This document shows, piece by piece, positions 1-64,000 of a stretch of 64,000 bases of DNA. A program made the translations under genes and the position numbers. This DNA comes from a bacterium (lineage in GTDB: Bacteria > Bacillota > Clostridia > Oscillospirales > Oscillospiraceae), in NCBI GenBank assembly GCA_963595735.1, contig CAVBJJ010000006.1, forward strand, positions 14,694 through 78,693, given 5' to 3'. Positions within the stretch are counted from its first letter, which is position 1; every line of letters starts with the position of its first letter. The notes beneath the pieces are model-generated. The model saw nothing but the letters and a program-made list of their open reading frames with translations. It made no database searches and was not told where the DNA came from.

Positions 1-2
1 TT

Positions 3-203
3 ACTCTGGCTTATGAGCGCATCGCAGAGCTGGAAAAGCAGATTTCTGATATCAAGGCTTCCGGCGATTACGATGTGGAGGTAGACTTTGACGAAGTCGT
101 TTTGCATGACGACGATACAGACGAGGACGCCGCCACCTGTTCCGCAGAGGACTTTGCTCCCACCGAGGAGGAAAGCCCCGAGGAAGCTCCCAAAGCGGAG
201 TGA
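3..203 (+). CDS. 3' end of an unidentified gene (acidic C-terminal tail); start lies upstream of the window
   Basis: Frame 3 is open from the window edge to TGA 201-203 (..ERIAELEKQISDIKASGDYDVEVDF..EEAPKAE*). A hairpin plus T-run follows. Confidence 0.5.
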   Translation, partial: TLAYERIAELEKQISDIKASGDYDVEVDFDEVVLHDDDTDEDAATCSAEDFAPTEEESPEEAPKAE

Positions 204-221
204 TCTTCCCCGAACACCATT

Positions 222-251
222 CTCCCCCAGTGCTTCTGGGGGAGTTTTTTT
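222..251 (+). terminator. Rho-independent terminator
   Basis: CTCCCCCAG-tgct-CTGGGGGAG followed by T8. Confidence 0.8.
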
Positions 252-316
252 GTGACAAAAAGCACGAAGTGCATATAAAAAAGGCGCATTTCCGTTTTTC
301 AGGAAATGCGCCTTTT

Positions 317-553
317 TCAAACCCACAGCTCCGCCGTTGCCTCCGGCTCCGGCAGGCTTTGCAGGAATGCTTCCGAAAAGGTCTGGTAACAGTCCGGATC
401 CATCGCCCAGGCCATCCCGCACCCGGCAGAGAGCTGCCGGGGCACGGGGATCAGCCGGCCGGGAACCCCGGCCTTTTTACAGAGCGCCTCCATGCGCATG
501 GCCTCTGCCGTGGTGTGAAAGGTCCAGATCAGCCGTTTGGATTTCACTCTCAT
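317..553 (-). CDS. DUF3343-like small protein (putative Se/S carrier partner)
   Basis: 78 aa. The motif ..GRLIPVPRQLSAGCGMAW.. is typical of DUF3343. Overlaps the tusA-like stop by 4 nt. Confidence 0.7.
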   Translation of the reverse strand: MRVKSKRLIWTFHTTAEAMRMEALCKKAGVPGRLIPVPRQLSAGCGMAWAMDPDCYQTFSEAFLQSLPEPEATAELWV

Positions 554-756
554 GCTTTCACATGGATCTCGAATTCCTCGCCAACAGTTTTGACCTCATA
601 GCTTTTCTTCTGCTTGTTCAAAAGGTTTTCAATATTCTTCCGGGAGTGCGCCTCATCGCTGAGGATCACCAACTCCTGACCGGGATGCTGCTTCAGCGCC
701 TCATAGGTCATGAGCACAGGCTCCGGGCAGGACAAACCGCGTACATCGACTTTCAT
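550..756 (-). CDS. TusA/SirA (YedF)-like sulfur/selenium carrier protein
   Basis: 68 aa with N-terminal VDVRGLSCPEPVL (CPxP active-site motif). Directly abuts the yedE stop. Confidence 0.85.
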   Translation of the reverse strand: MKVDVRGLSCPEPVLMTYEALKQHPGQELVILSDEAHSRKNIENLLNKQKKSYEVKTVGEEFEIHVKA

Positions 757-1860
757 TTACTTTGCCCCCTCCAGTTTCTTTTTCCGGCTGCACACCGCAG
801 CGATCAGGAACAGCACACCGATGGCAACGATCACCGCGATCTTGCCGTTCAGGCCGGGACCGCCGGCGACAGCAGGCGTGGTCTCCGTGGCGGCAACCGC
901 AGCCGCACCGGCCAAACCGAAGTTATGGGCGCAGGCCGCGCCAATGAGCATACCCAGGAAAGTGATGCCGGAGTCCACAGAGCCCTGACCGGCCAGAATC
1001 AGCTGCCGGAAGGGGCAGCCGCCTGCCAGCACCGCAGCAAAGCCGACGGCGTACATACCCAGAATGCTCCACAGGTGCTGGGAATGTGCAATGGGCTGAC
1101 CGGCAAAAGAGGCGTGGAATTTGCCGCTTGCAATGTTATACACCAGCATGACCACAAACAGACCGGCGATGATGCACAGCAGCTCGGGATTCTTCATCAG
1201 GAACATATCCCGAATGCCGCCGGCAAAGCAGGCGCGGCTTCTCTGGGCGATGATGCCGATGACCAGCGCACCCACCAGAGCCAGCACCACAGGCGCGTGC
1301 ATACTACCGGGGCCGGCCTCGCTCTTGGCAAACAGCGCCGTGCAGACGCTCAGCACCAGGAGCAGCACCAGAATGATCGGCAAAATCGTGCCGTTGGCCG
1401 CGGGGATCGTGTGGCTGCGCCCCAGGCTGAAGCCCTTTTTCAGGAACAGAGAGCCGGTCAGCACGCCGCCGACAAAGCCGATGAGGGCGATGTAGGCATT
1501 CAGGTCGCCGGCAGACATACGCAGCAGCATACGCAGCGGGCAGCCCAGGAACACCAATGCGCCGATCATCATAATGAAGCCCAGCACAAAGCGAATGGCA
1601 GGAGAGGAACCGGCCGTGGCCTTGAACTCTCTCGTAGCCAGCGCGATGATAAATGCGCCCAGGACAAATCCCACGATCTCGGGACGCATATACTGCACAG
1701 CCTCCGCGTTGTGCAGCTTCAGGCTGCCCGCCATGTCACGAACAAAGCAGGCCACGCAAATCGCCATGTTTGCCGGGTTTCCTCCCACCGCCAACAGCAA
1801 GGCGACCACGCCAAAAATTGCGCCAAACAGCAATAGCTTTGGCTTCGACTGTATACCCAT
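757..1860 (-). CDS. yedE: YedE/YeeE family selenium/sulfur-compound transporter
   Basis: Polytopic membrane protein with CVACFVRDMAG and GGCPFRQL motifs. I chose internal ATG 1860 (MGIQSKPK..), preceded by a GGGGG RBS; the ORF-track start at 1983 is rejected. Confidence 0.8.
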   Translation of the reverse strand: MGIQSKPKLLLFGAIFGVVALLLAVGGNPANMAICVACFVRDMAGSLKLHNAEAVQYMRPEIVGFVLGAFIIALATREFKATAGSSPAIRFVLGFIMMIGALVFLGCPLRMLLRMSAGDLNAYIALIGFVGGVLTGSLFLKKGFSLGRSHTIPAANGTILPIILVLLLVLSVCTALFAKSEAGPGSMHAPVVLALVGALVIGIIAQRSRACFAGGIRDMFLMKNPELLCIIAGLFVVMLVYNIASGKFHASFAGQPIAHSQHLWSILGMYAVGFAAVLAGGCPFRQLILAGQGSVDSGITFLGMLIGAACAHNFGLAGAAAVAATETTPAVAGGPGLNGKIAVIVAIGVLFLIAAVCSRKKKLEGAK

Positions 1861-2093
1861 ATGTATACCCCCTAATAAAATTTTTGCACAATGTGTTGTG
1901 CATAGTAAAGTGTAACATTTGCTCTGCTGCCGCGCAAGAAAATATTCCCTGCTTTTTATAGGAATTTGCGAATTTAGTCGCATAATGTTCGGTTTTATCT
2001 ATAAAAACCGAACAATCCGCCTGTTTTTCAACCAGAATGTTTTTTCCTCATTTTTCCTGCAAAATCGGAAAATAGTCTCCAGAAGCAGCAAAC

Positions 2094-2132
2094 AAAAAAA
2101 TCCCACCCGCCGGAAGCCATTCCGACGGGTGG
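2094..2132 (-). terminator. amtB terminator
   Basis: On the minus strand: CCACCCGTCGG..CCGGCGGGTGG followed by a T-run. Confidence 0.75.
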
Positions 2133-2198
2133 AACCTTGCTGTATGTGCATAAGAAAAGAACAATCCAGGGGATCAGGATAGCAGACTAAGCCGCAGA

Positions 2199-3422
2199 TC
2201 ACACATCGTAATTCTGGCTCTCCTCGAAGATCTGCTCCTGATAGACCTCCATATCCACATTGCCCTCCACCTCGTCCGGCAGACGCAGAGAGGTAAAGCG
2301 GCCAATCACCTTGAGAATCACAAAGGTGGCGACAAAGGCAAACACCGCCGTGATGATCGCGCAGCCCAGCTGCACCAGAATCTGGCGGGGCACAGAGCTG
2401 ATGTTGGCAAGACCACTGTCCGCAAACAGGGGCAGCAGGATAATGCCGATGAAGCCGCCCATGCCGTGCAATCCCCACACATCCAGCGTATCGTCAATGC
2501 CCGTTGCGGGGCGTACTAGACTGATAAACAGCCAGCAGGCAACGGAGATGATCAAACTCATCAGAACCGCACTGGTGGGGCTGATCACACCGGCGGCCGG
2601 CGTGACCGCAACCAGACCGCCCAGCAGACCGATCATGGTCATGGCAAAGCTGGGGCGTCTTTCCCGGATGCTGGTGAGCACGAACCAGACGCCCATGCCG
2701 ACCATGGCGCCCAGCAGGGAGTTGACCATGCTGTAGACGGCCTGGCCATCCACGCACAGGGAACTTGCCGCATTAAAGGCCAGCCAGCCGAACAGCAGAA
2801 TACCGTTGTTGACCGAAAGCTGCACCATGTTATGGGGCGTGTTGTTCTGCACCTTGCGCTTATTGACCACCAATGCCGCCGCCAGCGCGGAGAAGCCGGC
2901 GCTGGTATGGATAACAACGCCGCCTGCCCAGTCGATCAGACCCAGACGGGCAAACAGGCCGCCGCCCCAGGTCATGTGCGTCAAAGGCAGGTACACCACA
3001 ATGCTCCAGACCGCGATAAAGATCACATAGGCTTTCAGCGCCATACGCTCCGCCACGCCGCCGCAAATCAACGCAGGGGTAATGATGGCATAGGTCACCT
3101 GCAGCAGGAAAAAGGCCAGGAACGGAATTGTCGGCCCGTAGTTTTCGTTGGGGGCAATGCCAACATTCCGCAAAAACAGGAAGTCCGTACCACCGATGAT
3201 GCCGCCCTTATCGCTGCCGAATGCAAAAGAGAAGCCAAAAATATACCACAGCACACCTACGACCGTGACACAGATCCACACCTGCATCATGATGTCCACG
3301 CTGCTCTTTTTTCGGGTCAGTCCCGCATAAAAAGCGGACAGCGCCGGCGTCATAAACAAGACCATGGCGGCACAGATCAGAATGAACAGGGTGTCTGTTG
3401 CACTAAAGGTGATCGCGCTCAT
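2199..3422 (-). CDS. amtB: Ammonium transporter (Amt family)
   Basis: 407 aa with about 11 TM segments and Amt-type motifs (FYAGLTRKK, AGGVVIHTSAGFSALAAALV, DDTLDVWGLHGMGG). Confidence 0.95.
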   Translation of the reverse strand: MSAITFSATDTLFILICAAMVLFMTPALSAFYAGLTRKKSSVDIMMQVWICVTVVGVLWYIFGFSFAFGSDKGGIIGGTDFLFLRNVGIAPNENYGPTIPFLAFFLLQVTYAIITPALICGGVAERMALKAYVIFIAVWSIVVYLPLTHMTWGGGLFARLGLIDWAGGVVIHTSAGFSALAAALVVNKRKVQNNTPHNMVQLSVNNGILLFGWLAFNAASSLCVDGQAVYSMVNSLLGAMVGMGVWFVLTSIRERRPSFAMTMIGLLGGLVAVTPAAGVISPTSAVLMSLIISVACWLFISLVRPATGIDDTLDVWGLHGMGGFIGIILLPLFADSGLANISSVPRQILVQLGCAIITAVFAFVATFVILKVIGRFTSLRLPDEVEGNVDMEVYQEQIFEESQNYDV

Positions 3423-3520
3423 AACTACACTACAACTCCTTTTCCCGTCCGCCGCGGAAGGACAGGCAAAAGCTCGGTCGCCGCGGCGGAAAAACTTTGT
3501 CCTACCAAAACAATGGGCTT

Positions 3521-3549
3521 ATTATAGAGACTTGTATTGTATTTGTCAA
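3521..3549 (-). promoter_or_regulatory. Sigma-70-type promoter of amtB
   Basis: Minus strand TTGACA-N17-TATAAT, about 95 nt upstream of the start codon. Confidence 0.6.
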
Positions 3550-3757
3550 TACTTAAATACAATGTATACCGCGCAGCACTGCAATGTATACAATCCTCTC
3601 TGCAAATGTCGATTCTCCGGCGCAAAATGCCGTTTTTTCCTGCTCCCCTCTGTTTTTGTATACAACTTTTCCTCCCGCATTTGTTTTTGCATCAAAGACA
3701 AGCGCCCCTCCACGGAGCATTTTCCGCAGAAAGGCGTTTGTAAGATGATCGTCGTTT

Positions 3758-4615
3758 TTATTTCATTCTTCCCGCCAGCTGGTCTGCCAGCGCTGCCAAA
3801 AATCCCGGTTCCGGGAATGCTGCAAGTGCGTTCTTGGCTTTTTCGGTCAATTGCAGCACCATATTCTGGCACTTTTCCGCGCCGTACAGAGCCATAAAGG
3901 TGCTTTTCCCCCGTTCCAGATCGCTGCCCACCGGCTTACCCAGCTCTGCTTCGTTGGCCAACTCATCCAGCATATCATCCCGGATCTGGAATGCCAGTCC
4001 CAGCGCCGCGCCATAGGCATCCGCCGCCGCCAGCATTTCCGCCGTTCCGCCGGCGGCCTGCACCCCCATACGGCAAGCGGCCATCAGCAGACTGCCGGTC
4101 TTGCGGCGCTGCAGCTCTGTCAGCTGGGCTTCGTCCAGGTGCTTGCCCTCCCCGGCCATGTCCAAAAACTGCCCGCCGCAAATTCCATCTACACCGGCGG
4201 CAGCGGCCAGGCTTTCCGCGCAGGCCGCCTTGCGCGCGGCAGGCAATTGGCTGCGCAGGATCGCGGCAAAGGCCTCCGCCTGGAGGGCGTCACCTGCCAG
4301 AACGGCGGTGCATTCTCCGAATTTTTTGTGATTCGTGGGCTTGCCCCGGCGAAGATCGTCGTCATCCATGCATGGCAGATCGTCGTGGATCAAGCTGTAG
4401 GTGTGAAGCATTTCCACCCCGCAGGCCACGGGCATTGCCAGCGCCGGGTCACCGCCGGAAATGCGGCAAAACTCCAGTACCAGCAGCGGGCGCACCCGCT
4501 TTCCCCCGGCCAGCAGACTATAGGACATGGATTCCAGCAGGCCGTCAAACCCCGATCCCCGTGGCGCAAAGACCGCTGCCAGTGCCGCTTCGATCTGTCG
4601 GCGGCAGTGTTCCAT
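3758..4615 (-). CDS. ispA: Farnesyl/geranyl diphosphate synthase (polyprenyl synthetase)
   Basis: Contains LIHDDLPCMDDDDLRRGKPT and FQIRDDMLD (first and second DDxxD motifs). Start taken at internal ATG 4615 (MEHCRRQIE..). Confidence 0.9.
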   Translation of the reverse strand: MEHCRRQIEAALAAVFAPRGSGFDGLLESMSYSLLAGGKRVRPLLVLEFCRISGGDPALAMPVACGVEMLHTYSLIHDDLPCMDDDDLRRGKPTNHKKFGECTAVLAGDALQAEAFAAILRSQLPAARKAACAESLAAAAGVDGICGGQFLDMAGEGKHLDEAQLTELQRRKTGSLLMAACRMGVQAAGGTAEMLAAADAYGAALGLAFQIRDDMLDELANEAELGKPVGSDLERGKSTFMALYGAEKCQNMVLQLTEKAKNALAAFPEPGFLAALADQLAGRMK

Positions 4616-4628
4616 TTGTTCTTTCACG

Positions 4629-4865
4629 CTATGATTCCTCCACGGCAAAGGGCAGCTCCTCCGGCGCGCCGTCCGCGCCCTTCCGGAGCTTGACCACCTT
4701 TTGCTCCGCCTTGTCCAGCAAACGGGTGCAGCCCTGGAGCAGACCGCTGCCCTCTTCAAAAAGCGCCAGGCTCTCCTCCAGAGACGCCTCTCCTTTTTCC
4801 AGCTGGCAGACGATTTCATCCAGCCGCGCCAGCTGCTGTTCAAATGTCAGCTTTTTTGTTGCCAT
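4629..4865 (-). CDS. xseB: Exodeoxyribonuclease VII small subunit
   Basis: 78 aa, begins TFEQQLARLDEIVCQLEKGEASLEESLALFEEG. Overlaps the xseA 3' end. Confidence 0.9.
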   Translation of the reverse strand: MATKKLTFEQQLARLDEIVCQLEKGEASLEESLALFEEGSGLLQGCTRLLDKAEQKVVKLRKGADGAPEELPFAVEES

Positions 4866-6060
4866 AGCTTGCCTCCAACACCTGGCAGTCCAAACTGCCC
4901 TTTTCCAAACGCAAATGTATGCGGTCTCCCACTGCGACCTGCGCCGCGTTCCGAATCACCCCTCCGGCATCATCCGTGGCCAGGGAATAGCCCCGCGCCA
5001 GCACCTTCAGCGGACTGAGCGCATCCAGCTTTGCCGCCAGGGCAATCTCCGCCCGGCGGGCGGCGGCAACGCGGTTTTCCGCAGCGGACAGCAGACGGCT
5101 GTGCAGCAGATCCAGCTCCATACGCTTTTGATCCAGATACGCCGCCGGGCTGCGCAGCACCGGGCGCTTTTCCAGCTCCTCCAGCCGTTTCCGAAGCTGC
5201 CGCAGCTGCTTTTCCATGCTGCGTTCCAGACGCTGCTCCCGGTCTGCAAGCTGCTCCAGCAGCTCCTGCATATCCGGCACCGCCAGCTCCGCCGCATTGC
5301 TGGGCGTTGCCGCCCGGAGATCGGCGACAAAATCGGCGATCGTCACATCCGGCTCGTGTCCCACAGCGGAGATCACCGGCAGCTGGGAGGCGAAGATCGC
5401 CCGCGCCACCTGCTCGTCATTAAAGGCCCACAGATCCTCCATGGAGCCGCCGCCCCGGCCGGTGATGATGAGATCCGCCAGCTTCCAGCGGTTTGCATAT
5501 TGCAGCGCGCCGACGATTTCCGCCGGTGCCTCCGTTCCCTGCACCCGCACCGGCAGCACAAGCACCTCCGCCAGCGGCCAGCGCTTGCCCAGCACACGGA
5601 TGATATCCCGCACCGCCGCCCCGGCGCTGCTGGTGATGACCGCGATGCGCCCCGGATACCGGGGCAGGGGCTTTTTGTGGGCAGGGTCGAACAGGCCCTC
5701 CTTCTCCAGCTTTTCTTTCAACTGGGCAAAGGCCACCTGCAAATCCCCCGCGCCCTCCGGGTGCAGCGCTTCCACATAGAATTGATACGCGCCGTCCCGG
5801 GGAAACACGCTGATTCGGCCGCTTCCGGTCACGGCCATGCCGTTTTCCGGACGAAAGCGCAGCCGGGCGGCAGCGGAACGGAACATGACGCAGCGCAGGC
5901 TGCTTTCCGCATCCTTCAGGGTGAAATAGTGGTGTCCGGAGGGATACATTTTATAATTGGAGATCTCCCCCCGCACCGTGACTCGGCTCAGGAGGGGATC
6001 CGTGTCCAAAAGCTGCTTGACATAGTGGTTTACTTCCGTAACGGACAGGGTCGGCAGCAT
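4840..6060 (-). CDS. xseA: Exodeoxyribonuclease VII large subunit
   Basis: 406 aa with an N-terminal OB-fold signature (VTVRGEISNYKMYPSGHHYFTLKD) and GRGGGSMEDLWAFNDE. Confidence 0.95.
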   Translation of the reverse strand: MLPTLSVTEVNHYVKQLLDTDPLLSRVTVRGEISNYKMYPSGHHYFTLKDAESSLRCVMFRSAAARLRFRPENGMAVTGSGRISVFPRDGAYQFYVEALHPEGAGDLQVAFAQLKEKLEKEGLFDPAHKKPLPRYPGRIAVITSSAGAAVRDIIRVLGKRWPLAEVLVLPVRVQGTEAPAEIVGALQYANRWKLADLIITGRGGGSMEDLWAFNDEQVARAIFASQLPVISAVGHEPDVTIADFVADLRAATPSNAAELAVPDMQELLEQLADREQRLERSMEKQLRQLRKRLEELEKRPVLRSPAAYLDQKRMELDLLHSRLLSAAENRVAAARRAEIALAAKLDALSPLKVLARGYSLATDDAGGVIRNAAQVAVGDRIHLRLEKGSLDCQVLEASYGNKKADI

Positions 6061-6063
6061 GGC

Positions 6064-6585
6064 TCAGACTCCGGTCTCCAGCGCGGCAGGCTCCGCTGCT
6101 TCTGCTTCCGACACTGCGGCTTCCGGCGCAGGCGATGCTTCTCCCTGCTCCCCGCGCATATAGCTGCCCAGGATGCCGTTGATAAAGGAGACCGTTTCCG
6201 GCTCCTCGTATCCCTTTGCCAGCTCCACTGCCTCGTTGATGGAGGCCGCGGGCGGGATCTCCGGCATATAGCGCAGCTCATACAGGCAGCAGCGCAGCAC
6301 GGCCAGCGCAACCCGGCTGATGCGGTTCAGTTTCCAGCCCCGGGCGTATTTTTCAATGTAGCCGTCCAGCTCCGCCTGCTTTTCCACCACGCCGGTACAC
6401 AGCGCTCGGATATAGTCCCGTTCCTTTTTTCCGGGATACTCGGCAAACAGGGGATCCTCCTTTGCCAGCGTGGCAAAGTATTCCCTGTCAAAAAAGTCAT
6501 CCAGATATTGGTTCTGATCGCCCGACTGGGCAGCGATGCTGAAGCTGAGCTGCACGGCGATCTCTCTGGCAATGGTTCTGGTCAT
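6064..6585 (-). CDS. nusB: Transcription antitermination factor NusB (with an Ala/Glu-rich C-terminal extension)
   Basis: Begins MTRTIAREIAVQLSF. Contains the NusB core (..LNRISRVALAVLRCCLYEL..INEAVELAKGY..). ATG 6585 has a GGGAG RBS. Confidence 0.9.
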   Translation of the reverse strand: MTRTIAREIAVQLSFSIAAQSGDQNQYLDDFFDREYFATLAKEDPLFAEYPGKKERDYIRALCTGVVEKQAELDGYIEKYARGWKLNRISRVALAVLRCCLYELRYMPEIPPAASINEAVELAKGYEEPETVSFINGILGSYMRGEQGEASPAPEAAVSEAEAAEPAALETGV

Positions 6586-6645
6586 AAAGCATAATCTCCC
6601 TGTGACAGTATTCCGCAAGGCGGCAGGTGTTTTTCAGTCTGTTCT

Positions 6646-7008
6646 TTATTTGTTGAATGCCACGCCGGCAACATGGACATTGACCACCACATTGCTGCCG
6701 GTCATGTCCGCCACCGTGGTCGCAACCTTGTCCTGCACCTGACGCGCCACATCGGCCACGATGCAGCCGTAATTGATGTTCACCATCACATCAATTACCA
6801 CCGTGTCATCCTCCTGGAAGCCCACCTTTACACCGCGATGGGAACTGCGCTTGCCCAGCAGCTCCTGGAGGTCTCCGCCGCCGGCGGAAGCCAGTCCCGC
6901 AACGCTTTCCACCTCGTCCACAGCTGCCCCCACCAGAACGGCAACGACATTCTCGGAAATATGGATCATACCATGCTCGGTCATCTTGGAAATATAATTA
7001 TCAATCAT
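6646..7008 (-). CDS. Asp23/Gls24 family envelope stress (alkaline shock) protein
   Basis: Contains ISENVVAVLVGAAVDEVESVAGL..GVKV..VNINYG. ATG 7008 is preceded by AAAGGAGG. Confidence 0.85.
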   Translation of the reverse strand: MIDNYISKMTEHGMIHISENVVAVLVGAAVDEVESVAGLASAGGGDLQELLGKRSSHRGVKVGFQEDDTVVIDVMVNINYGCIVADVARQVQDKVATTVADMTGSNVVVNVHVAGVAFNK

Positions 7009-7117
7009 ATGAACAACCTCCTTTGGGTCTTCGCTGTATTTTACCATAGATATCAGAAAAAGGAAAGAGGGAGTTTTCCGCTGGGTAAAGACCCCGGGAA
7101 ACTAAAATCACGGCAGC

Positions 7118-7154
7118 AAAAAAGCTCGCCGCCTGCATAAAACAGGCAACGAGC
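7118..7154 (-). terminator. spoIIIA operon terminator
   Basis: Minus strand: 12-bp GC-rich stem (GCTCGTTGCCTG/CAGGCGGCGAGC) followed by T6. Confidence 0.75.
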
Positions 7155-7182
7155 CTTGGAGCTGGGTTCTCGCCCCCCTGCG

Positions 7183-7767
7183 TTATTCTCCGCTGTCCGC
7201 TTTGATCTCCACCAGGCGGATCTGGGACGCGGCAAAATCCGTCTCCGCCGTGATCGCATCGGTGATCTGGGCAACGGATTGCTCCGTCAGTCCCTCCAGC
7301 GGCGCGGGCACCGCAACGGAGATCCCGTCCTCGGAAATAAAGGCGACGCACTCGGCATAGCCCTTTGCCAGCAGCAGGTTTTCCACCTGCGCCTCCTGCA
7401 TGGACCAGGTGGCCATACAGGTGATCTCGTTCATGGCGCTGTCCAGCACCTCCTGGCTGACGCCCTCCCCGGTCGCCGCCGTCTCCAGCAGGTTCATAGC
7501 CTCGTCCCGGGACTGCTGCCGGCTGAGCCGGGCGGAAGCGAAATAGTCCGAGGTGGGAACCGTCTCCGTCTGGCTTTCCGTTTCGGCGGCCTCGGTCGTT
7601 TTGCTTTTGTCCTTCTGCTCCGCGGCGGCGGCCTGCGCGTCCTCCGCCTCCACCATGACCGGATCTGCCTGCCCCAGATTGCGGTTGTAATCCCAGTTGA
7701 GATACACCGCCGCCCCGGCAAACAGCACCACGACCGCAACGACCAGATAGCGCTTGAGCTTTTTCAT
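7183..7767 (-). CDS. spoIIIAH: Stage III sporulation protein AH
   Basis: N-terminal TM segment, acidic linker, YscJ/FliF-like C-terminal region. Last gene of the spoIIIA operon. Confidence 0.8.
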   Translation of the reverse strand: MKKLKRYLVVAVVVLFAGAAVYLNWDYNRNLGQADPVMVEAEDAQAAAAEQKDKSKTTEAAETESQTETVPTSDYFASARLSRQQSRDEAMNLLETAATGEGVSQEVLDSAMNEITCMATWSMQEAQVENLLLAKGYAECVAFISEDGISVAVPAPLEGLTEQSVAQITDAITAETDFAASQIRLVEIKADSGE

Positions 7768-7779
7768 GTTTTCTGCCTC

Positions 7780-8253
7780 CTATTGTTTTTCCATATTTTT
7801 CACGATGATCTTATCGGTACGCAGCCCGGTAAAGGCCGCTGTGATCTGGGTGATATCCAGCCGGGTACCCGCGCCGCCGCTGCCCTGCCAGACCACTACC
7901 GCGCCCCGGTACTCCGGATACCTGCGCCGCAGCTCCACAGTTTGCTCCCCGCTGCTGCCGGAGGACAGCACCAGAGGCCCCTCTGCGCTTTCCGCCAGCT
8001 CTCGCTGGGCCGTGGCGTCCAGACTCAGCAGCACCGCCGCGTCCGTCACGCCTTCCAGCTCCCGCACTGCGGCGCACAGGCGCGCTTCCTCTGTCTCCAA
8101 AGAAAAGGCCTGCTCCGCGGACGCTTCCGCTGTGGCTTCCGTCTGCTTTTTCCCGCTTGGCGCCAGAAGCAGCACCAGCCCCAGCGCCAAAACCAGCACG
8201 ACCCACTTTTTCCCCTTGAGCCGGTTCAGCCATTCGCCTTGCTTTCGTTCCAT
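7780..8253 (-). CDS. spoIIIAG: Stage III sporulation protein AG
   Basis: Begins MERKQGEWLNRLKGKKWVVLVLALG. Has the conserved C-terminus ..YRGAVVVWQGSGGAG..; position within the operon fits. Confidence 0.8.
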   Translation of the reverse strand: MERKQGEWLNRLKGKKWVVLVLALGLVLLLAPSGKKQTEATAEASAEQAFSLETEEARLCAAVRELEGVTDAAVLLSLDATAQRELAESAEGPLVLSSGSSGEQTVELRRRYPEYRGAVVVWQGSGGAGTRLDITQITAAFTGLRTDKIIVKNMEKQ

Positions 8254-8729
8254 GTTCCGTTCCACCTCTGCATCTTTTCCGGTATCCCCAGCCCCGCTGC
8301 GATCTCCGCCGCCAGGCCTGCATGATACCCGCCCGGCGCCTGGATCGTGACCGTCCGGGGGTACCAGCACCCGGCATCGCTCCAGGCACATTCCAGCTCC
8401 ACGGCAAGCACCTCCACCCCCAGGGCTTCGGCTTTGTCCAATATATATGTCTCCATCTCCTGCTGTATGACAAGGCGCTCGTAGCTCGCCTTATTTTCCT
8501 CCGCCTGCTGCACGGTGTCCTGCGCCGTTTGACGATATTGCTGCAAATAGGCCGCGTAGCCCTCCCAGGAGATCTCCCGCAAGGGGGAAAACAGTAAAAT
8601 CGCCATCAGCACGCCGCACAGCAGCCGCAGCAGCTTGCGGATCTGCCCCGGCGGCGTGATCGTCAGCACCAGCAGCGACAGCACCGCCCCGGCGCAGAGA
8701 CTGCCGACCCAGTGATACAGCCCGGTCAT
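8226..8729 (-). CDS. spoIIIAF: Stage III sporulation protein AF
   Basis: 167 aa with two N-terminal TM segments (MTGLYHWVGSLCAGAVLSLLVL..). The ATG overlaps the spoIIIAE stop. Confidence 0.75.
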   Translation of the reverse strand: MTGLYHWVGSLCAGAVLSLLVLTITPPGQIRKLLRLLCGVLMAILLFSPLREISWEGYAAYLQQYRQTAQDTVQQAEENKASYERLVIQQEMETYILDKAEALGVEVLAVELECAWSDAGCWYPRTVTIQAPGGYHAGLAAEIAAGLGIPEKMQRWNGTWNESKANG

Positions 8730-9796
8730 ATGCCGCTCACCGCCTGCAGGCTCATCAAGATCGACACAAATAGCATGGCTGCGCCCGCACCCACCATGCC
8801 CAGCAGCATCCCGCAGGCGCCTCCGTATTCCGCCACCAGCTTGCCCAGCCGGGCGTCTCCTGCCATGGCGCAGAGTCCGGCACAGAGCTTCAGCAGCAGA
8901 TACTGCGCCCCCAGCCGCAGCACCGGCGCAATACACACCCAGCACACCGCCAGAAGCCCAAACACGCCGATCCCGTTTTTGACCGCGCCCGCCCCGGCAA
9001 GCAGGGTTCCGGCCGCGTCGGAGAGGATCCCTCCCACCACGGGAAGCGCTGTACTGATGGCCGTTTTTGCCACCCGCGCCGCTACTGCGTCCGCCGAGCC
9101 GGCAACCGCCCCCGTCACGGCGAGATAGGCCGTGAACAGCAGCACCAGCGCAACCAGAAGCGTGGTGCAGATCCACTTGAGCAGCTCCGAAAGCCCCGCC
9201 GGAAATCCGCTGTCCGCCAGCGCCGCTTTCGCCGTTGCCGCGGCCAGATACACATAAAGCAGCGGCAGCAGCAGACGATCGGCCAGCGTAAGCAGCACAT
9301 CCAGAAACAGGGCGGTGCCCGCATAGCGCGCCACGGCGACTCCCGCGCCGCCTGCCACGGTCCCGGCCGCCGCCATGCAGGGCAGCAGCGCCTTGGAAAA
9401 ATCGGACAGGGTGTGCAGGGTCTCCGCCCCCTGGGCGGCAAAGCCCTTCATATCCCCCAGCGTACACAGCGCCGCGGCCAGAACCCCCGCCAAATGGATA
9501 TAGCGCAGCTTGTTCCCCTCCGTCAGCACCCCGGCCAGTCCGGTCAGCAAGGCGATGCACAGCAGCTTGCCCGCACTGCCCAGCGCCTGCCGCAGGGCGG
9601 CGGCGAGTTTATCCTGCGCAGCGGAAGCCAACTTGGCAAGTCCGCCGTCCAGGTCGCCATCCGGTTGACTTTCCGCCATTTCCGGCGGCGCCGCCTGTTT
9701 CAGCGCGTCCGTATCCACCAACGGCGGCAGTTGGGCGGCAAGGGCGGGGGTACTCAGCAGCAGTGCAAAGCACAGCAACAAAACAAAGCCTTTCAC
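8726..9796 (-). CDS. spoIIIAE: Stage III sporulation protein AE
   Basis: GTG start within a GTGA overlap with the spoIIIAD stop; GGAGG RBS. Signal peptide (VKGFVLLLCFALLLSTPALA) plus a polytopic membrane domain. Confidence 0.8.
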   Translation of the reverse strand: MKGFVLLLCFALLLSTPALAAQLPPLVDTDALKQAAPPEMAESQPDGDLDGGLAKLASAAQDKLAAALRQALGSAGKLLCIALLTGLAGVLTEGNKLRYIHLAGVLAAALCTLGDMKGFAAQGAETLHTLSDFSKALLPCMAAAGTVAGGAGVAVARYAGTALFLDVLLTLADRLLLPLLYVYLAAATAKAALADSGFPAGLSELLKWICTTLLVALVLLFTAYLAVTGAVAGSADAVAARVAKTAISTALPVVGGILSDAAGTLLAGAGAVKNGIGVFGLLAVCWVCIAPVLRLGAQYLLLKLCAGLCAMAGDARLGKLVAEYGGACGMLLGMVGAGAAMLFVSILMSLQAVSGI

Positions 9797-10179
9797 AGCA
9801 AGTCCTCCATCAGATCCAGAAAGCTCCGCAGCAGCGGCAGGGACACATACATTGCCGCCATTGTCCCCACCAGCTCCACCGCACTGGCTAGGGCGCGCTG
9901 CCCCGCATCCTGACACAGGTCGCAGGCAAAGCGGGACAGCAGCCCCAAGCCCACACAGCGCAGCACCGGCCCGGTCAGGGCGGCGGAAAGCCCGGCGGTC
10001 TGCCCGGCCTGCTGTGCCATCGTGCGCAGCTGCTGGCTCATGCTCAGCGCGGCAAGCCCCATTCCCACTGCCGCCGCCATCGCCAGCGCAAGCCCCAGCT
10101 CCGGCGTTTTCTTCCGCAGCAGCAGGCACACCAGAGACACGGTCATACCCAGCGCTGCGGCGCGAATCAGCATCTCCAT
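9793..10179 (-). CDS. spoIIIAD: Stage III sporulation protein AD
   Basis: 128-aa membrane protein, begins MEMLIRAAALGMTVSLVCLLLRKK. Operon position fits. Confidence 0.85.
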   Translation of the reverse strand: MEMLIRAAALGMTVSLVCLLLRKKTPELGLALAMAAAVGMGLAALSMSQQLRTMAQQAGQTAGLSAALTGPVLRCVGLGLLSRFACDLCQDAGQRALASAVELVGTMAAMYVSLPLLRSFLDLMEDLL

Positions 10180-10182
10180 GGC

Positions 10183-10377
10183 TCAAAACCCAAACAGCTG
10201 CTTGATCAGCGAAAACAGCGTGCTGATCTCCCGCACCAGCAGCATCAGCACCACCACAAGACCGGCCAGACTGGTCATCAGCGCCTGTTCCTCCCGGCCA
10301 GAGCGCTGCAAAAGCACATTCAGCACCGCCACCACAATGCCCACCGCGGCGATCCGAAAAATCAGATCCACATTCAT
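10183..10377 (-). CDS. spoIIIAC: Stage III sporulation protein AC
   Basis: 64 aa: MNVDLIFRIAAVGIVVAVLNVLLQRSGREEQA.. Confidence 0.9.
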   Translation of the reverse strand: MNVDLIFRIAAVGIVVAVLNVLLQRSGREEQALMTSLAGLVVVLMLLVREISTLFSLIKQLFGF

Positions 10378-10396
10378 TTGTGTTCCCCCTTTTTTC

Positions 10397-10912
10397 TTAC
10401 AGGAATATCACCACCGCGCCGATGGCAGTGCAAACACTCAGCCCCAGATACAACCGGCTGTTCCCCGCCAGACTGCGACGACGGCCTTCCGCCAGTGTCT
10501 CCAACCGGCGCAGACACCGGGTCAGCGCCTGCGCCTGCACCGGGGCGGCATAGCGGCCAAGGGACTGCCCCAGCGCGCTCAGCTCCCGGCGCAGGGTCAG
10601 ATCCAGCCCGCTGTCCGGATATTGGAAAATGCACTGCGTCCACAGCTGCTCCAGATCCGTCTCCCCCAAGCGGCGCATCGCCCCGGAAAGTGCGGCGAAC
10701 AGGCCGGTCGCCGGGGCTGGCGCGGTTTGCGCCAAGTCCTCCAGTAGTTCCGGCAGAGGCGTCAGGTTTTCCACAAGCTCCGCGCAAAAGCGGTGCAAAC
10801 TTTGCAGAAGCGCCTCTGTCATGCGCAATTGCCGCCGCAGCCGCCACACCTTTTCCACACCCCAGCCCACACCGCCGCCCAGCAGCAGCGCAGCACCCAG
10901 CAGATGTATCAC
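10397..10912 (-). CDS. spoIIIAB: Stage III sporulation protein AB
   Basis: GTG start within a GTGA overlap with the spoIIIAA stop. 171 aa, which is the size I recall for SpoIIIAB. Confidence 0.75.
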   Translation of the reverse strand: MIHLLGAALLLGGGVGWGVEKVWRLRRQLRMTEALLQSLHRFCAELVENLTPLPELLEDLAQTAPAPATGLFAALSGAMRRLGETDLEQLWTQCIFQYPDSGLDLTLRRELSALGQSLGRYAAPVQAQALTRCLRRLETLAEGRRRSLAGNSRLYLGLSVCTAIGAVVIFL

Positions 10913-11787
10913 AGCGCCACCACCGCATACTGCCGCCGGCTGCCCGCTCCGGAAATGACCACTGCATAACGAAACAGTTCCAGCGCCAGCAAGCGCCGGT
11001 ACAAAGGACGAACAGAAAGGCTTTCCCTGTCTTTGCCATGGGCCGTTGCCAGAACCGTGACCCCGCAATTGGCGATCTGCTCCGCCGCTTCCACATCCGC
11101 CTTTGCGGTGATCTCATCCATGGCGATCACCTGGGGGTTCATTGTCCGCAGCAGCTGGATGCTGCCCGCCGCCTTTTCGCCGCCGGTGAGCACATCCGTG
11201 CAGGGTCCCAGGTCATACTGCGCCCTGCCTCTCCAGACGCCCGCCACCTCTCCCCGCGCGTCTGCAAGCCCCACCCGGACACCTCGCTCCGAAAGGCAGC
11301 GGATCCATTCCCGCAGCAGGGTTGTCTTTCCGCCGCCCGGAGGCGAGAGCAGCAGCGTGCTGGGAAATCCCAAATCCCAAATTTGGGAAAAGGCCGCAGC
11401 CCCACAGCCCCGCACGGCACGGGGCAAACGGATCGCCATGCTGCTGAGTTCCCGCAGTCCCCGACTTCCTGTCGCTTCCTCCACCACCGTGCCGCACAGG
11501 CCGATGCGCAGGCCGCCGGAAACGGTAACAAAGCCCTGCCGGATGCTGTGCTCCGCTGTGTGTACCGAGGCGCCCGTGGCCAGCTCCAGCACATCCCGCA
11601 GCTGCCGCGCGGTCACCGGCGGGCAGTCTGGAAAGGGGATCTCCCCCTGCTCCGTCAGCACCCGGGGCGGCTGTCCCAGACGCAAGCGCAGCTCCTCCGC
11701 TGTTTCCCGTAGGGCTTCCGGCAGTGCCTGTCCCCGCTGCCGCAGCAGCGGCGGTAGCAACTGCATTGCGTTTTCCCAAGATTCCAT
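10909..11787 (-). CDS. spoIIIAA: Stage III sporulation protein AA (AAA+ ATPase)
   Basis: Walker A in LLLSPPGGGKTTLLRE. ATG 11787 has an AGGAGGGAG RBS; the longer ORF-track start is rejected. Confidence 0.9.
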   Translation of the reverse strand: MESWENAMQLLPPLLRQRGQALPEALRETAEELRLRLGQPPRVLTEQGEIPFPDCPPVTARQLRDVLELATGASVHTAEHSIRQGFVTVSGGLRIGLCGTVVEEATGSRGLRELSSMAIRLPRAVRGCGAAAFSQIWDLGFPSTLLLSPPGGGKTTLLREWIRCLSERGVRVGLADARGEVAGVWRGRAQYDLGPCTDVLTGGEKAAGSIQLLRTMNPQVIAMDEITAKADVEAAEQIANCGVTVLATAHGKDRESLSVRPLYRRLLALELFRYAVVISGAGSRRQYAVVAL

Positions 11788-11818
11788 TGCGCTCCCTCCT
11801 GTTCTTTGCTTTTGTCCA

Positions 11819-11847
11819 AGCCTATGCCTGTCCCGGGGAAATGATGT
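11819..11847 (-). promoter_or_regulatory. Candidate sigma-E-type promoter of the spoIIIA operon
   Basis: Minus strand ATCATT-N13/14-CATAGGCT resembles the sigma-E consensus (ATATT..CATACAnT). Partial match only. Confidence 0.3.
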
Positions 11848-11857
11848 CAAGGGCAGC

Positions 11858-11900
11858 AAAAAAACACCGGAGACCTCTGCCAAATAAAGGTCTCCGGTGT
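11858..11900 (-). terminator. Terminator after the AlaX-like gene
   Basis: Minus strand ACACCGGAGACC..GGTCTCCGGTGT followed by T7. Confidence 0.85.
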
Positions 11901-11936
11901 TTCGCTTTTCCGTATTTTCATAACAGGAAATGCCCG

Positions 11937-13088
11937 TTACTGCTTCCATTTGTCAAAAAAAGCGCGGATCTCCGCTTCCGCCGCCGCAACTGCGCCCTGA
12001 ATGCAGCCGCCGCGACCGCCGCCCCGGCCGTGGAGCGCTGTGTTGATCTGTTTTGCCAGATTGCCCAGCTCCCCCGCCGCAGAGACGACCGCATATTGAT
12101 ACCGCCCGTTCTCCCCGGCAAATACCGCGCAGCGCCCGCCGGAAGTCTCCGCCACAGCATTGGCCAGCCCACGCAGGCTTTCCGCCGCCATGGGCGCTTC
12201 CACCAGCAGCAGGTCGCCCGCGTCCCGATACTGCGCCGCCCGTGCGGCAAACCACGCCGCTTCCAGCCCGGCGGCACGCTGCTTTTGTCCGGAAAGCTCC
12301 TCCAGCGTTCTGCGCACGGCCTCCGCCGTTTCCAGCGGCTTGGCAGACAGAGCGCGGCTGTTCTGAAGGTTTTCCCGCCAGACTGCCGTCAGATAGGCAA
12401 TGGCTCTGCCGCCGCAGACCAGCTCGATGCGCACACCGCCACGGCTGCGGTCACAGCGCAGGATCTTGACCATGCCCAGCTCGCCACTGCGCTTGACATG
12501 CAGGCCGCAGCAGGCGCACAGATCCGCGCCGGGAAAGCGCACCAGCCGCACCGCGCCCTCCAGCGCCTTTTTGCTGCGATATTGCAGCTTTGCCAGCTCC
12601 TCCGGCGCGGGAATGAAAATTTCGGTTTCCACATTGTCCCGAATCAGCCGGTTGGCTTCGTCCTCCAGGGGCAAAAGCTGCTCCAGCGTACATCCCGTGT
12701 CAAAGTCGATGGTAACCACATCGCCGCCGATGTGAAAGCCCACATTATTACAGGAAAACCGGCTGCAGATCAGCCCGCTGAGGATATGCTCCCCGCTGTG
12801 CTGCTCCACCAGATCCCGCCGCCGTGCGGCGTCCACCTGTCCCTGCACCATCGAGCCGGGCTGGAGCGCCGCGGCGCACAAATGCACCACATCGCCCCCC
12901 TGCTCCTGCACATCCAGAACGGGAACGCCGCCCAACAGCCCATGGTCTGCCGGCTGTCCGCCGCCCTCCGGGTAAAACGCTGTGGCATCCAGCCGCACCA
13001 GAAAGCCCGCAGGGCTTTCCCGGCAGTCCCGTACTCGGGCGGAAAATTCCAGACAGTCGCCGTCTTCATAGTATAACCGCCGGGTCAT
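11937..13088 (-). CDS. Alanyl-tRNA editing protein (AlaX-L type)
   Basis: Contains the HSGEHIL (HxxxH) editing-domain motif, FYPEGGGQPAD, and a C-terminal GGGRGGCIQG DHHA1-like region. ATG 13088 is preceded by GGAGG. Confidence 0.85.
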   Translation of the reverse strand: MTRRLYYEDGDCLEFSARVRDCRESPAGFLVRLDATAFYPEGGGQPADHGLLGGVPVLDVQEQGGDVVHLCAAALQPGSMVQGQVDAARRRDLVEQHSGEHILSGLICSRFSCNNVGFHIGGDVVTIDFDTGCTLEQLLPLEDEANRLIRDNVETEIFIPAPEELAKLQYRSKKALEGAVRLVRFPGADLCACCGLHVKRSGELGMVKILRCDRSRGGVRIELVCGGRAIAYLTAVWRENLQNSRALSAKPLETAEAVRRTLEELSGQKQRAAGLEAAWFAARAAQYRDAGDLLLVEAPMAAESLRGLANAVAETSGGRCAVFAGENGRYQYAVVSAAGELGNLAKQINTALHGRGGGRGGCIQGAVAAAEAEIRAFFDKWKQ

Positions 13089-13093
13089 GACGC

Positions 13094-13606
13094 TCAAGCC
13101 TCCGGCAAGCTGCGGATCAGCTGCAAAATCTGATCCACCACCCGGTCAATGCCCTGCTCGCAGCGGACACAGTGGTCGGCATATCTCCGGTACAGCGGCT
13201 CCCGCTGCAAATAGATATCGGAAACGCCAAAGCCCGCCGGGGCGGCAACGCCGCGGTCATGGCAGCTGACGATGGCCAGACGGCGCTCCAGCTCGTCCAG
13301 ATCGGTCTCCAGCCAAATGGTCAGGCTGTCCCGCTTCAGGTTCTCCATGGCCGCCTGGGAAAACACCATGCTGCCGCCGGTGGCGATCACGGTTTTTTCG
13401 CAGTGCAGATTCGCGCCCACCTGACCCTCGATCTCCAGGAAGCGATCCTGACCATCGGTGTCAATAATCTCCGTCAGAGTGCGTCCCTCCTGCTGGGCAA
13501 TGAGGATATCGCAGTCCAGGAAGCCGAAGCCCAAGCGCTTTGCCAAAATCACGCCGACCGTGCTTTTGCCCGTGCCCGGCATACCGATCAAAACAATATT
13601 TTTCAC
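13094..13606 (-). CDS. aroK: Shikimate kinase
   Basis: 170 aa, begins MKNIVLIGMPGTGKSTVG (P-loop) and contains ..DCDILIAQQEGRT. Confidence 0.9.
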   Translation of the reverse strand: MKNIVLIGMPGTGKSTVGVILAKRLGFGFLDCDILIAQQEGRTLTEIIDTDGQDRFLEIEGQVGANLHCEKTVIATGGSMVFSQAAMENLKRDSLTIWLETDLDELERRLAIVSCHDRGVAAPAGFGVSDIYLQREPLYRRYADHCVRCEQGIDRVVDQILQLIRSLPEA

Positions 13607-13871
13607 GGAAAAAGTCCCCTTTTTTTCTCAAATGTCCCCTGCTGCCGGGCGCGGCAAAGCCCCGCCGCCCGCACCGGGGAAGTCAGCCGAATTATAGCAC
13701 AGGCTGTCCGCTTTGAAAAGTTCCTCCGGCGGTTTTTTTCCTCCTCAGGCACAAAAAGAGGAATTTGCATAAATTTTTTCGGAAACACCCGCTCCCCCTC
13801 CCCACTTCGACGGCATCTACCGTCCCATTCCCGCTATAATGATCCCACCGTTTACAAAAGGAGACTGACCT

Positions 13872-14195
13872 ATGAAGGTACTTTCATCATGCAAGGATGG
13901 TCTGCTCGTGCTGTACCTGGAGGGCGAGCTGGATCACCACGAATCCAGAGAGACGGCGCGGCAGATCGAGCGGCTGCTGGAGGAATATCTGCCCCGGGAC
14001 TGCATTGTGGAGCTTTCCGGCCTGCGCTTTATGGATTCCTCCGGCATCGCCGTGCTGCTGCGGGTATACAAGCGAATGCGGGAAATGGGCGGCAGCGCCC
14101 GGGTGGAAAATCCCCGGCAGCAGCCCCGCCGGGTGATCGACGCTTCCGGCATCGACCGGATCATGCAAATTTCTGTGGAGGAGGCTGCGAAATGA
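13872..14195 (+). CDS. spoIIAA: Anti-sigma F factor antagonist (STAS domain)
   Basis: 107 aa with ..LSGLRFMDSSGIAVLL.. (phospho-Ser motif). RBS AAAGGAG. Confidence 0.9.
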   Translation: MKVLSSCKDGLLVLYLEGELDHHESRETARQIERLLEEYLPRDCIVELSGLRFMDSSGIAVLLRVYKRMREMGGSARVENPRQQPRRVIDASGIDRIMQISVEEAAK

Positions 14196-14635
14196 CAAAC
14201 GGCAGTAACTACATACGGCTGGAATTTCCCAGCCAGTCCATCAACGAAAGCTTTGCCAGAAGTGCGGTGGCCTGCTTTGCCGCCCAGCTGGATCCCACGC
14301 TGGAGGAGATCGGCGACATCAAAACCGTGGTCAGCGAGGCTGTGACAAACTGCATCGTCCACGCCTATCCGGAAAGCATCGGCAAAATCCTAATCAAGGC
14401 GCGAATTTTGGAGACAAATTGTCTGGAGATCGTCGTTCGGGACTGGGGACGGGGCATTCCGGATATTGACCGGGCGCGGCAGCCCATGTTCACCACCGGA
14501 GGCGCCGACCGCAGCGGCATGGGCTTCACGATCATGGAGAGCTTCATGGACATGATCCGCGTCCGCTCCATTCCCGGCAAGGGGACGACCGTCACTCTGC
14601 GGCGCAGCATCTCCCTGCGGAGCCGCCGGACATGA
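14192..14635 (+). CDS. spoIIAB: Anti-sigma F factor (serine kinase)
   Basis: ATGA overlap with spoIIAA. GHKL motifs EAVTNCIVHAY, VRDWGRGI, GMGFTIM. Confidence 0.9.
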   Translation: MTNGSNYIRLEFPSQSINESFARSAVACFAAQLDPTLEEIGDIKTVVSEAVTNCIVHAYPESIGKILIKARILETNCLEIVVRDWGRGIPDIDRARQPMFTTGGADRSGMGFTIMESFMDMIRVRSIPGKGTTVTLRRSISLRSRRT

Positions 14636-15354
14636 GGGAACGGCTCCCGCTGCTTCGCGCCGCAGCCGCCGGAGATACCGCGGCCATGGAGCAGCTGGTG
14701 CAGGAAAACGCCGGTCTGATCTGGAGCGTTGCTCGGCGCTTTGTCGGCCGGGGCGTGGATGCGGACGATCTGTACCAACTGGGCAGCATTGGGTTTCTCA
14801 AGGCCGTCCACGGCTTTGACCCGGAATACGGCACCCAATTTTCCACCTACGCCGTTCCCAAAATCTCCGGCGAGATCCGGCGCTTTCTGCGGGACGACGG
14901 CGCCATCAAGGTCAGCCGCAGCATCAAGGAGCAGGCGCTGACCATCCGCAGCGCCCGCGCCCAGCTGGAGCAGCAATTGGGACGGGAGCCCAGCCTGTCC
15001 GAGCTGGCGGAACGCACAGGCATCTGCCCGGAGGACATCGCTGCCGCAGAGCTGGCCACCGGCCCGGCAGAATCCCTGCAAAAGGAAAATGGTCCGGACG
15101 GTCTGACGCTGGAGCAGATGCTGGGCGATACCGGTCAGGAGGAGCAGCTGATGGAGCGGGTCTGCTTGCAGGAGGCCATTTCCGCCCTGCCAGAGCGGGA
15201 GCAGAAGGTGATCGCGCTGCGGTTTTACCATGGCTTGACCCAGACGAATACCGCCCGGCTGCTGGGTACCAATCAGGTGCAGATATCCCGGCTGGAGCGC
15301 CGGGCGCTGGCGCAGCTTCGGCTTTTGCTCATGGAAACAGAAAACAGCAGCTGA
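14632..15354 (+). CDS. sigF: RNA polymerase sporulation sigma factor F
   Basis: 240 aa with sigma-70 regions 2-4 (DDLYQLGSIGFLKAVHGFD, TQTNTARLLGTNQVQISRLER). Third gene of the spoIIA operon. Confidence 0.9.
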   Translation: MRERLPLLRAAAAGDTAAMEQLVQENAGLIWSVARRFVGRGVDADDLYQLGSIGFLKAVHGFDPEYGTQFSTYAVPKISGEIRRFLRDDGAIKVSRSIKEQALTIRSARAQLEQQLGREPSLSELAERTGICPEDIAAAELATGPAESLQKENGPDGLTLEQMLGDTGQEEQLMERVCLQEAISALPEREQKVIALRFYHGLTQTNTARLLGTNQVQISRLERRALAQLRLLLMETENSS

Positions 15355-15387
15355 GATAGGTTTGCTCTCAGCTGCTGTGTATTTTTT
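15344..15387. terminator. Bidirectional terminator between sigF and the convergent gene
   Basis: 13-bp perfect stem ACAGCAGCTGAGA/TCTCAGCTGCTGT, with a T-run on the plus side and an A-run upstream. Confidence 0.85.
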
Positions 15388-15392
15388 GGCCT

Positions 15393-15815
15393 TTATTTTA
15401 CCGTATAGCTGCCCTTGACCAGCAGCTTGACCGCGCCGTTCGCCAGCAGGGTCTTTCCCCCATTGACAACCAGATACAGGTGGTTTTGCTCCAGGTCGTC
15501 CCCCTGCTCCAGCGTCTGTGCATCGGTGCTGTCGATCAGGCCGTCCGCCGCGCATTCCGCCGTACCAGAGCGCAGGACAATCTCGCAGCCTGTTTTCGCG
15601 GAAAGGGTCTGGCTGCGCCGCAGGGTCACCTGCTGAAAGCTGACCTCGCCGGTCACATCCTCCACCACCTCCGGGGTCAGCACATCGGTCAGATAGCTCA
15701 TGCTGACCAGCGGGTCGGACTGGGTGCCAAAGCCGCCGCTGGCATACGCCCCGGCCGCAAAGGCTACCGCCGCTGTCAGCACGATCCCCAGCACAAGCGC
15801 TGCTTTTCGTTTCAT
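15393..15815 (-). CDS. Hypothetical secreted/membrane-anchored protein
   Basis: 140 aa with an N-terminal signal/TM segment (MKRKAALVLGIVLTAAVAFAAGAYA) and a GGGAGG RBS. I recognise no family. Confidence 0.6.
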   Translation of the reverse strand: MKRKAALVLGIVLTAAVAFAAGAYASGGFGTQSDPLVSMSYLTDVLTPEVVEDVTGEVSFQQVTLRRSQTLSAKTGCEIVLRSGTAECAADGLIDSTDAQTLEQGDDLEQNHLYLVVNGGKTLLANGAVKLLVKGSYTVK

Positions 15816-15929
15816 TTCGTATGTACCTCCCTCTGGTTGGCGCCGCCGCTTTTGCCTTGCACCGCGCCGCGTTTGGCTTTTGGGGCAAGGCCGACCTTTT
15901 GCCGGCCTTGCCCGTATCGCTATTGCTTC

Positions 15930-16277
15930 TTATCCCAGCCCGAAGCTCACCGCGATGGCATTGTCCACCTGCTGCATCATCGGGCTGTCCAGCCGCCCCA
16001 TTCGCTCCCGCAGCCGGGATTTGTCGATGGTGCGGATCTGCTCCAGCAGCACAACGCTGTCCCGGCTCAGGCCGTAGCTCTGGGCGGCCAGGTTGATATG
16101 GGTGGGAAGTCGGGCCTTTCCGGTCTGAGAGGTGATGGCCGCAGCGATGACAGTCGGGCTGTGCCGGTTTCCGGTATCGTTCTGCACGATCAGCACCGGG
16201 CGCATGCCGCCCTGCTCACTGCCAACCACGGGACTCAGATCCGCAAAATAGATTTCTCCCCGTTTGACTGTGCTCAT
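15930..16277 (-). CDS. mazF: MazF/EndoA (PemK family) mRNA interferase toxin
   Basis: Contains VKRGEIYFADLSPVVGSEQGGMRPVLIVQND..LPTH..SVVLLEQIRTIDKSRL, very close to B. subtilis EndoA as I recall it. ATG 16277 has a GGAG RBS. Confidence 0.9.
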   Translation of the reverse strand: MSTVKRGEIYFADLSPVVGSEQGGMRPVLIVQNDTGNRHSPTVIAAAITSQTGKARLPTHINLAAQSYGLSRDSVVLLEQIRTIDKSRLRERMGRLDSPMMQQVDNAIAVSFGLG

Positions 16278-16358
16278 GGGTATCACACTCCGAAGATGGA
16301 TTGCCCATTACCATTGTATGTAGTGGGCTAGTACCATTGTTGCACAATCCGCGGCTTT

Positions 16359-17513
16359 TTATACAGCGCACTCGTCCTCGCCGGTGCAAAAAATTCTGGG
16401 AATTCGCTTACTCATGGCGCAGACGATCTCATAGGAGATGGTTCCGGCCAGCTGTGCCAGTGTTTCCACCGGCTGGACGGCATCCCCATCTTTGCCGAAG
16501 ATCACCGCTACATCCCCGGTCTGCGCCTCCGGGATGTTCGTAACATCCACCATGCACATATCCATACAGATCCGCCCCAGCTGCCTTGCGGGCTTGCCGT
16601 GGATCAGCACCTGCATTTTGTTGGACAGCACCCGGTGCAGCCCATCGGCATAGCCCATGGGAATCACCGCCACGCGCATGGGCGCTTCCGCCCGGAAGGT
16701 ACGGCCATAGCTGATGCTGTCCCCGGGGCGCACCTGCTTGATGGCCGCGATGCGCGCCTTGATCGACATGACCGGGTGGAGGTCAAGCCCCTCCGTTTCC
16801 GGATCCGGGTACAGGCCATACAGCAGCAGCCCCGGACGCACCATGTCCAGCAGCATTTCCGGATAGTGGAGCACCGCGCCGGAGTTGGCGCAATGGCGCA
16901 GGGCAAAGGCTTTGCCGCTGCTTTGCTCCAGCTGCTTTACCGCCTGGGTAAAGCGGGAAAATTGCAGCCGGGTAAAATCCGCGCCGTCCGGAAGTTCGTC
17001 AGAAACCGCAAAATGGGTAAACACGCCCTCCGGTATCAGTCCCGGCAGGCACATGGCCTCCGCCGCCTGCGCCAGCGCGGCTTTCTCCTCCGCGCGGAAT
17101 CCCAAACGCCCCATGCCGGTATCCAGCTTGATATGGATCTTACACTGCTGCCCGGGCGCCAGCGCCGCGCTGACGGCTTTGGCGTCCTCCAAACTGCCGA
17201 TGGACAGGGTGACCTCCTGCGCCGCCAGAGCTGACGCCAGCGACGGCTCCACCCGGCCGAGGATCAGGATGGGCATTTGTATCCCCGCCTGCCGCAGCTG
17301 GACGGCCTCGTCATAGCAGGCCACTGCCAGATAGCCCGCGCCCAGCTTTTCCAAAAGCCCGGCCACCTGCACCGCGCCATGGCCATAGGCGTCCGCTTTC
17401 ACCACGCCCAGAAAACGGCAGCCCTCCGGCAGCCGGCGGGTGATCTCGCGAAAATTATGCTCCAGCTCTGCCAGATCGATCTCTGCCCAGAGTCTTGTTT
17501 TCTCTGTTTCCAT
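16359..17513 (-). CDS. alr: Alanine racemase
   Basis: 384 aa with GVVKADAYGHG (PLP-Lys motif) and ..SYGRTF..MGYADG. Confidence 0.95.
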   Translation of the reverse strand: METEKTRLWAEIDLAELEHNFREITRRLPEGCRFLGVVKADAYGHGAVQVAGLLEKLGAGYLAVACYDEAVQLRQAGIQMPILILGRVEPSLASALAAQEVTLSIGSLEDAKAVSAALAPGQQCKIHIKLDTGMGRLGFRAEEKAALAQAAEAMCLPGLIPEGVFTHFAVSDELPDGADFTRLQFSRFTQAVKQLEQSSGKAFALRHCANSGAVLHYPEMLLDMVRPGLLLYGLYPDPETEGLDLHPVMSIKARIAAIKQVRPGDSISYGRTFRAEAPMRVAVIPMGYADGLHRVLSNKMQVLIHGKPARQLGRICMDMCMVDVTNIPEAQTGDVAVIFGKDGDAVQPVETLAQLAGTISYEIVCAMSKRIPRIFCTGEDECAV

Positions 17514-17546
17514 AGTATATCCCTCTTTTGTAAGCTGCCTGAAAAT

Positions 17547-18116
17547 TCAGCGGCAGTCCCAGGCTGTGATCTCGCAGCTTGCTTTGCGCACGCCGTTTTC
17601 CCACAGCTCGCCATAAACCGGAACGGCGTCCTCCTCCCGGAGCCACAGCGCCGCCACCGGCCCTGTATCCACCGCAAACTCCCCGGTAAGGCACGGCGTT
17701 TCCTGCCAGCTTTCCCGGCCGCTGCGCTGCAAATGCCCCTCCAGCAAGCCCTGGAGCAGGCAGGGCAGCACCGTGAGCGGGGTAATCCCGCTTTCCGTTA
17801 AGGGTTCCGCCGCAAGGGAAACATCCTCCCAGCGCAGCACCAGGTCTTTTTCGTCCACCTGTGCGGTAATGCCCGCCAGAGATTCCGGCTGCTGAATGCA
17901 CAGGCGCATGGTATGTTCAGTATAAACGCAGGCCAGCGTATATTCAAGTACTTTTTCCCCGCTTGCCGCGTGCAGCTGCGCGGTAAAACGGATCTCCTCC
18001 GCCTGCGCCAGACGCTGCTGCACCTGTCGAAGTGTGCTTTCCTCCACCCCGCTGCCGCAGCCGGCAAGCGAGAGCAGAAGGCTTATCAGAAGTACGAGCG
18101 AAGCGGCTCGTCTCAT
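17547..18116 (-). CDS. Lipoprotein, YdcC/LolA-like by position
   Basis: Lipobox LSLAGC. It lies immediately upstream of alr, as ydcC does in B. subtilis. The fold assignment is inference. Confidence 0.5.
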   Translation of the reverse strand: MRRAASLVLLISLLLSLAGCGSGVEESTLRQVQQRLAQAEEIRFTAQLHAASGEKVLEYTLACVYTEHTMRLCIQQPESLAGITAQVDEKDLVLRWEDVSLAAEPLTESGITPLTVLPCLLQGLLEGHLQRSGRESWQETPCLTGEFAVDTGPVAALWLREEDAVPVYGELWENGVRKASCEITAWDCR

Positions 18117-18119
18117 GAT

Positions 18120-19640
18120 CTATTCTTCCTCCAGCATTTCCTGTTCCGCCGCCGCCAGATGTCCGATCAGGTCGGTGGCGGTCATGGCGTATTCGCCCAG
18201 TTCGTCCCGTGCCAGATCCCCCGCCCGGCCATGGAGCCACAGCGCCGTGGGAACGGCCTGCCGCAGGGGCAGCTGGCACAGCATCGCGCCCAGAATTCCA
18301 GCCAACGCATCCCCGCTGCCGCCCTTCGCCATCCCCGGATTTCCCGCCCGGATGATATCCACGCTGCCATCGGGAAACGCGGCAAAGCTGCGGTGTCCCT
18401 TGCGCACCAGGATCACGCCGTATTTTCTGGCAAAGTCCAGGCTGCCCGCCATGCGTCCGCCGGTGTCCGTGCCGCCCAGGCGGGCGTATTCTCCGTCATG
18501 GGGCGTGAGGATCAGCGGTCGTTTGGTCTCCCGCAGCAGCTCCGGTGCCTGCGCCACCGCCCAAAGGGCGTCCGCATCTAGCACCATCGGCGCTTCCCCG
18601 GTTTGCAGCAGCGCCCGCACCAGCTGGACGGTATCCCCGCTGCGCCCAATGCCCGGCCCGCAGACGAGAACATCGCTTGTTTCCGCCCGGCGGAGGATCT
18701 CCGGAATCGCCGCCGCGGAAAAGCAGCCCTGGGCATTCGCCGCCAGGGGAAAGACCATGGCCTCCGTCTGGCGCACGGCGCAGATCGGATAGATCGGCTC
18801 CGGCACGCCCAGACTGACCAGCCCCGCACCGGCGCGGATCGCCGCCCAGGCGCTGAGGTTGGGCGCGCCGGTATACCCGACGCCGCCCGCCAGCAAAAGC
18901 AGCTTTCCATAGTCCCCCTTATGGCTGAGGGGGCTGCGGCGAGGCAGGCACAGCTCTCCCCTGCCGATGGCGCGGCAAGAGGTCAGCGCTTCGACGCGCA
19001 GCTCCGGCGGAATGCCGATGTCCGCCACGGTCAGCTCTCCGCAGCAGACGCAGCCCGGCTCCAGAATATGCCCCGGCTTGGCCGCGGTAAAGGTGACCGT
19101 TTCCGTGCATCGCACCGCCGCGCCGAGAATGCGCCCGGTGTTTGCCTCCACGCCGCTGGCGATGTCCGCCGCCACCACCGGCGCGCCGGCGGCGTTGATC
19201 AGCTCCACCGCCCGGCGGAAGTTCCCCGTCAGCTCCCGGCGCAGCCCCACGCCGAACAGGGCGTCCACAATCACGCCGGCCTGCTCCAGCTTGCACAGCA
19301 GGCCCGGCTCCTCCGGAGCAAAGTCCTCCAGCCGGCCGCCCAGGGCGATGAGCCGTCGCTCCATCTCCCGGGTGTCCTCGGTCATTTTCTCCCGCTTGCC
19401 CACCAGGAGCACGCGCACCCGAAATCCCCAGCGCAGCAGGAACTGCGCCGCCGCAACGCCATCGCCGCCGTTGTTGCCGCTGCCACAGAAGATCACCGCG
19501 CTGCGTTCCCGCGCCCGGCGCTCCGCCGCCCGCGCCAGATGCCCGGCCGCATTCCGCATCAGCAGCGTGGAGGGGATCCCGCGAACATGAATGGCGCTGG
19601 CATCCGCATCCTGAATCTTTTTTGTATCTGTAAGGCGCAT
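18120..19640 (-). CDS. nnr: Bifunctional NAD(P)H-hydrate repair enzyme (epimerase/ADP-dependent dehydratase)
   Basis: 506 aa with an N-terminal YjeF_N domain (CGSGNNGGDG) and a C-terminal carbohydrate-kinase domain (GNPGMAKGGSGD). Confidence 0.9.
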   Translation of the reverse strand: MRLTDTKKIQDADASAIHVRGIPSTLLMRNAAGHLARAAERRARERSAVIFCGSGNNGGDGVAAAQFLLRWGFRVRVLLVGKREKMTEDTREMERRLIALGGRLEDFAPEEPGLLCKLEQAGVIVDALFGVGLRRELTGNFRRAVELINAAGAPVVAADIASGVEANTGRILGAAVRCTETVTFTAAKPGHILEPGCVCCGELTVADIGIPPELRVEALTSCRAIGRGELCLPRRSPLSHKGDYGKLLLLAGGVGYTGAPNLSAWAAIRAGAGLVSLGVPEPIYPICAVRQTEAMVFPLAANAQGCFSAAAIPEILRRAETSDVLVCGPGIGRSGDTVQLVRALLQTGEAPMVLDADALWAVAQAPELLRETKRPLILTPHDGEYARLGGTDTGGRMAGSLDFARKYGVILVRKGHRSFAAFPDGSVDIIRAGNPGMAKGGSGDALAGILGAMLCQLPLRQAVPTALWLHGRAGDLARDELGEYAMTATDLIGHLAAAEQEMLEEE

Positions 19641-19677
19641 GACCTGACCTCCCCGTTTTCCATTTGTAATATAGTAT

Positions 19678-19707
19678 ATTATACCGCCGCAGGCGGATAT
19701 TCGTCAA
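19678..19707 (-). promoter_or_regulatory. Sigma-70-type promoter of the nnr-alr-mazF operon
   Basis: Minus strand TTGACG-N18-TATAAT, about 35 nt upstream of the nnr ATG. Confidence 0.5.
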
Positions 19708-19765
19708 TCGCTCCGGACGGGGAAAGTTTTCTCTCACGATAAATGCCCTCCCGCCGAAAAAATCC

Positions 19766-19794
19766 TTGCATCCCGCACCATCTCATGGTATACT
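19766..19794 (+). promoter_or_regulatory. Promoter of the pheST T-box leader
   Basis: TTGCAT-N17-TATACT. Confidence 0.6.
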
Positions 19795-19799
19795 GACTA

Positions 19800-20043
19800 A
19801 CGCTATGAACGGGAAAATAGCAGATTTTCCGCACTGCAGAGAGGGGTCGCCGCCGGCTGAAAGCGCCCTGTGTCCGGAGCTGCTTGGTTCGCCCGGGAGC
19901 GCCGGTCAATCCCCGGCGGGCGCCGCCCGTTATCGCGGCAGCGAGTGCAGCTTTGTATCTAAATCAAAGCTGAAGCCGGGTGGTACCGCGAAACGCCAAA
20001 GTGCCTTTCGTCCCAGTTTGTCGGGATGAAAGGGCTTTTTTTA
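19800..20043 (+). promoter_or_regulatory. T-box leader (Phe) with terminator
   Basis: AGAGA motif in stem I. A TTC triplet at 19888-19890 is the candidate specifier. T-box core GGGTGGTACCGCG at 19977-19990. Terminator stem 20004-20033 followed by a T-run. Confidence 0.85.
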
Positions 20044-20099
20044 TTTTCCCCCGAATTTGCAATTAACAAAAAATCTATGGATAAATGAGGAATCAGAAC

Positions 20100-21125
20100 A
20101 TGAAAGCCACATTGGAAACTTTGCTGCAAAAGTCCACTGCCTCTATCCGGGAGTCCAAGGGACTGGAGGAGCTGGAAGCCCTGCGTGTCAAATACCTGGG
20201 CAAAAAGGGCGAGCTGACCGCCATTTTGAAAATGATGGGCAAGCTCTCCGCCGAGGAACGCCCGGTGATCGGCCAACTGGCCAACGAGGTGCGCGCCAAG
20301 CTGGAGACCTCCCTGGAGGAGAAAAAGGCCGCGCTGCACACCGCCGCCCTGGAAGCCCGCCTGCGGGAGGAGGTGCTGGATGTGACCATTCCCGGCAAGC
20401 CCGTGGAGATCGGTCACAAGCACCCCATGTACATCGCGCTGGATGAGATCAAGGACATCTTCATCGGCATGGGCTTCGAGGTACTGGACGGCCCGGAGGT
20501 GGAGCTGGCGGAGTACAACTTCGACCGCCTGAACGCCGAGGAGGGGCATCCCTCCCGGGATTGGAGCGATACTTTCTATTTCGACAAAGACAGCCGGGTC
20601 ATGCTTCGCTCCCAGACCAGTCCCATGCAGGTGCGCGCCATGGAAAGCAAGCCGCTTCCCATCCGCATCATCGCCCCCGGCCGGGTGTACCGCAAGGACG
20701 AGGTGGACGCCACCCACAGCCCCATGTTCCATCAGGTCGAGGGCATGGTCATCGACAAGGGCATTACCATGGCCGACCTGAAGGGCACCCTGAACGCCAT
20801 GGTGGAGGCGCTTTACGGCAAGGGCACCAAGACCCGCTTCCGTCCCCACCACTTCCCCTTTACCGAGCCCAGCTGTGAAATGGATGTGCAGTGCCACAAG
20901 TGCGGCGGCGTGGGCTGCCCCACCTGCAAGGGCGAGGGCTGGATCGAGCTACTGGGCGCCGGCATGATCCACCCCAAGGTGCTGGAAATGGCCGGCATCG
21001 ACACGGAGGTCTACTCCGGCTGGGCATTCGGCATCGGTCTGGAGCGCACGGCCATGCGCCGCTTCAAGATCGCCGATCTGCGTCTTATCTTTGAAAACGA
21101 CATCCGTTTTCTGCATCAATTTTAA
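20100..21125 (+). CDS. pheS: Phenylalanine--tRNA ligase alpha subunit
   Basis: Class II aaRS motifs (HPSRDWSDTFY, FRPHHFPFTEPS, GWAFGIGLER). ATG 20100 follows a GAGGAA RBS. Confidence 0.95.
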   Translation: MKATLETLLQKSTASIRESKGLEELEALRVKYLGKKGELTAILKMMGKLSAEERPVIGQLANEVRAKLETSLEEKKAALHTAALEARLREEVLDVTIPGKPVEIGHKHPMYIALDEIKDIFIGMGFEVLDGPEVELAEYNFDRLNAEEGHPSRDWSDTFYFDKDSRVMLRSQTSPMQVRAMESKPLPIRIIAPGRVYRKDEVDATHSPMFHQVEGMVIDKGITMADLKGTLNAMVEALYGKGTKTRFRPHHFPFTEPSCEMDVQCHKCGGVGCPTCKGEGWIELLGAGMIHPKVLEMAGIDTEVYSGWAFGIGLERTAMRRFKIADLRLIFENDIRFLHQF

Positions 21126-21142
21126 GGGGAGGGCCGAAAACA

Positions 21143-23536
21143 ATGAATCTTTCTCGTAAATGGCTCAATGAATTTGTGGCCGTGACCGCAAACGACAAGG
21201 ACTTTGCCGAGGACATGACGCTCTCCGGCTCCAAGGTCGAGGTCACGGAGGTTCAGGGCAGTGATATTCAAAATGTAGTCGTGGGCAAGGTGCTGGAGTG
21301 CAAGCGCCACGAAAACTCCGACCACATGTGGGTCTGCCAGGTGGATGTGGGGCTGGAAAAGCCCGTGCAGATCGTCACCGGCGCGCAGAATGTAAAGGTA
21401 AACGATCTGGTTCCCGTGGCAAAGCACAACTCGCTTCTGCCCGGCGGCAAGAAGATCGAAAAGGGCAAGCTGCGGGGCGAGGTCTCCGACGGTATGCTTT
21501 GCTCCTTTGCCGAGCTGGGTCTGGAGCAGCGGGACTTCCCCACGGCCTTTGCCGACGGCATCTGGATCCTGTCCGACGATCCCGAACTGGACGGCTGCAA
21601 GCCCGGCGACGACATCCGCACCGCCGTGGGTCTGGATGACCATGTGGTAGAGTTTGAGATCACCCCCAACCGTCCGGACTGCCTTTCCGTGATCGGTCTG
21701 GCGCGGGAAGCCGCCGCCACCTATGACCTGCCCCTGCAGCTGCACACGCCCGCGGTGCAGGAAAAGGGGCAGGGTACGCTTTCCGAGCTGCTGCAGGTGC
21801 AGATCCGGGACGAGGCCCTCTGCCCCCGCTACACTGCTCGGATGGTGCGGAATGTGAAGATTGCCCCCTCCCCCAAGTGGATGCGGGAGCGGCTGCGCGC
21901 CTCCGGCGTGCGCCCCATCAACAATATCGTGGATATCACAAACTATGTGATGCTGGAATACGGCCAACCCATGCACGCCTTTGATTACCGCTATGTAAAG
22001 GGCGGCAAGATCATTGTGCGCCGGGCGGAAGCGGGCGAGAGCCTGACCACCCTGGACGGCACCGTGCGTCAGCTGGATCCCAGTATGCTGGTCATCGCCG
22101 ATGAGCACCGGGCAGTAGGTCTGGCCGGCGTAATGGGCGGCGAAAACAGCGAGATCGTCGAGGACACGGTGGACATCGTCTTTGAATCCGCCAACTTCAA
22201 CGGCACCTGTATCCGCAAGACCGCCCTGGCGCTGGGTATGCGCACGGACGCCTCCGCCAAGTTTGAAAAGGGGCTTGACCCCATGAACACCCGCCCCGCG
22301 CTGGAGCGCGCCTGTGAGCTGGTGGAAATGCTGGGCGCCGGCGAGGTGCTGCCGGGCGTAATTGATGTGGAAAACCACAGCTACACCCCCTGCACGCTCC
22401 AGCTCCGCCCGGACAAGATCAACGCCCTACTGGGCACGGACATTGCCGTTTCCACCATGCAAGCCATTCTGAAAAAGCTGGGCTTCGGTGTGGATGGCGA
22501 GACCGTCACCGTCCCCTCCTGGCGCAGCGATGTGGCGCACTACTCCGATCTGGCGGAGGAGGTCGCCCGTTTCTATGGCTACAACAATCTGCCCACCACT
22601 CTCATGCGCGGCGAGACCACCCAGGGCGGATTTTCCCCCGCGCAGAAGGACGAGCGCCTGCTGGGCAGCCTTTGCCGCAGCATGGGCTATGATGAGATCA
22701 TCACCTACTCCTTCATCAGCCCCACCTGTTATGACAAAATCGGCTGGGACAAGGACGATCCCCGCCGCGCCAGCCTGCGCATCCTCAACCCCCTGGGCGA
22801 GGACACCTCCGTCATGCGCACCACGGCGCTGCCCTCCATGCTGGAAATTCTGGCCAGAAACTACAACTATCGGAACAAGGCCGCAAAGCTGTATGAGGTC
22901 GCCAAGATCTACCAGCCCCGGGAGGACGGTCTGGCGGACGAGCCCCGTGTGCTGTCCCTTGGCGCTTACGGCGAGGAGATGGATTTCTTCACCCTCAAGG
23001 GCGCGGTGGAGACGCTGCTGACCGGAATGCGAATCGAAAACGCCCGTTTCCATGCGGATACCGCCAATCCCTCCTACCATCCCGGCCGCTGCGCCACCGT
23101 CTGGTGCGGTGAGCATTGCCTGGGTGTGTTTGGCCAAATTCATCCGCTGGTAGCCGCTCGCTACGGCGTGGACGAGGCCATGTTTGCCGCGGAGCTCTCC
23201 TTTGAGGCGCTGCGGCAGGTGCAGGGGCCGGAGCGTGTCTATGTTCCCCTGTCCCGCTTCCCGGCTGTCTCCCGCGATCTGGCCGTGGTCTGCGACAACG
23301 CCATTCCCGTTGCCGACCTGACCGACACGATCCGTGCCGCCGGCGGTAAGTATCTGGAAAGCGTAAGCCTGTTTGATATCTATCGCGGCCTGCCCATTCC
23401 GGCGGACAAAAAGTCTGTGGCCTTCTCTTTGGTGCTGCGCGCGCCGGATCAGACCCTGACCGACGCCCACGCGGAGGAGACCATGCGGGATATCCTCGCC
23501 GCGCTGGAGAAAAACCACGGCGCAGTGATTCGCTGA
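21143..23536 (+). CDS. pheT: Phenylalanine--tRNA ligase beta subunit
   Basis: 797 aa, begins MNLSRKWLNEFV. Has tRNA-binding, B3/4, B5 and FDX-ACB regions. Confidence 0.95.
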   Translation: MNLSRKWLNEFVAVTANDKDFAEDMTLSGSKVEVTEVQGSDIQNVVVGKVLECKRHENSDHMWVCQVDVGLEKPVQIVTGAQNVKVNDLVPVAKHNSLLPGGKKIEKGKLRGEVSDGMLCSFAELGLEQRDFPTAFADGIWILSDDPELDGCKPGDDIRTAVGLDDHVVEFEITPNRPDCLSVIGLAREAAATYDLPLQLHTPAVQEKGQGTLSELLQVQIRDEALCPRYTARMVRNVKIAPSPKWMRERLRASGVRPINNIVDITNYVMLEYGQPMHAFDYRYVKGGKIIVRRAEAGESLTTLDGTVRQLDPSMLVIADEHRAVGLAGVMGGENSEIVEDTVDIVFESANFNGTCIRKTALALGMRTDASAKFEKGLDPMNTRPALERACELVEMLGAGEVLPGVIDVENHSYTPCTLQLRPDKINALLGTDIAVSTMQAILKKLGFGVDGETVTVPSWRSDVAHYSDLAEEVARFYGYNNLPTTLMRGETTQGGFSPAQKDERLLGSLCRSMGYDEIITYSFISPTCYDKIGWDKDDPRRASLRILNPLGEDTSVMRTTALPSMLEILARNYNYRNKAAKLYEVAKIYQPREDGLADEPRVLSLGAYGEEMDFFTLKGAVETLLTGMRIENARFHADTANPSYHPGRCATVWCGEHCLGVFGQIHPLVAARYGVDEAMFAAELSFEALRQVQGPERVYVPLSRFPAVSRDLAVVCDNAIPVADLTDTIRAAGGKYLESVSLFDIYRGLPIPADKKSVAFSLVLRAPDQTLTDAHAEETMRDILAALEKNHGAVIR

Positions 23537-23610
23537 CAGCTCCCCCCTGGAAAGGCCAACGCGGATTTTGCCGCAGTCTCAAATAATTTTGACAAAATTA
23601 CAAATACTCC

Positions 23611-23647
23611 CCACGGACGCCGCTTTCCCCGGTGTCCGTGGTTTTTT
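23611..23647 (+). terminator. pheST terminator
   Basis: CCACGGAC..GTCCGTGG followed by T6. Confidence 0.8.
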
Positions 23648-23744
23648 CGTTCCCATGATGCAGTTTTGCAAATTATGTAAACTATTTTATCAAAATTTCC
23701 GTAAAATACGAAAAAATTGTAATCGAATGGTAACTTAATTATCC

Positions 23745-23773
23745 TTTACAGCGGGCAAATTATTGCTTATAAT
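23745..23773 (+). promoter_or_regulatory. Promoter of ireB
   Basis: TTTACA-N17-TATAAT. Confidence 0.55.
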
Positions 23774-23807
23774 AGAATTGTTAAAATCTGGAAAGGAGGG
23801 GTGACCA

Positions 23808-24050
23808 ATGGAAGACATCACCCGGAAGTTCAGCGTAATCGACAACAAAACAGAGATTCGGGAGATCCTCTCCTCCGTGTATAAGTCTCTCATCATCAAG
23901 GGATATGACCCCATCAATCAAATCGTGGGCTATATTCTCTCCGAGGACCCCACCTACATCACCAACTACAACAACGCCCGCAGTCTCATCACCCGCATCG
24001 ACCGTGACGAGTTGCTGCAGGAACTGGTGACCAGTTATCTGCGAAAATAA
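23808..24050 (+). CDS. ireB: IreB/UPF0297 (YrzL) family regulatory phosphoprotein
   Basis: 80 aa; ..[43 protein letters not shown].. is characteristic of UPF0297. Confidence 0.85.
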
Positions 24051-24076
24051 TTTTTCAAAAAATTGCAAAATACATC

Positions 24077-24104
24077 TTGACAAGTTTGTGTTTTATGTTA
24101 TAAT
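24077..24104 (+). promoter_or_regulatory. Near-consensus promoter of tRNA-Gln
   Basis: TTGACA-N16-TATAAT, 22 nt upstream of the tRNA 5' end. Confidence 0.65.
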
Positions 24105-24126
24105 AAATCTCGCTTGTTGAGAGCGT

Positions 24127-24200
24127 AGCGGAGTTGTGTAAGGGTAGCACAGCGGACTCTGACTCCGTATGTGAGGGTTCGAATCCTTCCTCCGCTGCCA
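24127..24200 (+). tRNA. tRNA-Gln (anticodon CUG), CCA encoded
   Basis: Hand-folded cloverleaf. Acceptor AGCGGAG/CTCCGCT; D arm GTGT/GCAC; anticodon stem GCGGA/TCCGT with loop CU-CUG-AC; T arm GAGGG-TTCGAAT-CCTTC; discriminator G plus CCA. Confidence 0.85.
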
Positions 24201-24240
24201 AGACCTGCAGACAATCGTCTGCGGGTCTTTTTTATTTTTT
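24201..24240 (+). terminator. Terminator after tRNA-Gln
   Basis: AGACCTGCAGAC..GTCTGCGGGTCT followed by a T-run. Confidence 0.8.
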
Positions 24241-24305
24241 CGAACACAGGCATATTTTCCCCGCAAACCGGCCATAGTATCCCTAGAGCAGGAGGTGCGG
24301 CGGTT

Positions 24306-25154
24306 TTGAAACGAGGGGCTATTGTGCTGGTTTTGGTCTGTCTGCTGAGTCTGGGCGGCTGCGCTGCCCAGGCCAGTCCGGCGGACAACACCCGGGCCGG
24401 CGGCACACTGGAGGTACATTTTCTGGATGTGGGACAAGCGGATTGCGCCCTGCTGCGCTATGGCGACCACGCCATTCTGGTGGACGGCGGCTGCCGCAAG
24501 ACCGGCGATCAGGTGGTGCGCTATTTGCAGGCGCAGGACATCCGCAAGCTGGACTATGTGATCTGCACCCACGCCCATCAGGATCACGCCGGCGGTTTGG
24601 CCGCGGTACTGCAAGCCTTTCCGGCGCGGCAGGTGCTCTGCCCCACCAGCGCCTATGACAGCCGCTCCTTTCGGGAATTCCGCCGCGCGGCTGCGGCGCA
24701 GCACAAAAGCCTGCGGCGTCCCCATGTGGGCGAGGTGTTTTCTCTCGGGCCGGTGCGCCTGACCGTTCTCAGCCCGCAAAAGACCTATCCGGTGGTCAAC
24801 GACAGCAGCATCGTCCTGCGGGTGGATTATGGCATCACCTCCTTCCTACTGGCTGCCGATGCGGAGCAGCAGGCCGAGCAGGATATGCTCCTGGGGACCC
24901 TTCCCCTGTCCGCCACGGTGCTGAAACTGGGGCATCACGGCTGCAGCAGCTCCACCAGCGCCGCCTTTTTACAGACCGTTTCCCCCCAATACGCCGTGAT
25001 CTCCGTGGGAAAGCAAAACGAGTACGGCTATCCGGATGCGGAGGTTATCTCCCGGCTGGAAGCCGCCGGGGTGCAGATCTATCGCACCGATCAGCAGGGA
25101 ACCATCCTCTGTGTCTCCGATGGCAGGCGCCTGCGCTTTTCCACCCAGCGTTAA
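24306..25154 (+). CDS. MBL-fold metallo-hydrolase lipoprotein (ComEC C-terminal-domain-like)
   Basis: TTG start after a GGAGG RBS. Lipobox LSLGGC. Contains VHFLDVGQADCALL..HAHQDHAGG..KLGHHG. Confidence 0.8.
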   Translation: MKRGAIVLVLVCLLSLGGCAAQASPADNTRAGGTLEVHFLDVGQADCALLRYGDHAILVDGGCRKTGDQVVRYLQAQDIRKLDYVICTHAHQDHAGGLAAVLQAFPARQVLCPTSAYDSRSFREFRRAAAAQHKSLRRPHVGEVFSLGPVRLTVLSPQKTYPVVNDSSIVLRVDYGITSFLLAADAEQQAEQDMLLGTLPLSATVLKLGHHGCSSSTSAAFLQTVSPQYAVISVGKQNEYGYPDAEVISRLEAAGVQIYRTDQQGTILCVSDGRRLRFSTQR

Positions 25155-25158
25155 TCGC

Positions 25159-25206
25159 AAAAAAGCAAGACCTCTGTATGCAGCTTTTGCATCCAGAGGT
25201 CTTTTC
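25159..25206. terminator. Bidirectional terminator
   Basis: AAGACCTCTG..CAGAGGTCTT flanked by an A-run and a T-run, between convergent genes. Confidence 0.7.
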
Positions 25207-25215
25207 GCTTTCTGT

Positions 25216-25809
25216 TTAATTAAATTCTTCCGGGGGGATATACCATTCCGGGCTGGTCGCCAGACCGTTCTGGTATTTGACGGTCACATACAGCGGCCCC
25301 TCGTCGCGGAGCAGCTTGAGGTAGCATACGCCGTCTTCAAACAAATCGGTGATGTCCTCTGTCTGATTGCGGTAGTAGAGTATCGCCCGGCCGTCCTCCT
25401 CATACTGCACATCCGGAGAATCCAGCTCCTCCATCAGTTCCTCCTCGGTCAGTGGTCTTTCCTTGCCGGAGCCATCCAGCGCCACACCGCCGCCCCCTTG
25501 GGAAACGGTGTTGCCGTCGGCATCCTGAAACTCCAGCTGATAGGTGCCGTCTCCCTGGAATGTGATCTCTGCATCGACCGGATCCCCATGGATCCAAACT
25601 TGAATCTGCTGCCGGATGCCGCCTACATTGGCGGCATAGCAGATGCCCGTTGCGCCCAGCGCCAGGCACACCACCAGGCACGCTACCGCAAGTTTCGGTA
25701 TACGAAATTTTCCCGCTTTGGTTTTATTCATCATCAGCACTCCTTTGCAATAATCACCGGAGGCATGGACATGGGAAAAAGCGCTTTTATATCTCTCTTT
25801 ATTCGTCAT
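25216..25809 (-). CDS. Putative anti-sigma factor / membrane protein partnered with the ECF sigma
   Basis: 197 aa with a single TM segment (KLAVACLVVCLALGATGICYA). Overlaps the sigma gene's 3' end by 11 nt. Confidence 0.55.
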   Translation of the reverse strand: MTNKERYKSAFSHVHASGDYCKGVLMMNKTKAGKFRIPKLAVACLVVCLALGATGICYAANVGGIRQQIQVWIHGDPVDAEITFQGDGTYQLEFQDADGNTVSQGGGGVALDGSGKERPLTEEELMEELDSPDVQYEEDGRAILYYRNQTEDITDLFEDGVCYLKLLRDEGPLYVTVKYQNGLATSPEWYIPPEEFN

Positions 25810-26281
25810 CGTTCCAATCCTCCTTCAGCATTTTTTTCAGGAGTTTTCTGCCTCTGCTCAGCTGGCTTTTTATGGTATTGGGCGGTCGGTTCAGAATTTC
25901 GGCAATCTCGTCTATGGAGTAATCCTCATAATAAAACAGGTGGATCACCACTCTGTATTTTGCAGGCAGCCGCATCACCGCCTCGAACAGCGCGCTGTCC
26001 TCCGGCGCGGCAAAGGGGATCTCCGCCATGTATTCTTCCCAGTTTTCCCGGTTCCTGTGCCAGAACGAACGCAGCACATTTTTCGCCAGATTGATGGTAA
26101 CACGGATCAGCCACGCACGCAGGTGCGCTTCGCTTTCATATTCCATATCCCCGGTGTGATACCGGATGAAGCACTCCTGCACTACATCCTCCGCGTCCGC
26201 CTCGCAGCGGCAGAGCTGGAAAGCGATCCGGAACAGGCTGTCCTGATACCGTTCCACCGCCTGGGTCGTTGTTAGTCTCAT
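25799..26281 (-). CDS. ECF-type RNA polymerase sigma-70 factor
   Basis: Region 2 (DAEDVVQECFIRY) and region 4 (YEDYSIDEIAEILNRPPNTIKSQLSRGRKLL). ATG 26281 follows an AGGAG RBS. Confidence 0.9.
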   Translation of the reverse strand: MRLTTTQAVERYQDSLFRIAFQLCRCEADAEDVVQECFIRYHTGDMEYESEAHLRAWLIRVTINLAKNVLRSFWHRNRENWEEYMAEIPFAAPEDSALFEAVMRLPAKYRVVIHLFYYEDYSIDEIAEILNRPPNTIKSQLSRGRKLLKKMLKEDWNDDE

Positions 26282-26388
26282 AAAAAACTCCTGCTTCCTG
26301 TTTGAAGGTCCTTCACCAATAATACAACTCCCAAGGCCAAAAGGTTGCATTTGCAGCAAAAATTTTTTGCCGATGATACAAAAATCCC

Positions 26389-26424
26389 AAAAAACATCCC
26401 TGCCGAGAGTGATTCTGGCAGGGA
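26389..26424 (-). terminator. apbE terminator
   Basis: Minus strand TCCCTGCC..GGCAGGGA followed by a T-run. Confidence 0.75.
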
Positions 26425-26432
26425 AATTTTCA

Positions 26433-27446
26433 TTATCGCTTGATCACTTTTACGGGCGTGTCCTGATAGGCGTCCAGCAGGGCAAACTGCTCCTGCAATC
26501 CCTCGGTGATATACACGGTGCCATCCGCTGTGATCAACACCGCTTCAAAGTCATCACTCTGTCCCCAGAAGTCCGCCGCCTTTTCCAGCCCCATAACAAA
26601 CAGCGAGGTGGAAAGCCCGTCACAGACCAGGCCATCCTCGCCGATGATGCTCACCGAGCGCAAATCGCTAGCCGCCGGACGGCCGGTTTCCGGATCCATA
26701 ATGTGCCAGTATCTGCGGCCGTCCTGCTCAAAATAGCGCTCATAGCCGCCGGAGGTGACGACTGCCTTATCCTGCACGGAAAGCACCAGCATCGCCTCCC
26801 CGGTCTCAGGGTCTTTGATGCCGATCTGCCAGGGCGTGCCGTCCGGCTTGCTGCCAACGGTCTGGACATTGCCGCCAAAATTCAGCAGTGCGGACGAGAC
26901 CCCCGCATCCCGCAGATACTGCGCCGCCTGACCGGCGGCATAGCCCTTGCCCACGCTGCCCAGGTCGATCTCCATCCCCTCCGGCAGCGTCACCTCACCG
27001 GTAACAGCATCATAGCGAATCCGAGTATAATCCACCAGCGGCAGCAGCTTTTGCAGCTCCGTCTCCTCCGGTATCTGGTACTTCCCTGTGGTAAAGCCCC
27101 AGGCGCGCACAACAGGATAAATGGAAATATCCAATGCGCCATCGGTGCGGCGGCACAGCGCCAGCGCACCATCCATCAGCGCCGCCGCCTTGCCGGTCAG
27201 GGTGCCGGAGCCATTGGAGTTGATGGCGTAGATCTCGCTTTCCTGTTTGGTCACGGAGATCTGCTTTTCCAGCGCAGCCACCTGATCCTGCACATCCGAA
27301 AGCAGGCTTGCATCGCCATACACCGACAGCTCGATCGCAGTATCCATGGCAAAAAAATTGGCCGTCTCCGGCTCTGACTCCCCGCGGGAACAGCCCACGG
27401 CAAGCAGCAGCAAGGGCAGGAGAAAAAGGGGAAAAAATCGTTTCAT
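26433..27446 (-). CDS. apbE: FAD:protein FMN transferase (ApbE family) lipoprotein
   Basis: Lipobox LLAVGCS. Contains FAMDTAIELSVYG..GSVGKGYAA..VTSGGYERYF. ATG 27446 follows an AAGGAG RBS. Confidence 0.9.
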   Translation of the reverse strand: MKRFFPLFLLPLLLLAVGCSRGESEPETANFFAMDTAIELSVYGDASLLSDVQDQVAALEKQISVTKQESEIYAINSNGSGTLTGKAAALMDGALALCRRTDGALDISIYPVVRAWGFTTGKYQIPEETELQKLLPLVDYTRIRYDAVTGEVTLPEGMEIDLGSVGKGYAAGQAAQYLRDAGVSSALLNFGGNVQTVGSKPDGTPWQIGIKDPETGEAMLVLSVQDKAVVTSGGYERYFEQDGRRYWHIMDPETGRPAASDLRSVSIIGEDGLVCDGLSTSLFVMGLEKAADFWGQSDDFEAVLITADGTVYITEGLQEQFALLDAYQDTPVKVIKR

Positions 27447-27499
27447 GAAAGGCTCCTTGGAAAAAGATAAATTTATCCTGAAAAATTGCGGAATACATC

Positions 27500-27528
27500 T
27501 TGACATCCGGTATACAATTTGCTAGGAT
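27500..27528 (+). promoter_or_regulatory. Candidate promoter of the SLH surface-protein gene
   Basis: TTGACA-N17-TAGGAT. It would give a leader of about 220 nt. Confidence 0.45.
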
Positions 27529-27756
27529 ATGGCACGGCAGTTAGCTTTCCCTAATTGCCAAAACAGTTCGGGAGCTGTTTTCTTTTTTATATAGTAGTTA
27601 GCTGGCGCTACCTGTGCCCAGCGGCCATTATAGCACAGCCCCCGACAGCTTTCAACTTGTTTCTGATGGGAAAAAGGAGGTCCCATAACAAACCCGGATA
27701 CCGGGCAAATACAATCTGCGGCTTCGGCTGCAAAAAGATCCAAGGAGGAAAATTGT

Positions 27757-30700
27757 ATGAACCACGCATCCCGAAAAATCCTGTCACTGCTTTTGGCAGT
27801 GATCCTCGCGCTGTCCCTGGCGGTCACGCCGGCGTTGGCAGCGGGAGACAAAGCACCGCCGACGGCAGTGGAAAACTGCGATGTCAGCGGACTTTGGACC
27901 ACAACGGTCAACCTCGGCTTTGCCGACACCGTATGGATGAACAGCATTACCGCGGTAACGGTAAACGACACTGCATACGAAAAGCAGACGATCAGCTCCT
28001 TTGGCAGCGATACCAAGATTTGGGACATTGGCAGTGCTTCCAGCGCCTATGGCAGCTACACAGCGCTGCGTCTGGCGGTTGAAAACGACACCTTCGCCAC
28101 CAATACCGCAACGGTCCGCATTTCTGCCGACGGCTACAAGGATGTGACCATCGAGGTCACAAAGAAGACCGAAAGCTATAACGATATTTACACTGCCACA
28201 GTCATCCAGGATGCCGACAACGGCAACGACTCCGGCAATGACTCCGGCAGCACGGAAAAGAAAGACCCCCCTGCCAGCTTTACCCGCCCTTCCTTCAGCC
28301 TGTCTGATTTCAAGCTGCTTTTCACCGCAGAGGATGTGGACTGGCTCAACAGCATCAGCGGCGTGACCGTGGACGGCGTAGCGTACACCAAGGGCTACAC
28401 CTATCGGAACACCGCCTACGCCATCGGCACCGCCACCAATGAGATGGACGGCTGCTACCTCAACATTGGCGAGGGCTTTGAGACCGAGACTGCCACCTGC
28501 GTGATCTCTGCAGAGGGCTATAAAGACCTGACCCTGAAGCTGGAGAAAACCGGAAACAAGGCCACCATCGTGGAAAGCTCCGATTCCGACAACAGCAGCA
28601 ACACCAACCCGGATACCCCCTCCGGCGACAAGGACGCTCCCACGAACTTCACAACAGCTTCCAGCTTTGGCTACGATTTCAAGCTGACCTTTACGGACGC
28701 CGCGGACTGGCTCGGCGCCATTGAGGCAGTCAAGGTCAATGACGCCGCCTACGAAAAGGGCAGCAGCTCCTACAGCGTTTGGAACAACAAGGCCTACTAT
28801 GCAGACGCCGGCAACGCCTACCTGCTCATCGGCGAGGGCTTTGACGGCGACACCGCCACCTGTGTGATCTCCGCCAAGGGCTACAAAAACCTGACCCTGA
28901 AGCTGAACAAGACCGACCACAGTGCCACGGTTGTAGAAAACGGCGATAACGGCAGCACCGATCCGGAGCCGGACACCCCCTCCGGCGACAAGACCACGCC
29001 CACCGCAGTCAAGTATGCCTACGGCAGCCTCATGCCTGCCGCCCACTACTTCGGCGTGGACAGCAAGGATCAGGATTGGCTGAATGCCATCACCGGGGTA
29101 AAGGTCAATGGCACCACCTATGAAAAGGGCGATGTCGGCTATTCTGCCAGCGGCAAGTTCTGGAACCTCGGAAAGAAGGATCTTACCGGCTATGGTTCCG
29201 AAACCACCCTGGTCGTTCTGGACAATTCCGATGTCCAGTACCCTGCGGATTTCACGGTTTCCGCCACGGGCTACAAGGATGTTGTGATCCGCGTAGCATC
29301 GAAAAATGCTTCTTCCGCTACCATTGTGGAAAGCACCACACCCGACCCCGTGGAGAAAAAGACTGTGGAGCTGAGCAAGGTCAGCTTTGCCGAGGACAGC
29401 TTTGGCAATGACTGGCTGGTCTCCATTGGCGAGGACGGCTATCTGGCACAGATCACCGGCGTTTCCGTGAATGGCACTGCCTGGGAGAAAAAGGACTACG
29501 ATCCCTCTGCCGGCGGCGCCTATCGCGTGAACAGCGACACCCAGAAGCTGGTGTTTTCCAAGAAAGACTTCAGCGCCTCCCCCACCATCCCCGTTCTGAA
29601 AAGCGGCGATGTGATCACCATCACCGCCAATGGTTATGAGGATCTGACCTTTAAGCTGATCATCGACACCGATGGCAAGGCTTCCGTCGTGGCGGATGAC
29701 GGCCAGGGCGACATCTATCAGCTGCATGTAAAGATCGAGGGCAGCTTTGAGGCCGCTATCGTAGGACAGAAGGACTACGACGGCGTTTCCGGCGCCAGCA
29801 CCGGCGGCGCGACCTCCAACAAAAACAGCGCCGTTACCGTTTACGGCGCACGGCTCACCAAGGGCGAGACCCCAGCCGACGCCGACTGGAAGGCGCTGGA
29901 CGCCTCCGCTGATCCCAGCACCGGCTATATTGACGGCAGCAAGTGCTCCGTCAGCATCGTCCCTGACACCGCCAAGGGCACCGACCCCAATGCGGACAGC
30001 GGCATGGCCGGCGTGTTCATGCCCGCCATCAGCAGCTCCCTGAGCCTGAGCGGCACCCCCAAGGATGCCGGCAGCTATCTGATCTCCTTGACTGTTACGG
30101 ATGACCAGGGACGCACCGCCACCAGCAATGCCCTGCCCTTCCGGGTCTACACCGGCGAGGAAACCCTGGCCGACCAGCTGGTTCTGGAAAACCTGAAGCA
30201 GTATCAGAACGGTCTGTACGCTTGGGATATCATGGAGCCCTGGGCCATCAAGAATTTTGGCAGCAATGTTCCCGGCGAGACCGAGAGCGTCCGCGTTCCC
30301 GAAAAGCTGGAGGCCTGGTTCGGCTCCCACGAAAGCGGCCTGTATGGCTACCTGGGCTATGACCTGGCCTGGGACAAGGTTCTGGCCGGTGAGATCCCCC
30401 AAACCCTGTACATCCCCAACGGCTGCGATCTGACTATCACCAACATGGAGATTCTCAGCAGCGTTCGCATTGTCGTGGAAAACGGCGGCAAGCTGACCCT
30501 GTCCGACTCCACCGTGCAGGGCATGATTGATGTCCAGAGCGGCGGTACCTTCTCCATGAACTACGACTCCTTTAACCAGGAATTCACCACCGGCGCTTCC
30601 GTTTGCGGCCAGATCCGTTTGGCAGACGGCGCGATTCTGGAAAACGCCGCTATTTACTCCCACGCCAACTACCTGGCCAACGGCGATCTGACCGACCGCA

Positions 30701-32319
30701 CCACCCATGATCCCGTTGTGGTCGCCAACGGCAATGTGACCGTGAAGGGCAAGGTGTTCATCGCCGGCGAGGAAGCAGGCGACAACAAGATCGGCCAGAC
30801 CGGTCTACTGGTCAGGAACGGTACGCTGACGCTGGCTGACGACGCCACGCTGGTGGTCTATGGCGGCGCTGCCAAGGTGCAGCTTTTCCCCAAGGGCGGC
30901 ACGGCCATTGAACTGGACAACGGCACCATCACTGGCAACGGCAAGCTGGTGGCCATCGGCGGCCAGCCCCTGTGGGGTGAGGGCGGCGACGCTGTCACCG
31001 GTACCGGTACCATCTCCACGGTGGAGGCCTTCCTGCAGGGCGCAACTGCTTCTACCTCCAACAAGAAGGATCCCGGCCAGGCCGTGCGCGGCAATGTGAC
31101 CGTGATCAGCCCTAAGCAGCACAAGGAAAACGGCACGATCAAGGACACCGTGGCCGACGATCCTCTGGATGGCCTGTACTGGAAAACCGGCATTGACGCC
31201 ATGCCTCCTCTGGACAAGTTCGTGACCCGGGAAGTGGATAACTCCGTCAAGTTCTTTACCGTCGCGGACATTCCCAGCGTGACCTACACCGGCGCTGAGC
31301 AGAAGCCCGCCGTGACTGTCAAGGACGGCGACACTGTTCTGACTGAGGGTGCGGATTATGAGCTGTCCTATCTGGACGCGACCGGCGCAGCACTCTCCGG
31401 CCTGCCCAAGGAGGTCGGCAGCTACACGGTCGTGATCACCGGCAAGGGCGCTTACGCCGACACCGTGGCGGACAAGAGCTTCACCATCACCCGCCGCAGC
31501 TCCGGCGGCGGCAGTAGCTCCGGTTCCTCCAGCAAGTATGACATTGTGGTGGACACCGCTAAAAACGGCGCCGTTTCCGCCGACCGCAGCAGCGCAAGCT
31601 CCGGCCAGACCGTGACCGTCACCATCAAGCCTGCGACCGGCTACAAGCTGGACAAGCTGACTGTTGTGACCGGCGCAGACAAGAGCCTGAGCCTGACTAA
31701 CAAGGGTAACGGCGCATACAGCTTTACCATGCCCAGCAGCAAGGTAACTGTCTCCGCCGACTTTGTCAAGGAGACCGCCGACAACGACAAATCCTTTGTG
31801 GATGTGTCCGATGACGCTTACTACATCAAGGCTGTCAAGTGGGCTGTGGAAAAGGGCATTACCACCGGCTCCACCGCAAACACCTTTAATCCGGAGGCCG
31901 TTTGCACCCGCGCCCAGATGATGACCTTCCTGTGGCGCTCCGCCGGTTCCCCCGCTCCCAAGAGCGCAAGCAACCCCTTTGCCGACATCAGCAAGGACGC
32001 CTATTACTATGACGCAGTTCTGTGGGCAGTGGAAAACGGCATTACCAAGGGCACCAGCGACACTGCTTTCAGCCCGGATGAGGTCGTCACCCGCGCCCAG
32101 ACCGTGACCTTCCTGCACCGGATGGCCGGTTCTCCCGCCGCCGCTGCCAACAGCAGCTTCCAGGATGTGGACGCAGACGCTTACTACAGCGCTGCCGTCC
32201 AGTGGGCTGTGGCGCAGGGCATCACCCAGGGCACCAGCGCAACGACATTCTCTGCCAATGACGCTTGCGACCGCGCCCAGGTCGTGACCTTCCTGTATCG
32301 GCAGAACAACGGCAAATAA
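27757..32319 (+). CDS. Large multidomain cell-surface protein with three C-terminal SLH domains
   Basis: 1520 aa. Signal peptide (..LAVTPALAAG), five tandem repeats of about 120 aa, a beta-helix-like region, Ig-like modules, and 3x SLH (FVDVSDDAYYIKAVKWAVEKGIT.., FADISKDAYYYDAVLWAVENGIT.., FQDVDADAYYSAAVQWAVAQGIT..). RBS AAGGAGG. Confidence 0.9.
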   Translation: MNHASRKILSLLLAVILALSLAVTPALAAGDKAPPTAVENCDVSGLWTTTVNLGFADTVWMNSITAVTVNDTAYEKQTISSFGSDTKIWDIGSASSAYGSYTALRLAVENDTFATNTATVRISADGYKDVTIEVTKKTESYNDIYTATVIQDADNGNDSGNDSGSTEKKDPPASFTRPSFSLSDFKLLFTAEDVDWLNSISGVTVDGVAYTKGYTYRNTAYAIGTATNEMDGCYLNIGEGFETETATCVISAEGYKDLTLKLEKTGNKATIVESSDSDNSSNTNPDTPSGDKDAPTNFTTASSFGYDFKLTFTDAADWLGAIEAVKVNDAAYEKGSSSYSVWNNKAYYADAGNAYLLIGEGFDGDTATCVISAKGYKNLTLKLNKTDHSATVVENGDNGSTDPEPDTPSGDKTTPTAVKYAYGSLMPAAHYFGVDSKDQDWLNAITGVKVNGTTYEKGDVGYSASGKFWNLGKKDLTGYGSETTLVVLDNSDVQYPADFTVSATGYKDVVIRVASKNASSATIVESTTPDPVEKKTVELSKVSFAEDSFGNDWLVSIGEDGYLAQITGVSVNGTAWEKKDYDPSAGGAYRVNSDTQKLVFSKKDFSASPTIPVLKSGDVITITANGYEDLTFKLIIDTDGKASVVADDGQGDIYQLHVKIEGSFEAAIVGQKDYDGVSGASTGGATSNKNSAVTVYGARLTKGETPADADWKALDASADPSTGYIDGSKCSVSIVPDTAKGTDPNADSGMAGVFMPAISSSLSLSGTPKDAGSYLISLTVTDDQGRTATSNALPFRVYTGEETLADQLVLENLKQYQNGLYAWDIMEPWAIKNFGSNVPGETESVRVPEKLEAWFGSHESGLYGYLGYDLAWDKVLAGEIPQTLYIPNGCDLTITNMEILSSVRIVVENGGKLTLSDSTVQGMIDVQSGGTFSMNYDSFNQEFTTGASVCGQIRLADGAILENAAIYSHANYLANGDLTDRTTHDPVVVANGNVTVKGKVFIAGEEAGDNKIGQTGLLVRNGTLTLADDATLVVYGGAAKVQLFPKGGTAIELDNGTITGNGKLVAIGGQPLWGEGGDAVTGTGTISTVEAFLQGATASTSNKKDPGQAVRGNVTVISPKQHKENGTIKDTVADDPLDGLYWKTGIDAMPPLDKFVTREVDNSVKFFTVADIPSVTYTGAEQKPAVTVKDGDTVLTEGADYELSYLDATGAALSGLPKEVGSYTVVITGKGAYADTVADKSFTITRRSSGGGSSSGSSSKYDIVVDTAKNGAVSADRSSASSGQTVTVTIKPATGYKLDKLTVVTGADKSLSLTNKGNGAYSFTMPSSKVTVSADFVKETADNDKSFVDVSDDAYYIKAVKWAVEKGITTGSTANTFNPEAVCTRAQMMTFLWRSAGSPAPKSASNPFADISKDAYYYDAVLWAVENGITKGTSDTAFSPDEVVTRAQTVTFLHRMAGSPAAAANSSFQDVDADAYYSAAVQWAVAQGITQGTSATTFSANDACDRAQVVTFLYRQNNGK
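27847..29700 (+). repeat. Five tandem coding repeats (about 120 aa each) inside the SLH protein gene
   Basis: Recurring pattern DK.xP(T/A)..[F/W]..DW(L/M)N(A/S)I(T/S)GV(T/K)VNG..Y(E/T)KG...(T/V)(I/V)SA.GYKD(L/V)T(L/I).., separated by D/S/N/G-rich linkers ending in PDTPSG. Confidence 0.8.
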
Positions 32320-32347
32320 ATCCTCCTCTTTTCACACAAGCATAGCT

Positions 32348-32388
32348 TTGGCGCACAGACCTTTTCCGGTCTGTGCGCCAAATTTTTT
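32348..32388 (+). terminator. Terminator of the SLH protein gene
   Basis: 14-bp perfect stem TTGGCGCACAGACC/GGTCTGTGCGCCAA followed by T6. Confidence 0.9.
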
Positions 32389-32410
32389 CATCATGTGAGT
32401 ATCATACAAT

Positions 32411-32449
32411 CGAAAACGCCGCTTTCCGTAAGCTCCGGAAAGCGGCGTT
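32411..32449 (-). terminator. Terminator of the DtxR-family regulator gene
   Basis: Minus strand AACGCCGCTTTCCG..CGGAAAGCGGCGTT followed by TTTT. Confidence 0.75.
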
Positions 32450-32471
32450 GTTATAACAATTTATGCGGTTT

Positions 32472-32879
32472 TTACTTGCCCTCCGGCGCTTTTTTGAACA
32501 GCTCGAAGCCGTGTTTTTCCGTCAGGTGCCGTTTGATGGCGTCAAAAGAGGTCTCGCTCAAATCATGCTCGATCTTGCAGGCGTCCTCTGCCGCAGTTGT
32601 TTCATCTACTCCCAGGGAAACCAGCCACTGGGTCAAAACGGTGTGGCGCTCATACAGCTTGCTTGCAGTCTCGTATCCGATCTCCGTGAGCTTCAGTCCC
32701 CCGTCCTCGTCCACCGTGATGTATCCGCCGGTTTTCAGCAGACCCACTGCGCGGCTGACGCTGGGCTTGGAATAGCCCATGTACTCCCCCACATCAATGG
32801 AGCGGACAAAGCTGCTGGTCTGAGACAGCACATAAATCGTTTCCAGGTACATCTCCCCGGATTCCTGTAAATGCATCAT
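32472..32879 (-). CDS. DtxR/MntR family metal-dependent transcriptional regulator
   Basis: 135 aa, begins ESGEMYLETIYVL. Contains ..SKPSVSRAVGLLKTGGYI.. and ..ACKIEHDLS. Confidence 0.85.
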   Translation of the reverse strand: MMHLQESGEMYLETIYVLSQTSSFVRSIDVGEYMGYSKPSVSRAVGLLKTGGYITVDEDGGLKLTEIGYETASKLYERHTVLTQWLVSLGVDETTAAEDACKIEHDLSETSFDAIKRHLTEKHGFELFKKAPEGK

Positions 32880-32901
32880 TTTCCTCCTTATTTCCGGAAG
32901 C

Positions 32902-33279
32902 TTACTTGCAGGCTGCGATGATCTCGATCTCGCACAGCAAGCCCTTGGGGATCTCCTTTACCGCCACGCAGGAACGGGCGGGCTTTCCGGTGAAATACTT
33001 GCCGTACACCGCGTTAAATGCCGTGAAATCCGCCATATCCGCCAAGAAGCAGGTGGTCTTGACAACATCGGCAAAGCCCAGACCGTTTGCCTCCAGGATC
33101 GCCGCGACATTCTTGCAGCAGCGCTCTGCCTGCTCCTCGATCGTGGTGCCGACGGTTGCTCCGCTTGCGGGATCCAGCGCCACCTGGCCGGAGGCGAACA
33201 GGAAGCCGTTTACAGAAATTGCCTGAGAATAGGGGCCGATCGCTGCGGGCGCGTTCGGCGTTTCGGTAATGTGGAACAT
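32902..33279 (-). CDS. ridA: RidA/YjgF family reactive intermediate deaminase
   Basis: Contains APAAIGPYSQAI..GFLFASGQVALDP..VKTTCFLADMADF..ARSCVAV..LPKG-like..EIEIIA. Confidence 0.9.
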   Translation of the reverse strand: MFHITETPNAPAAIGPYSQAISVNGFLFASGQVALDPASGATVGTTIEEQAERCCKNVAAILEANGLGFADVVKTTCFLADMADFTAFNAVYGKYFTGKPARSCVAVKEIPKGLLCEIEIIAACK

Positions 33280-33305
33280 TGATTCATCCATCCTTTCTGC
33301 TTGAC

Positions 33306-34526
33306 TCACTTGAGTACGATACGGCGGAAGTTTTTCTTTCCCCGTTTTACGACCAGACCCTCCCGGAGCTGCTGGGCATCAAAGCGCTGGGAGATCTCAG
33401 TGACCTTAGTCTCCGCGGCCTCCACACCGCCCTGCTGCACATTGCGTCTGGCATCGCCCTTGGAGGGACACAGCCCACTCTTGACCAGCAGCGTGAGAAT
33501 GTCAATGCCGCCATCGCTCAAATCGGCTTCTGTCAGTTCCGTGGTGGGCATTTCTGCCGCGCCGCCGCCGGAAAACAGGCTGTGTGCCGTTTCCTGGGCC
33601 TTTTCGGCCTCCTGCTGGCCGTGCACCAGCTTGGTCAGCTCATAGGCCAGAATCTCCTTTGCCTTGTTCAGCTGGCTGCCCTCCCAATCGGACATGGCGT
33701 CAATTTCCTCCAACGGCAGGAAGGTGAGCATCCGGATGCACTTGAGCACATCGGCGTCGCCCACATTTCTCCAGTACTGGTAGAACTCATAGGGGCTGGT
33801 TTTGTTGGGATCCAGCCAGACCGCGCCCTTGGCGGTCTTGCCCATTTTTTTGCCCTCGCTGTTGAGCAGCAGGGTGATGGTCATGGCGTGGGCGTCCTTG
33901 CCCAGCTTCCGGCGGATCAGCTCCGTGCCGCCGAGCATATTGCTCCACTGATCATTGCCGCCAAACTGCATATTGCAGCCGTATTCCCGGAACAGATGAT
34001 AGAAATCATAGCTCTGCATGATCATGTAGTTGAACTCCAGGAAGCTCAGTCCCTTTTCCATGCGCTGCTTATAGCACTCTGCCCGGAGCATATTGTTCAC
34101 GGAGAAGCAAGCGCCAACATCCCGCAGCAGCTCCACATAGTTGAGCTGCATCAGCCAGTCGGCGTTGTTGGCCATAATGGCCTTGCCCTCGCCGAAGTCG
34201 ATAAAGCGCGCCATCTGCTTTTTGAAGCAGTCGCAATTGTGCTGGATGGTCTCCGTGGTCATCATGCTGCGCATATCCGTCCGGCCGGAGGGATCGCCCA
34301 CCATGGCGGTGCCGCCGCCAATGAGCACAATGGGCTTGTTGCCGGCCATTTGCAGGCGCTTCATCAGGCACAGCGCCATGAAGTGTCCCACATGAAGGCT
34401 GTCCGCCGTGGGGTCAAAGCCAATGTAAAAAGTGGCCTTGCCGTTGTTGATCATCTCCTTGATCTGTTCTTCATCGGTGACCTGGGCGATCAGGCCGCGG
34501 GCTACCAGTTCATCATACAGGGTCAT
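33306..34526 (-). CDS. tyrS: Tyrosine--tRNA ligase
   Basis: HIGH-type motif (ADSLHVGHF), KMSKS-type motif (KMGKT), and a C-terminal S4 domain. ATG 34526 follows a GAGAGGA RBS. Confidence 0.95.
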   Translation of the reverse strand: MTLYDELVARGLIAQVTDEEQIKEMINNGKATFYIGFDPTADSLHVGHFMALCLMKRLQMAGNKPIVLIGGGTAMVGDPSGRTDMRSMMTTETIQHNCDCFKKQMARFIDFGEGKAIMANNADWLMQLNYVELLRDVGACFSVNNMLRAECYKQRMEKGLSFLEFNYMIMQSYDFYHLFREYGCNMQFGGNDQWSNMLGGTELIRRKLGKDAHAMTITLLLNSEGKKMGKTAKGAVWLDPNKTSPYEFYQYWRNVGDADVLKCIRMLTFLPLEEIDAMSDWEGSQLNKAKEILAYELTKLVHGQQEAEKAQETAHSLFSGGGAAEMPTTELTEADLSDGGIDILTLLVKSGLCPSKGDARRNVQQGGVEAAETKVTEISQRFDAQQLREGLVVKRGKKNFRRIVLK

Positions 34527-34560
34527 TTGATCGAGTCCTCTCTTGTTTGTATCGTTCTGC

Positions 34561-34850
34561 AAAAAACGCCCACTGTCCCAAAAAGGACAGAGGGCGTTTT
34601 TGAGTTACGCGGTACCACCTCTGGTTTGCCGGGGTTCTTGCAAAGCCCGGCCTTATGGCGTTATGAAAAACGCCGGCGCTGTATCGGGCGCACCCGTTTC
34701 GCCCTGGCAGAAAAGCTGCTTCCGGCGAACCGCTCCACGCTGTATTCTCTGCCGTGGCCTCTCCCCCTTGCACCAAACGGGGTCTCTCTGTACAGAACAG
34801 GCGGCAGATACTTGTGCGCTTCTTCGCATTTTCATATAAATTGAATATTT
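34561..34850 (-). promoter_or_regulatory. T-box leader (Tyr) with terminator
   Basis: On the minus strand: AGAGA motif; GAATACAG with UAC as candidate specifier; T-box core GGTGGTACCGCG (plus-strand coordinates 34608-34619); terminator stem 34567-34598 followed by T6. Confidence 0.85.
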
Positions 34851-34852
34851 TC

Positions 34853-34882
34853 ATTATAACAAATCACTTCCAAACTTGTCAA
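34853..34882 (-). promoter_or_regulatory. Promoter of the tyrS T-box leader
   Basis: Minus strand TTGACA-N18-TATAAT. Confidence 0.55.
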
Positions 34883-34894
34883 GCTTGGAAGTGA
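34864..34894 (-). terminator. Hairpin terminating the leu operon (overlaps the tyrS -35)
   Basis: Perfect 10-bp inverted repeat TCACTTCCAA/TTGGAAGTGA, followed on the minus strand by TTTGTT. Confidence 0.5.
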
Positions 34895-34929
34895 TTGTTG
34901 GAGACTTTTTTAATGTTCTCGTTATGTTT

Positions 34930-36006
34930 TTATATCCGTGCGCGGATCTGCTCGCCCATTTCGTGGGTGGACAGCGCCGTTTCGCCGGCGGCGGCGATAT
35001 CTGCCGTGCGGCAGCCCGCATTGAGCACCGCCTCGACCGCCTGCTCGATGCAGGCCGCTTCCTCGGCCAGGCCGAAGGTATAGCGCAGCATCATGGCAAC
35101 GGACAGGATAGTGGCAATGGGGTTGGCAATGCCCTTTCCGGCAATGTCGGGCGCGGAGCCGTGGATGGGCTCGTACATTCCCTTACCGGTCTCGCCGATG
35201 GAGGCAGAGGGCAGCATACCGATGGAGCCGGTAATCATGGAGGCCTCGTCAGAGAGGATATCTCCGAACAGGTTACCGGTAAGGATCACATCAAACTGAC
35301 CGGGATTGCGCACCAGCTGCATGGCGGCATTGTCCACATACATATGGCTCAGGGCAACATCGGGATACTCCGCAGCAATACGGGTCACGGTCTCCCGCCA
35401 GACGCGGGAGCTTTCCAGCACATTGGCCTTGTCCACGGACACCACGCGCTTGGAGCGCACCCGTGCCAGCTCAAAGGCTCGGCGGGCGATCCGCTCGATC
35501 TCATGGACGGAGTAGCGCATATCATCGCAGCCCATTTCTCCCCAGCCGCACTCGCTTTGCATCCGGTAATGCTTGCCGAAGTACACATCGCCGGTCAGCT
35601 CCCGGCAGACCAGAATATCAAAGCCCTCGCCGATGATCTCATCCTTGATGGGGCAAGCATTGGAAAGCGCCTGGTACATCATGGCGGGACGCAGGTTGGC
35701 AAACAGACCCAGGCTGGAACGCAGCTTCAACAGCGCCTTTTCCGGACGGCGCTCCGAGGGAACGCTGTCCCACTTGGGGCCGCCCACCGCGCCCAGCAGC
35801 ACGGCGTCTGCCGCCTTGCAGGCCTCGATGGTCTCGTCCGTCAGAGGGATGCCGTGGACATCAATGGAGCAACCGCCGGCCAGCAGTTCCTGGAATTGGA
35901 AGCTGTGGCCATACTTGGTGCCGATTTTTTCCAGCACCAGCATGGCCTCGGAGACGATCTCCGGACCGATGCCGTCGCCCTTTACAACTGCGATATTATA
36001 ATTCAT
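34930..36006 (-). CDS. leuB: 3-isopropylmalate dehydrogenase
   Basis: 358 aa, begins [17 protein letters not shown]. Contains ..[25 protein letters not shown]. Confidence 0.95.
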
Positions 36007-36499
36007 TGTTCTTCTCCCGCTCCTTCAGGGACTTCAGCAGACCGCCGGCAGCGATCACATTCTGGATGAACGGCGGAAATGCCTCCGCCTGGTACTGCTT
36101 GCCGGTGGTCTCGTCGGTAATGATACCGGTATCGAAATCCACGGAGACCACATCGCCCTCGTTGATCTCATAGGCCGCGGCCTCGCACTCCAGAATGGGC
36201 AGGCCGATGTTGATGGCGTTGCGGTAGAAAATGCGGGCAAAGGAGGCCGCGATCACGCAGGAGACCTTGTTCTCCCGGATGACCAGGGGCGCGTGCTCAC
36301 GGGAAGAGCCGCAGCCGAAGTTCTTGGTGGCGACAACGATATCGCCGGGCTTGACCTTTTTGACAAAGTCCGGGTCAATGTCCTCCATGGCATGGGTCGC
36401 CAGCTCGGCAGGATCGGGAATGTTCAGGTGACGGGCAGGAATGATAACATCGGTATCGACATTATCGCCGTATTTCAGTACAGAACCTTTGACTTTCAT
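35996..36499 (-). CDS. leuD: 3-isopropylmalate dehydratase small subunit
   Basis: 167 aa with ..[16 protein letters not shown].. and ..[11 protein letters not shown]. Confidence 0.9.
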
Positions 36500-36513
36500 T
36501 GTTGCTCTCCCCC

Positions 36514-37782
36514 TTACTGGATATCTTCCGGGCTGCAGATGTAGCCCTTGATTGCGGATGCGGCGGCCACAGCGGGGCTGGACAGATAGATCTCGCTGGT
36601 CACATGACCCATACGGCCGACAAAGTTACGGTTTGTGGTGGCAATGGAGCGCTCCCCCTGTGCCATGATGCCCATATGGCCGCCCAGGCAGGGGCCGCAG
36701 GTGGGCGTAGAGATGGTGGCGCCGGCGGTGACAAAAATCTCCGCCAGACCCTCGCGGATGCACTGGAGATAGATCTCCTGGGTCGCGGGGAACACGATCA
36801 TACGCACATCGGGGTGTACCGTGTGACCCTTGAGCACTGCGGCGGCGGCACGCATATCGTCAATGCGGCCATTGGTGCAGGAGCCGACAATGCACTGATC
36901 AATCGTGATCTTTTCCTTTTTGATCTCGGAAATTGTCTTGGTGTTCTCCGGCAGATGGGGACAGGCAACGGTGGGCTCCAGCTTGTCCAACTCGATGGTG
37001 TAAGTGGCTTCGTACTCGGCATCGGGGTCAGCCTCGAACACATGGACCTCCCGCTGGACGCGATCCTTGATATAGGCGCGGGTCACATCGTCCACGGGGA
37101 AAATGCCATTCTTGCCGCCGGCCTCAATGGCCATGTTGCAGATGGTGAAGCGGTCGTCCATGGTCAGGTTGGCAACGCCGTCTCCGGTGAACTCCAAGGA
37201 CTTATACAGCGCGCCGTCCACGCCGATCATGCCGATCAGGTGCAGGATCACATCCTTACCGGACACCCAGGGCGCCTTTTTGCCGGTGAGCACGATCTTC
37301 AGCGCGCCGGGCACCTTGAACCAGGCCTTACCGGTCGCCATACCGGCGCCCAGGTCGGTGGAACCCACGCCGGTGGAAAATGCGCCCAGGGCGCCGTAGG
37401 TGCAGGTGTGGGAGTCTGCGCCGATCACCGTTTCACCGGGGGCGACCAGACCTTTTTCCGGCAGCAGCGCGTGCTCAACACCCATGCGTCCCACATCGTA
37501 GAAATGCAGGATGTTGTGCTTTTTCGCAAACTGACGACACTCCAGACACTGCTGGGCGGACTTGATGTCCTTGTTGGGAACAAAGTGATCCATGACCAGG
37601 GCGATTTTGGTGTTGTCAAACACCTTGTCAAAGCCGGCCTTTTCCATTTCACGGATGGCAACCGGACCGGTGATGTCGTTTGCCAGAGTCAGGTCGAGTT
37701 TTGCCTCGATCAGCTGCCCGGCGGTAACGCTTTCCAGTCCGGCATGATATGCCAGGATCTTCTGTGTCATTGTCATTGCCAT
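36514..37782 (-). CDS. leuC: 3-isopropylmalate dehydratase large subunit
   Basis: 422 aa of the aconitase family: [37 protein letters not shown]. Confidence 0.95.
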
Positions 37783-37878
37783 TGGATTTTGCCCTTCTTT
37801 CTTGTTCTTTGTATATCAAATAAAAAGTGAAATTTGCAAACAAATTCAGGACTGTCAAAAAGTCCGACAGTTAAAAAA

Positions 37879-39393
<1,515 letters not shown>

Positions 39394-39477
39394 CTTTCAT
39401 GCCCTCCCCAAATATATATGATATTTATTCATCGGAACAGAATAAATACCGAAAAAGCATACAATCCTATAAAATAC

Positions 39478-39505
39478 AGGATAGCACAATTCCCCGGTTT
39501 TTCAA
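39478..39505 (-). promoter_or_regulatory. Candidate promoter of the leu operon
   Basis: Minus strand TTGAAA-N16-TATCCT with a TGc extended -10. No T-box core is present in the leader. Confidence 0.35.
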
Positions 39506-39595
39506 GTGCAAATTTCGCCTTTTCCTCCCCTTTTGGTAGATATGCACAAGGCCTTTCTCCCCTCCTATAAAATTCTGTATCTTTCCTCCGCTTTC

Positions 39596-39622
39596 TTGAC
39601 AAACAGCAAAGGATGCTATAAC
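39596..39622 (+). promoter_or_regulatory. Candidate promoter reading into repeat copy A and yfcE
   Basis: TTGACA-N15-TATAAC with a TGc extended -10. The spacer is short. Confidence 0.3.
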
Positions 39623-39664
39623 ATGAACATCGGATGATACAAAACATACTATCATCTGGTGAGA

Positions 39665-40034
39665 GACTGTCAAAAAACTATATAGTGTAGTACCTGCCCT
39701 TGGCTCTCCCTTTGGGAGAACTGTCGCCGCAGGCGACTGAGAGGGTTCGGCAGATAATCACGCCCCACGGGGTTCCTATGGTATGGTCATTGTTTCCCCT
39801 CTCCGTCTTCGCTGCGCTCAGCCACCTCTCCCAGAGGGAGAGGCACGGCTGTCAAAAACAGCAGGCAGTATCGTTTCCCGCAGCAGCGGGTGGAGTTTGA
39901 GGGGGGCAAGCCCCGCCTCAATGAGATAACCCGCCGTGGAAAGCCCATTTTGGGCTTTCCCACAGTATTTTGGCTGCGCCGAAATACGCGGCGGATAAGC
40001 TTGTCAAAAAATTCCCAGACCTTTTTGACAAGCT
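39665..40034 (+). repeat. Structured intergenic repeat, copy A (contains a nested 121-bp insertion)
   Basis: Aligns by eye, in reverse complement, with 44801-45012. Bounded by CTGTCAAAAA .. TTTTTGACAAG. Carries several hairpins, including CTCTCCC-ttt-GGGAGAG and GGAAAGCCC..GGGCTTTCC. Confidence 0.8.
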
Positions 40035-40058
40035 GGTAAGAAAGGATGGGATGTTCCT

Positions 40059-40601
40059 ATGAAATGGTGTATTGCTTCGGATATTCACGGCTCTGCGTTT
40101 TACTGCCAGAAGATGCTGGCGGCCTTTGACGCCGAGCAGGCAGATCGCCTGTTACTGTTGGGCGATCTGCTCTATCATGGTCCGCGCAACGATTTGCCGA
40201 AAGAATACGCCCCCAAAACGGTGCTGGCTCTGCTCAACGAGAGAAAGGATCGCATCCTCTGCGTGCGCGGCAATTGCGATACAGAAGTAGATCAAATGGT
40301 GCTGGACTTCCCGATCCTGGCGGATTACGCCGTGCTCTGCGCCGGGCAGCGGCTGATCTATGTGACCCACGGACACAGGTTCAACACAAAAAATCTCCCG
40401 CCGCTGCAGCCGGTCGATGTGCTGCTGCATGGCCACACCCATATTCCCGCCTGCGAAGAGACCGAGGGCATTTTGTATTGCAACCCCGGTTCCGTCTCCA
40501 TCCCCAAGGCCGACTCCGCCCACAGCTATATGACGCTGGAAAATGGCCTGCTGTGCTGGAAAGATCTGGATGGCAAGACCTATCAGGAGTATCAGCTGTA
40601 A
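40059..40601 (+). CDS. yfcE: YfcE-type metallophosphoesterase (MJ0936 family)
   Basis: 180 aa with DIHGS, GDLLYHGPRN, GNCD, THGH and GHTH metal-binding motifs. Confidence 0.9.
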   Translation: MKWCIASDIHGSAFYCQKMLAAFDAEQADRLLLLGDLLYHGPRNDLPKEYAPKTVLALLNERKDRILCVRGNCDTEVDQMVLDFPILADYAVLCAGQRLIYVTHGHRFNTKNLPPLQPVDVLLHGHTHIPACEETEGILYCNPGSVSIPKADSAHSYMTLENGLLCWKDLDGKTYQEYQL

Positions 40602-40612
40602 AAACGCTTTGA

Positions 40613-40658
40613 GGGGAATTTTTCCGGAATCTCACATTCCGTGAAAAATTCCCCTTTT
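40613..40658 (+). terminator. yfcE terminator
   Basis: 12-bp stem GGGGAATTTTTC/GAAAAATTCCCC followed by TTTT. Confidence 0.8.
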
Positions 40659-40664
40659 CCGCTC

Positions 40665-40693
40665 TTGACATTTTCTAAAAAATTCAATATAAT
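40665..40693 (+). promoter_or_regulatory. Consensus promoter of tRNA-Pro
   Basis: TTGACA-N17-TATAAT, 14 nt upstream of the tRNA. Confidence 0.7.
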
Positions 40694-40707
40694 AAACGAG
40701 TTATTAT

Positions 40708-40783
40708 CGGGGTGTGGCGCAGTTGGTAGCGCGCATGGTTCGGGTCCATGAGGCCGTGGGTTCAAATCCCGCCACTCCGACCA
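40708..40783 (+). tRNA. tRNA-Pro (anticodon CGG), CCA encoded
   Basis: Hand-folded cloverleaf. Acceptor CGGGGTG/CACTCCG; D arm GCGC-AGTTGGTA-GCGC; anticodon stem CATGG/CCATG with loop TT-CGG-GT; T arm GTGGG-TTCAAAT-CCCGC; discriminator A plus CCA. Confidence 0.9.
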
Positions 40784-40790
40784 TATGAAT

Positions 40791-40834
40791 GAGACCCGCT
40801 TTTCGAACATTTTTATCGAAAAGTGGGTCTCTTC
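40791..40834 (+). terminator. Hairpin after tRNA-Pro
   Basis: GAGACCCGCTTTTCGA..TCGAAAAGTGGGTCTC; the T tail is weak. Confidence 0.55.
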
Positions 40835-40889
40835 ATGTCTTGAAAGCCTTGAAAGATCGGGGCTTTTTCTTTTTGCCGCGTTCCTTTAT

Positions 40890-42180
40890 TTGCTCCAAAA
40901 CTCTCAAAATGCGAAACTAATATTTTTATACAAGGTCGTTATTTGAACACAGCTTTTTCATAAACCAGCCCAATAAGCTTCCTCGAATGCCGTTGGTGTC
41001 TTGTATTTCAAAGTCCGATGAGGACGAAGCTCATTGTAAAATTGGATGTACCGCTCCACGCTTTTGCGGTAGCTTTGTTCTGAGGTGTACTCTCTGCGGT
41101 ACGCCTCCTCTTTTTTGAAGGAAGCAAAAAATGCTTCAGCCACCGCATTGTCATGCGGACGTGCCGTAGCGGAAAAGGACTGCTTCACGCCGCACTTTTG
41201 CAGGAGCGCTGTAAATGCAGCCGAGGTGTACTGTTTTCCGCGGTCGCTGTGAAAAGTGAGGCCGCTGGGCTCTCCGCGTTCCCGAAAAGCGGCCCGAAAC
41301 GTGCTGGTGACTAAATTGGTGCTTGCGTTACGGGATACCCGATGGCCGATGACCTTGCGGGAGAAAAGATCCAGGATGACGCAAAAGTAGACCCAGTAGT
41401 CATTGACCTTGAAATACGTAACGTCACTGACCCAGAACTGGTTTGGATGATCTGCGGTGAACTGTCGCTCCAACAGGTTTTGCTTTTTATTATACTGTTG
41501 CTGTTTCTTGTATTGCTTCTTGGCATCAGGGCAGATGCTGTGCAGGTCCAGTTCCTGCATGATTGCTGCAATGCGTTTGGTGCTAACCCGGACACCGCTC
41601 TCAGCCAGAGTGATGCGGATTTTTTCAGCACCAAATCGCTGAGCGCTGTCATCAAAGACCTGCTGCACGAGCCGCATAAGCTGCGCCTGTTCCTGATCAC
41701 GCTTGCTGTGGTCCGCCCGGCGGAAGATGTGGTTGTAAAATGTACCACGAGCGACATCTAACGCTTTGCACAGCTCGTGAACGCTATAAGTATTATCCGA
41801 TTGGTGATAGAGGTTTTCCAATATGGAAAGCCTCTTCTGCAGGGGAACACTCGTTATACACTGTGAAAGGCGAATGATTTCCATTTCATGTTCCAGTTTT
41901 GTTAGCCGTCTTGAAATGCTATCAAACTCCTTTGGCGTGTAGGTGCGGTTTGTTCCTTGGATAGTGCAGTACTCCTTCCGCCAGCGGTAAAGTGTTCCCT
42001 GAGCAATGTGCAGTTCAAGGCTGAGAGATTTGATGGATTCTCCGCTTTGATAACGCTTAATGACTTTTTGCTTGAAATCTGCCAGGTACTTGGTGGGCAT
42101 GGTCTCATCTCCTTGCATGTGATGAGATTATTGTAAGCTGGTATTTAGAGTGAGAAAAGAGTTTTATGTGTCTATAAATA
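40890..42180 (-). mobile_element. IS3-family insertion sequence (ends approximate)
   Basis: Contains a single transposase ORF. Only a short shared terminal motif (AAAACTCT near 40897 and, inverted, near 42172) could be found by eye, so the boundaries are uncertain. Confidence 0.6.
40958..42100 (-). CDS. IS3-family transposase (HTH plus DDE/rve domains in one ORF)
   Basis: 380 aa. N-terminal HTH (..SIKSLSLELHIAQGTLYRWRKEY), then the rve core (..FWVSDVTYF..LTFHSDRGKQYTS..HDNAVAEAFF..). ATG 42100 follows a GGAG RBS. Confidence 0.9.
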   Translation of the reverse strand: MPTKYLADFKQKVIKRYQSGESIKSLSLELHIAQGTLYRWRKEYCTIQGTNRTYTPKEFDSISRRLTKLEHEMEIIRLSQCITSVPLQKRLSILENLYHQSDNTYSVHELCKALDVARGTFYNHIFRRADHSKRDQEQAQLMRLVQQVFDDSAQRFGAEKIRITLAESGVRVSTKRIAAIMQELDLHSICPDAKKQYKKQQQYNKKQNLLERQFTADHPNQFWVSDVTYFKVNDYWVYFCVILDLFSRKVIGHRVSRNASTNLVTSTFRAAFRERGEPSGLTFHSDRGKQYTSAAFTALLQKCGVKQSFSATARPHDNAVAEAFFASFKKEEAYRREYTSEQSYRKSVERYIQFYNELRPHRTLKYKTPTAFEEAYWAGL

Positions 42181-42259
42181 ATTGTCGACGGGATGAGAAA
42201 AGGCTGATATAATGTAGGCAGTAAAAAGTAACAAGGATAGCGATTTGGAGATGATGCAA

Positions 42260-42571
42260 ATGTTGGATAAACGCTCAAGAAAAGTATTACGGTATATTAA
42301 AAAGCATGGGCAGGCAAACTTTTCTGAGCTATTAGAATTGGATCATAATGAATCACTTGTTGCACAAATGTTGGTCATGCTGAATGCAGAGGGATACACC
42401 ATACAAGTAGCAAAAGAGTCTGATGGTAAGCGTCAAGCGGTATACGAGTTACAAGGAAAAGGATTTGGAGCTTTAGAGGAATATAGAAGGCAGGCAGTTT
42501 ATGCATATGTGCCGATATTAATTTCCTTACTCGCATTGGTAATTTCAATTCTTTCTTTTTTCAGAGGATAA
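42260..42571 (+). CDS. Small winged-helix-like protein with a C-terminal TM anchor (hypothetical)
   Basis: About 103 aa: MLDKRSRKVLRYIKKHGQANFSELL.. then the hydrophobic tail YVPILISLLALVISILSFF. AT-rich. Start ambiguous (42251, 42254 or 42260). Confidence 0.55.
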   Translation: MLDKRSRKVLRYIKKHGQANFSELLELDHNESLVAQMLVMLNAEGYTIQVAKESDGKRQAVYELQGKGFGALEEYRRQAVYAYVPILISLLALVISILSFFRG

Positions 42572-42587
42572 CAGAGGAGAATAAACA

Positions 42588-43472
42588 ATGCCACAAAATG
42601 ATAAGATCCAACTGTTCGAAGACAAGCGTATTCGTACCGCATGGGATGAAAAAAAGGAAGAATGGTACTTTTCTATCGTTGATGTGGTAGCTGTGCTGAC
42701 TGATCAGCCGGATCAGCGCCATGCGGCGAAATATTGGAGTGTTCTCAAGACTCGCTTAAAAAAAGAAGGCAGTGAGTTGACTACAAATTGTAGTCAACTG
42801 AAAATGCGCTCCGCAGATGGCAAGCGATACAATACCGATGTAGCCGACACCGAGCAGCTTCTCCGAATCATCCAGTCCATTCCTTCCCCGAAAGCAGAAC
42901 CGTTCAAGCTGTGGCTGGCGCAGGTCGGTCGGGAGCGTATCGAGGAGACCATCGACCCGGAGCTGACCATTGACCGCGCTCTGGAAACCTATCTCAAGAA
43001 GGGGTACAGCCGTGAGTGGATCAACCAGCGGCTGCAGGCCATTCAAGTTCGCAAAGAACTGACGGATGAATGGGATGCCCGCGGTGTGCAGAAGGGCATC
43101 GAGTACGCCATCCTCACAGATGAGATCTCCCGTGCATGGTCCGGCATGTCCACCCGGCAGTACAAGAATCTGAAGGGCTTGAAAAAGGAAAACCTTCGTG
43201 ATAACATGACGACACTGGAGCTGGTACTGAACATGCTGGCGGAGGCGACTACCACTCAGTTTTCAAAAGACCGCAAGCCGACGACCTTCCAAGAGAATCT
43301 GGCAGTTGCCAAGGCGGGTGGCCAGGTTGCCGGACGAACCAGAAAAGACATTGAGTCCCAGTCAGATACGCCAGTCATCACCTCCAAGAACGCCGCACAG
43401 CTCCAGCAGGTCGTGACAGACCTGCTGGAAAGCGCAGTCTCTGACACAACTGAAGAATCAAAAGACAAGTAG
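42588..43472 (+). CDS. Bro-N domain / DinD-like (DNA-damage-inducible protein D family) protein
   Basis: 294 aa. N-terminal ..FEDKRIRTAWDEKKEEWYFSIVDVVAVL.. is Bro-N-like. C-terminal ..YKNLKGLKKENLRDNMTTLELVLNMLAEATT.. parallels E. coli DinD as I recall it. RBS GGAG. Confidence 0.7.
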   Translation: MPQNDKIQLFEDKRIRTAWDEKKEEWYFSIVDVVAVLTDQPDQRHAAKYWSVLKTRLKKEGSELTTNCSQLKMRSADGKRYNTDVADTEQLLRIIQSIPSPKAEPFKLWLAQVGRERIEETIDPELTIDRALETYLKKGYSREWINQRLQAIQVRKELTDEWDARGVQKGIEYAILTDEISRAWSGMSTRQYKNLKGLKKENLRDNMTTLELVLNMLAEATTTQFSKDRKPTTFQENLAVAKAGGQVAGRTRKDIESQSDTPVITSKNAAQLQQVVTDLLESAVSDTTEESKDK

Positions 43473-43554
43473 GCTCTGCGCATCAAGTTTTCTTGCTGTC
43501 ATACACCGATTTTTTGAAAACAATTTCAAAAAATCTATAGTGTTGAGTTATGAC

Positions 43555-43588
43555 ATCGGTGAGTCCTTAGGGGACTCACCGATTTTTT
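43555..43588 (+). terminator. Terminator after the dinD-like gene
   Basis: ATCGGTGAGTCC-ttag-GGACTCACCGAT followed by T6. Confidence 0.8.
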
Positions 43589-43692
43589 ATTGCTCATTTG
43601 TAAATTTTTTGATTTTGTTGCACGGAAATATACAACTTTTCGCCATTTACATCCTATATGTAGAAGACCCGTTTTTACATATAGGAGGAAAT

Positions 43693-44247
43693 ATGATATA
43701 CTACAAACAATGCAGCGGGACGCTTCTGCCGCAGAAAGCAGCAGAGCTACAAAACTGGGTGCAATGGACACACCACGCCGAGGACAAGACCCATTGCGAG
43801 GAATGTCTAAAATTAGATGGTCGCTGGTTTCAAAAGGAAAAAGCTCCCCCTTGCCCACATCATCCCTATTGTCATTGCACATTGGAGCCGATCGACCATA
43901 CTGTCGTTCTTGCAAATGCGACCACATGCAGCAGCTACAGTAAGTTTGATCCATACCTGTTTAACACTACTGGCGCATATACACACGGAAAAGAAGAGCT
44001 GTTCAAATTATGGGGGTATGCGGTTGAGGATATTCCTTGGCTCAAAGCTGAGATAGAGCGACAATCATTGGAGAAATATCTATCTGGCGATTATACATTG
44101 GGAAAGCTTGATAAAAACGGTCAAAGAATCAATATACGAATCGCCATTCAACGAAGAGGTACCGGTGAGCTTGTAACATTTCTGTCTGGTTGGATAGCTC
44201 GCCCTAATGAACTCTTGCAAATGACTACACCATATGGAGATGATTGA
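43693..44247 (+). CDS. MuF-type Cys/His knuckle fused to a DUF6883-like C-terminal domain (hypothetical, toxin-like)
   Basis: 184 aa. Contains HCEECLKLDG..PCPHHPYCHC, then KFDPYLFN..GKEELFKLWGY..RINIRIAIQ..LVTFLSGWIARPNELLQMTTPYG. AGGAGG RBS upstream of ATG 43693. Family names are from memory. Confidence 0.65.
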   Translation: MIYYKQCSGTLLPQKAAELQNWVQWTHHAEDKTHCEECLKLDGRWFQKEKAPPCPHHPYCHCTLEPIDHTVVLANATTCSSYSKFDPYLFNTTGAYTHGKEELFKLWGYAVEDIPWLKAEIERQSLEKYLSGDYTLGKLDKNGQRINIRIAIQRRGTGELVTFLSGWIARPNELLQMTTPYGDD

Positions 44248-44248
44248 C

Positions 44249-44532
44249 ATGAAAGAATTAGATTGTGTTGAAGTTATTGTGGAGAAAAAAGTGTATGCCC
44301 GCGAAGGCGTACATATTGGTATGCAAGGTTGGATCTGCTTTGATGAATGTGCCGATGGTTATTGGCTTGTAAACTTTCCGCAGTATGGAGAAAAAAAGAT
44401 ATTGCAACCATATCCGTGAAAGAAGATGATGTGAAGATAATCCCACGAATGGATGCACAAATCAATGAGAGAATTAAAGCTCAGTTTGATAATCTGGAAA
44501 ATTCAGATGATTTGAGCGGGTATATGGTTTAA
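44249..44532 (+). pseudogene. DUF4926-like small gene interrupted by a -1 frameshift at A_AAA_AAG (pseudogene or programmed frameshift)
   Basis: Frame 0 (MKELDCVEVIVEKKVYAREGVHIGMQGWICF..YGEKK) stops at 44419. The -1 frame continues from 44398 (DIATISVKEDDVKIIP..) to 44532. The A7 run lies at 44391-44397. Confidence 0.6.
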
Positions 44533-44800
44533 TAGATACTTGAGTTAACAACCGCAATAACATTGGTACAAATTGTCTGATCTAATTGGATAAAAACCTC
44601 TTGCCGACTGCCAGAAAACCGTTGATATATCTGCGTTTTCTGAAATTCTATAATTACACTCCGGCCAAAAACCGGAAAATTTCTACGGAAACTTGCCGGT
44701 TTTTCATTTTATTTGCTTGTTTCTTCGCGCAGCAGATCATCCCTGTTCCATGCTGTAATTTTGCTGGTCAGAAATAGGTTTAATCGGACGCCCAGTACCG

Positions 44801-45012
44801 GCTTATCCGCCAGTATTTTGAACAAGCCAAAATACTGTGGGAAAGCCCAGCGGGGCTTTCCGCGGCGGTCTATCTGATTGAGGCGGGTCTTGCCCCCTTC
44901 AAGCTCCCCCGCTACCGCGGAAAACGATACTGCCCGCTGTTTTTAACAACCTTGCCTCTCCCAAAGGGAGAGCCAAGGGCAGGTACCCCGTTACATAGTT
45001 TTTGGACAGACT
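44801..45012 (-). repeat. Structured intergenic repeat, copy B (inverted relative to copy A)
   Basis: Its reverse complement aligns with 39665-39719 plus 39835-40000, at roughly 80-85% identity by eye. Contains the same 22-nt core and the same hairpins. Confidence 0.8.
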
Positions 45013-45014
45013 CA

Positions 45015-45056
45015 GCAAGCCCTGCACAGCGTTTTTTGTGTAGGGCTTGCTTTTTT
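45015..45056 (+). terminator. Hairpin with a T-run on the plus strand only
   Basis: GCAAGCCCT..AGGGCTTGC followed by T6, between repeat copy B and the stop of the minus-strand permease gene. Confidence 0.55.
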
Positions 45057-45072
45057 ATATCCATATCCGTTT

Positions 45073-47388
45073 TTACAATTCGTTCAGCGTTGCCGTGATG
45101 GGCATATTCCGGATGCGTTTTGCAGGGGCATAGACTGCTGCGGCGCAGGAAACGGAAACCAGCAGCACAACGATCCCAAAGGGCGCCAGCGGGAATTCCC
45201 ATGTGCCGCCGAAGTGGCTGAGGATCAGCTTGGCATACAGAACACGGTGCAGCAGTACGCCCAGCACCGTTCCCACAAGGGTGCCGCTGGCTGCATAGGC
45301 AAGCGCCTCCGCCGCGATCATTTTTGTCACCTGGCGGCTTTCCATACCCACGGCTCGCATGGCGCCGTACTGCTGCAGTCTTGCCGACACGCCCATGGAG
45401 ATGCTGTTCATGATATTCAGCACAGTGATCAGCGCAATGATCGCCAGAAAACCGGCCACCGCAAGGCGAAAGACCCAGTAAGAGCTGTAGGTACTCTGGC
45501 TTTGCCCTCTGTTGTCCGTCACCGGGTTCTCCCCCGCCAGCCGGCGGATCTGGCTCACGCTGCTTTCCGGCGCGTCCTTTTCCAGCGTCACGCCCAGAAT
45601 GGCATACTGCTGCACGCCCGTCAGCCGGGTAAAGGTCTGCTCCGAGCAGGCCACGGACGCTGCACCGCTGATGCCGCCGATGCCCTCGGAGGCGACACAG
45701 GCGATCTCCAGTTCCTGCCCGCCCAGTTGTATTTTGTCCCCGGTTTTCAGACTGTTGGCCTGATTATAAACCGCCATGGCATAGCCGGAATCTCCATACA
45801 CCGCGGAGACCATCCCGCTGACAGTGGAATCCCCAAACCGGCGCAGCATACCATCGCTATAGGAAAACAGGTCGATTTTCGTCTCCCTGCCGTTGACCGT
45901 GACCGGGCAGGCCGTCTGGAACATCACGCCGAAGGCATCCCCCACGCCGGGCAGTGCGGAGATCTCCCGGAGCAGGTCTTTGTCCAGGGAATTGGTGTCG
46001 TCCTGGCTGACAATGGAGAGATCCGGCGTAAAGTCGCTCTCCGCCGGCAGAAGCTTCTGCACAAAATCAAAGCCGGCAGCCGCGGCGAAAAACAGCACAA
46101 TCATCAGGGCAAAGGAGCCTGTCATCAGCAGCAGATTTTTCTTGGTCTCCCCCGCATAGCTCAGCCCCAGGGCGGTCTCCACCCGGAAAAGACCGGTTTT
46201 GGCAGCGCATCCCCGGCGCTTTGGCAGCACCGCATTGCCGGACACCGCCGCCACCGGCGAGACCTTTGCCGCCCGCCGCGCCGGAGACTGGGCGGCAAGA
46301 AACACCGTGACGACCCCCACGACCGCGCCGCTCACCAGCCCAATGGGACTCACGGAGAAAAGCGGCATATCGACCCACTCGCCCTTGACCAGGAAGCGCA
46401 GGATGGCGCACAAAATCCAGCAGGTCACCGTTCCCAGGCCGCAGCCGATGGGGATGGCGGTCTTGCACCAGTGCAGGGCTTCCAGCCGGACAAAGCGGAT
46501 GATCTGCTCCCGGCTTGCACCGATGCAGCGCATCATGCCGAAAAACTGCGTCCGCTGCGCCACATTGCTGTTCATGCAGCCGGAAATCATGAACACGCCG
46601 GAGATCAGGATGATGACAAAACAGACCGCCGCCGTCTGGTAAAAGCCGGAAAGGAGCGTACTGCTGCTGGCGCCCAGCATTCCCAAAACGCCGGTGTTTT
46701 CCCTGACCGCGACCCCGTCCAGGCCGTATTCCTGCTTCAGTGCGGCAATAGTTTTTTGCAGGCCGCGCTCAGAGCGAAAGCGGATGTAATATGCAGACTG
46801 GGCCGTCTCGCTGTTTTGGGCGCAGACCGCAGCAAAGGCCGCCCGCTCCATATATGCGCAAAAGTCCCCCTGTCCGGCGCCGTCCTCATAAAAGCCGGAA
46901 ACAGTATAGGACAGCTCCCCTGCCGGCGTGTGCAGGCTGACCTTGTCTCCCAGCTGCACGCCCAAAAAGCTTTTGGCGCAGGCGCTCAGGGCGATCTCCC
47001 CTGCGCTCCGGGGGCAGCTTCCCTCCGCCGGATACTGCATGATCTGGGTAAGATAGCGCTCCTCCGCACCATACAGAAGCACCGCTTCTCCGCCGATTTG
47101 ATACTCCCCCGCCGTGTCCGATTCCAGGGAATCGCACCAGGCGGAACGGGCGATATCGGAATGCTCCCGAATCTGCTTTACGGTTTCCTCCGGCACATTT
47201 TGCAGGGCAATGTGCCAATCGCCGTGGTTGCGCCGCATGGCCGTTGTCTCGGACTTTGTCCACATTTCCGACATGGAGAAAATGGAGGTGACAAGGAACA
47301 CCGCAAGGACGATGCAGATACGGGTCATGCGGCTTTGGCGTTTGTGTACCCGCGCCGAAACGGGAATCAGACTGAGATAGCTTCTCAT
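45073..47388 (-). CDS. ABC transporter permease with two FtsX domains (BceB/MacB-like)
   Basis: 771 aa, about 10 TM segments. The ATG overlaps the ATPase stop (ATGA). The ORF-track N-terminal 163 aa are rejected because they lie out of frame over the ATPase gene. Confidence 0.85.
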   Translation of the reverse strand: MRSYLSLIPVSARVHKRQSRMTRICIVLAVFLVTSIFSMSEMWTKSETTAMRRNHGDWHIALQNVPEETVKQIREHSDIARSAWCDSLESDTAGEYQIGGEAVLLYGAEERYLTQIMQYPAEGSCPRSAGEIALSACAKSFLGVQLGDKVSLHTPAGELSYTVSGFYEDGAGQGDFCAYMERAAFAAVCAQNSETAQSAYYIRFRSERGLQKTIAALKQEYGLDGVAVRENTGVLGMLGASSSTLLSGFYQTAAVCFVIILISGVFMISGCMNSNVAQRTQFFGMMRCIGASREQIIRFVRLEALHWCKTAIPIGCGLGTVTCWILCAILRFLVKGEWVDMPLFSVSPIGLVSGAVVGVVTVFLAAQSPARRAAKVSPVAAVSGNAVLPKRRGCAAKTGLFRVETALGLSYAGETKKNLLLMTGSFALMIVLFFAAAAGFDFVQKLLPAESDFTPDLSIVSQDDTNSLDKDLLREISALPGVGDAFGVMFQTACPVTVNGRETKIDLFSYSDGMLRRFGDSTVSGMVSAVYGDSGYAMAVYNQANSLKTGDKIQLGGQELEIACVASEGIGGISGAASVACSEQTFTRLTGVQQYAILGVTLEKDAPESSVSQIRRLAGENPVTDNRGQSQSTYSSYWVFRLAVAGFLAIIALITVLNIMNSISMGVSARLQQYGAMRAVGMESRQVTKMIAAEALAYAASGTLVGTVLGVLLHRVLYAKLILSHFGGTWEFPLAPFGIVVLLVSVSCAAAVYAPAKRIRNMPITATLNEL

Positions 47389-48068
47389 TCCCGGCACCTC
47401 CCAAAGTCCGTCAGGCTGCCGTCCGACACCTGCAGCACCCGATCTGCCGTCTGGGCAATGCTGCGGTTGTGGGTGATCATGAGAATGGTCTGCTCGTACT
47501 TGCGGGAAGCCTCCTGCAGCAGGGCGATGACCTCGCGGCTGTTCCGGCTGTCCAGATTGCCGGTCGGCTCGTCGGCCAGAATCAGCGCCGGCCGGGTCAG
47601 CAGCGCTCGACCGATCGCCACGCGCTGCTGCTGTCCACCGGAAAGCTGGCTTGGCAGGTGGTTCCGGCGTCCCTGCAGATCCAGCGCCGTGAGCAGCTCG
47701 TCCAGATATTTTCGATCCGGCTTCTGGTAATCCAAAAGCACCGGGAACAGGATGTTCTGCTCCACCGTCAGCTCCGGTACCAAGTTGAAGGCCTGAAAAA
47801 TAAAGCCGATATTTCGCCGGCGGAATATGGTGCGCTTTTTGTCGTTCATGGAAAAAATGTCCTTGCCGTCGATCCACACCTTTCCGGTGGTGGGCGTGTC
47901 CAGTGCGCCGATCATGTTCAGCAGGGTACTTTTTCCGGAGCCGGATTCTCCCACCACCGCCACATACTCCCCTTTGGGAACGGAAAAGCTGACATCCCGC
48001 AGCGCTTTCACCGCGGTCTCTCCGCTGCCATAGGTCTTACAAAGATTTTGAACCTCTAATAAGTTCAT
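47385..48068 (-). CDS. ABC transporter ATP-binding protein (BceA/MacB-type)
   Basis: 227 aa with Walker A GESGSGKST, signature LSGGQQQRV, and Walker B LILADEPTGNLD. Confidence 0.95.
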   Translation of the reverse strand: MNLLEVQNLCKTYGSGETAVKALRDVSFSVPKGEYVAVVGESGSGKSTLLNMIGALDTPTTGKVWIDGKDIFSMNDKKRTIFRRRNIGFIFQAFNLVPELTVEQNILFPVLLDYQKPDRKYLDELLTALDLQGRRNHLPSQLSGGQQQRVAIGRALLTRPALILADEPTGNLDSRNSREVIALLQEASRKYEQTILMITHNRSIAQTADRVLQVSDGSLTDFGRCRE

Positions 48069-48228
48069 CGCAAAATCCCCTTTCTGCCTTTTATTTTGGT
48101 GCAGGCGGGTTTTTGTCCTGCCTGCATTGCAGACTATAGCACCGGAATATTACGGCAGGCCTACAGCCAGCCTACAATTTTGTAAGAATCCGAAAAAACG
48201 GGCAGGTACGCGCCGGACAGCCGGGACA

Positions 48229-49254
48229 TCAGCCGAAAAAGCGCAGAGTAAAGGCAGCACCCTGCCCCGGCTCGCTGTCCACCTCGATGGTGCCGCCGTG
48301 GGCCTCCACAATGGCCTTAGCCAGAGGCAGTCCCAGACCGATGCCCCGGGTGTCCTTGGAAAAGCGGCTGCGGTAAAAGCGCTTGAATACATAGTACAAG
48401 TCCTCCGGATGGATCCCGCAGCCGTTGTCCTGTATCCGGATCTGGACGAAATCCGCCTCTCCTTTCCAGGAAATCTCCACAATGCCGCCCTTGTCCGTGT
48501 GATCCAGAGCATTTTTCACCAGATTATCCACCGCCTCCCGCAGCCAGTCCCGGTCGCAGCGCAGCATCAATTCTTCCGCGCCGAAAAGGCGGATTTCCTT
48601 TTGCTCCTGCCGGGCGCGATAGGCAAAGCCCTGGGCGACCTCCTCTATCAGCGCCGCCACCCGCTCCGGCTTTTTCTCCAGCTGGATGGAGCCGGCGTCC
48701 AGACGGGTGATCTTGAGCAGGTTCTGTACCAGCGTCTCCATGCGATCCAGCTCCTGCTCCGACAAGTCGGCAAACTCTTTCAGTTCCGGAAGCTCTGCGG
48801 TCTCCGCCTGCAGCAGGCCGTTATAGATGTTCAGAGCCGCCAGCGGCGTTTTCAGCTGGTGGGAGATATCCGAGATCGTATTTTTCAAAAATTCCTTTTC
48901 CCGCAGCTCATTGTCCGCATGGGCATTGAGTACCGCCGCCAGCGAGTTGACCGCATGAAACAGCCGGTATAAGTCCCCCTCTCTGTCGCATTCGATGCGG
49001 GCGTTCCGATCACCGGCAAGATAGGCGTGGATTTGGGATATCGCCTGCTCCACGACCCGGTGCCGCCGTTTACAGTAGACAAAAAACAACACCCCCACCG
49101 CCGCGGCCGCGGCCAGAGAAACAAGCAGCAAGCTCCAGGAAAGCTGCTGGTTCTGGTGCCACAACAGCCCCTCTGCCACCGCCAGAAACGCCGCCCAAAT
49201 CAAAGCAATCCCCGCAAAAAGACGCCGGATATCCCGATCCGCAAACAGCTTCAT
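48229..49254 (-). CDS. Intramembrane-sensing histidine kinase (BceS-like)
   Basis: Two TM segments with almost no external loop. H-box SHQLKTPLAAL. N and G boxes (NALDHT, DNGCGI, GIGLGL). The ATG overlaps the RR stop. Confidence 0.85.
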   Translation of the reverse strand: MKLFADRDIRRLFAGIALIWAAFLAVAEGLLWHQNQQLSWSLLLVSLAAAAAVGVLFFVYCKRRHRVVEQAISQIHAYLAGDRNARIECDREGDLYRLFHAVNSLAAVLNAHADNELREKEFLKNTISDISHQLKTPLAALNIYNGLLQAETAELPELKEFADLSEQELDRMETLVQNLLKITRLDAGSIQLEKKPERVAALIEEVAQGFAYRARQEQKEIRLFGAEELMLRCDRDWLREAVDNLVKNALDHTDKGGIVEISWKGEADFVQIRIQDNGCGIHPEDLYYVFKRFYRSRFSKDTRGIGLGLPLAKAIVEAHGGTIEVDSEPGQGAAFTLRFFG

Positions 49255-49949
49255 TCTCCACCTCGGGAAAGCACATTCCATTTATACCCCATCCGCCGCA
49301 CGGTCACCAGCATTTTCGGTGCGCCGGGGTCGTCCTCCACCTTCATGCGCAGCCGCCGCATATATACCGTAAGTGCGCTGCTGTCGATAAAATTTCCCTC
49401 GCAGTCCCACAGCTTATCCAGGATCTGCTCCTTGGTCAGCACCACATTGGGATTGCGCATAAACAGGCACAGCAGCTTGTACTCCGCAGCGGTCAGCTCC
49501 AGCCGTTTTCCGTTTTTGAACGCCTGTCCCTGCAGCAGCTGTACCCGGATCCCGTTGGAGCGCAGCTCCGTGTCCGCCGCGCCGAAATCCTCCGCTCGCC
49601 GCAGCAGCGCCTGTACGCGGGACAGCAAAACGCCCAGCTTGAACGGCTTGGTGATGTAATCATCCCCGCCGATATCCAGCCCCATGATAATATCCACTTC
49701 CTCATCCGAGGCAGTCAGGAAAATGATCGGCACCTTGGAGCTTTGCCGCACCCTTTTGCAAAAGGAAAAGCCGGAGCCATCCGGCAGGGAGACATCCAAA
49801 ACCAGTAGATCGTATTTCCCCTCCTGCCAAACGGCTTCCGCCTCCCGCAGGGTTCTGGCAACTTCTACCGCAAAGCCCTGCTTTTGAAACGCAAAGGTAA
49901 GCCCCTGTATTAAACTCAAATCATCTTCCAACAGCAATATGTTCCGCAT
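49251..49949 (-). CDS. OmpR-family response regulator (BceR-like)
   Basis: Receiver domain (LLLEDD..LLVLDVSLPDGSG) plus a winged-helix output domain (..VTVRRMGYKW). Confidence 0.9.
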   Translation of the reverse strand: MRNILLLEDDLSLIQGLTFAFQKQGFAVEVARTLREAEAVWQEGKYDLLVLDVSLPDGSGFSFCKRVRQSSKVPIIFLTASDEEVDIIMGLDIGGDDYITKPFKLGVLLSRVQALLRRAEDFGAADTELRSNGIRVQLLQGQAFKNGKRLELTAAEYKLLCLFMRNPNVVLTKEQILDKLWDCEGNFIDSSALTVYMRRLRMKVEDDPGAPKMLVTVRRMGYKWNVLSRGGE

Positions 49950-50105
49950 TTCCCGATTCCTTTCGCCATACACTTTGGGGCAGGCCGCGCACCGCCCTTT
50001 CTGCTGCCATTATATTTCCTCCGCCGGAAAAAGGCAAGAAAGGGAATGCGCCGGTCGAAAACCGGAAATTTTCCGCCGTCCATGCCGCAGCTTTTGTTTT
50101 ACCCC

Positions 50106-50134
50106 TTGCAAAGGGGATAAAATACGGGTATGAT
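50106..50134 (+). promoter_or_regulatory. Candidate promoter of cysK
   Basis: TTGCAA-N17-TATGAT, about 80 nt upstream of the ATG. Confidence 0.45.
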
Positions 50135-50213
50135 AGACAGCACAGGCGCACACGGCCGGAACCGGCTCTGCACCGAATTTCATCTGCGCTGCGGCGCAAG
50201 GGGGATCTGCAAT

Positions 50214-51146
50214 ATGATACACAAAAATGTTCTGGAGGCCATGGGACACACGCCCATGATCCAACTCAACCATATGGTACCGGAAAACGCAGCGCGCATT
50301 CTGGTCAAGTTCGAGGGACTGAATGTGGGCGGCTCCATCAAGACCCGCGTTGCCTACAACATGATCGCGGAGGCGGAGCGCCAGGGAATGCTCACCCCGG
50401 ACACCATCATCGTGGAGCCGACCTCCGGCAATCAGGGGATTGGGCTGGCGCTGATTGGCGCGGTAAAGGGCTACCGGGTGCGCATCATCATGCCCGACTC
50501 CGTCAGCGTGGAGCGGCGCAAGCTGATGCGGCACTACGGCGCGGAGGTCGTTCTGGTTCACGACGCCGGCAACATCGGCGACGCCATTGAGGAATGTCTC
50601 CAAACCGCACTGCGGATGCAGCGGGAAGACCCCCGCGTTTTTGTGCCGCAGCAGTTTTCCAACCTGGCCAACCCCATGATCCACCGCTACCAGACCGGCA
50701 TGGAGATCCTCGAGCAGGTCGGCGGCCCCATCGACGGCTTTTGCTCCGGCATCGGCACCGGCGGCACCCTGACCGGCATCGGCGAAACACTGAAAGCCCA
50801 AAACCCCAACATCGCCATCTGGGCGGTGGAACCGGAAAACGCCGCCATTCTGGCCGGCGGCACTGTTGGCACCCACCTGCAAATGGGCATCGGCGACGGG
50901 CTGATCCCGGAGATCCTCAATCAGGAGATCTATGAGCATATCTATATCGTCTCGGACGAGGAGGCGCTTTCCACCGCCCGGGATCTGGCACGGAAAGAGG
51001 GACTGATGTGCGGCATTTCCTCCGGCACCAATGTGGCCGCCGCCATCCAGCTGGCCAAGCAGCTTGGCCCCGGTAAAACGGTCGTCACCGTGCTGCCCGA
51101 CACAGCGGAGCGCTATTTTTCTACCCCCTTGTTCGCCGGGGAATAG
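50214..51146 (+). CDS. cysK: Cysteine synthase (O-acetylserine sulfhydrylase, PLP-dependent)
   Basis: Contains ..GHTPMIQLN..FEGLNVGGSIKTR..EPTSGNQGIGLA..GIGTGGTLTG.. ATG 50214 follows an AGGGGGA RBS. Confidence 0.9.
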   Translation: MIHKNVLEAMGHTPMIQLNHMVPENAARILVKFEGLNVGGSIKTRVAYNMIAEAERQGMLTPDTIIVEPTSGNQGIGLALIGAVKGYRVRIIMPDSVSVERRKLMRHYGAEVVLVHDAGNIGDAIEECLQTALRMQREDPRVFVPQQFSNLANPMIHRYQTGMEILEQVGGPIDGFCSGIGTGGTLTGIGETLKAQNPNIAIWAVEPENAAILAGGTVGTHLQMGIGDGLIPEILNQEIYEHIYIVSDEEALSTARDLARKEGLMCGISSGTNVAAAIQLAKQLGPGKTVVTVLPDTAERYFSTPLFAGE

Positions 51147-51272
51147 TGTTTTGGATATGATTTTAACTCCCGCCTTTGCAGGCGGGAGTTTTTTCTTGCA
51201 TCTTCCGGAAAACCGGGGTAAAATGAAGAAAAAATCCGCCCTCCTGTGGCGAGAAGAAACGGAGTTTTCATC

Positions 51273-52826
51273 ATGCCAATCCAAGCCATAGACCCCCAGT
51301 CCTGGAAAGCCATTCTGCCGGAATTTCAAAAGCAGACCGAGGCCTTTCACGCCGGCTCCCTGAGCCGGGCGGCCTACAAGGGATTTTCCGGACTTTACGG
51401 CAGCTATGCCCAGCGGGACGGCACAAAAAGTATGCTGCGTCTGCGCATGACAGCCGGGCGCGTTACCGCTAAAAAGCTGGCCTTTGTGGCGGCGGCGATC
51501 CGCCGTTATGCCGTGTCCCGAGTGCATTTTACCACCTGCCAGAGCATCCAGCTGCACGATCTGCCGCCGGAAGCGCTGTATGCCATTATGGAGCAGGCGC
51601 TGGATGTGGGCATCGTGACCATGGGAGGCGGAGGCGACTTTCCCCGCAATGTCATGTGTTCCCCCCTCAGCGGCGTGGAGCCGGGAGAGTGCTTTGATGT
51701 CCTCCCCTGGGCGGAGGCCGCTGGAGAATACCTGATGCAGTTTATCCAGGCGGAAAAAATGCCCCGCAAGCTGAAAGTCTGCTTTTCCAACTCTCCACAA
51801 AACACCACCCATGCCACTTTCCGGGATCTGGGCTTTGCCGCCCGCCCGGACGGTCGCTTTGATGTATACAGCGCCGGCGGACTGGGCAACAATCCCCGCT
51901 TTGGCGTGCGGGTGGCGGAGGCGATCTCACCGGAGGATATCTGCAGCTATATCCGCGCCATGTGGCTGACCTTCCGCGCCCACGGCAACTATGAAAACCG
52001 CGGCAAGGCCCGCACCCGCTATATGCAGGAGGCGCTGGGCGGCCGGGAAAACTACCTTGCCGCCTTTCGGGAAAAGCTGACAGAGGTGCTGGCGGATGGC
52101 AGTGCGCCCAAGCTGCACTGCGCCGCCCCTGCCGTCACCAAGGCCGGAAACGGAAGCTGTCCCCCGCACCCCCGTGTGCTGGCGCAGAAGCAGCCGGGGC
52201 TGTATGCCGTCTCCTGGCACCCCATCGGCGGCGATGTGGATCCCGCGCTTCTATGTGCGCTGGCGGACGCCATTGGGGAAATGGAAGCGGCGGAGCTGCG
52301 GCTGCGCCCGGACGAGGGGGCTTATATCATCAACCTCACCGCCGGGGAAGCCCAGCGCATTCTGGAGCTGACAAAAACCGGTGCGGAAACGCCCTTTGAG
52401 GCCTCTGTTGCCTGCATCGGAAGCCGCATCTGCCAGGTCGGCCTGCAGGATTCCCAGCAGCTGCTGCGGGACTGCATTGCCGCCGTGCGGGCGGCGCAGA
52501 TCCCGGGCAGCGCCCTGCCGCAGCTTCACATTTCCGGCTGTCCCTCCTCCTGCGGGACGCACCAGATCGGACAGCTTGGCTTTCGCGGCGCTTCCAAATC
52601 GGTGGACGGCCGCAGCGTCCCTGCCTTTTCCCTGTTTGTCAACGGCTGCGATGTCCAAGGACAGGAGCGCATAGGGCAGGAACTGGGAGCCATTGCTGCG
52701 GCGCAGATCCCGGAATTTCTGGTCACGCTGGGACAGGCCGTAGCAGCGACCGGGCTGGACTTTGCTCAGTGGCTGGCGCAGCATCCGGACGGCGTCGCAG
52801 CCCTTGCCCAATCCTATCTTGCCTGA
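51273..52826 (+). CDS. Nitrite/sulfite reductase family protein (siroheme/4Fe-4S), probable assimilatory sulfite reductase
   Basis: 517 aa. Cys cluster CIGSRICQVG..ISGCPSSCG. Adjacent to cysK. Substrate assignment is inference. Confidence 0.75.
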   Translation: MPIQAIDPQSWKAILPEFQKQTEAFHAGSLSRAAYKGFSGLYGSYAQRDGTKSMLRLRMTAGRVTAKKLAFVAAAIRRYAVSRVHFTTCQSIQLHDLPPEALYAIMEQALDVGIVTMGGGGDFPRNVMCSPLSGVEPGECFDVLPWAEAAGEYLMQFIQAEKMPRKLKVCFSNSPQNTTHATFRDLGFAARPDGRFDVYSAGGLGNNPRFGVRVAEAISPEDICSYIRAMWLTFRAHGNYENRGKARTRYMQEALGGRENYLAAFREKLTEVLADGSAPKLHCAAPAVTKAGNGSCPPHPRVLAQKQPGLYAVSWHPIGGDVDPALLCALADAIGEMEAAELRLRPDEGAYIINLTAGEAQRILELTKTGAETPFEASVACIGSRICQVGLQDSQQLLRDCIAAVRAAQIPGSALPQLHISGCPSSCGTHQIGQLGFRGASKSVDGRSVPAFSLFVNGCDVQGQERIGQELGAIAAAQIPEFLVTLGQAVAATGLDFAQWLAQHPDGVAALAQSYLA

Positions 52827-52834
52827 TACGATAT

Positions 52835-52875
52835 AAAAAATCCCGATGCGGACGCGTCCGCATCGGGATTTTTTT
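52835..52875. terminator. Bidirectional terminator
   Basis: 14-bp perfect palindrome TCCCGATGCGGACG/CGTCCGCATCGGGA flanked by A6 and T7. Confidence 0.9.
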
Positions 52876-52903
52876 CATTGGGCTTTTTGTCTTGCCGGTT
52901 GCC

Positions 52904-55900
52904 TTATTTTTCGGATTTTTCAGCCTTTTCCTCGTTGGCGTTCTTGGTTTGTTTCTGCTCCAGTTCTTCTGCTTTTTCCACTTTTTCTACTTCTTTTACC
53001 CTTTCCGCCCTTCTTTTCGCTTTTTTCTTACCTGGTTTCTTTGGCAAGGACAGCTTTTTGGCGCGAAGATGCAGAATTCCTTTCTTAGTCAGCAGGATGA
53101 GCACCACCAGCAGAGCGAGCACCGCGATCAGGACAATGACAACCCGGCCGGAGCGATTCGCGGCATAGACTGCGATCTCCGCCGTTTCACCGGTGACCTC
53201 AAAGCGCAGATAGCTTCCCATCACCTCGGCATGGCGAGTCTTCCAGCGACCGTTTTCCTCCTTGACCCGGATGGTCAGCGCCTCCGGCTCCACATCCTGG
53301 GAGTAATAGCGCACCATGTGGGTCTCCTGCCCGTCCTTCGGGTAGCTCAGGCGCCACTGCTCCAGACTTTTGCCGGGGCTTTTGCTCTTTTTTCCGTCTT
53401 CCAGAGAGCCAAGCTCCGCCGCCTGCCCATCCGCTTTCATGTTGGCAACGGTGAGCACATCGGTGTTTTGGAAATTGCCCTCCACAAAGAACACGGGACG
53501 GCCGTCCTTCCGCGTCTGGTTGCTGGAAAGCGCCGTTACAAAGCGCTTTGCCGTGGCGGTCACGGTGGTGTCAAAACGCAGATCGGTCAGATCCTTGACA
53601 TCCCACTGGTAATAGTCACCATCCGGCGCCTTGACCTCGGGATACACGCTCTCATCAAAGGACTCGCCATAGTTAAAGGTCACCGCCTTGAGCACCTCGC
53701 CGGTGTCCTCCACCACGAATTGCAGCCGGAAGCTGGAAAACTCCGCCGGCAGTCCCTCCAGACGCAGCAGGCGGTTATACGCCAGCGGTTCCGCTTTGCC
53801 GGAGTAGCTGACCCGGTCGATACCGGCCAGCGTGTCGGAAACGAAGTAGTTTCCCTCCGCCACATCGCTCACTTCTCCGGCCACCGCGCCGTATAGGCTT
53901 TCGGCCTCGGGGATCTCCACCATGCTGCGGCAGTTGGTCACGCGGTTGCCGGAGCCGACGATACCGCCCACATAGCTATTACCGGAGAGCTTGCACTTGG
54001 CATAGCTGTCGCGCACGGTGGACAGGGAGTAGCCGCAGACACCGCCGACATAATCGCCATCCTCCGCCGCAGCGTCGCCATAGCCGCCGCAGCCGACGAC
54101 CGTACCCAGATCCATACGGCCGACAACGCTGCCGGCGCAGTTTTTCTTGGAGTTGATCTCGCCATAGTTGCTGCAATCCATCAGGATTGCCTTGGTCTGG
54201 TAGGTCATTTTGGTGGTCAGCAGACCGCCGTCCTTATTGACCAGATCGTCCTCCGGATCTAGATCGTATTCAATGGCCATGGTACCAACGATGCCGCCCA
54301 CATCCAGGCTGCCCTCCACCTGACCGCGGTTCTCGCAGTCGGAGACCTTTCCCTTGGTGGCGCTTTGCAGGTATTCATCGGAGATGTCCTCAAACAGATC
54401 GTCGGCATCCACCGTTCCCACTTCATCCAAGGCATCCAGGAAAATATCCATTACGGTCATGAACTGGTCGTTGGCCTGGCGGAAGTCCGCGATCAGCGTG
54501 TCGCTGGCGCCATGTACCTCCGTGTTCAGGGAAGAAAACTGATCGGAGATACTGCTCAGCGCACTGTTGAGCTTCTGGGAATTGTCGCTGAACTCCGTGC
54601 CCAGCGTAGTAAAGCTGATGGGATCCTCATTGGCCAGATCCGAGGACCACTGCTCCAGATCTCCCATGGCGCTACCCGCTGTGGTCATTGCCGCGCTGAG
54701 ACTGTCGGAGGCCTCTTTCAGCTGGTCGGAGAGCTTATCCACATCGCCGTTGAGTACATGGAGATCGTCAATAAAGTCGGAGAAATGCGCCATGGCGTCA
54801 TCCAAACTGTCATAGCCCTTACGGAACTGCTGGATGGCCTTTTTCAGGGTAGAGAACATAGCCTCTACATCCTTTTTTGCGGTCTGGAGATCCAGCGCGC
54901 GCAGCAGCGCCACGGTATCCTTCAGCACCTGTCCGCTGGATTTTGCCACAGCCGCCGCGTTTGTCATCAGCTCTCCCCGGGTCTCCTCGGAGATCGCGCC
55001 GCCGGCGGCGATTTCCGCCCGCGCTGTGGCAATGGTCTCGGACAGAGCTTTTGCCGAAGCATTCATTTTGTCCAGAGATTTGGTCAAGGCCGCGATCTCC
55101 GCATTGGGCAAATGGATATCGCTTTTCAGATTGGATAGCTCCTTGAGCCCCTTGCTGAGATATTCCCCGCTGTCCCGCAGGTCGTCCATGCAGTCGGACA
55201 GATCGTCCAGGGCGTCCGTGCCGCAGCTGGAAAAGTGCTTGAGGGTGTCCATGGCGTCCGAAAGGGTCTTTCCGGCGTCTGCGGCGTTGCCAGCCGCGTC
55301 CTCCAGCTGATCGAAGATCGGAGAGGCCTTGTCGGAGTATTTGGCGATCAGCGCAGAGACATTGTTCACGGTGGAGATGTTTTCATCCGTAAACTCCTGC
55401 AGCCGGTCGCTCATATCATGGGCGCTTTCCCGCGCCTGATCCACATAACCGGAGATCTGATTCAAGCGGGAAGAAATGGTATCGCCGCTGCTGTCCGCAT
55501 CACCGAGCATACCGTCAATGATGTTTTGCAAGGTTTTCAGATTGTCCCGCAGCCGCTGCGCCGTGTCTTCTCCCAGCTCCAGGTGAATATCCGGCACCTG
55601 CTGCCCTACAATGCCGCCCACATCCTTGCGGCCCTGCACCAGGCCTTCGTTGATGCAGCTGTCCAGATAGCCGCACTCCCGGCCAACGATGCCGCCCACA
55701 TTATAGCCCACCTGGGAATATCCCACCTCGCCATAGTTCCGGCAGCTTTGCAGAATGCCTGCGGAGTAACCGCAGATACCGCCGGTATCCGTGGAGATGG
55801 GAACGATCTTCTCTACCTCGTCCTTATTGACCGGCAGCCGGTACAACTCGTCTGTGATGCTGTCCTCTGTCGGTTCCTCGTCCGAGACGGTGGTATTCAC

Positions 55901-56515
55901 CGCCGCGCGGTTCGCGCAGCTGATAATGCTGCCGCTGTTGTCTCCGGCGATGCCGCCGGTATAGCGGGTGCCGGTGATGGTTCCGGCAGCGCTGCAGGCC
56001 AGAATTTCGCCGGTGGCCTCGTTGGAGGCGGCGACACCGCCCACATAATCCTCACCGTTTACCACACCGCTGAAGTTGCAGTTTTTAATTGTACCGCCGT
56101 TTTTCCCGGCAATACCGCCTACATACGCCTTGTCCCCACTGGGCTGAACGCGACCTTCCACGGTCAGTTCTTCAATCACCGCGCCGGGCTGAACATAGGA
56201 AAACAATCCCACAGTGGAATCCTTTCCCGCGATCACCAGGCCGGAAATGGTGTGTCCCTTTCCGGAAAAGGTGCCGCCAAAGGTGGGAATGGACAGTGTC
56301 TGTCCGCCCAGGTCAATGTCCTCCTGCAGGATGACATGCACCTTTTGGGAATAGGTATCCAGCCGGCATTTTTCCGCCAGCTTGAACAGATCGTCCGCAT
56401 CCTCGATATAGGTGGTGATATCCACCCCCAGGGCGGAAACCGGGGCAAGCAGCCCCAGGCAGAGCACCGCTGCCAGCGCCAGAGAAAAAAGGCGGAAGAA
56501 TTTTTTCTGTTGCAT
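52904..56515 (-). CDS. Large surface protein with GLUG-type repeats, a central helical region, a C-terminal TM anchor and a K/E-rich tail
   Basis: 1203 aa. Signal peptide (..LLAPVSALG). Repeats of type YVGGIAG.N.G.I..C in two blocks. An approximately 370-aa D/S/L/A-rich helical segment. TM segment VVIVLIAVLALLVVLILL. Tail KKPGKKKAKRRAERVKEVEK... ATG 56515 follows a GGAGGA RBS. Confidence 0.85.
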   Translation of the reverse strand: MQQKKFFRLFSLALAAVLCLGLLAPVSALGVDITTYIEDADDLFKLAEKCRLDTYSQKVHVILQEDIDLGGQTLSIPTFGGTFSGKGHTISGLVIAGKDSTVGLFSYVQPGAVIEELTVEGRVQPSGDKAYVGGIAGKNGGTIKNCNFSGVVNGEDYVGGVAASNEATGEILACSAAGTITGTRYTGGIAGDNSGSIISCANRAAVNTTVSDEEPTEDSITDELYRLPVNKDEVEKIVPISTDTGGICGYSAGILQSCRNYGEVGYSQVGYNVGGIVGRECGYLDSCINEGLVQGRKDVGGIVGQQVPDIHLELGEDTAQRLRDNLKTLQNIIDGMLGDADSSGDTISSRLNQISGYVDQARESAHDMSDRLQEFTDENISTVNNVSALIAKYSDKASPIFDQLEDAAGNAADAGKTLSDAMDTLKHFSSCGTDALDDLSDCMDDLRDSGEYLSKGLKELSNLKSDIHLPNAEIAALTKSLDKMNASAKALSETIATARAEIAAGGAISEETRGELMTNAAAVAKSSGQVLKDTVALLRALDLQTAKKDVEAMFSTLKKAIQQFRKGYDSLDDAMAHFSDFIDDLHVLNGDVDKLSDQLKEASDSLSAAMTTAGSAMGDLEQWSSDLANEDPISFTTLGTEFSDNSQKLNSALSSISDQFSSLNTEVHGASDTLIADFRQANDQFMTVMDIFLDALDEVGTVDADDLFEDISDEYLQSATKGKVSDCENRGQVEGSLDVGGIVGTMAIEYDLDPEDDLVNKDGGLLTTKMTYQTKAILMDCSNYGEINSKKNCAGSVVGRMDLGTVVGCGGYGDAAAEDGDYVGGVCGYSLSTVRDSYAKCKLSGNSYVGGIVGSGNRVTNCRSMVEIPEAESLYGAVAGEVSDVAEGNYFVSDTLAGIDRVSYSGKAEPLAYNRLLRLEGLPAEFSSFRLQFVVEDTGEVLKAVTFNYGESFDESVYPEVKAPDGDYYQWDVKDLTDLRFDTTVTATAKRFVTALSSNQTRKDGRPVFFVEGNFQNTDVLTVANMKADGQAAELGSLEDGKKSKSPGKSLEQWRLSYPKDGQETHMVRYYSQDVEPEALTIRVKEENGRWKTRHAEVMGSYLRFEVTGETAEIAVYAANRSGRVVIVLIAVLALLVVLILLTKKGILHLRAKKLSLPKKPGKKKAKRRAERVKEVEKVEKAEELEQKQTKNANEEKAEKSEK

Positions 56516-56516
56516 T

Positions 56517-58949
56517 TTATTCATCCTCCTCTTCCACGGAACCGGACAGCAGCTTGACATCCACCTTGCCGTCCACCACAGCGTTCATCACGCCGCTGAC
56601 GGTACCGAAGACCTCGCCGTGTACCACGCCGTTGACGCGCATACGACCCAAGCCGGCGTGGCGCTTGATGACCCGCGGCATGGAGAAGGAGGTCTTATCC
56701 ACGATCTTCTCACCAAACAGCAGGATTTGAGGCAGGACGAACATGACCAGACCGATGGACAGAAGCGTACCGCGTCCCAGGTTGTCGCCGATGCCGGCGA
56801 TGGCAGCCTCCGAGGTCATGGAGCCGATGAGCATACCGGCAATGGCCAGAATGGCGCCGGAGGTGATGATCGTTGGAAATGCAAAGTTCATAGTCTCTAC
56901 CATGGCCTGTTTCTTTGACATGGTGTCCTTTAGCTCGGAGAATCGACTGGCGATCACGATCGCGTAGTCGATGTTTGCACCCATCTGGATGGAGCTGACA
57001 ACCAGGTACCCCAGGAAGAACAGGTTGGAATGGGTCAGCGCCGGCACCGTGAAGTTGATCCAGATACTGCCCTGGATCAGCAGGATCAGCAGCAGCGGCA
57101 TACCCACGGACTTGAAGGTGAACAGCAGCACGAACAGCACGATCAGGATCGACACCACAGAAACCACGACATTATCTCTGCTGAAGGACTTCTGGAAGTC
57201 GTATTCCGAGGTGGAGTCGCCGGCCACCAGTACGGTGCCGTCGGGATAATAGGTCTGCGCGGTTTCCCGCAGGGTGTCAATGAAGCTGTAGGTCTCCTCG
57301 CCGCTGACCGGCAGGTTCAGATAGACCAGCAATCGACTGTAGTCCTTCCCCTGCAATTGCAGCTGGGCATTGTGGATCTTTTCATAGGCATCGTCCAGAT
57401 CCTGCCGCTTTTCGTCACTGACGGTGACGATGCCGGAATCCACCTGGTCATGGGTGAACATGAAGATATCCATCAGCGGCAGCTGGTATCCGGGCAGGTC
57501 GTTTATGATTTTTCCGTAATCTTCGTTTTCCGCAGCGTAGGCGGCATATAGCAGCTGCGCCTGTTCATAGCTGACATCCGCCAATTCGGAAAATTGCCGC
57601 GGCGTTAGTTCGTCTGCCAGACAATAGCCGTCCATGGCTTCCGCATTGGCGATACCGGTAGTGGATTTCACTTCCGGCATACTGTCCAGCCGATCCAGCA
57701 GCTCCCTTTCTCGCACAGAATCTCCACCTGGGATAACAATCGCGACATAATTATCCTGTCCGAAGTTATCCCGGATCGTATTCTCCGCAATTTGGGTCGC
57801 GTTCAGCTTTGGTGTTGTCAGCGTGCTGTAGCCGTATACATAGGGACAATGCTGGCTGATGAGCATGGCCACCACCACAACGCCCAGGAAGATGGGCGGA
57901 ATGATGTGCTTGGTCTTAACTGCGGCCTTGCCGACAAAGGAGATCTTCGGCACAAAGTTCCGGTGGGCTGTTTTTTCCATCAGCGGCGCAAACAGCACCA
58001 GCAGACCCGGCATGAGGAAGAACACCGTCAGAAGCGCGAAGATGATGGCCTTGATCAGGCACATACCCATATCGCCGCCCAGCTTGAACTGCATGAACAG
58101 CATGGCAGCCATGCCGCCGATGGTAGTCAGACTGCTGGCGCTGATCTCCGGGATGGCCTTGCTCAAGGCGACAATGGCTGCTTCCCGGACAGGGAATTCT
58201 TTTCGTTCTTCTTTATATCGGTTACAGAGTATGACCGCATAGTCCAAAGACAGCGCCAGCTGTAATACGCTGGTCACGGAGTTTGACACAAAGGATATTG
58301 TACCGAAGAAGAAGTTTGTACCCTGGTTGACCACCATTGCCACCACAAAGGTCAGCAGCAGCACCGGCACCTCCGCATAGGTTTGGGAGGTGAAAATGAG
58401 TACGATGGTCACAACGATGGCCACCATGACCATGATGACCTTGATCTCGGCCTCTATGGTGTCTGCCTTGGCGTTACCCAGGGAGGTATAGACATAGATA
58501 TCATACCCGGCAACGGCTTCCTTGGCCGCCTCCAGAGAATCCAGGCAGCGGGAATCGTCCTCGTCATAGTCAAAGGTGAGTTGGAACATGGCGGATACAT
58601 TATTATAATGATCCTCCGTATCGTCAAACTCCACCTGCTGGACGCCCTTTACCGTTTCCAGCTTCTGGCAGATTTTTTCCGCCTCGGTATAGGTGATGTT
58701 GGCGACCATGAGCTTTGCCGTACCGAAGGTGGTAAACTGGTCGTCCATGATATCCAATGCCTGCTTGGTTTCCGAGGTATCTGGAAGATAAAAGGTCAGG
58801 TCGTTTTCCACCTTGACCCAGTTCCGGGAGACTGCGGAAAATGCCAGCAGGATCACAAAGATCAGGAACAGCAGCTTTCGCTTGTCCACGATCCAGGTTG
58901 CCAGGCGTACCATGGCACTCCCTTTTCCATTGCCGTGTTCGCTTGCCAT
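56517..58949 (-). CDS. MMPL/RND-superfamily membrane transporter
   Basis: 810 aa with two 6-TM blocks (..LQLALSLDYAVILCNRYKEE.. and ..SIQMGANIDYAIVIASRF..) separated by soluble loops. The start could instead be ATG 58913. Confidence 0.85.
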   Translation of the reverse strand: MASEHGNGKGSAMVRLATWIVDKRKLLFLIFVILLAFSAVSRNWVKVENDLTFYLPDTSETKQALDIMDDQFTTFGTAKLMVANITYTEAEKICQKLETVKGVQQVEFDDTEDHYNNVSAMFQLTFDYDEDDSRCLDSLEAAKEAVAGYDIYVYTSLGNAKADTIEAEIKVIMVMVAIVVTIVLIFTSQTYAEVPVLLLTFVVAMVVNQGTNFFFGTISFVSNSVTSVLQLALSLDYAVILCNRYKEERKEFPVREAAIVALSKAIPEISASSLTTIGGMAAMLFMQFKLGGDMGMCLIKAIIFALLTVFFLMPGLLVLFAPLMEKTAHRNFVPKISFVGKAAVKTKHIIPPIFLGVVVVAMLISQHCPYVYGYSTLTTPKLNATQIAENTIRDNFGQDNYVAIVIPGGDSVRERELLDRLDSMPEVKSTTGIANAEAMDGYCLADELTPRQFSELADVSYEQAQLLYAAYAAENEDYGKIINDLPGYQLPLMDIFMFTHDQVDSGIVTVSDEKRQDLDDAYEKIHNAQLQLQGKDYSRLLVYLNLPVSGEETYSFIDTLRETAQTYYPDGTVLVAGDSTSEYDFQKSFSRDNVVVSVVSILIVLFVLLFTFKSVGMPLLLILLIQGSIWINFTVPALTHSNLFFLGYLVVSSIQMGANIDYAIVIASRFSELKDTMSKKQAMVETMNFAFPTIITSGAILAIAGMLIGSMTSEAAIAGIGDNLGRGTLLSIGLVMFVLPQILLFGEKIVDKTSFSMPRVIKRHAGLGRMRVNGVVHGEVFGTVSGVMNAVVDGKVDVKLLSGSVEEEDE

Positions 58950-59230
58950 GCTTGGGATTCACGCTCCTTTTTTGCGTTGGTTCAAAACTGAAAAAACAGG
59001 TCATTTGTCGGGCATTTGCCCTTTATGACACAATATTATACTTCATTTCTTCCAAAATGGAAATGGTCAATTTTCTACAATTTGGGTAGAAAGTAGACCG
59101 CTGTTTTGCTTTTCTTTCTGGACTTTTCCCGCTTTTTGTGTATAATAAATATGTTTCTATTATGATCTTTTGTGATTCTTATAAAACTGCGGTTTTCAGT
59201 TCCGCCCCCGGAAGAGAGGACAGCCCCATT

Positions 59231-59878
59231 ATGAAGCACACATTCTCCACCTATCAGACCAAGCGCGCCATGGCGGCTTCCCTGAAAGCCATCATGGAAA
59301 AAAAGCCGCTTTCCAAAATCACCATCAGCGAAGTGATCGCCCATTGCGGTGTGAACCGTAAAACATTTTATTATCACTTCGATAACATTTATGCCCTGCT
59401 GCAATGGATGCTGGAGGAGGAGACGACCGAGGTTCTCCGGCACTATGAGCTGCCGGACGATCTGGAGGAGGTCATCTCTTTCGTCCTGGACTATACCGAG
59501 GCAAACAAGCACATCCTCAGCTGCATCTACGACACTATGGGTCGGGAGGAGATGAATCGCTTCTTCCACAGCAGCTTTATCGAGACGATCTCCCGCGCCA
59601 TTGACCGCAGCGCCGAGGCGCTTTCCCTTTCTGTGGACGCGGAGTTCCGCAAGTTCCTGGCCAGCTTTATGGCGGAGGCTATCGCCGGTGTTATCATCGC
59701 CGGCTTCCGCAACGACAGCCATCTGGGACGGGAGGAAACGGTGAAAAACATCTCCCTGATCTGCCGCACGGCGGTTCCCAGCATTCTGCTTGCCAAGGTC
59801 AATGGCATTTCCCGGGAAGGCGTTCCCGCCCTTCCGCAAAAGGAATCGGAAATCCTTTCGGAAGCAACAACCGCATAA
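59231..59878 (+). CDS. TetR/AcrR family transcriptional regulator
   Basis: Contains KITISEVIAHCGVNRKTFYYHFDNIYALLQW (TetR HTH). Divergent from the MMPL gene. Confidence 0.9.
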   Translation: MKHTFSTYQTKRAMAASLKAIMEKKPLSKITISEVIAHCGVNRKTFYYHFDNIYALLQWMLEEETTEVLRHYELPDDLEEVISFVLDYTEANKHILSCIYDTMGREEMNRFFHSSFIETISRAIDRSAEALSLSVDAEFRKFLASFMAEAIAGVIIAGFRNDSHLGREETVKNISLICRTAVPSILLAKVNGISREGVPALPQKESEILSEATTA

Positions 59879-59880
59879 GA

Positions 59881-59920
59881 CAGCACCGGCAGCGGCAAAC
59901 AACTGCTGTCGGTGTTTTTT
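59881..59920 (+). terminator. Terminator after the TetR gene
   Basis: CAGCACCGGCAGC..GCTGTCGGTG followed by T6. Confidence 0.7.
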
Positions 59921-59986
59921 ACTTTTCAAAAGTCCGGCGCTTTTTGCCAGTCTGAGAACCTTTGTATTTTGGGAGGAATACATCCT

Positions 59987-60925
59987 ATGACAAAAAACAG
60001 AAACCTTTGGATCCTTGCCCTCACCGCGCTGATTTGGGGCGTGGCCTTTGTCGCGCAGCGCGCCGGGGGCGACGCCATCGGCCCCTACACCTTTTGCTGC
60101 TTTCGCTCGCTGATCGGCGCAGCCGTGCTGACCCCGGTCATTGCCATGACCGACCGCCGCGGCGCCAACCCCTACCGCCCCACGACCCGGGCGCAGCGCA
60201 AGCACCTGATCATCGCCGGCACTTGCTGCGGCCTGTGCCTGGGCTTTGCCACAATTTTGCAGCAGCTGGGTATCTTCCTGGGTACCACCGCAAGCAAGGC
60301 CGGTTTTCTGACCTCCTGCTATATCATTCTGGTGCCTCTGGTCGGCATTTTCTTCAAGCGCCGCTGCGGCGTGAATGTGTGGCTCGCGGTCGTCATCGCA
60401 GTAGTGGGACTGTATCTGCTGTGCATGAAAAGCGGCAGCCTGCATATGCAAAGCTCCGACATTCTGGTGCTGCTGTGCTCCCTGCTGTTCTGCCTGCACA
60501 TTCTGGTCATCGACCACTTTGCCAACCATGTGGATGTGGTACGGATGTCCCGCATTCAGTTCCTGGTCGCCGCCGTGGTCGCCTTTGTACCCATGTGCTT
60601 TGCGGAGCTGCGGGGCAACGGTCAGAACTGGCTGGCGGCATTCCGCAGTCTGGACGCCTGGATCCCCCTGCTCTATACCGGCATTCTGTCCAGCGGCGTG
60701 GCCTACACGCTCCAGACCATCGGACAAAGGGGCGTCAACCCCACCAGCGCCTCTCTGGTGCTGAGCTTGGAGTCCGTTTTTTCCGCTCTGGCCGGTTGGT
60801 TGATCCTGAAAGAAAGCCTCAGCCCGCGGGAGATCCTGGGCTGCGTGGTCGTCTTTATCGCCATCATTCTGGCGCAACTGCCTGAAAAACGCCCGGCCAA
60901 GCGGGTCAAGTCCGAATTGTCCTGA
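59987..60925 (+). CDS. DMT superfamily (EamA-type) transporter
   Basis: 312 aa, 10 TM segments, two EamA halves (..LIWGVAFVAQR.. and ..SSGVAYTLQTIGQRGVNPT..). RBS GGGAGGA. Confidence 0.9.
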   Translation: MTKNRNLWILALTALIWGVAFVAQRAGGDAIGPYTFCCFRSLIGAAVLTPVIAMTDRRGANPYRPTTRAQRKHLIIAGTCCGLCLGFATILQQLGIFLGTTASKAGFLTSCYIILVPLVGIFFKRRCGVNVWLAVVIAVVGLYLLCMKSGSLHMQSSDILVLLCSLLFCLHILVIDHFANHVDVVRMSRIQFLVAAVVAFVPMCFAELRGNGQNWLAAFRSLDAWIPLLYTGILSSGVAYTLQTIGQRGVNPTSASLVLSLESVFSALAGWLILKESLSPREILGCVVVFIAIILAQLPEKRPAKRVKSELS

Positions 60926-60930
60926 AAAAA

Positions 60931-60974
60931 GGCTGTCAAAAAAAACAGACAGCCTTGGCTCTCCCTTTGGGAGA
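60931..60974 (+). repeat. Short copy C of the intergenic repeat family
   Basis: GGCTGTCaaaaaaaacaGACAGCC followed by the exact 22-mer CCTTGGCTCTCCCTTTGGGAGA. Lies between the DMT stop and its terminator. Confidence 0.75.
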
Positions 60975-60983
60975 AACAAGCCG

Positions 60984-61028
60984 AAAAAAGCGCCTGCCGC
61001 GTGCTGCGGCAGGCGCTTTTCGCTTTTT
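60984..61028. terminator. Bidirectional terminator
   Basis: GCGCCTGCCGC-gtgct-GCGGCAGGCGC flanked by A6 and a T-run. Confidence 0.85.
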
Positions 61029-61066
61029 GGTATTTGGTACTATAATATGGGAATTGGACAGGAAGC

Positions 61067-61822
61067 TTAATCCCAGGGATCCTGTTTTTTGCGTTCCTGC
61101 TGCTTTTGGGCAGATGCGCGGGGATAGGCCTCCGTCGGGTCGATGCCAACCAGCCACTGATAATAGTGGGCATAGGTGGTTTCCATATAGGGCATCGTCC
61201 ACAGGCTGACAAAGGGGATGCAGGACAGGATCGCCCAGCCCAGGAAGCTGAGATCCAACACGAACAGCTCGCCCTTGTGGCCGTGCATCAGGCGCTTGCT
61301 CTCCCGCAGGCAGTCCATCACGCCCATCTGGGGATTATCCAGCATCAGATACACCGCCATGCGGTAGCGATAGCTGGCGATGATGCCGGGGAAGATCAGC
61401 AGCAGGCTCCACAGAGCGATAAAGATAGAGCTGATGATCGTCAGCGCCAGGTAGCGCAGGAAAAAGCTGAAGCCGTCCAGCAGATTGGCAAAGCCCACCG
61501 CCCGGTGACGGGTGAGCTGCAGACTGTAGATGGTAAAGCCCAGGGTGACCATCAGCAGAACCAGCCAGATGGCAATGCTCAGCAGACTTCCCAGACCGCT
61601 GGGCCCCATGGCCGCATAGCTGGCGGCGGAATAGGATGCTCCGGTAGCGGCACTGGTAAAGGCTGCCGCCATGGCCTCTATCTGTCCATTGATTTTCATG
61701 CTCAGGGTAGTCAGCACGGCGGTAATGATCAGGTATACCAGCGTTACCAGAGCGGGATGCGGTCGCGCATAGCGGATGTCTTCCTTCGCCATGCGCTTGA
61801 GTTCGGCGCGGTTTACATTCAT
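61067..61822 (-). CDS. DUF975 family membrane protein
   Basis: 251 aa, begins MNVNRAELKRMAKEDIR. Has TM segments and ..LDLSFLGWAILSCIPFVSLWTMPYMETTYAHYY. ATG 61822 follows an AAAGGAAA RBS. Confidence 0.75.
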   Translation of the reverse strand: MNVNRAELKRMAKEDIRYARPHPALVTLVYLIITAVLTTLSMKINGQIEAMAAAFTSAATGASYSAASYAAMGPSGLGSLLSIAIWLVLLMVTLGFTIYSLQLTRHRAVGFANLLDGFSFFLRYLALTIISSIFIALWSLLLIFPGIIASYRYRMAVYLMLDNPQMGVMDCLRESKRLMHGHKGELFVLDLSFLGWAILSCIPFVSLWTMPYMETTYAHYYQWLVGIDPTEAYPRASAQKQQERKKQDPWD

Positions 61823-62198
61823 AGCGTATTTCCTTTCCTGCGGCACATTTGCCCCGCCGCAGTTTTTTATTTTTCCCAGTGTACCATATGTGTTATTTTT
61901 TTGCAATGTTCCACAGAAATTTGTTTTTTCCGCCAGACTTTTTTTGCTTGCTATTTGGGAAAACTTGTGCTACTCTTAAGATAAGACAGATTTTCCGCAA
62001 CTGACGGACAAGGTGGACAAACCACCGGGGAGCGGAGAATTCTCATTGACAAGCGCAGCCCAGGCTGTTTTGCTTGCATGCCGACCGTCTGGGCAGTATC
62101 GTCGTTACGAAGAAAACGCGATGCTGTCTTTTTTTATTTCCCTTTTGCATTTGGGGTAAGATAAAAAAGACAGCGCAGCACACATGGGAGGAATCATC

Positions 62199-64000
62199 AT
62201 GAACGCATGGAACACTTTCAAAAGCGGCATCTGGGAACAGGAGATCAATGTCCGGGACTTCATTCAGACAAACTACACACCCTATGGCGGGGACAGCGCT
62301 TTCCTCACCCCGGCAACGGCGCGCACCGCAAAGCTGCGGGAGAAGTTTGACGCGCTGCTCCGGGAGGAGCGGGAAAACGGCGGCGTGCGCAATATCGACA
62401 CCGAGACCGTGATCACCATCACCGCCTTTGCCCCGGGCTATCTGGATCAGAAAAGCGAGATCATCGTCGGTCTTCAGACCGATGAACCCCTCAAGCGTGC
62501 CTGCAACCCTTTCGGCGGAATGCGTATGGTGCGCAGTGCCTGCGAGCAGTACGGCTATCAGGTCTCCGACAAGATCGAGACGGAATTCAAGCACCACAAG
62601 ACCCACAACGACGGCGTGTTCTCCGCCTACACCTCCGATGTGCGCAAGGCGCGCCATGTGGGACTGCTGACCGGTCTGCCGGACGCTTACGGCCGCGGCC
62701 GCATCATCGGCGACTACCGCCGGGTGGCGCTGTACGGCGTGGATCGCCTGATCGAGGAAAAACAGAAGGACAAGCGCGCCCTGAGCGAGGTTCCCACCAC
62801 CGAAACAGAGATCCGCTGCGCGGAGGAGCTGGCCGACCAGATCCAGGCGCTCAAGGACATGATCGCCATGGCCGCTTCCTATGGCTTTGACATCTCCCGT
62901 CCGGCAGAAAACGCCAAGGAGGCCGTCCAGTGGCTGTACTTTGGCTATCTGGCCGGCATCAAGGAGCAGAACGGCGCTGCCATGAGCCTGGGCCGCACCT
63001 CCACCTTCCTGGACATCTACTTTGAGCGCGATATCCAAGCCGGTCTGCTGACCGAGTCCGAGGCGCAGGAGATCATGGACGACTTTGTGCTGCATCTGCG
63101 CATGGCGCGGCATCTGCGCACGCCGGAATACAACGAGCTGTTTGGCGGCGACCCCATGTGGATCACCGAGTCCGTCGGCGGCGTTGGCGAGGACGGCCGT
63201 CACATGGTCACCAAAAACAGCTATCGTATGCTCAACACCCTGTATAACCTCAACGCCGCTGCCGAGCCGAACCTGACCGTTTTGTGGAGCGAGAATCTGC
63301 CGGAGAACTGGAAGCGCTTTGTCGCCAAGGTCTCCATCGACACGGACGCCATCCAGTACGAAAACGACGATGTGATGCGCAGCTATTACGGCGATGATTA
63401 CGCCATTGCCTGCTGCGTTTCCGCCATGCGGGTGGGCAAGGATATGCAGTTCTTCGGCGCCCGGGCCAACATCGCCAAGCTGATGATGATGGCCATCAAT
63501 GGCGGCCGCGACGAGAACAAGTTCGAGCAGGTCGGCCCGGAAATGCCCGTCATGGAGGGCGATGTGCTGGATTATGACGAGGTGCTGCGCCGCATGGACT
63601 TCTACCGCCCCTGGCTGGCAAAGACCTATGTCTCCGCCATGAACACCATTCATTATATGCACGACAAATATGCCTATGAGAAAAGCCAGATGGCGCTCCA
63701 TGATACCCAGGTTCGCCGCCTGATGGCCTTTGGCATTGCGGGTATGAGCTGCATGGCAGATTCCCTTTCCGCCATCAAATACGCCAAGGTAAAGCCCATC
63801 CGCAACCCGGAAAACGGCATTATCGTGGACTTCGAGATCGAGGGCGATTTCCCCAAGTTCGGCAACGATGACGACCGGGTGGATCAGATCGCCTGCGAGC
63901 AGGTGGAGAAGTTCTACCACGCGCTGACCCAGTTCCCGCTGTACCGTGGCGCGATCCACACGCTGTCTATTCTGACCATTACCTCTAATGTTATGTATGG
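62199..64000 (+). CDS. pflB: Formate C-acetyltransferase (pyruvate formate-lyase), 5' part; continues beyond the window
   Basis: My own translation: [63 protein letters not shown].. RBS GGGAGGA. It is absent from the ORF track because no stop codon occurs before the window ends. Confidence 0.9.

Follow-up and report, generated by a model that had tools for sequence, protein, structure and literature searches.

Two abutting genes at 43693-44532 of a 64,000-nucleotide stretch of an Oscillospiraceae genome (contig CAVBJJ010000006.1; the whole stretch is referred to as the window) probably form a self-contained toxin-immunity cassette of the polymorphic type, in which a predicted BECR RNase is accompanied by an SH3-like partner protein, and which is decaying at this site. 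According to the explanation proposed here, the first gene would encode a cytoplasmic protein whose DUF6883 (BECR-Tox3) domain acts as an endoribonuclease of the colicin-like BECR fold, with tRNA as its most likely target, and whose N-terminal ~65 residues would be a zinc knuckle that stems from the C-terminal portion of a phage MuF head protein. The product of the second gene, an SH3-like protein and probably a divergent relative of DUF4926, would bind and block the toxin. The block would move whole, comprising a hairpin, a palindrome-bearing leader, the toxin gene, the immunity gene and a 3' element, and would have been scattered over Oscillospirales chromosomes, with occasional copies at prophage ends. 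In the window, the cassette would be decaying within a tRNA-Pro-adjacent islet; its toxin is probably inactive, and the immunity gene would therefore have been free to frameshift. The preliminary description had put the pair forward as an uncharacterised candidate, and the toxin-immunity idea turned out to have been predicted already (bioRxiv 10.64898/2026.08.28.747851).

Organization of the locus and its leader

The toxin gene occupies 43693-44247 on the + strand, with its stop codon at 44245-44247, and encodes a protein of 184 amino acids, modelled by AF2 with a pLDDT of 82.5 and a pTM of 0.79. An AGGAGG SD, read in the sequence, lies upstream at 43683-43688 on the same strand. The small gene begins after a gap of 1 nt, with its ATG at 44249 and an SD of its own, GGAG at 44236-44239, nine bases before that ATG. 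The gene extends over 44249-44532 (+) and is broken: frame 1 ends at 44419 after 56 amino acids, and the homologous reading then shifts frame and runs on to 44532; once repaired, the product has 94 amino acids. The site of this -1 frameshift is a run of seven A at 44391-44397 (+), which is a run of eight in intact relatives. The open reading frame, the motif HCEECLKLDG..PCPHHPYCHC and the abutting small gene given in the preliminary description were all found in the sequence. On sequence grounds, these features are not a product of chance, since the large protein has 278 homologues, nearly all full-length at 181-184 aa and with 55-92 % identity, and the small protein has 1759, none of them annotated by Pfam.

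The pair lies in an AT-rich islet, as had been reported, with a GC content of 0.37-0.44 at 42000-42800 and 43400-44800; the flanks have 0.55-0.65, and the bro-N gene inside the islet about 0.50-0.56. On the 5' side of the islet stands a tRNA-Pro (40708-40783), and the remaining neighbours are an IS3-family transposase (40958-42118, - strand), a 108-aa HTH-like and TM protein (42245-42571) and a Bro-N/DinD-like protein (42588-43472), which matched the PADLOC defence candidate PDC-S13 (E 4e-136). PADLOC gave no match for the large or the small protein of the pair. The islet is flanked by leuA/leuC-type genes and by a bacitracin-type ABC transporter with a two-component system. No second copy of the toxin or immunity gene occurs in the window, and in nucleotide searches of phage and plasmid collections only the bro-N gene and the 3' element found matches, the cassette none.

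A terminator scan recovered the terminator that had been placed upstream of the pair, a hairpin with a 13-bp stem (43555-43583) and a T-run, together annotated at 43555-43589 (+), which marks the 5' edge of the cassette. The same hairpin, GGTGAGTCC-N5-GGACTCACC, stands ~120 nt 5' of the toxin ATG in at least ten other loci (L007, L013, L024, L032, L036, L040, L041, L047, L056, and L057), and thus it travels with the cassette. Alignment of the upstream regions further revealed an operator-like inverted repeat, GTTGCAC-GGAAAT-ATACAAC, at 43617-43636 (+), whose 20-bp consensus GTTG[C/T]AC-N6-GT[G/A]CAAC was found at a fixed position of -79 to -90 in 46 of 64 distinct upstream regions, compared to 5 of 64 shuffles. 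A structured RNA was considered for this palindrome and rejected; it reads better as a putative DNA site, because RNAalifold gave only 4 pairs and -1.34 kcal/mol. A second inverted repeat, CCTATATGTA-N13-TACATATAGG, is located at 43653-43685 (+), its 3' arm overlapping the SD of the toxin gene, and other subgroups carry different inverted repeats at this position. The 3' flank contains a conserved element at 44588-44663 (+), composed of GGATAAAAACCTCTTGC and then TTGATA-N17-TATAAT, a sigma-70-like promoter. In 11 other loci, GGATAAAAACCTCTTGC is found 2-3 nt past the immunity stop, and in L013 the 3' element stands ahead of the hairpin of the next cassette. Rfam detected no RNA family in 42000-45200, and a scan with consensus promoters returned sites no commoner than in shuffles. 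Taken together, the leader, the repeats and the 3' element suggest an insulated, autoregulated unit.

Domains of the two proteins

The likeness of the C-terminal domain to DUF6883, proposed in the preliminary description, was confirmed by Pfam (PF21814), with residues 83-173 scoring 27.6 bits against a cut-off of 27.0; the model is matched by 62 of the 63 family members, with a best E-value of 9e-10. The domain was delimited at residues 83-184 (43939-44244, +) from Pfam, the AF2 model and the homologous C-termini. A phmmer search with residues 75-184 against 1.84 billion representatives returned 360 matches, and in nearly all full-length proteins listed, which reach 3318 aa, the domain is located at the C-terminus or within a few residues of it. 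Among the long proteins, four have RHS repeats, and others have DUF637 (CdiA-type), Tox-PAAR-like, T7SS_signal or PT-HINT domains. What defines polymorphic toxins is a tip that recurs on several kinds of delivery protein (PMC5576092), and the extreme C-terminal placement of DUF6883, a tip shared among RHS, CdiA-type, PAAR, T7SS and PT-HINT proteins, is therefore read from these architectures as the hallmark of a polymorphic-toxin domain.

The secondary structure of the AF2 model consists of helices at residues 100-106 and 111-131 and strands at 135-140, 143-153, 160-170 and 174-179, a predicted topology (pre-alpha, alpha and beta1-4) that matches the one described for colicin-like BECR RNases (10.64898/2026.08.28.747851). 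[quoted passage not shown] When profiles of the toxin, of its C-terminal domain or of the small protein were run against PDB sequences, nothing above chance level was matched. The residues invariant across the superfamily include K84, K100, Q124, K128, Q144, R145, and T179, and H98 reaches 87 % conservation in the 183-aa family; the wider superfamily has no histidine common to all its members. The PBECR/colicin D pattern comprises a His on the N-terminal helix plus a C-terminal Thr (PMC5512222), and the conserved H98, K100, and T179 would fit such a His/Lys and Thr arrangement.

The 183-aa protein might instead be no toxin at all, being a domesticated, inert, RNA-binding remnant of a phage head protein, with the small protein as its chaperone or partner. 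There is a precedent in the inactive PBECR domain of the MuF protein of phage Mu (gp30) described by Iyer et al. (PMC5512222), the superfamily lacks an invariant histidine, and the toxin role of the family is predicted rather than experimental; a search of the literature turned up no assay of enzymatic activity or toxicity for a DUF6883 member. The same domain, however, ends the RHS, CdiA-type, PAAR, T7SS and PT-HINT proteins, the lysines, glutamines, arginine and threonine listed above are invariant across the superfamily, and the strict linkage to an immunity-type gene and the asymmetric decay, with the toxin lost first, also speak against an inert remnant, which we consider very improbable.

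The Cys/His zinc knuckle at residues about 22-66 (43756-43890, +; located with Pfam and PHROG) had been likened to the C-terminal signature of the MuF domain, and a likeness to the C-terminal half of that domain was recovered by three routes. Phage_Mu_F (PF04233) aligned to residues 14-64 with an E-value of 0.0032, below the cut-off (18.6 bits against 29.6); PHROG head-morphogenesis models matched residues 23-71 (E 2.6e-5), phrog_1657 being matched by 23 of the 63 family members; and Foldseek against viral models (BFVD) returned MuF and minor-capsid proteins over ~50 residues at ~2 A, with weak E-values. Within the family, H34, C35, C38, C44, H56, H57, C60, H61, and C62 are conserved at 90 % or more, position 44 being an R in the window copy. 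Phage_Mu_F was matched at an E-value of 0.01 or better by only 2 of the 63 members, and NCBIfam gave nothing significant (TIGR01641, 13.6 bits against a cut-off of 39.65). As judged from its profile scores, the large protein is not a MuF-family member by the Pfam criterion.

The absence of the bulk of the MuF domain, pointed out earlier, is evident from the Phage_Mu_F match, which is confined to model positions 55-111 of 112, and the window likewise holds no prophage context: instead of a head-morphogenesis module (portal and terminase genes), a tRNA, the IS3 element, Bro-N and the ABC transporter were found beside the locus. Searches with residues 1-82 retrieved only 22 truncated fragments of the same family and no other toxin tips on that N-terminus, and there was no full-length MuF-DUF6883 fusion among the relatives examined. 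A stranded, truncated MuF toxin, as the preliminary description had it, was ruled out by the short architecture, which is kept across hundreds of genomes; proteins of ~183 aa make up a family that is conserved and comes with a leader, an SD, and a partner gene of its own.

As for the small protein, the suggested resemblance to DUF4926 held only in part. The Pfam model (PF16277) did not match the repaired protein at E<=1, nor any of 40 family members at E<=10, whereas an hhalign comparison of the window small-protein family with 19 verified DUF4926 proteins gave a probability of 83.5 % and an E-value of 8.3e-6 over 60 columns with 28 % identity. These 19 proteins come from distant DUF6883 metagenome loci having a small downstream ORF (~65 aa), and in all 19 the ORF abutting the toxin stop is a Pfam DUF4926, which upholds the earlier statement that the two families occur as neighbours. 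The AF2 model of the small protein (pLDDT 73.9) shows a five-stranded SH3-like barrel with a C-terminal helix, and it was weakly matched to NdhS (TM 0.72, E 0.03); intact 94-aa relatives are 96-98 % identical to the repaired protein. No DNA-binding domain was recognisable by Pfam in the small protein or in 40 relatives. Since its family aligns by hhalign with the DUF4926 partners of distant DUF6883 toxins, the small protein is probably a relative of DUF4926 that has diverged and gained a C-terminal helix and an acidic tail.

Linkage, spread and probable decay of the cassette

A scan of one genome per species yielded 218 relatives of the large protein, from Flavonifractor, Pseudoflavonifractor, Lawsonibacter, Flintibacter, Faecousia, Acutalibacteraceae, and other Oscillospirales; homologues of ~183 aa occur in more than 200 Oscillospirales genomes, and the cassette is abundant in human and animal gut metagenomes. 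The neighbours of the related loci are mutually unrelated and include LysR and CoA-transferase genes, a P-type ATPase, rplU-rpmA and the trmD region. The small gene lies directly downstream of the toxin gene in all 98 related loci examined, and several loci contain arrays of two to four immunity paralogues or tandem cassettes. In 80 species-representative loci, an intact partner stands beside every other full-length toxin and has also been kept by at least 13 split or truncated toxins, and only in the window does a full-length toxin stand next to a broken partner. The proposal of a toxin-immunity-type pair is supported by this linkage and asymmetric decay, together with the occurrence of the domain as the C-terminal tip of polymorphic toxins.

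The role of the cassette in the cell was considered in the light of these distributions, the candidates being an addiction module, abortive infection, and an exported weapon. An array of immunity paralogues, or an immunity gene left as an orphan, is more readily reconciled with conflict between cells or with phages than with a closed TA module. The cassette might accordingly be a weapon against other bacteria, exported or carried by phages, rather than a TA-like element acting inside the cell, the knuckle serving as a trafficking or packaging handle or as a handle for recombination; in the latter variant, cassettes would swap into full-length MuF toxin genes in the manner of orphan cdiA-CT/cdiI modules. 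This alternative draws on the arrays of immunity paralogues, the orphan immunity genes beside decayed toxins and the tandem cassettes, which are typical of polymorphic toxin loci (PMC3482391), as well as on the strong conservation of the knuckle and on the packaging of MuF proteins into capsids and their fusion to effectors (PMC5576092, PMC5512222). Two of the three copies found on viral contigs are located directly after an endolysin or a serine recombinase gene, that is, at prophage ends. On the other hand, these three were the only matches in 2.9 million viral contigs, compared to the 218 in genomes, and the neighbours are unrelated housekeeping genes. Each cassette has a conserved leader, SD, and start codon, unlike promoterless orphan modules, and the scarcity of Phage_Mu_F matches and the lack of full-length MuF-DUF6883 fusions noted above argue in the same direction. 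No delivery domain, signal sequence, or secretion genes were found with the cassette. We therefore regard the weapon as unlikely, with some real chance of being correct, and retain the self-contained cassette with a cytoplasmic toxin as the preferred explanation.

Comparison of the window copy with L013, a metagenomic copy 95.7 % identical to it, revealed a single gap, the loss of one A from the A8 run. The A7 allele is also present in a separate Logan assembly of SRR13434700, 100 % identical over 1712 bp, which speaks against an assembly artefact, with the limit that SRR13434700 may be the same sample. The toxin gene carries four substitutions that are private with respect to 62 members, namely G31D (G in 61/62), C44R (C in 61/62), M168I (M in 56/62), and G173E (G in 62/62), and the residues G31, C44, M168, and G173 are kept in 14 of 14 close relatives with at least 86 % identity. 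Between the toxin genes of the window and L013, 16 codon differences are nonsynonymous and 6 synonymous, corresponding to a dN/dS of about 0.71. From these lesions, the window copy is probably dead in both genes, the death of the toxin being deduced from conservation, and in the simplest account the toxin was damaged before the immunity gene began to drift. The window toxin retains H98, K100, Q144, R145, and T179, and it may have residual activity because these candidate catalytic residues are intact.

A pair that is still functional in the window, with either an active toxin and sufficient full-length immunity protein produced by transcriptional or translational slippage on the A7 run, or an A7 that is a homopolymer sequencing error, is an unlikely alternative to this decay. 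It would accord with the nature of the break, homopolymers being a classic site of slippage and of read errors, with the full-length toxin ORF and its intact H98, K100, R145, and T179, and with the intact leader, SD, and hairpin. The identical A7 in the separate SRR13434700 assembly stands against it, as do the four private substitutions, which affect sites invariant in the 14 close relatives and conserved in 55-61 of 61 more distant ones, the dN/dS to the nearest relative and the fact that no other locus pairs a full-length toxin with a broken partner. The decaying cassette thus remains the reading preferred for the window.

Relation to known systems and significance

DUF6883 was equated with a new family, BECR-Tox3, of the colicin-like BECR group by Pham et al. 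(10.64898/2026.08.28.747851), who reported that it is often paired with DUF4926 and fused to Phage_Mu_F, and who inferred a toxin-immunity relationship; their experimental validation concerned BECR-Tox2 only and not Tox3. This was the only paper naming DUF6883 that was found in the literature, and it predicts the role of the family, the family assayed there being a different one. The pair described here has the same Pfam toxin family, gene order, and predicted fold as BECR-Tox3 with DUF4926, the function being predicted in both cases. It differs in that the partner is missed by the DUF4926 HMM and has an extra C-terminal helix and acidic tail, in that the toxin is short (~183 aa) with a MuF-like knuckle in place of a delivery domain, and in that the copy is decayed.

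The literature has known MuF toxins, and PBECR RNases linked to MuF, since 2017 (PMC5576092, PMC5512222). MuF polymorphic toxins (Jamet et al. 2017, PMC5576092) likewise have an HxxCxxC...PPxHxxCxC motif directly before a toxin domain of ~100 aa, and a small downstream ORF is found in both systems, whereas the present family lacks a full MuF domain and a head-morphogenesis or prophage context and is chromosomal in Oscillospirales. The CdiA-CT/CdiI systems of K. pneumoniae 342 and E. coli 3006 (6CP9, 6CP8) and colicin D/ImmD have in common with it a BECR alpha/beta core, which in the present family is predicted, the Lys/His on the N-terminal helix with the Thr near the C-terminus, and a dedicated immunity gene immediately downstream. 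The known substrates of CdiA-CT and colicin D are tRNAs. These systems differ in showing no detectable sequence similarity, the structural match being weak (E 0.048), in their delivery by T5SS or colicin import, and in immunity folds unlike that of the window partner. Toxin-first type II TA systems (HigBA, HicAB) are also abutting two-gene operons of an RNase-type toxin and a small neutraliser, the roles predicted for the present pair, with a palindrome in the promoter region and a scattered, multi-copy chromosomal or mobile spread; here, in contrast, a DNA-binding domain is not recognisable in the small protein, immunity paralogues can form arrays and the toxin domain is common to secreted polymorphic toxins. 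To the published prediction, the present analysis adds a short Oscillospirales subfamily, a divergent immunity family, asymmetric decay, a conserved and putatively regulatory leader, and a probably dead copy.

A more speculative idea, which we hold to be improbable, is that the knuckle-BECR protein and the extended DUF4926 relative constitute a distinct mobile module, in which the knuckle docks on a phage portal or capsid and the RNase aborts the infection or is packaged. If this were true, a host RNase would sense and abort infection, or would ride virions to neighbouring cells, and the immunity arrays would be the record of an arms race; the insulating hairpin, the conserved operator palindrome and the 3' element would be the parts of a module that is autonomously regulated.

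DUF6883 and DUF4926 are widespread families whose roles have been predicted only, and the genes described here carry a genetic signature of toxicity, as the partner is never lost while the toxin is intact, the window copy aside. Because of the likely inactivating mutations in both of its genes, the window copy would not be the allele to choose for cloning. The family itself is compact (~183 plus 100 aa) and abundant and has a clean signature, and it would therefore be a convenient subject for the first biochemistry of BECR-Tox3.

Conserved elements flanking the cassette

Alignment of the upstream regions of the related loci L001-L085 revealed a 20-bp inverted repeat, GTTG[C/T]AC-N6-GT[G/A]CAAC, which is conserved in 46 of 64 distinct loci and lies at a fixed distance from the toxin start (-79 to -90); the copy in the window is located at 43617-43636. 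In the same alignment the repeat was missing in the Acutalibacteraceae subgroup, and in L013, the closest relative, it was lost through a deletion of 34 bp. This repeat may represent an operator.

Analysis of the cassette edges showed a promoter-like hexamer pair immediately 5' of the conserved hairpin/T-run (43514-43589 for the pair and hairpin together), and the region 3' of the immunity gene contains a conserved element, GGATAAAAACCTCTTGC, together with TTGATA-N17-TATAAT (44588-44663). In tandem arrays the 3' element adjoins the hairpin of the following cassette, as in positions 413-535 of L013. It could serve as an attenuator, as an insulator or as a tiny RNA. In addition, a Pusillibacter faecalis replicon and a faecal phage contig match the 3' element with approximately 75% identity.

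An independent Logan contig (L131) is 100% identical to 43181-44892 of the window, and its ends fall within the bro-N gene and just beyond the 3' element, respectively, which suggests that the assembly graph breaks at the cassette edges owing to repeats or to variation between strains.

Genomic context of the cassette

The gene for tRNA-Pro(CGG) (40708-40783) is followed by an IS3-family transposase encoded on the minus strand as one open reading frame of 386 amino acids with HTH and rve domains (40958-42118), and by an HTH-like protein of 108 amino acids with a hydrophobic helix at its C-terminus (42245-42571). Together these genes (40708-42571) look like a small island next to a tRNA gene, with the cassette as a further component. 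Just upstream of the cassette, the plus strand encodes a Bro-N and DinD-like protein of 294 amino acids (42588-43472), which matched PDC-S13, listed in PADLOC as a candidate for phage defence by a single gene (E 4e-136), as well as phrog_15286 (E 2e-127). Within the islet, its gene alone had DNA matches in the phage and plasmid collections.

On the downstream side, the longest open reading frame of an FtsX-type permease (934 amino acids; 45073-47877, minus strand) begins about 490 nt within the upstream ABC ATPase gene (47385-48068), and its N-terminal 150 or so amino acids are of low complexity. The true start of this gene is probably further downstream.

Arrays, tandem cassettes and viral contigs

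Two to four immunity paralogues occur in series behind a single toxin in L015-L018, L022, L038, L049 and L078, and two to three toxin-immunity cassettes are arranged in tandem in L024, L040, L054 and L091; some of these loci contain decayed toxins. Flavonifractor plautii ATCC 29863 carries at least three related loci.

The cassette is rare on viral contigs (L129, 7218-8516; L128, 2728-5105), where it is located directly behind an Amidase_3 endolysin or a large serine recombinase, at the ends of prophages and thus in places like those taken by morons.

Follow-up and report, generated by a model that had tools for sequence, protein, structure and literature searches.

A homopolymer contraction that mimics a slippery site is the probable origin of a frameshifted putative immunity gene in an Oscillospiraceae bacterium

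Within a 64,000-nt stretch of an Oscillospiraceae genome, which we refer to as the window, a short open reading frame ends soon after an in-phase A_AAA_AAG heptamer, and the remainder of what appears to be the same gene continues in the −1 frame. Is this a site of programmed ribosomal frameshifting that yields two isoforms, a slippage-prone switch on a putative immunity gene, or simply a decay mutation or sequencing error? All three readings had been put forward in a first-pass annotation of this DNA, and here we weigh them against the relatives of the locus, its neighboring genes and its own genome.

The zero frame opens at ATG 44249 (MKELD...), with an alternative in-frame ATG upstream at 44234, and closes with CAG TAT GGA GAA AAA AAG ATA TTG CAA CCA TAT CCG TGA, the stop codon occupying positions 44417–44419. 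Counting from the ORF start, (44390 − 44234) = 156 = 3 × 52, which confirms both the position and the phase previously ascribed to the heptamer. Read in the −1 frame from 44398, the sequence continues as DIATISVKEDDVKIIPRMDAQINERIKAQFDNLENSDDLSGYMV to a stop at 44530–44532, and the product joined from 44249 is 94 aa long, in agreement with the length and end point first proposed. The two flanking elements that had drawn attention to the site are a GGAG at 44387–44390 and a GATAT/ATATC pair at 44398–44402 and 44410–44414. In the window’s own genome, residues 1–54 match the protein family described below with E = 1.5 × 10−32 and residues 46–94 with E = 1.4 × 10−24, in different frames. Because both halves match one protein family, the two-frame layout is not a chance overlap of open reading frames but a genuine frameshift inside a real gene. 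The coordinates of the gene and its surroundings are collected in Table 1.

Table 1 Positions of the small gene, its frameshift site and the neighboring features, in window coordinates.
Feature	Position	Strand	Remarks
tRNA gene	40708..40780	+	RF00005, 65 bits; left border of low-GC islet
IS3-family transposase	40958..42118	−	rve, HTH_Tnp_1; islet edge
Bro-N / DinD-like gene	42588..43472	+	Same low-GC islet
Toxin-type gene	43693..44247	+	184 aa; MuF-like Cys/His knuckle and DUF6883 (BECR-Tox3)
Zero-frame ORF	44249..44419	+	Truncated 56-aa product, MKELD...GEKKILQPYP
A7 homopolymer	44391..44397	+	Site of the probable one-base loss; closest relatives have A8
Heptamer A_AAA_AAG	44392..44398	+	X_XXY_YYZ phase in the zero frame
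−1-frame continuation	44398..44532	+	The family’s conserved C-terminal 44 aa (strands 4–5 and helix)

The joined protein belongs to a family whose members, roughly 82–116 aa in size, run through the point of the break. Searching with the 94-aa sequence returned 1759 homologues at E ≤ 0.001, the best of them 96–98% identical over 100% of the length. The junction PQYGEKKDIATISVK is unbroken in all 22 aligned homologues and is among the best-conserved parts of that alignment, with D51, I52, and A53 invariant. In an AlphaFold2 model (mean pLDDT 72), the protein is predicted to form a small SH3-like barrel of five strands (residues 7–11, 26–29, 38–44, 52–58, and 62–65), with a helix at residues 70–84 after the fifth strand. 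Set against this model and the 22-sequence alignment, a break after residue 50 costs the protein its last two strands and the helix, together with 13 of the 33 invariant columns, bearing out the earlier suggestion that the segment beyond the shift is the natural C-terminus of the protein. The 56-aa product keeps only strands 1–3 of the predicted barrel and, as modeled, is unlikely to fold. A fold search of the PDB returned weak, generic SH3/KOW/NdhS-like matches (best E = 0.016), and the joined protein had no match in Pfam, NCBIfam, or PHROGs. The same genome also holds an intact paralogue on contig C1 (87 aa, 60% identical) with no toxin gene upstream, a copy that we considered as a possible source of cross-protection.

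The gene order at the locus points to a role for this protein. The stop codon of the upstream toxin-type gene lies 1 nt before the ATG of the small gene, and its product scores 26.8 bits with DUF6883 (PF21814), just below the cut-off of 27 (E = 6.6 × 10−6, 86 of 110 profile positions); related toxin-type proteins are annotated ‘DUF6883 (weak)’. Its Cys/His knuckle resembles the end of Phage_Mu_F (E = 0.0034), and its PHROG matches are head-morphogenesis families. DUF6883 has been assigned to the BECR-Tox3 ribonuclease toxins, for which a recurrent downstream DUF4926 gene and MuF fusions have been noted (bioRxiv 10.64898/2026.08.28.747851). The window’s small gene occupies the DUF4926-type position, directly 3′ of a DUF6883/BECR-Tox3 gene, and in most of 80 related loci a toxin-type homologue immediately precedes the small gene. 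Since it directly follows a MuF-knuckle/DUF6883 toxin gene, the small protein is, by gene order alone, most likely the cognate immunity protein of the upstream toxin. The pairing occurs in gut bacteria of the Oscillospiraceae and Acutalibacteraceae. Just 3 matches to the module were found among viral contigs, so it is not typical of recognizable phage contigs. In a group of relatives that carry an A8 run at the frameshift site (L097–L106), the pair sits between a ParE/PhdYeFM toxin–antitoxin pair and a PNP_UDP_1 phosphorylase gene, a different neighborhood which indicates that the two-gene module moves between contexts as a unit. At other loci the small gene is intact beside a toxin-type gene that is truncated to 124 aa (L099) or split into two ORF fragments (L007, 3501–3999), a pattern typical of orphan immunity genes. 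A modest by-product of this survey is thus a family of ~1759 proteins, without a Pfam match, that is paired consistently with short MuF-knuckle/DUF6883 (BECR-Tox3) genes.

The first-pass annotation had called the protein DUF4926-like, and this label holds in part. The Pfam DUF4926 model (PF16277, gathering score 29.1 bits) found no match among 22 family members at E ≤ 10, nor any match at this locus when run over the window’s own genome. Gene context speaks for the label, as does a partial profile–profile match: hhalign of the family (A1) against three DUF4926 proteins gave a probability of 74.8% (E = 2.6 × 10−5), but the match spans just 25 N-terminal columns. In the same class, true DUF4926 proteins have N-terminal starts similar to that of the window protein; one bona fide member (L095) also begins MKELD, and a second (L094) directly follows a DUF6883-like C-terminus. 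The name ‘DUF4926-like putative immunity protein’ is reasonable for a protein that lies outside the Pfam family as modeled, and the small-protein family probably extends the DUF4926 immunity family.

Comparison with close relatives locates the difference in the A run itself. The closest of them, L004, is 98% identical to the window in a 500-nt alignment and ~96% identical over ~1 kb, and the run differs by a single 1-nt gap, reading GAA AAA AAA GAT in L004. Altogether, 20 contigs from different ENA/Logan samples, ~94–96% identical where measured, carry A8 (GAAAAAAAA, again GAA AAA AAA GAT), and five, from Flintibacter faecis and four JGI metagenome contigs, carry GGGAAAAAA (GGA GGG AAA AAA GAT). 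Among the contigs compared, A7 (GAAAAAAA) is limited to the window and one Logan contig (L091, SRR13434700), which is 100% identical to window positions 43181–44892 (1712 nt) and hence represents the same strain. The A8 and A7 counts refer to contigs that were retrieved for members of the same 90% cluster. A8 accounts for 20 of the 21 tract alleles sampled, and neither A9 nor A6 occurs among them. Farther out, ~100 more distant copies in 80 genome loci are each single-frame, with varied, non-slippery codons at this point (GAA AAA GAT, GAA AAG GAC, GAC AAG CCG, and others), and in sister lineages the tract is replaced by GGGAAAAAA, GAAAAGAAA, GAAAAAGAT, and others. The heptamer and the two-frame layout are therefore not conserved: relatives are single-frame with either A8 or non-slippery codons, and A7 is unique to this strain, which is the pattern that the first-pass annotation had itself named as telling against a programmed frameshift.

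A programmed −1 ribosomal frameshift of the dnaX/IS3 type, which would generate 56-aa and 94-aa isoforms, is already contradicted by these comparative data, as no orthologue examined shows the two-frame arrangement. The heptamer does have the correct phase, the intact toxin ORF means that some immunity may be needed, and the only lysine tRNA found was tRNA-Lys(UUU), in a draft genome whose set of 38 tRNAs is incomplete and may simply be missing tRNA-Lys(CUU). The stimulators, however, fall short. In dnaX, a Shine–Dalgarno-like element stimulates the −1 shift from ~10–14 nt upstream, and very short spacing favors a +1 shift; here the GGAG ends 1 nt before the heptamer. Stable downstream structure is also missing: the calculated free energy of the 5-bp AT hairpin formed by GATAT/ATATC is 0.0 kcal/mol, and the 72 nt downstream fold no better than shuffled sequences (z = −1.13; 26 of 200 shuffles did equally well). 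A search of Rfam returned no frameshift element, only tRNA. Moreover, the GGAG and GATATTGCAACCATATC occur equally in the A8 relatives, where they encode YGE and DIATIS. Both elements that had been proposed as stimulators are thus present, but their spacing, stability, and Rfam result do not support a stimulatory role. The shorter isoform would, in addition, lack two of the five barrel strands. We regard programmed frameshifting here as extremely improbable and, judging from the sequences compared, conclude that the locus is an ordinary frameshift mutation and not a programmed recoding signal. As the contraction creates an in-phase A_AAA_AAG by chance, some full-length protein may still arise; such traces, made through spontaneous ribosomal or transcriptional slippage, would be incidental rather than programmed.

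The distribution of alleles also bears on a phase-variable switch, in which slipped-strand mispairing between A8 (on) and A7 (off) would toggle the immunity gene. A coding A8 run is mutable, and one off allele has been seen, but the near uniformity of A8 between samples, with no other length apart from the single A7, speaks against toggling. Because the tract varies from lineage to lineage, there is no sign that mutability has been selected for, and turning an immunity gene off would bring no obvious benefit. We consider such a switch quite improbable.

Alternatively, the strain may really carry A8 and an intact gene, the homopolymer having been under-called by one base, or A7 and A8 may coexist in the population. 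Homopolymer indels are the commonest assembly error, an intact toxin ORF fits an intact immunity gene, and this genome has far fewer A8/T8 runs than A7/T7 runs (23 versus 497). Several observations weigh against such an artefact, which we judge unlikely. The Logan contig L091, built by a different, k-mer-based assembler, has the same A7, albeit possibly from reads shared with the genome. Of the 560 homopolymers of 7 bases or longer in the genome, 393 fall within open frames of at least 200 codons and leave them unbroken, and adding one homopolymer base would join 83 pairs of ORFs versus 81 for removing one, giving no excess in what is a crude and noisy genome-wide test. Finally, the substitutions peculiar to this strain, set out below, affect invariant residues of the toxin and the portion of the small gene beyond the break, and are consistent with real decay. 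Broken down by base, the genome (G000) has 240 A7 and 257 T7 runs versus 16 A8 and 7 T8 runs, and the step from six to seven bases is only about four-fold; the sharp drop from seven to eight could reflect either selection against long runs or sequencing bias.

Compared with L004 and the L097 group, the toxin-type gene has ten amino-acid changes specific to the window. Its non-synonymous to synonymous ratio of 10:4 is similar to that of L004, 7:3, both being small counts. Four of the window’s residues, C44R, M168I, G173E, and L177M, fall at columns at least 90% conserved in 50 relatives; Cys is present at position 44 in 48 of 49 relatives, Met at position 168 in 45 of 49, and Gly at position 173 in 49 of 49, and C44R, M168I, and G173E are not seen in the nearest relatives, L004 and the L097 group. 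The small gene has two window-specific changes, R71Q at a conserved Arg and P83L, both of them non-synonymous and both in the out-of-frame part. Few as these substitutions are, their placement at invariant residues of the toxin and beyond the break in the small gene agrees with real decay. On this pattern of substitutions the toxin partner may already be inactive, and loss of immunity would then probably be tolerated.

The counterpoint to decay is that the toxin ORF is full-length. If its product is active, a cell lacking immunity would be expected to die, which would argue for residual frameshifting or a sequencing error. It is very improbable, in our assessment, that the toxin is active and A7 is kept by efficient −1 slippage that provides low, tunable immunity, or that A8 and A7 form a contingency switch. 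Were this so, the locus would represent a recently arisen recoding dependence in a toxin–immunity pair, or a contingency switch acting on an immunity gene.

The small gene sits on an acquired islet. GC content at the locus is ~39–47% compared with ~57% for the genome, and the small protein was not found in 40 related genomes from the genus and family. In Flintibacter faecis (L007), an ORF of Bro-N size, like the one upstream of the toxin-type gene here, separates two toxin/small-gene pairs. At the islet edge, a single 386-aa reading frame encodes both the HTH and the rve domain of the IS3-family transposase, in place of the usual orfA/orfB frameshift arrangement. Downstream, positions 44780–45040 form one copy of a dispersed ~120–175-nt repeat that is also present at 39665–40000 and at ~87144–87200 of contig C1 of G000; blastn gave 82 matches at 78–92% identity on many contigs of the genome, one of them beside the intact small-gene paralogue on C1. 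The repeat matches no Rfam family and resembles a REP/MITE-like intergenic element more than it does ends specific to the island.

Our preferred reading, which we hold to be probable, is that a strain-specific, unselected contraction from A8 to A7 has frameshifted the putative immunity gene of a decaying DUF6883/BECR-Tox3 cassette. In the closest lineage, Glu-Lys-Lys happens to be spelled GAA AAA AAA, giving a run of eight adenines. One adenine would then have been lost in this strain, most likely through replication slippage, after which the zero frame would stop after 56 aa and leave the last two predicted strands and the C-terminal helix out of frame, in a cassette that appears to be decaying on a low-GC islet near a tRNA gene and an IS3 element. 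With single-frame homologues throughout and A7 confined to this strain, it is the last of the three original readings, decay mutation or sequencing error, that gains support, whereas the programmed frameshift does not, given the single-frame homologues, the A8 relatives, and the failure to find stimulators. Accordingly, the appropriate annotation is a frameshifted (pseudo)gene for a putative immunity protein, not a recoding site. The case has little importance beyond correct annotation, other than as an example of a homopolymer contraction that passes for a textbook slippery site.

Set beside known systems, the site shares with the A_AAA_AAG sites of dnaX and IS3-family elements an identical heptamer in an identical phase; it differs in that the frame split is not conserved, the Shine–Dalgarno-like element is misspaced, and there is no stable stem-loop or pseudoknot. 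As in homopolymer frameshift pseudogenes and contingency loci, a one-base change in a coding mononucleotide run truncates the product; it differs in that the one A7 allele is the only length variant seen and that lineages do not share the tract. The module resembles DUF6883/DUF4926 systems in that a DUF6883-type protein with a MuF-like Cys/His motif is followed by a small, beta-rich protein beginning MKELD. It departs from them in three ways: the toxin-type protein is a short, 184-aa stand-alone protein without a full MuF domain, the small protein is unmatched by Pfam DUF4926, and the small gene is frameshifted in this strain. Many related loci (for example, L010, L022, L045, and L007) hold two to four copies of the small gene, and in this respect several of them are like immunity-gene arrays.
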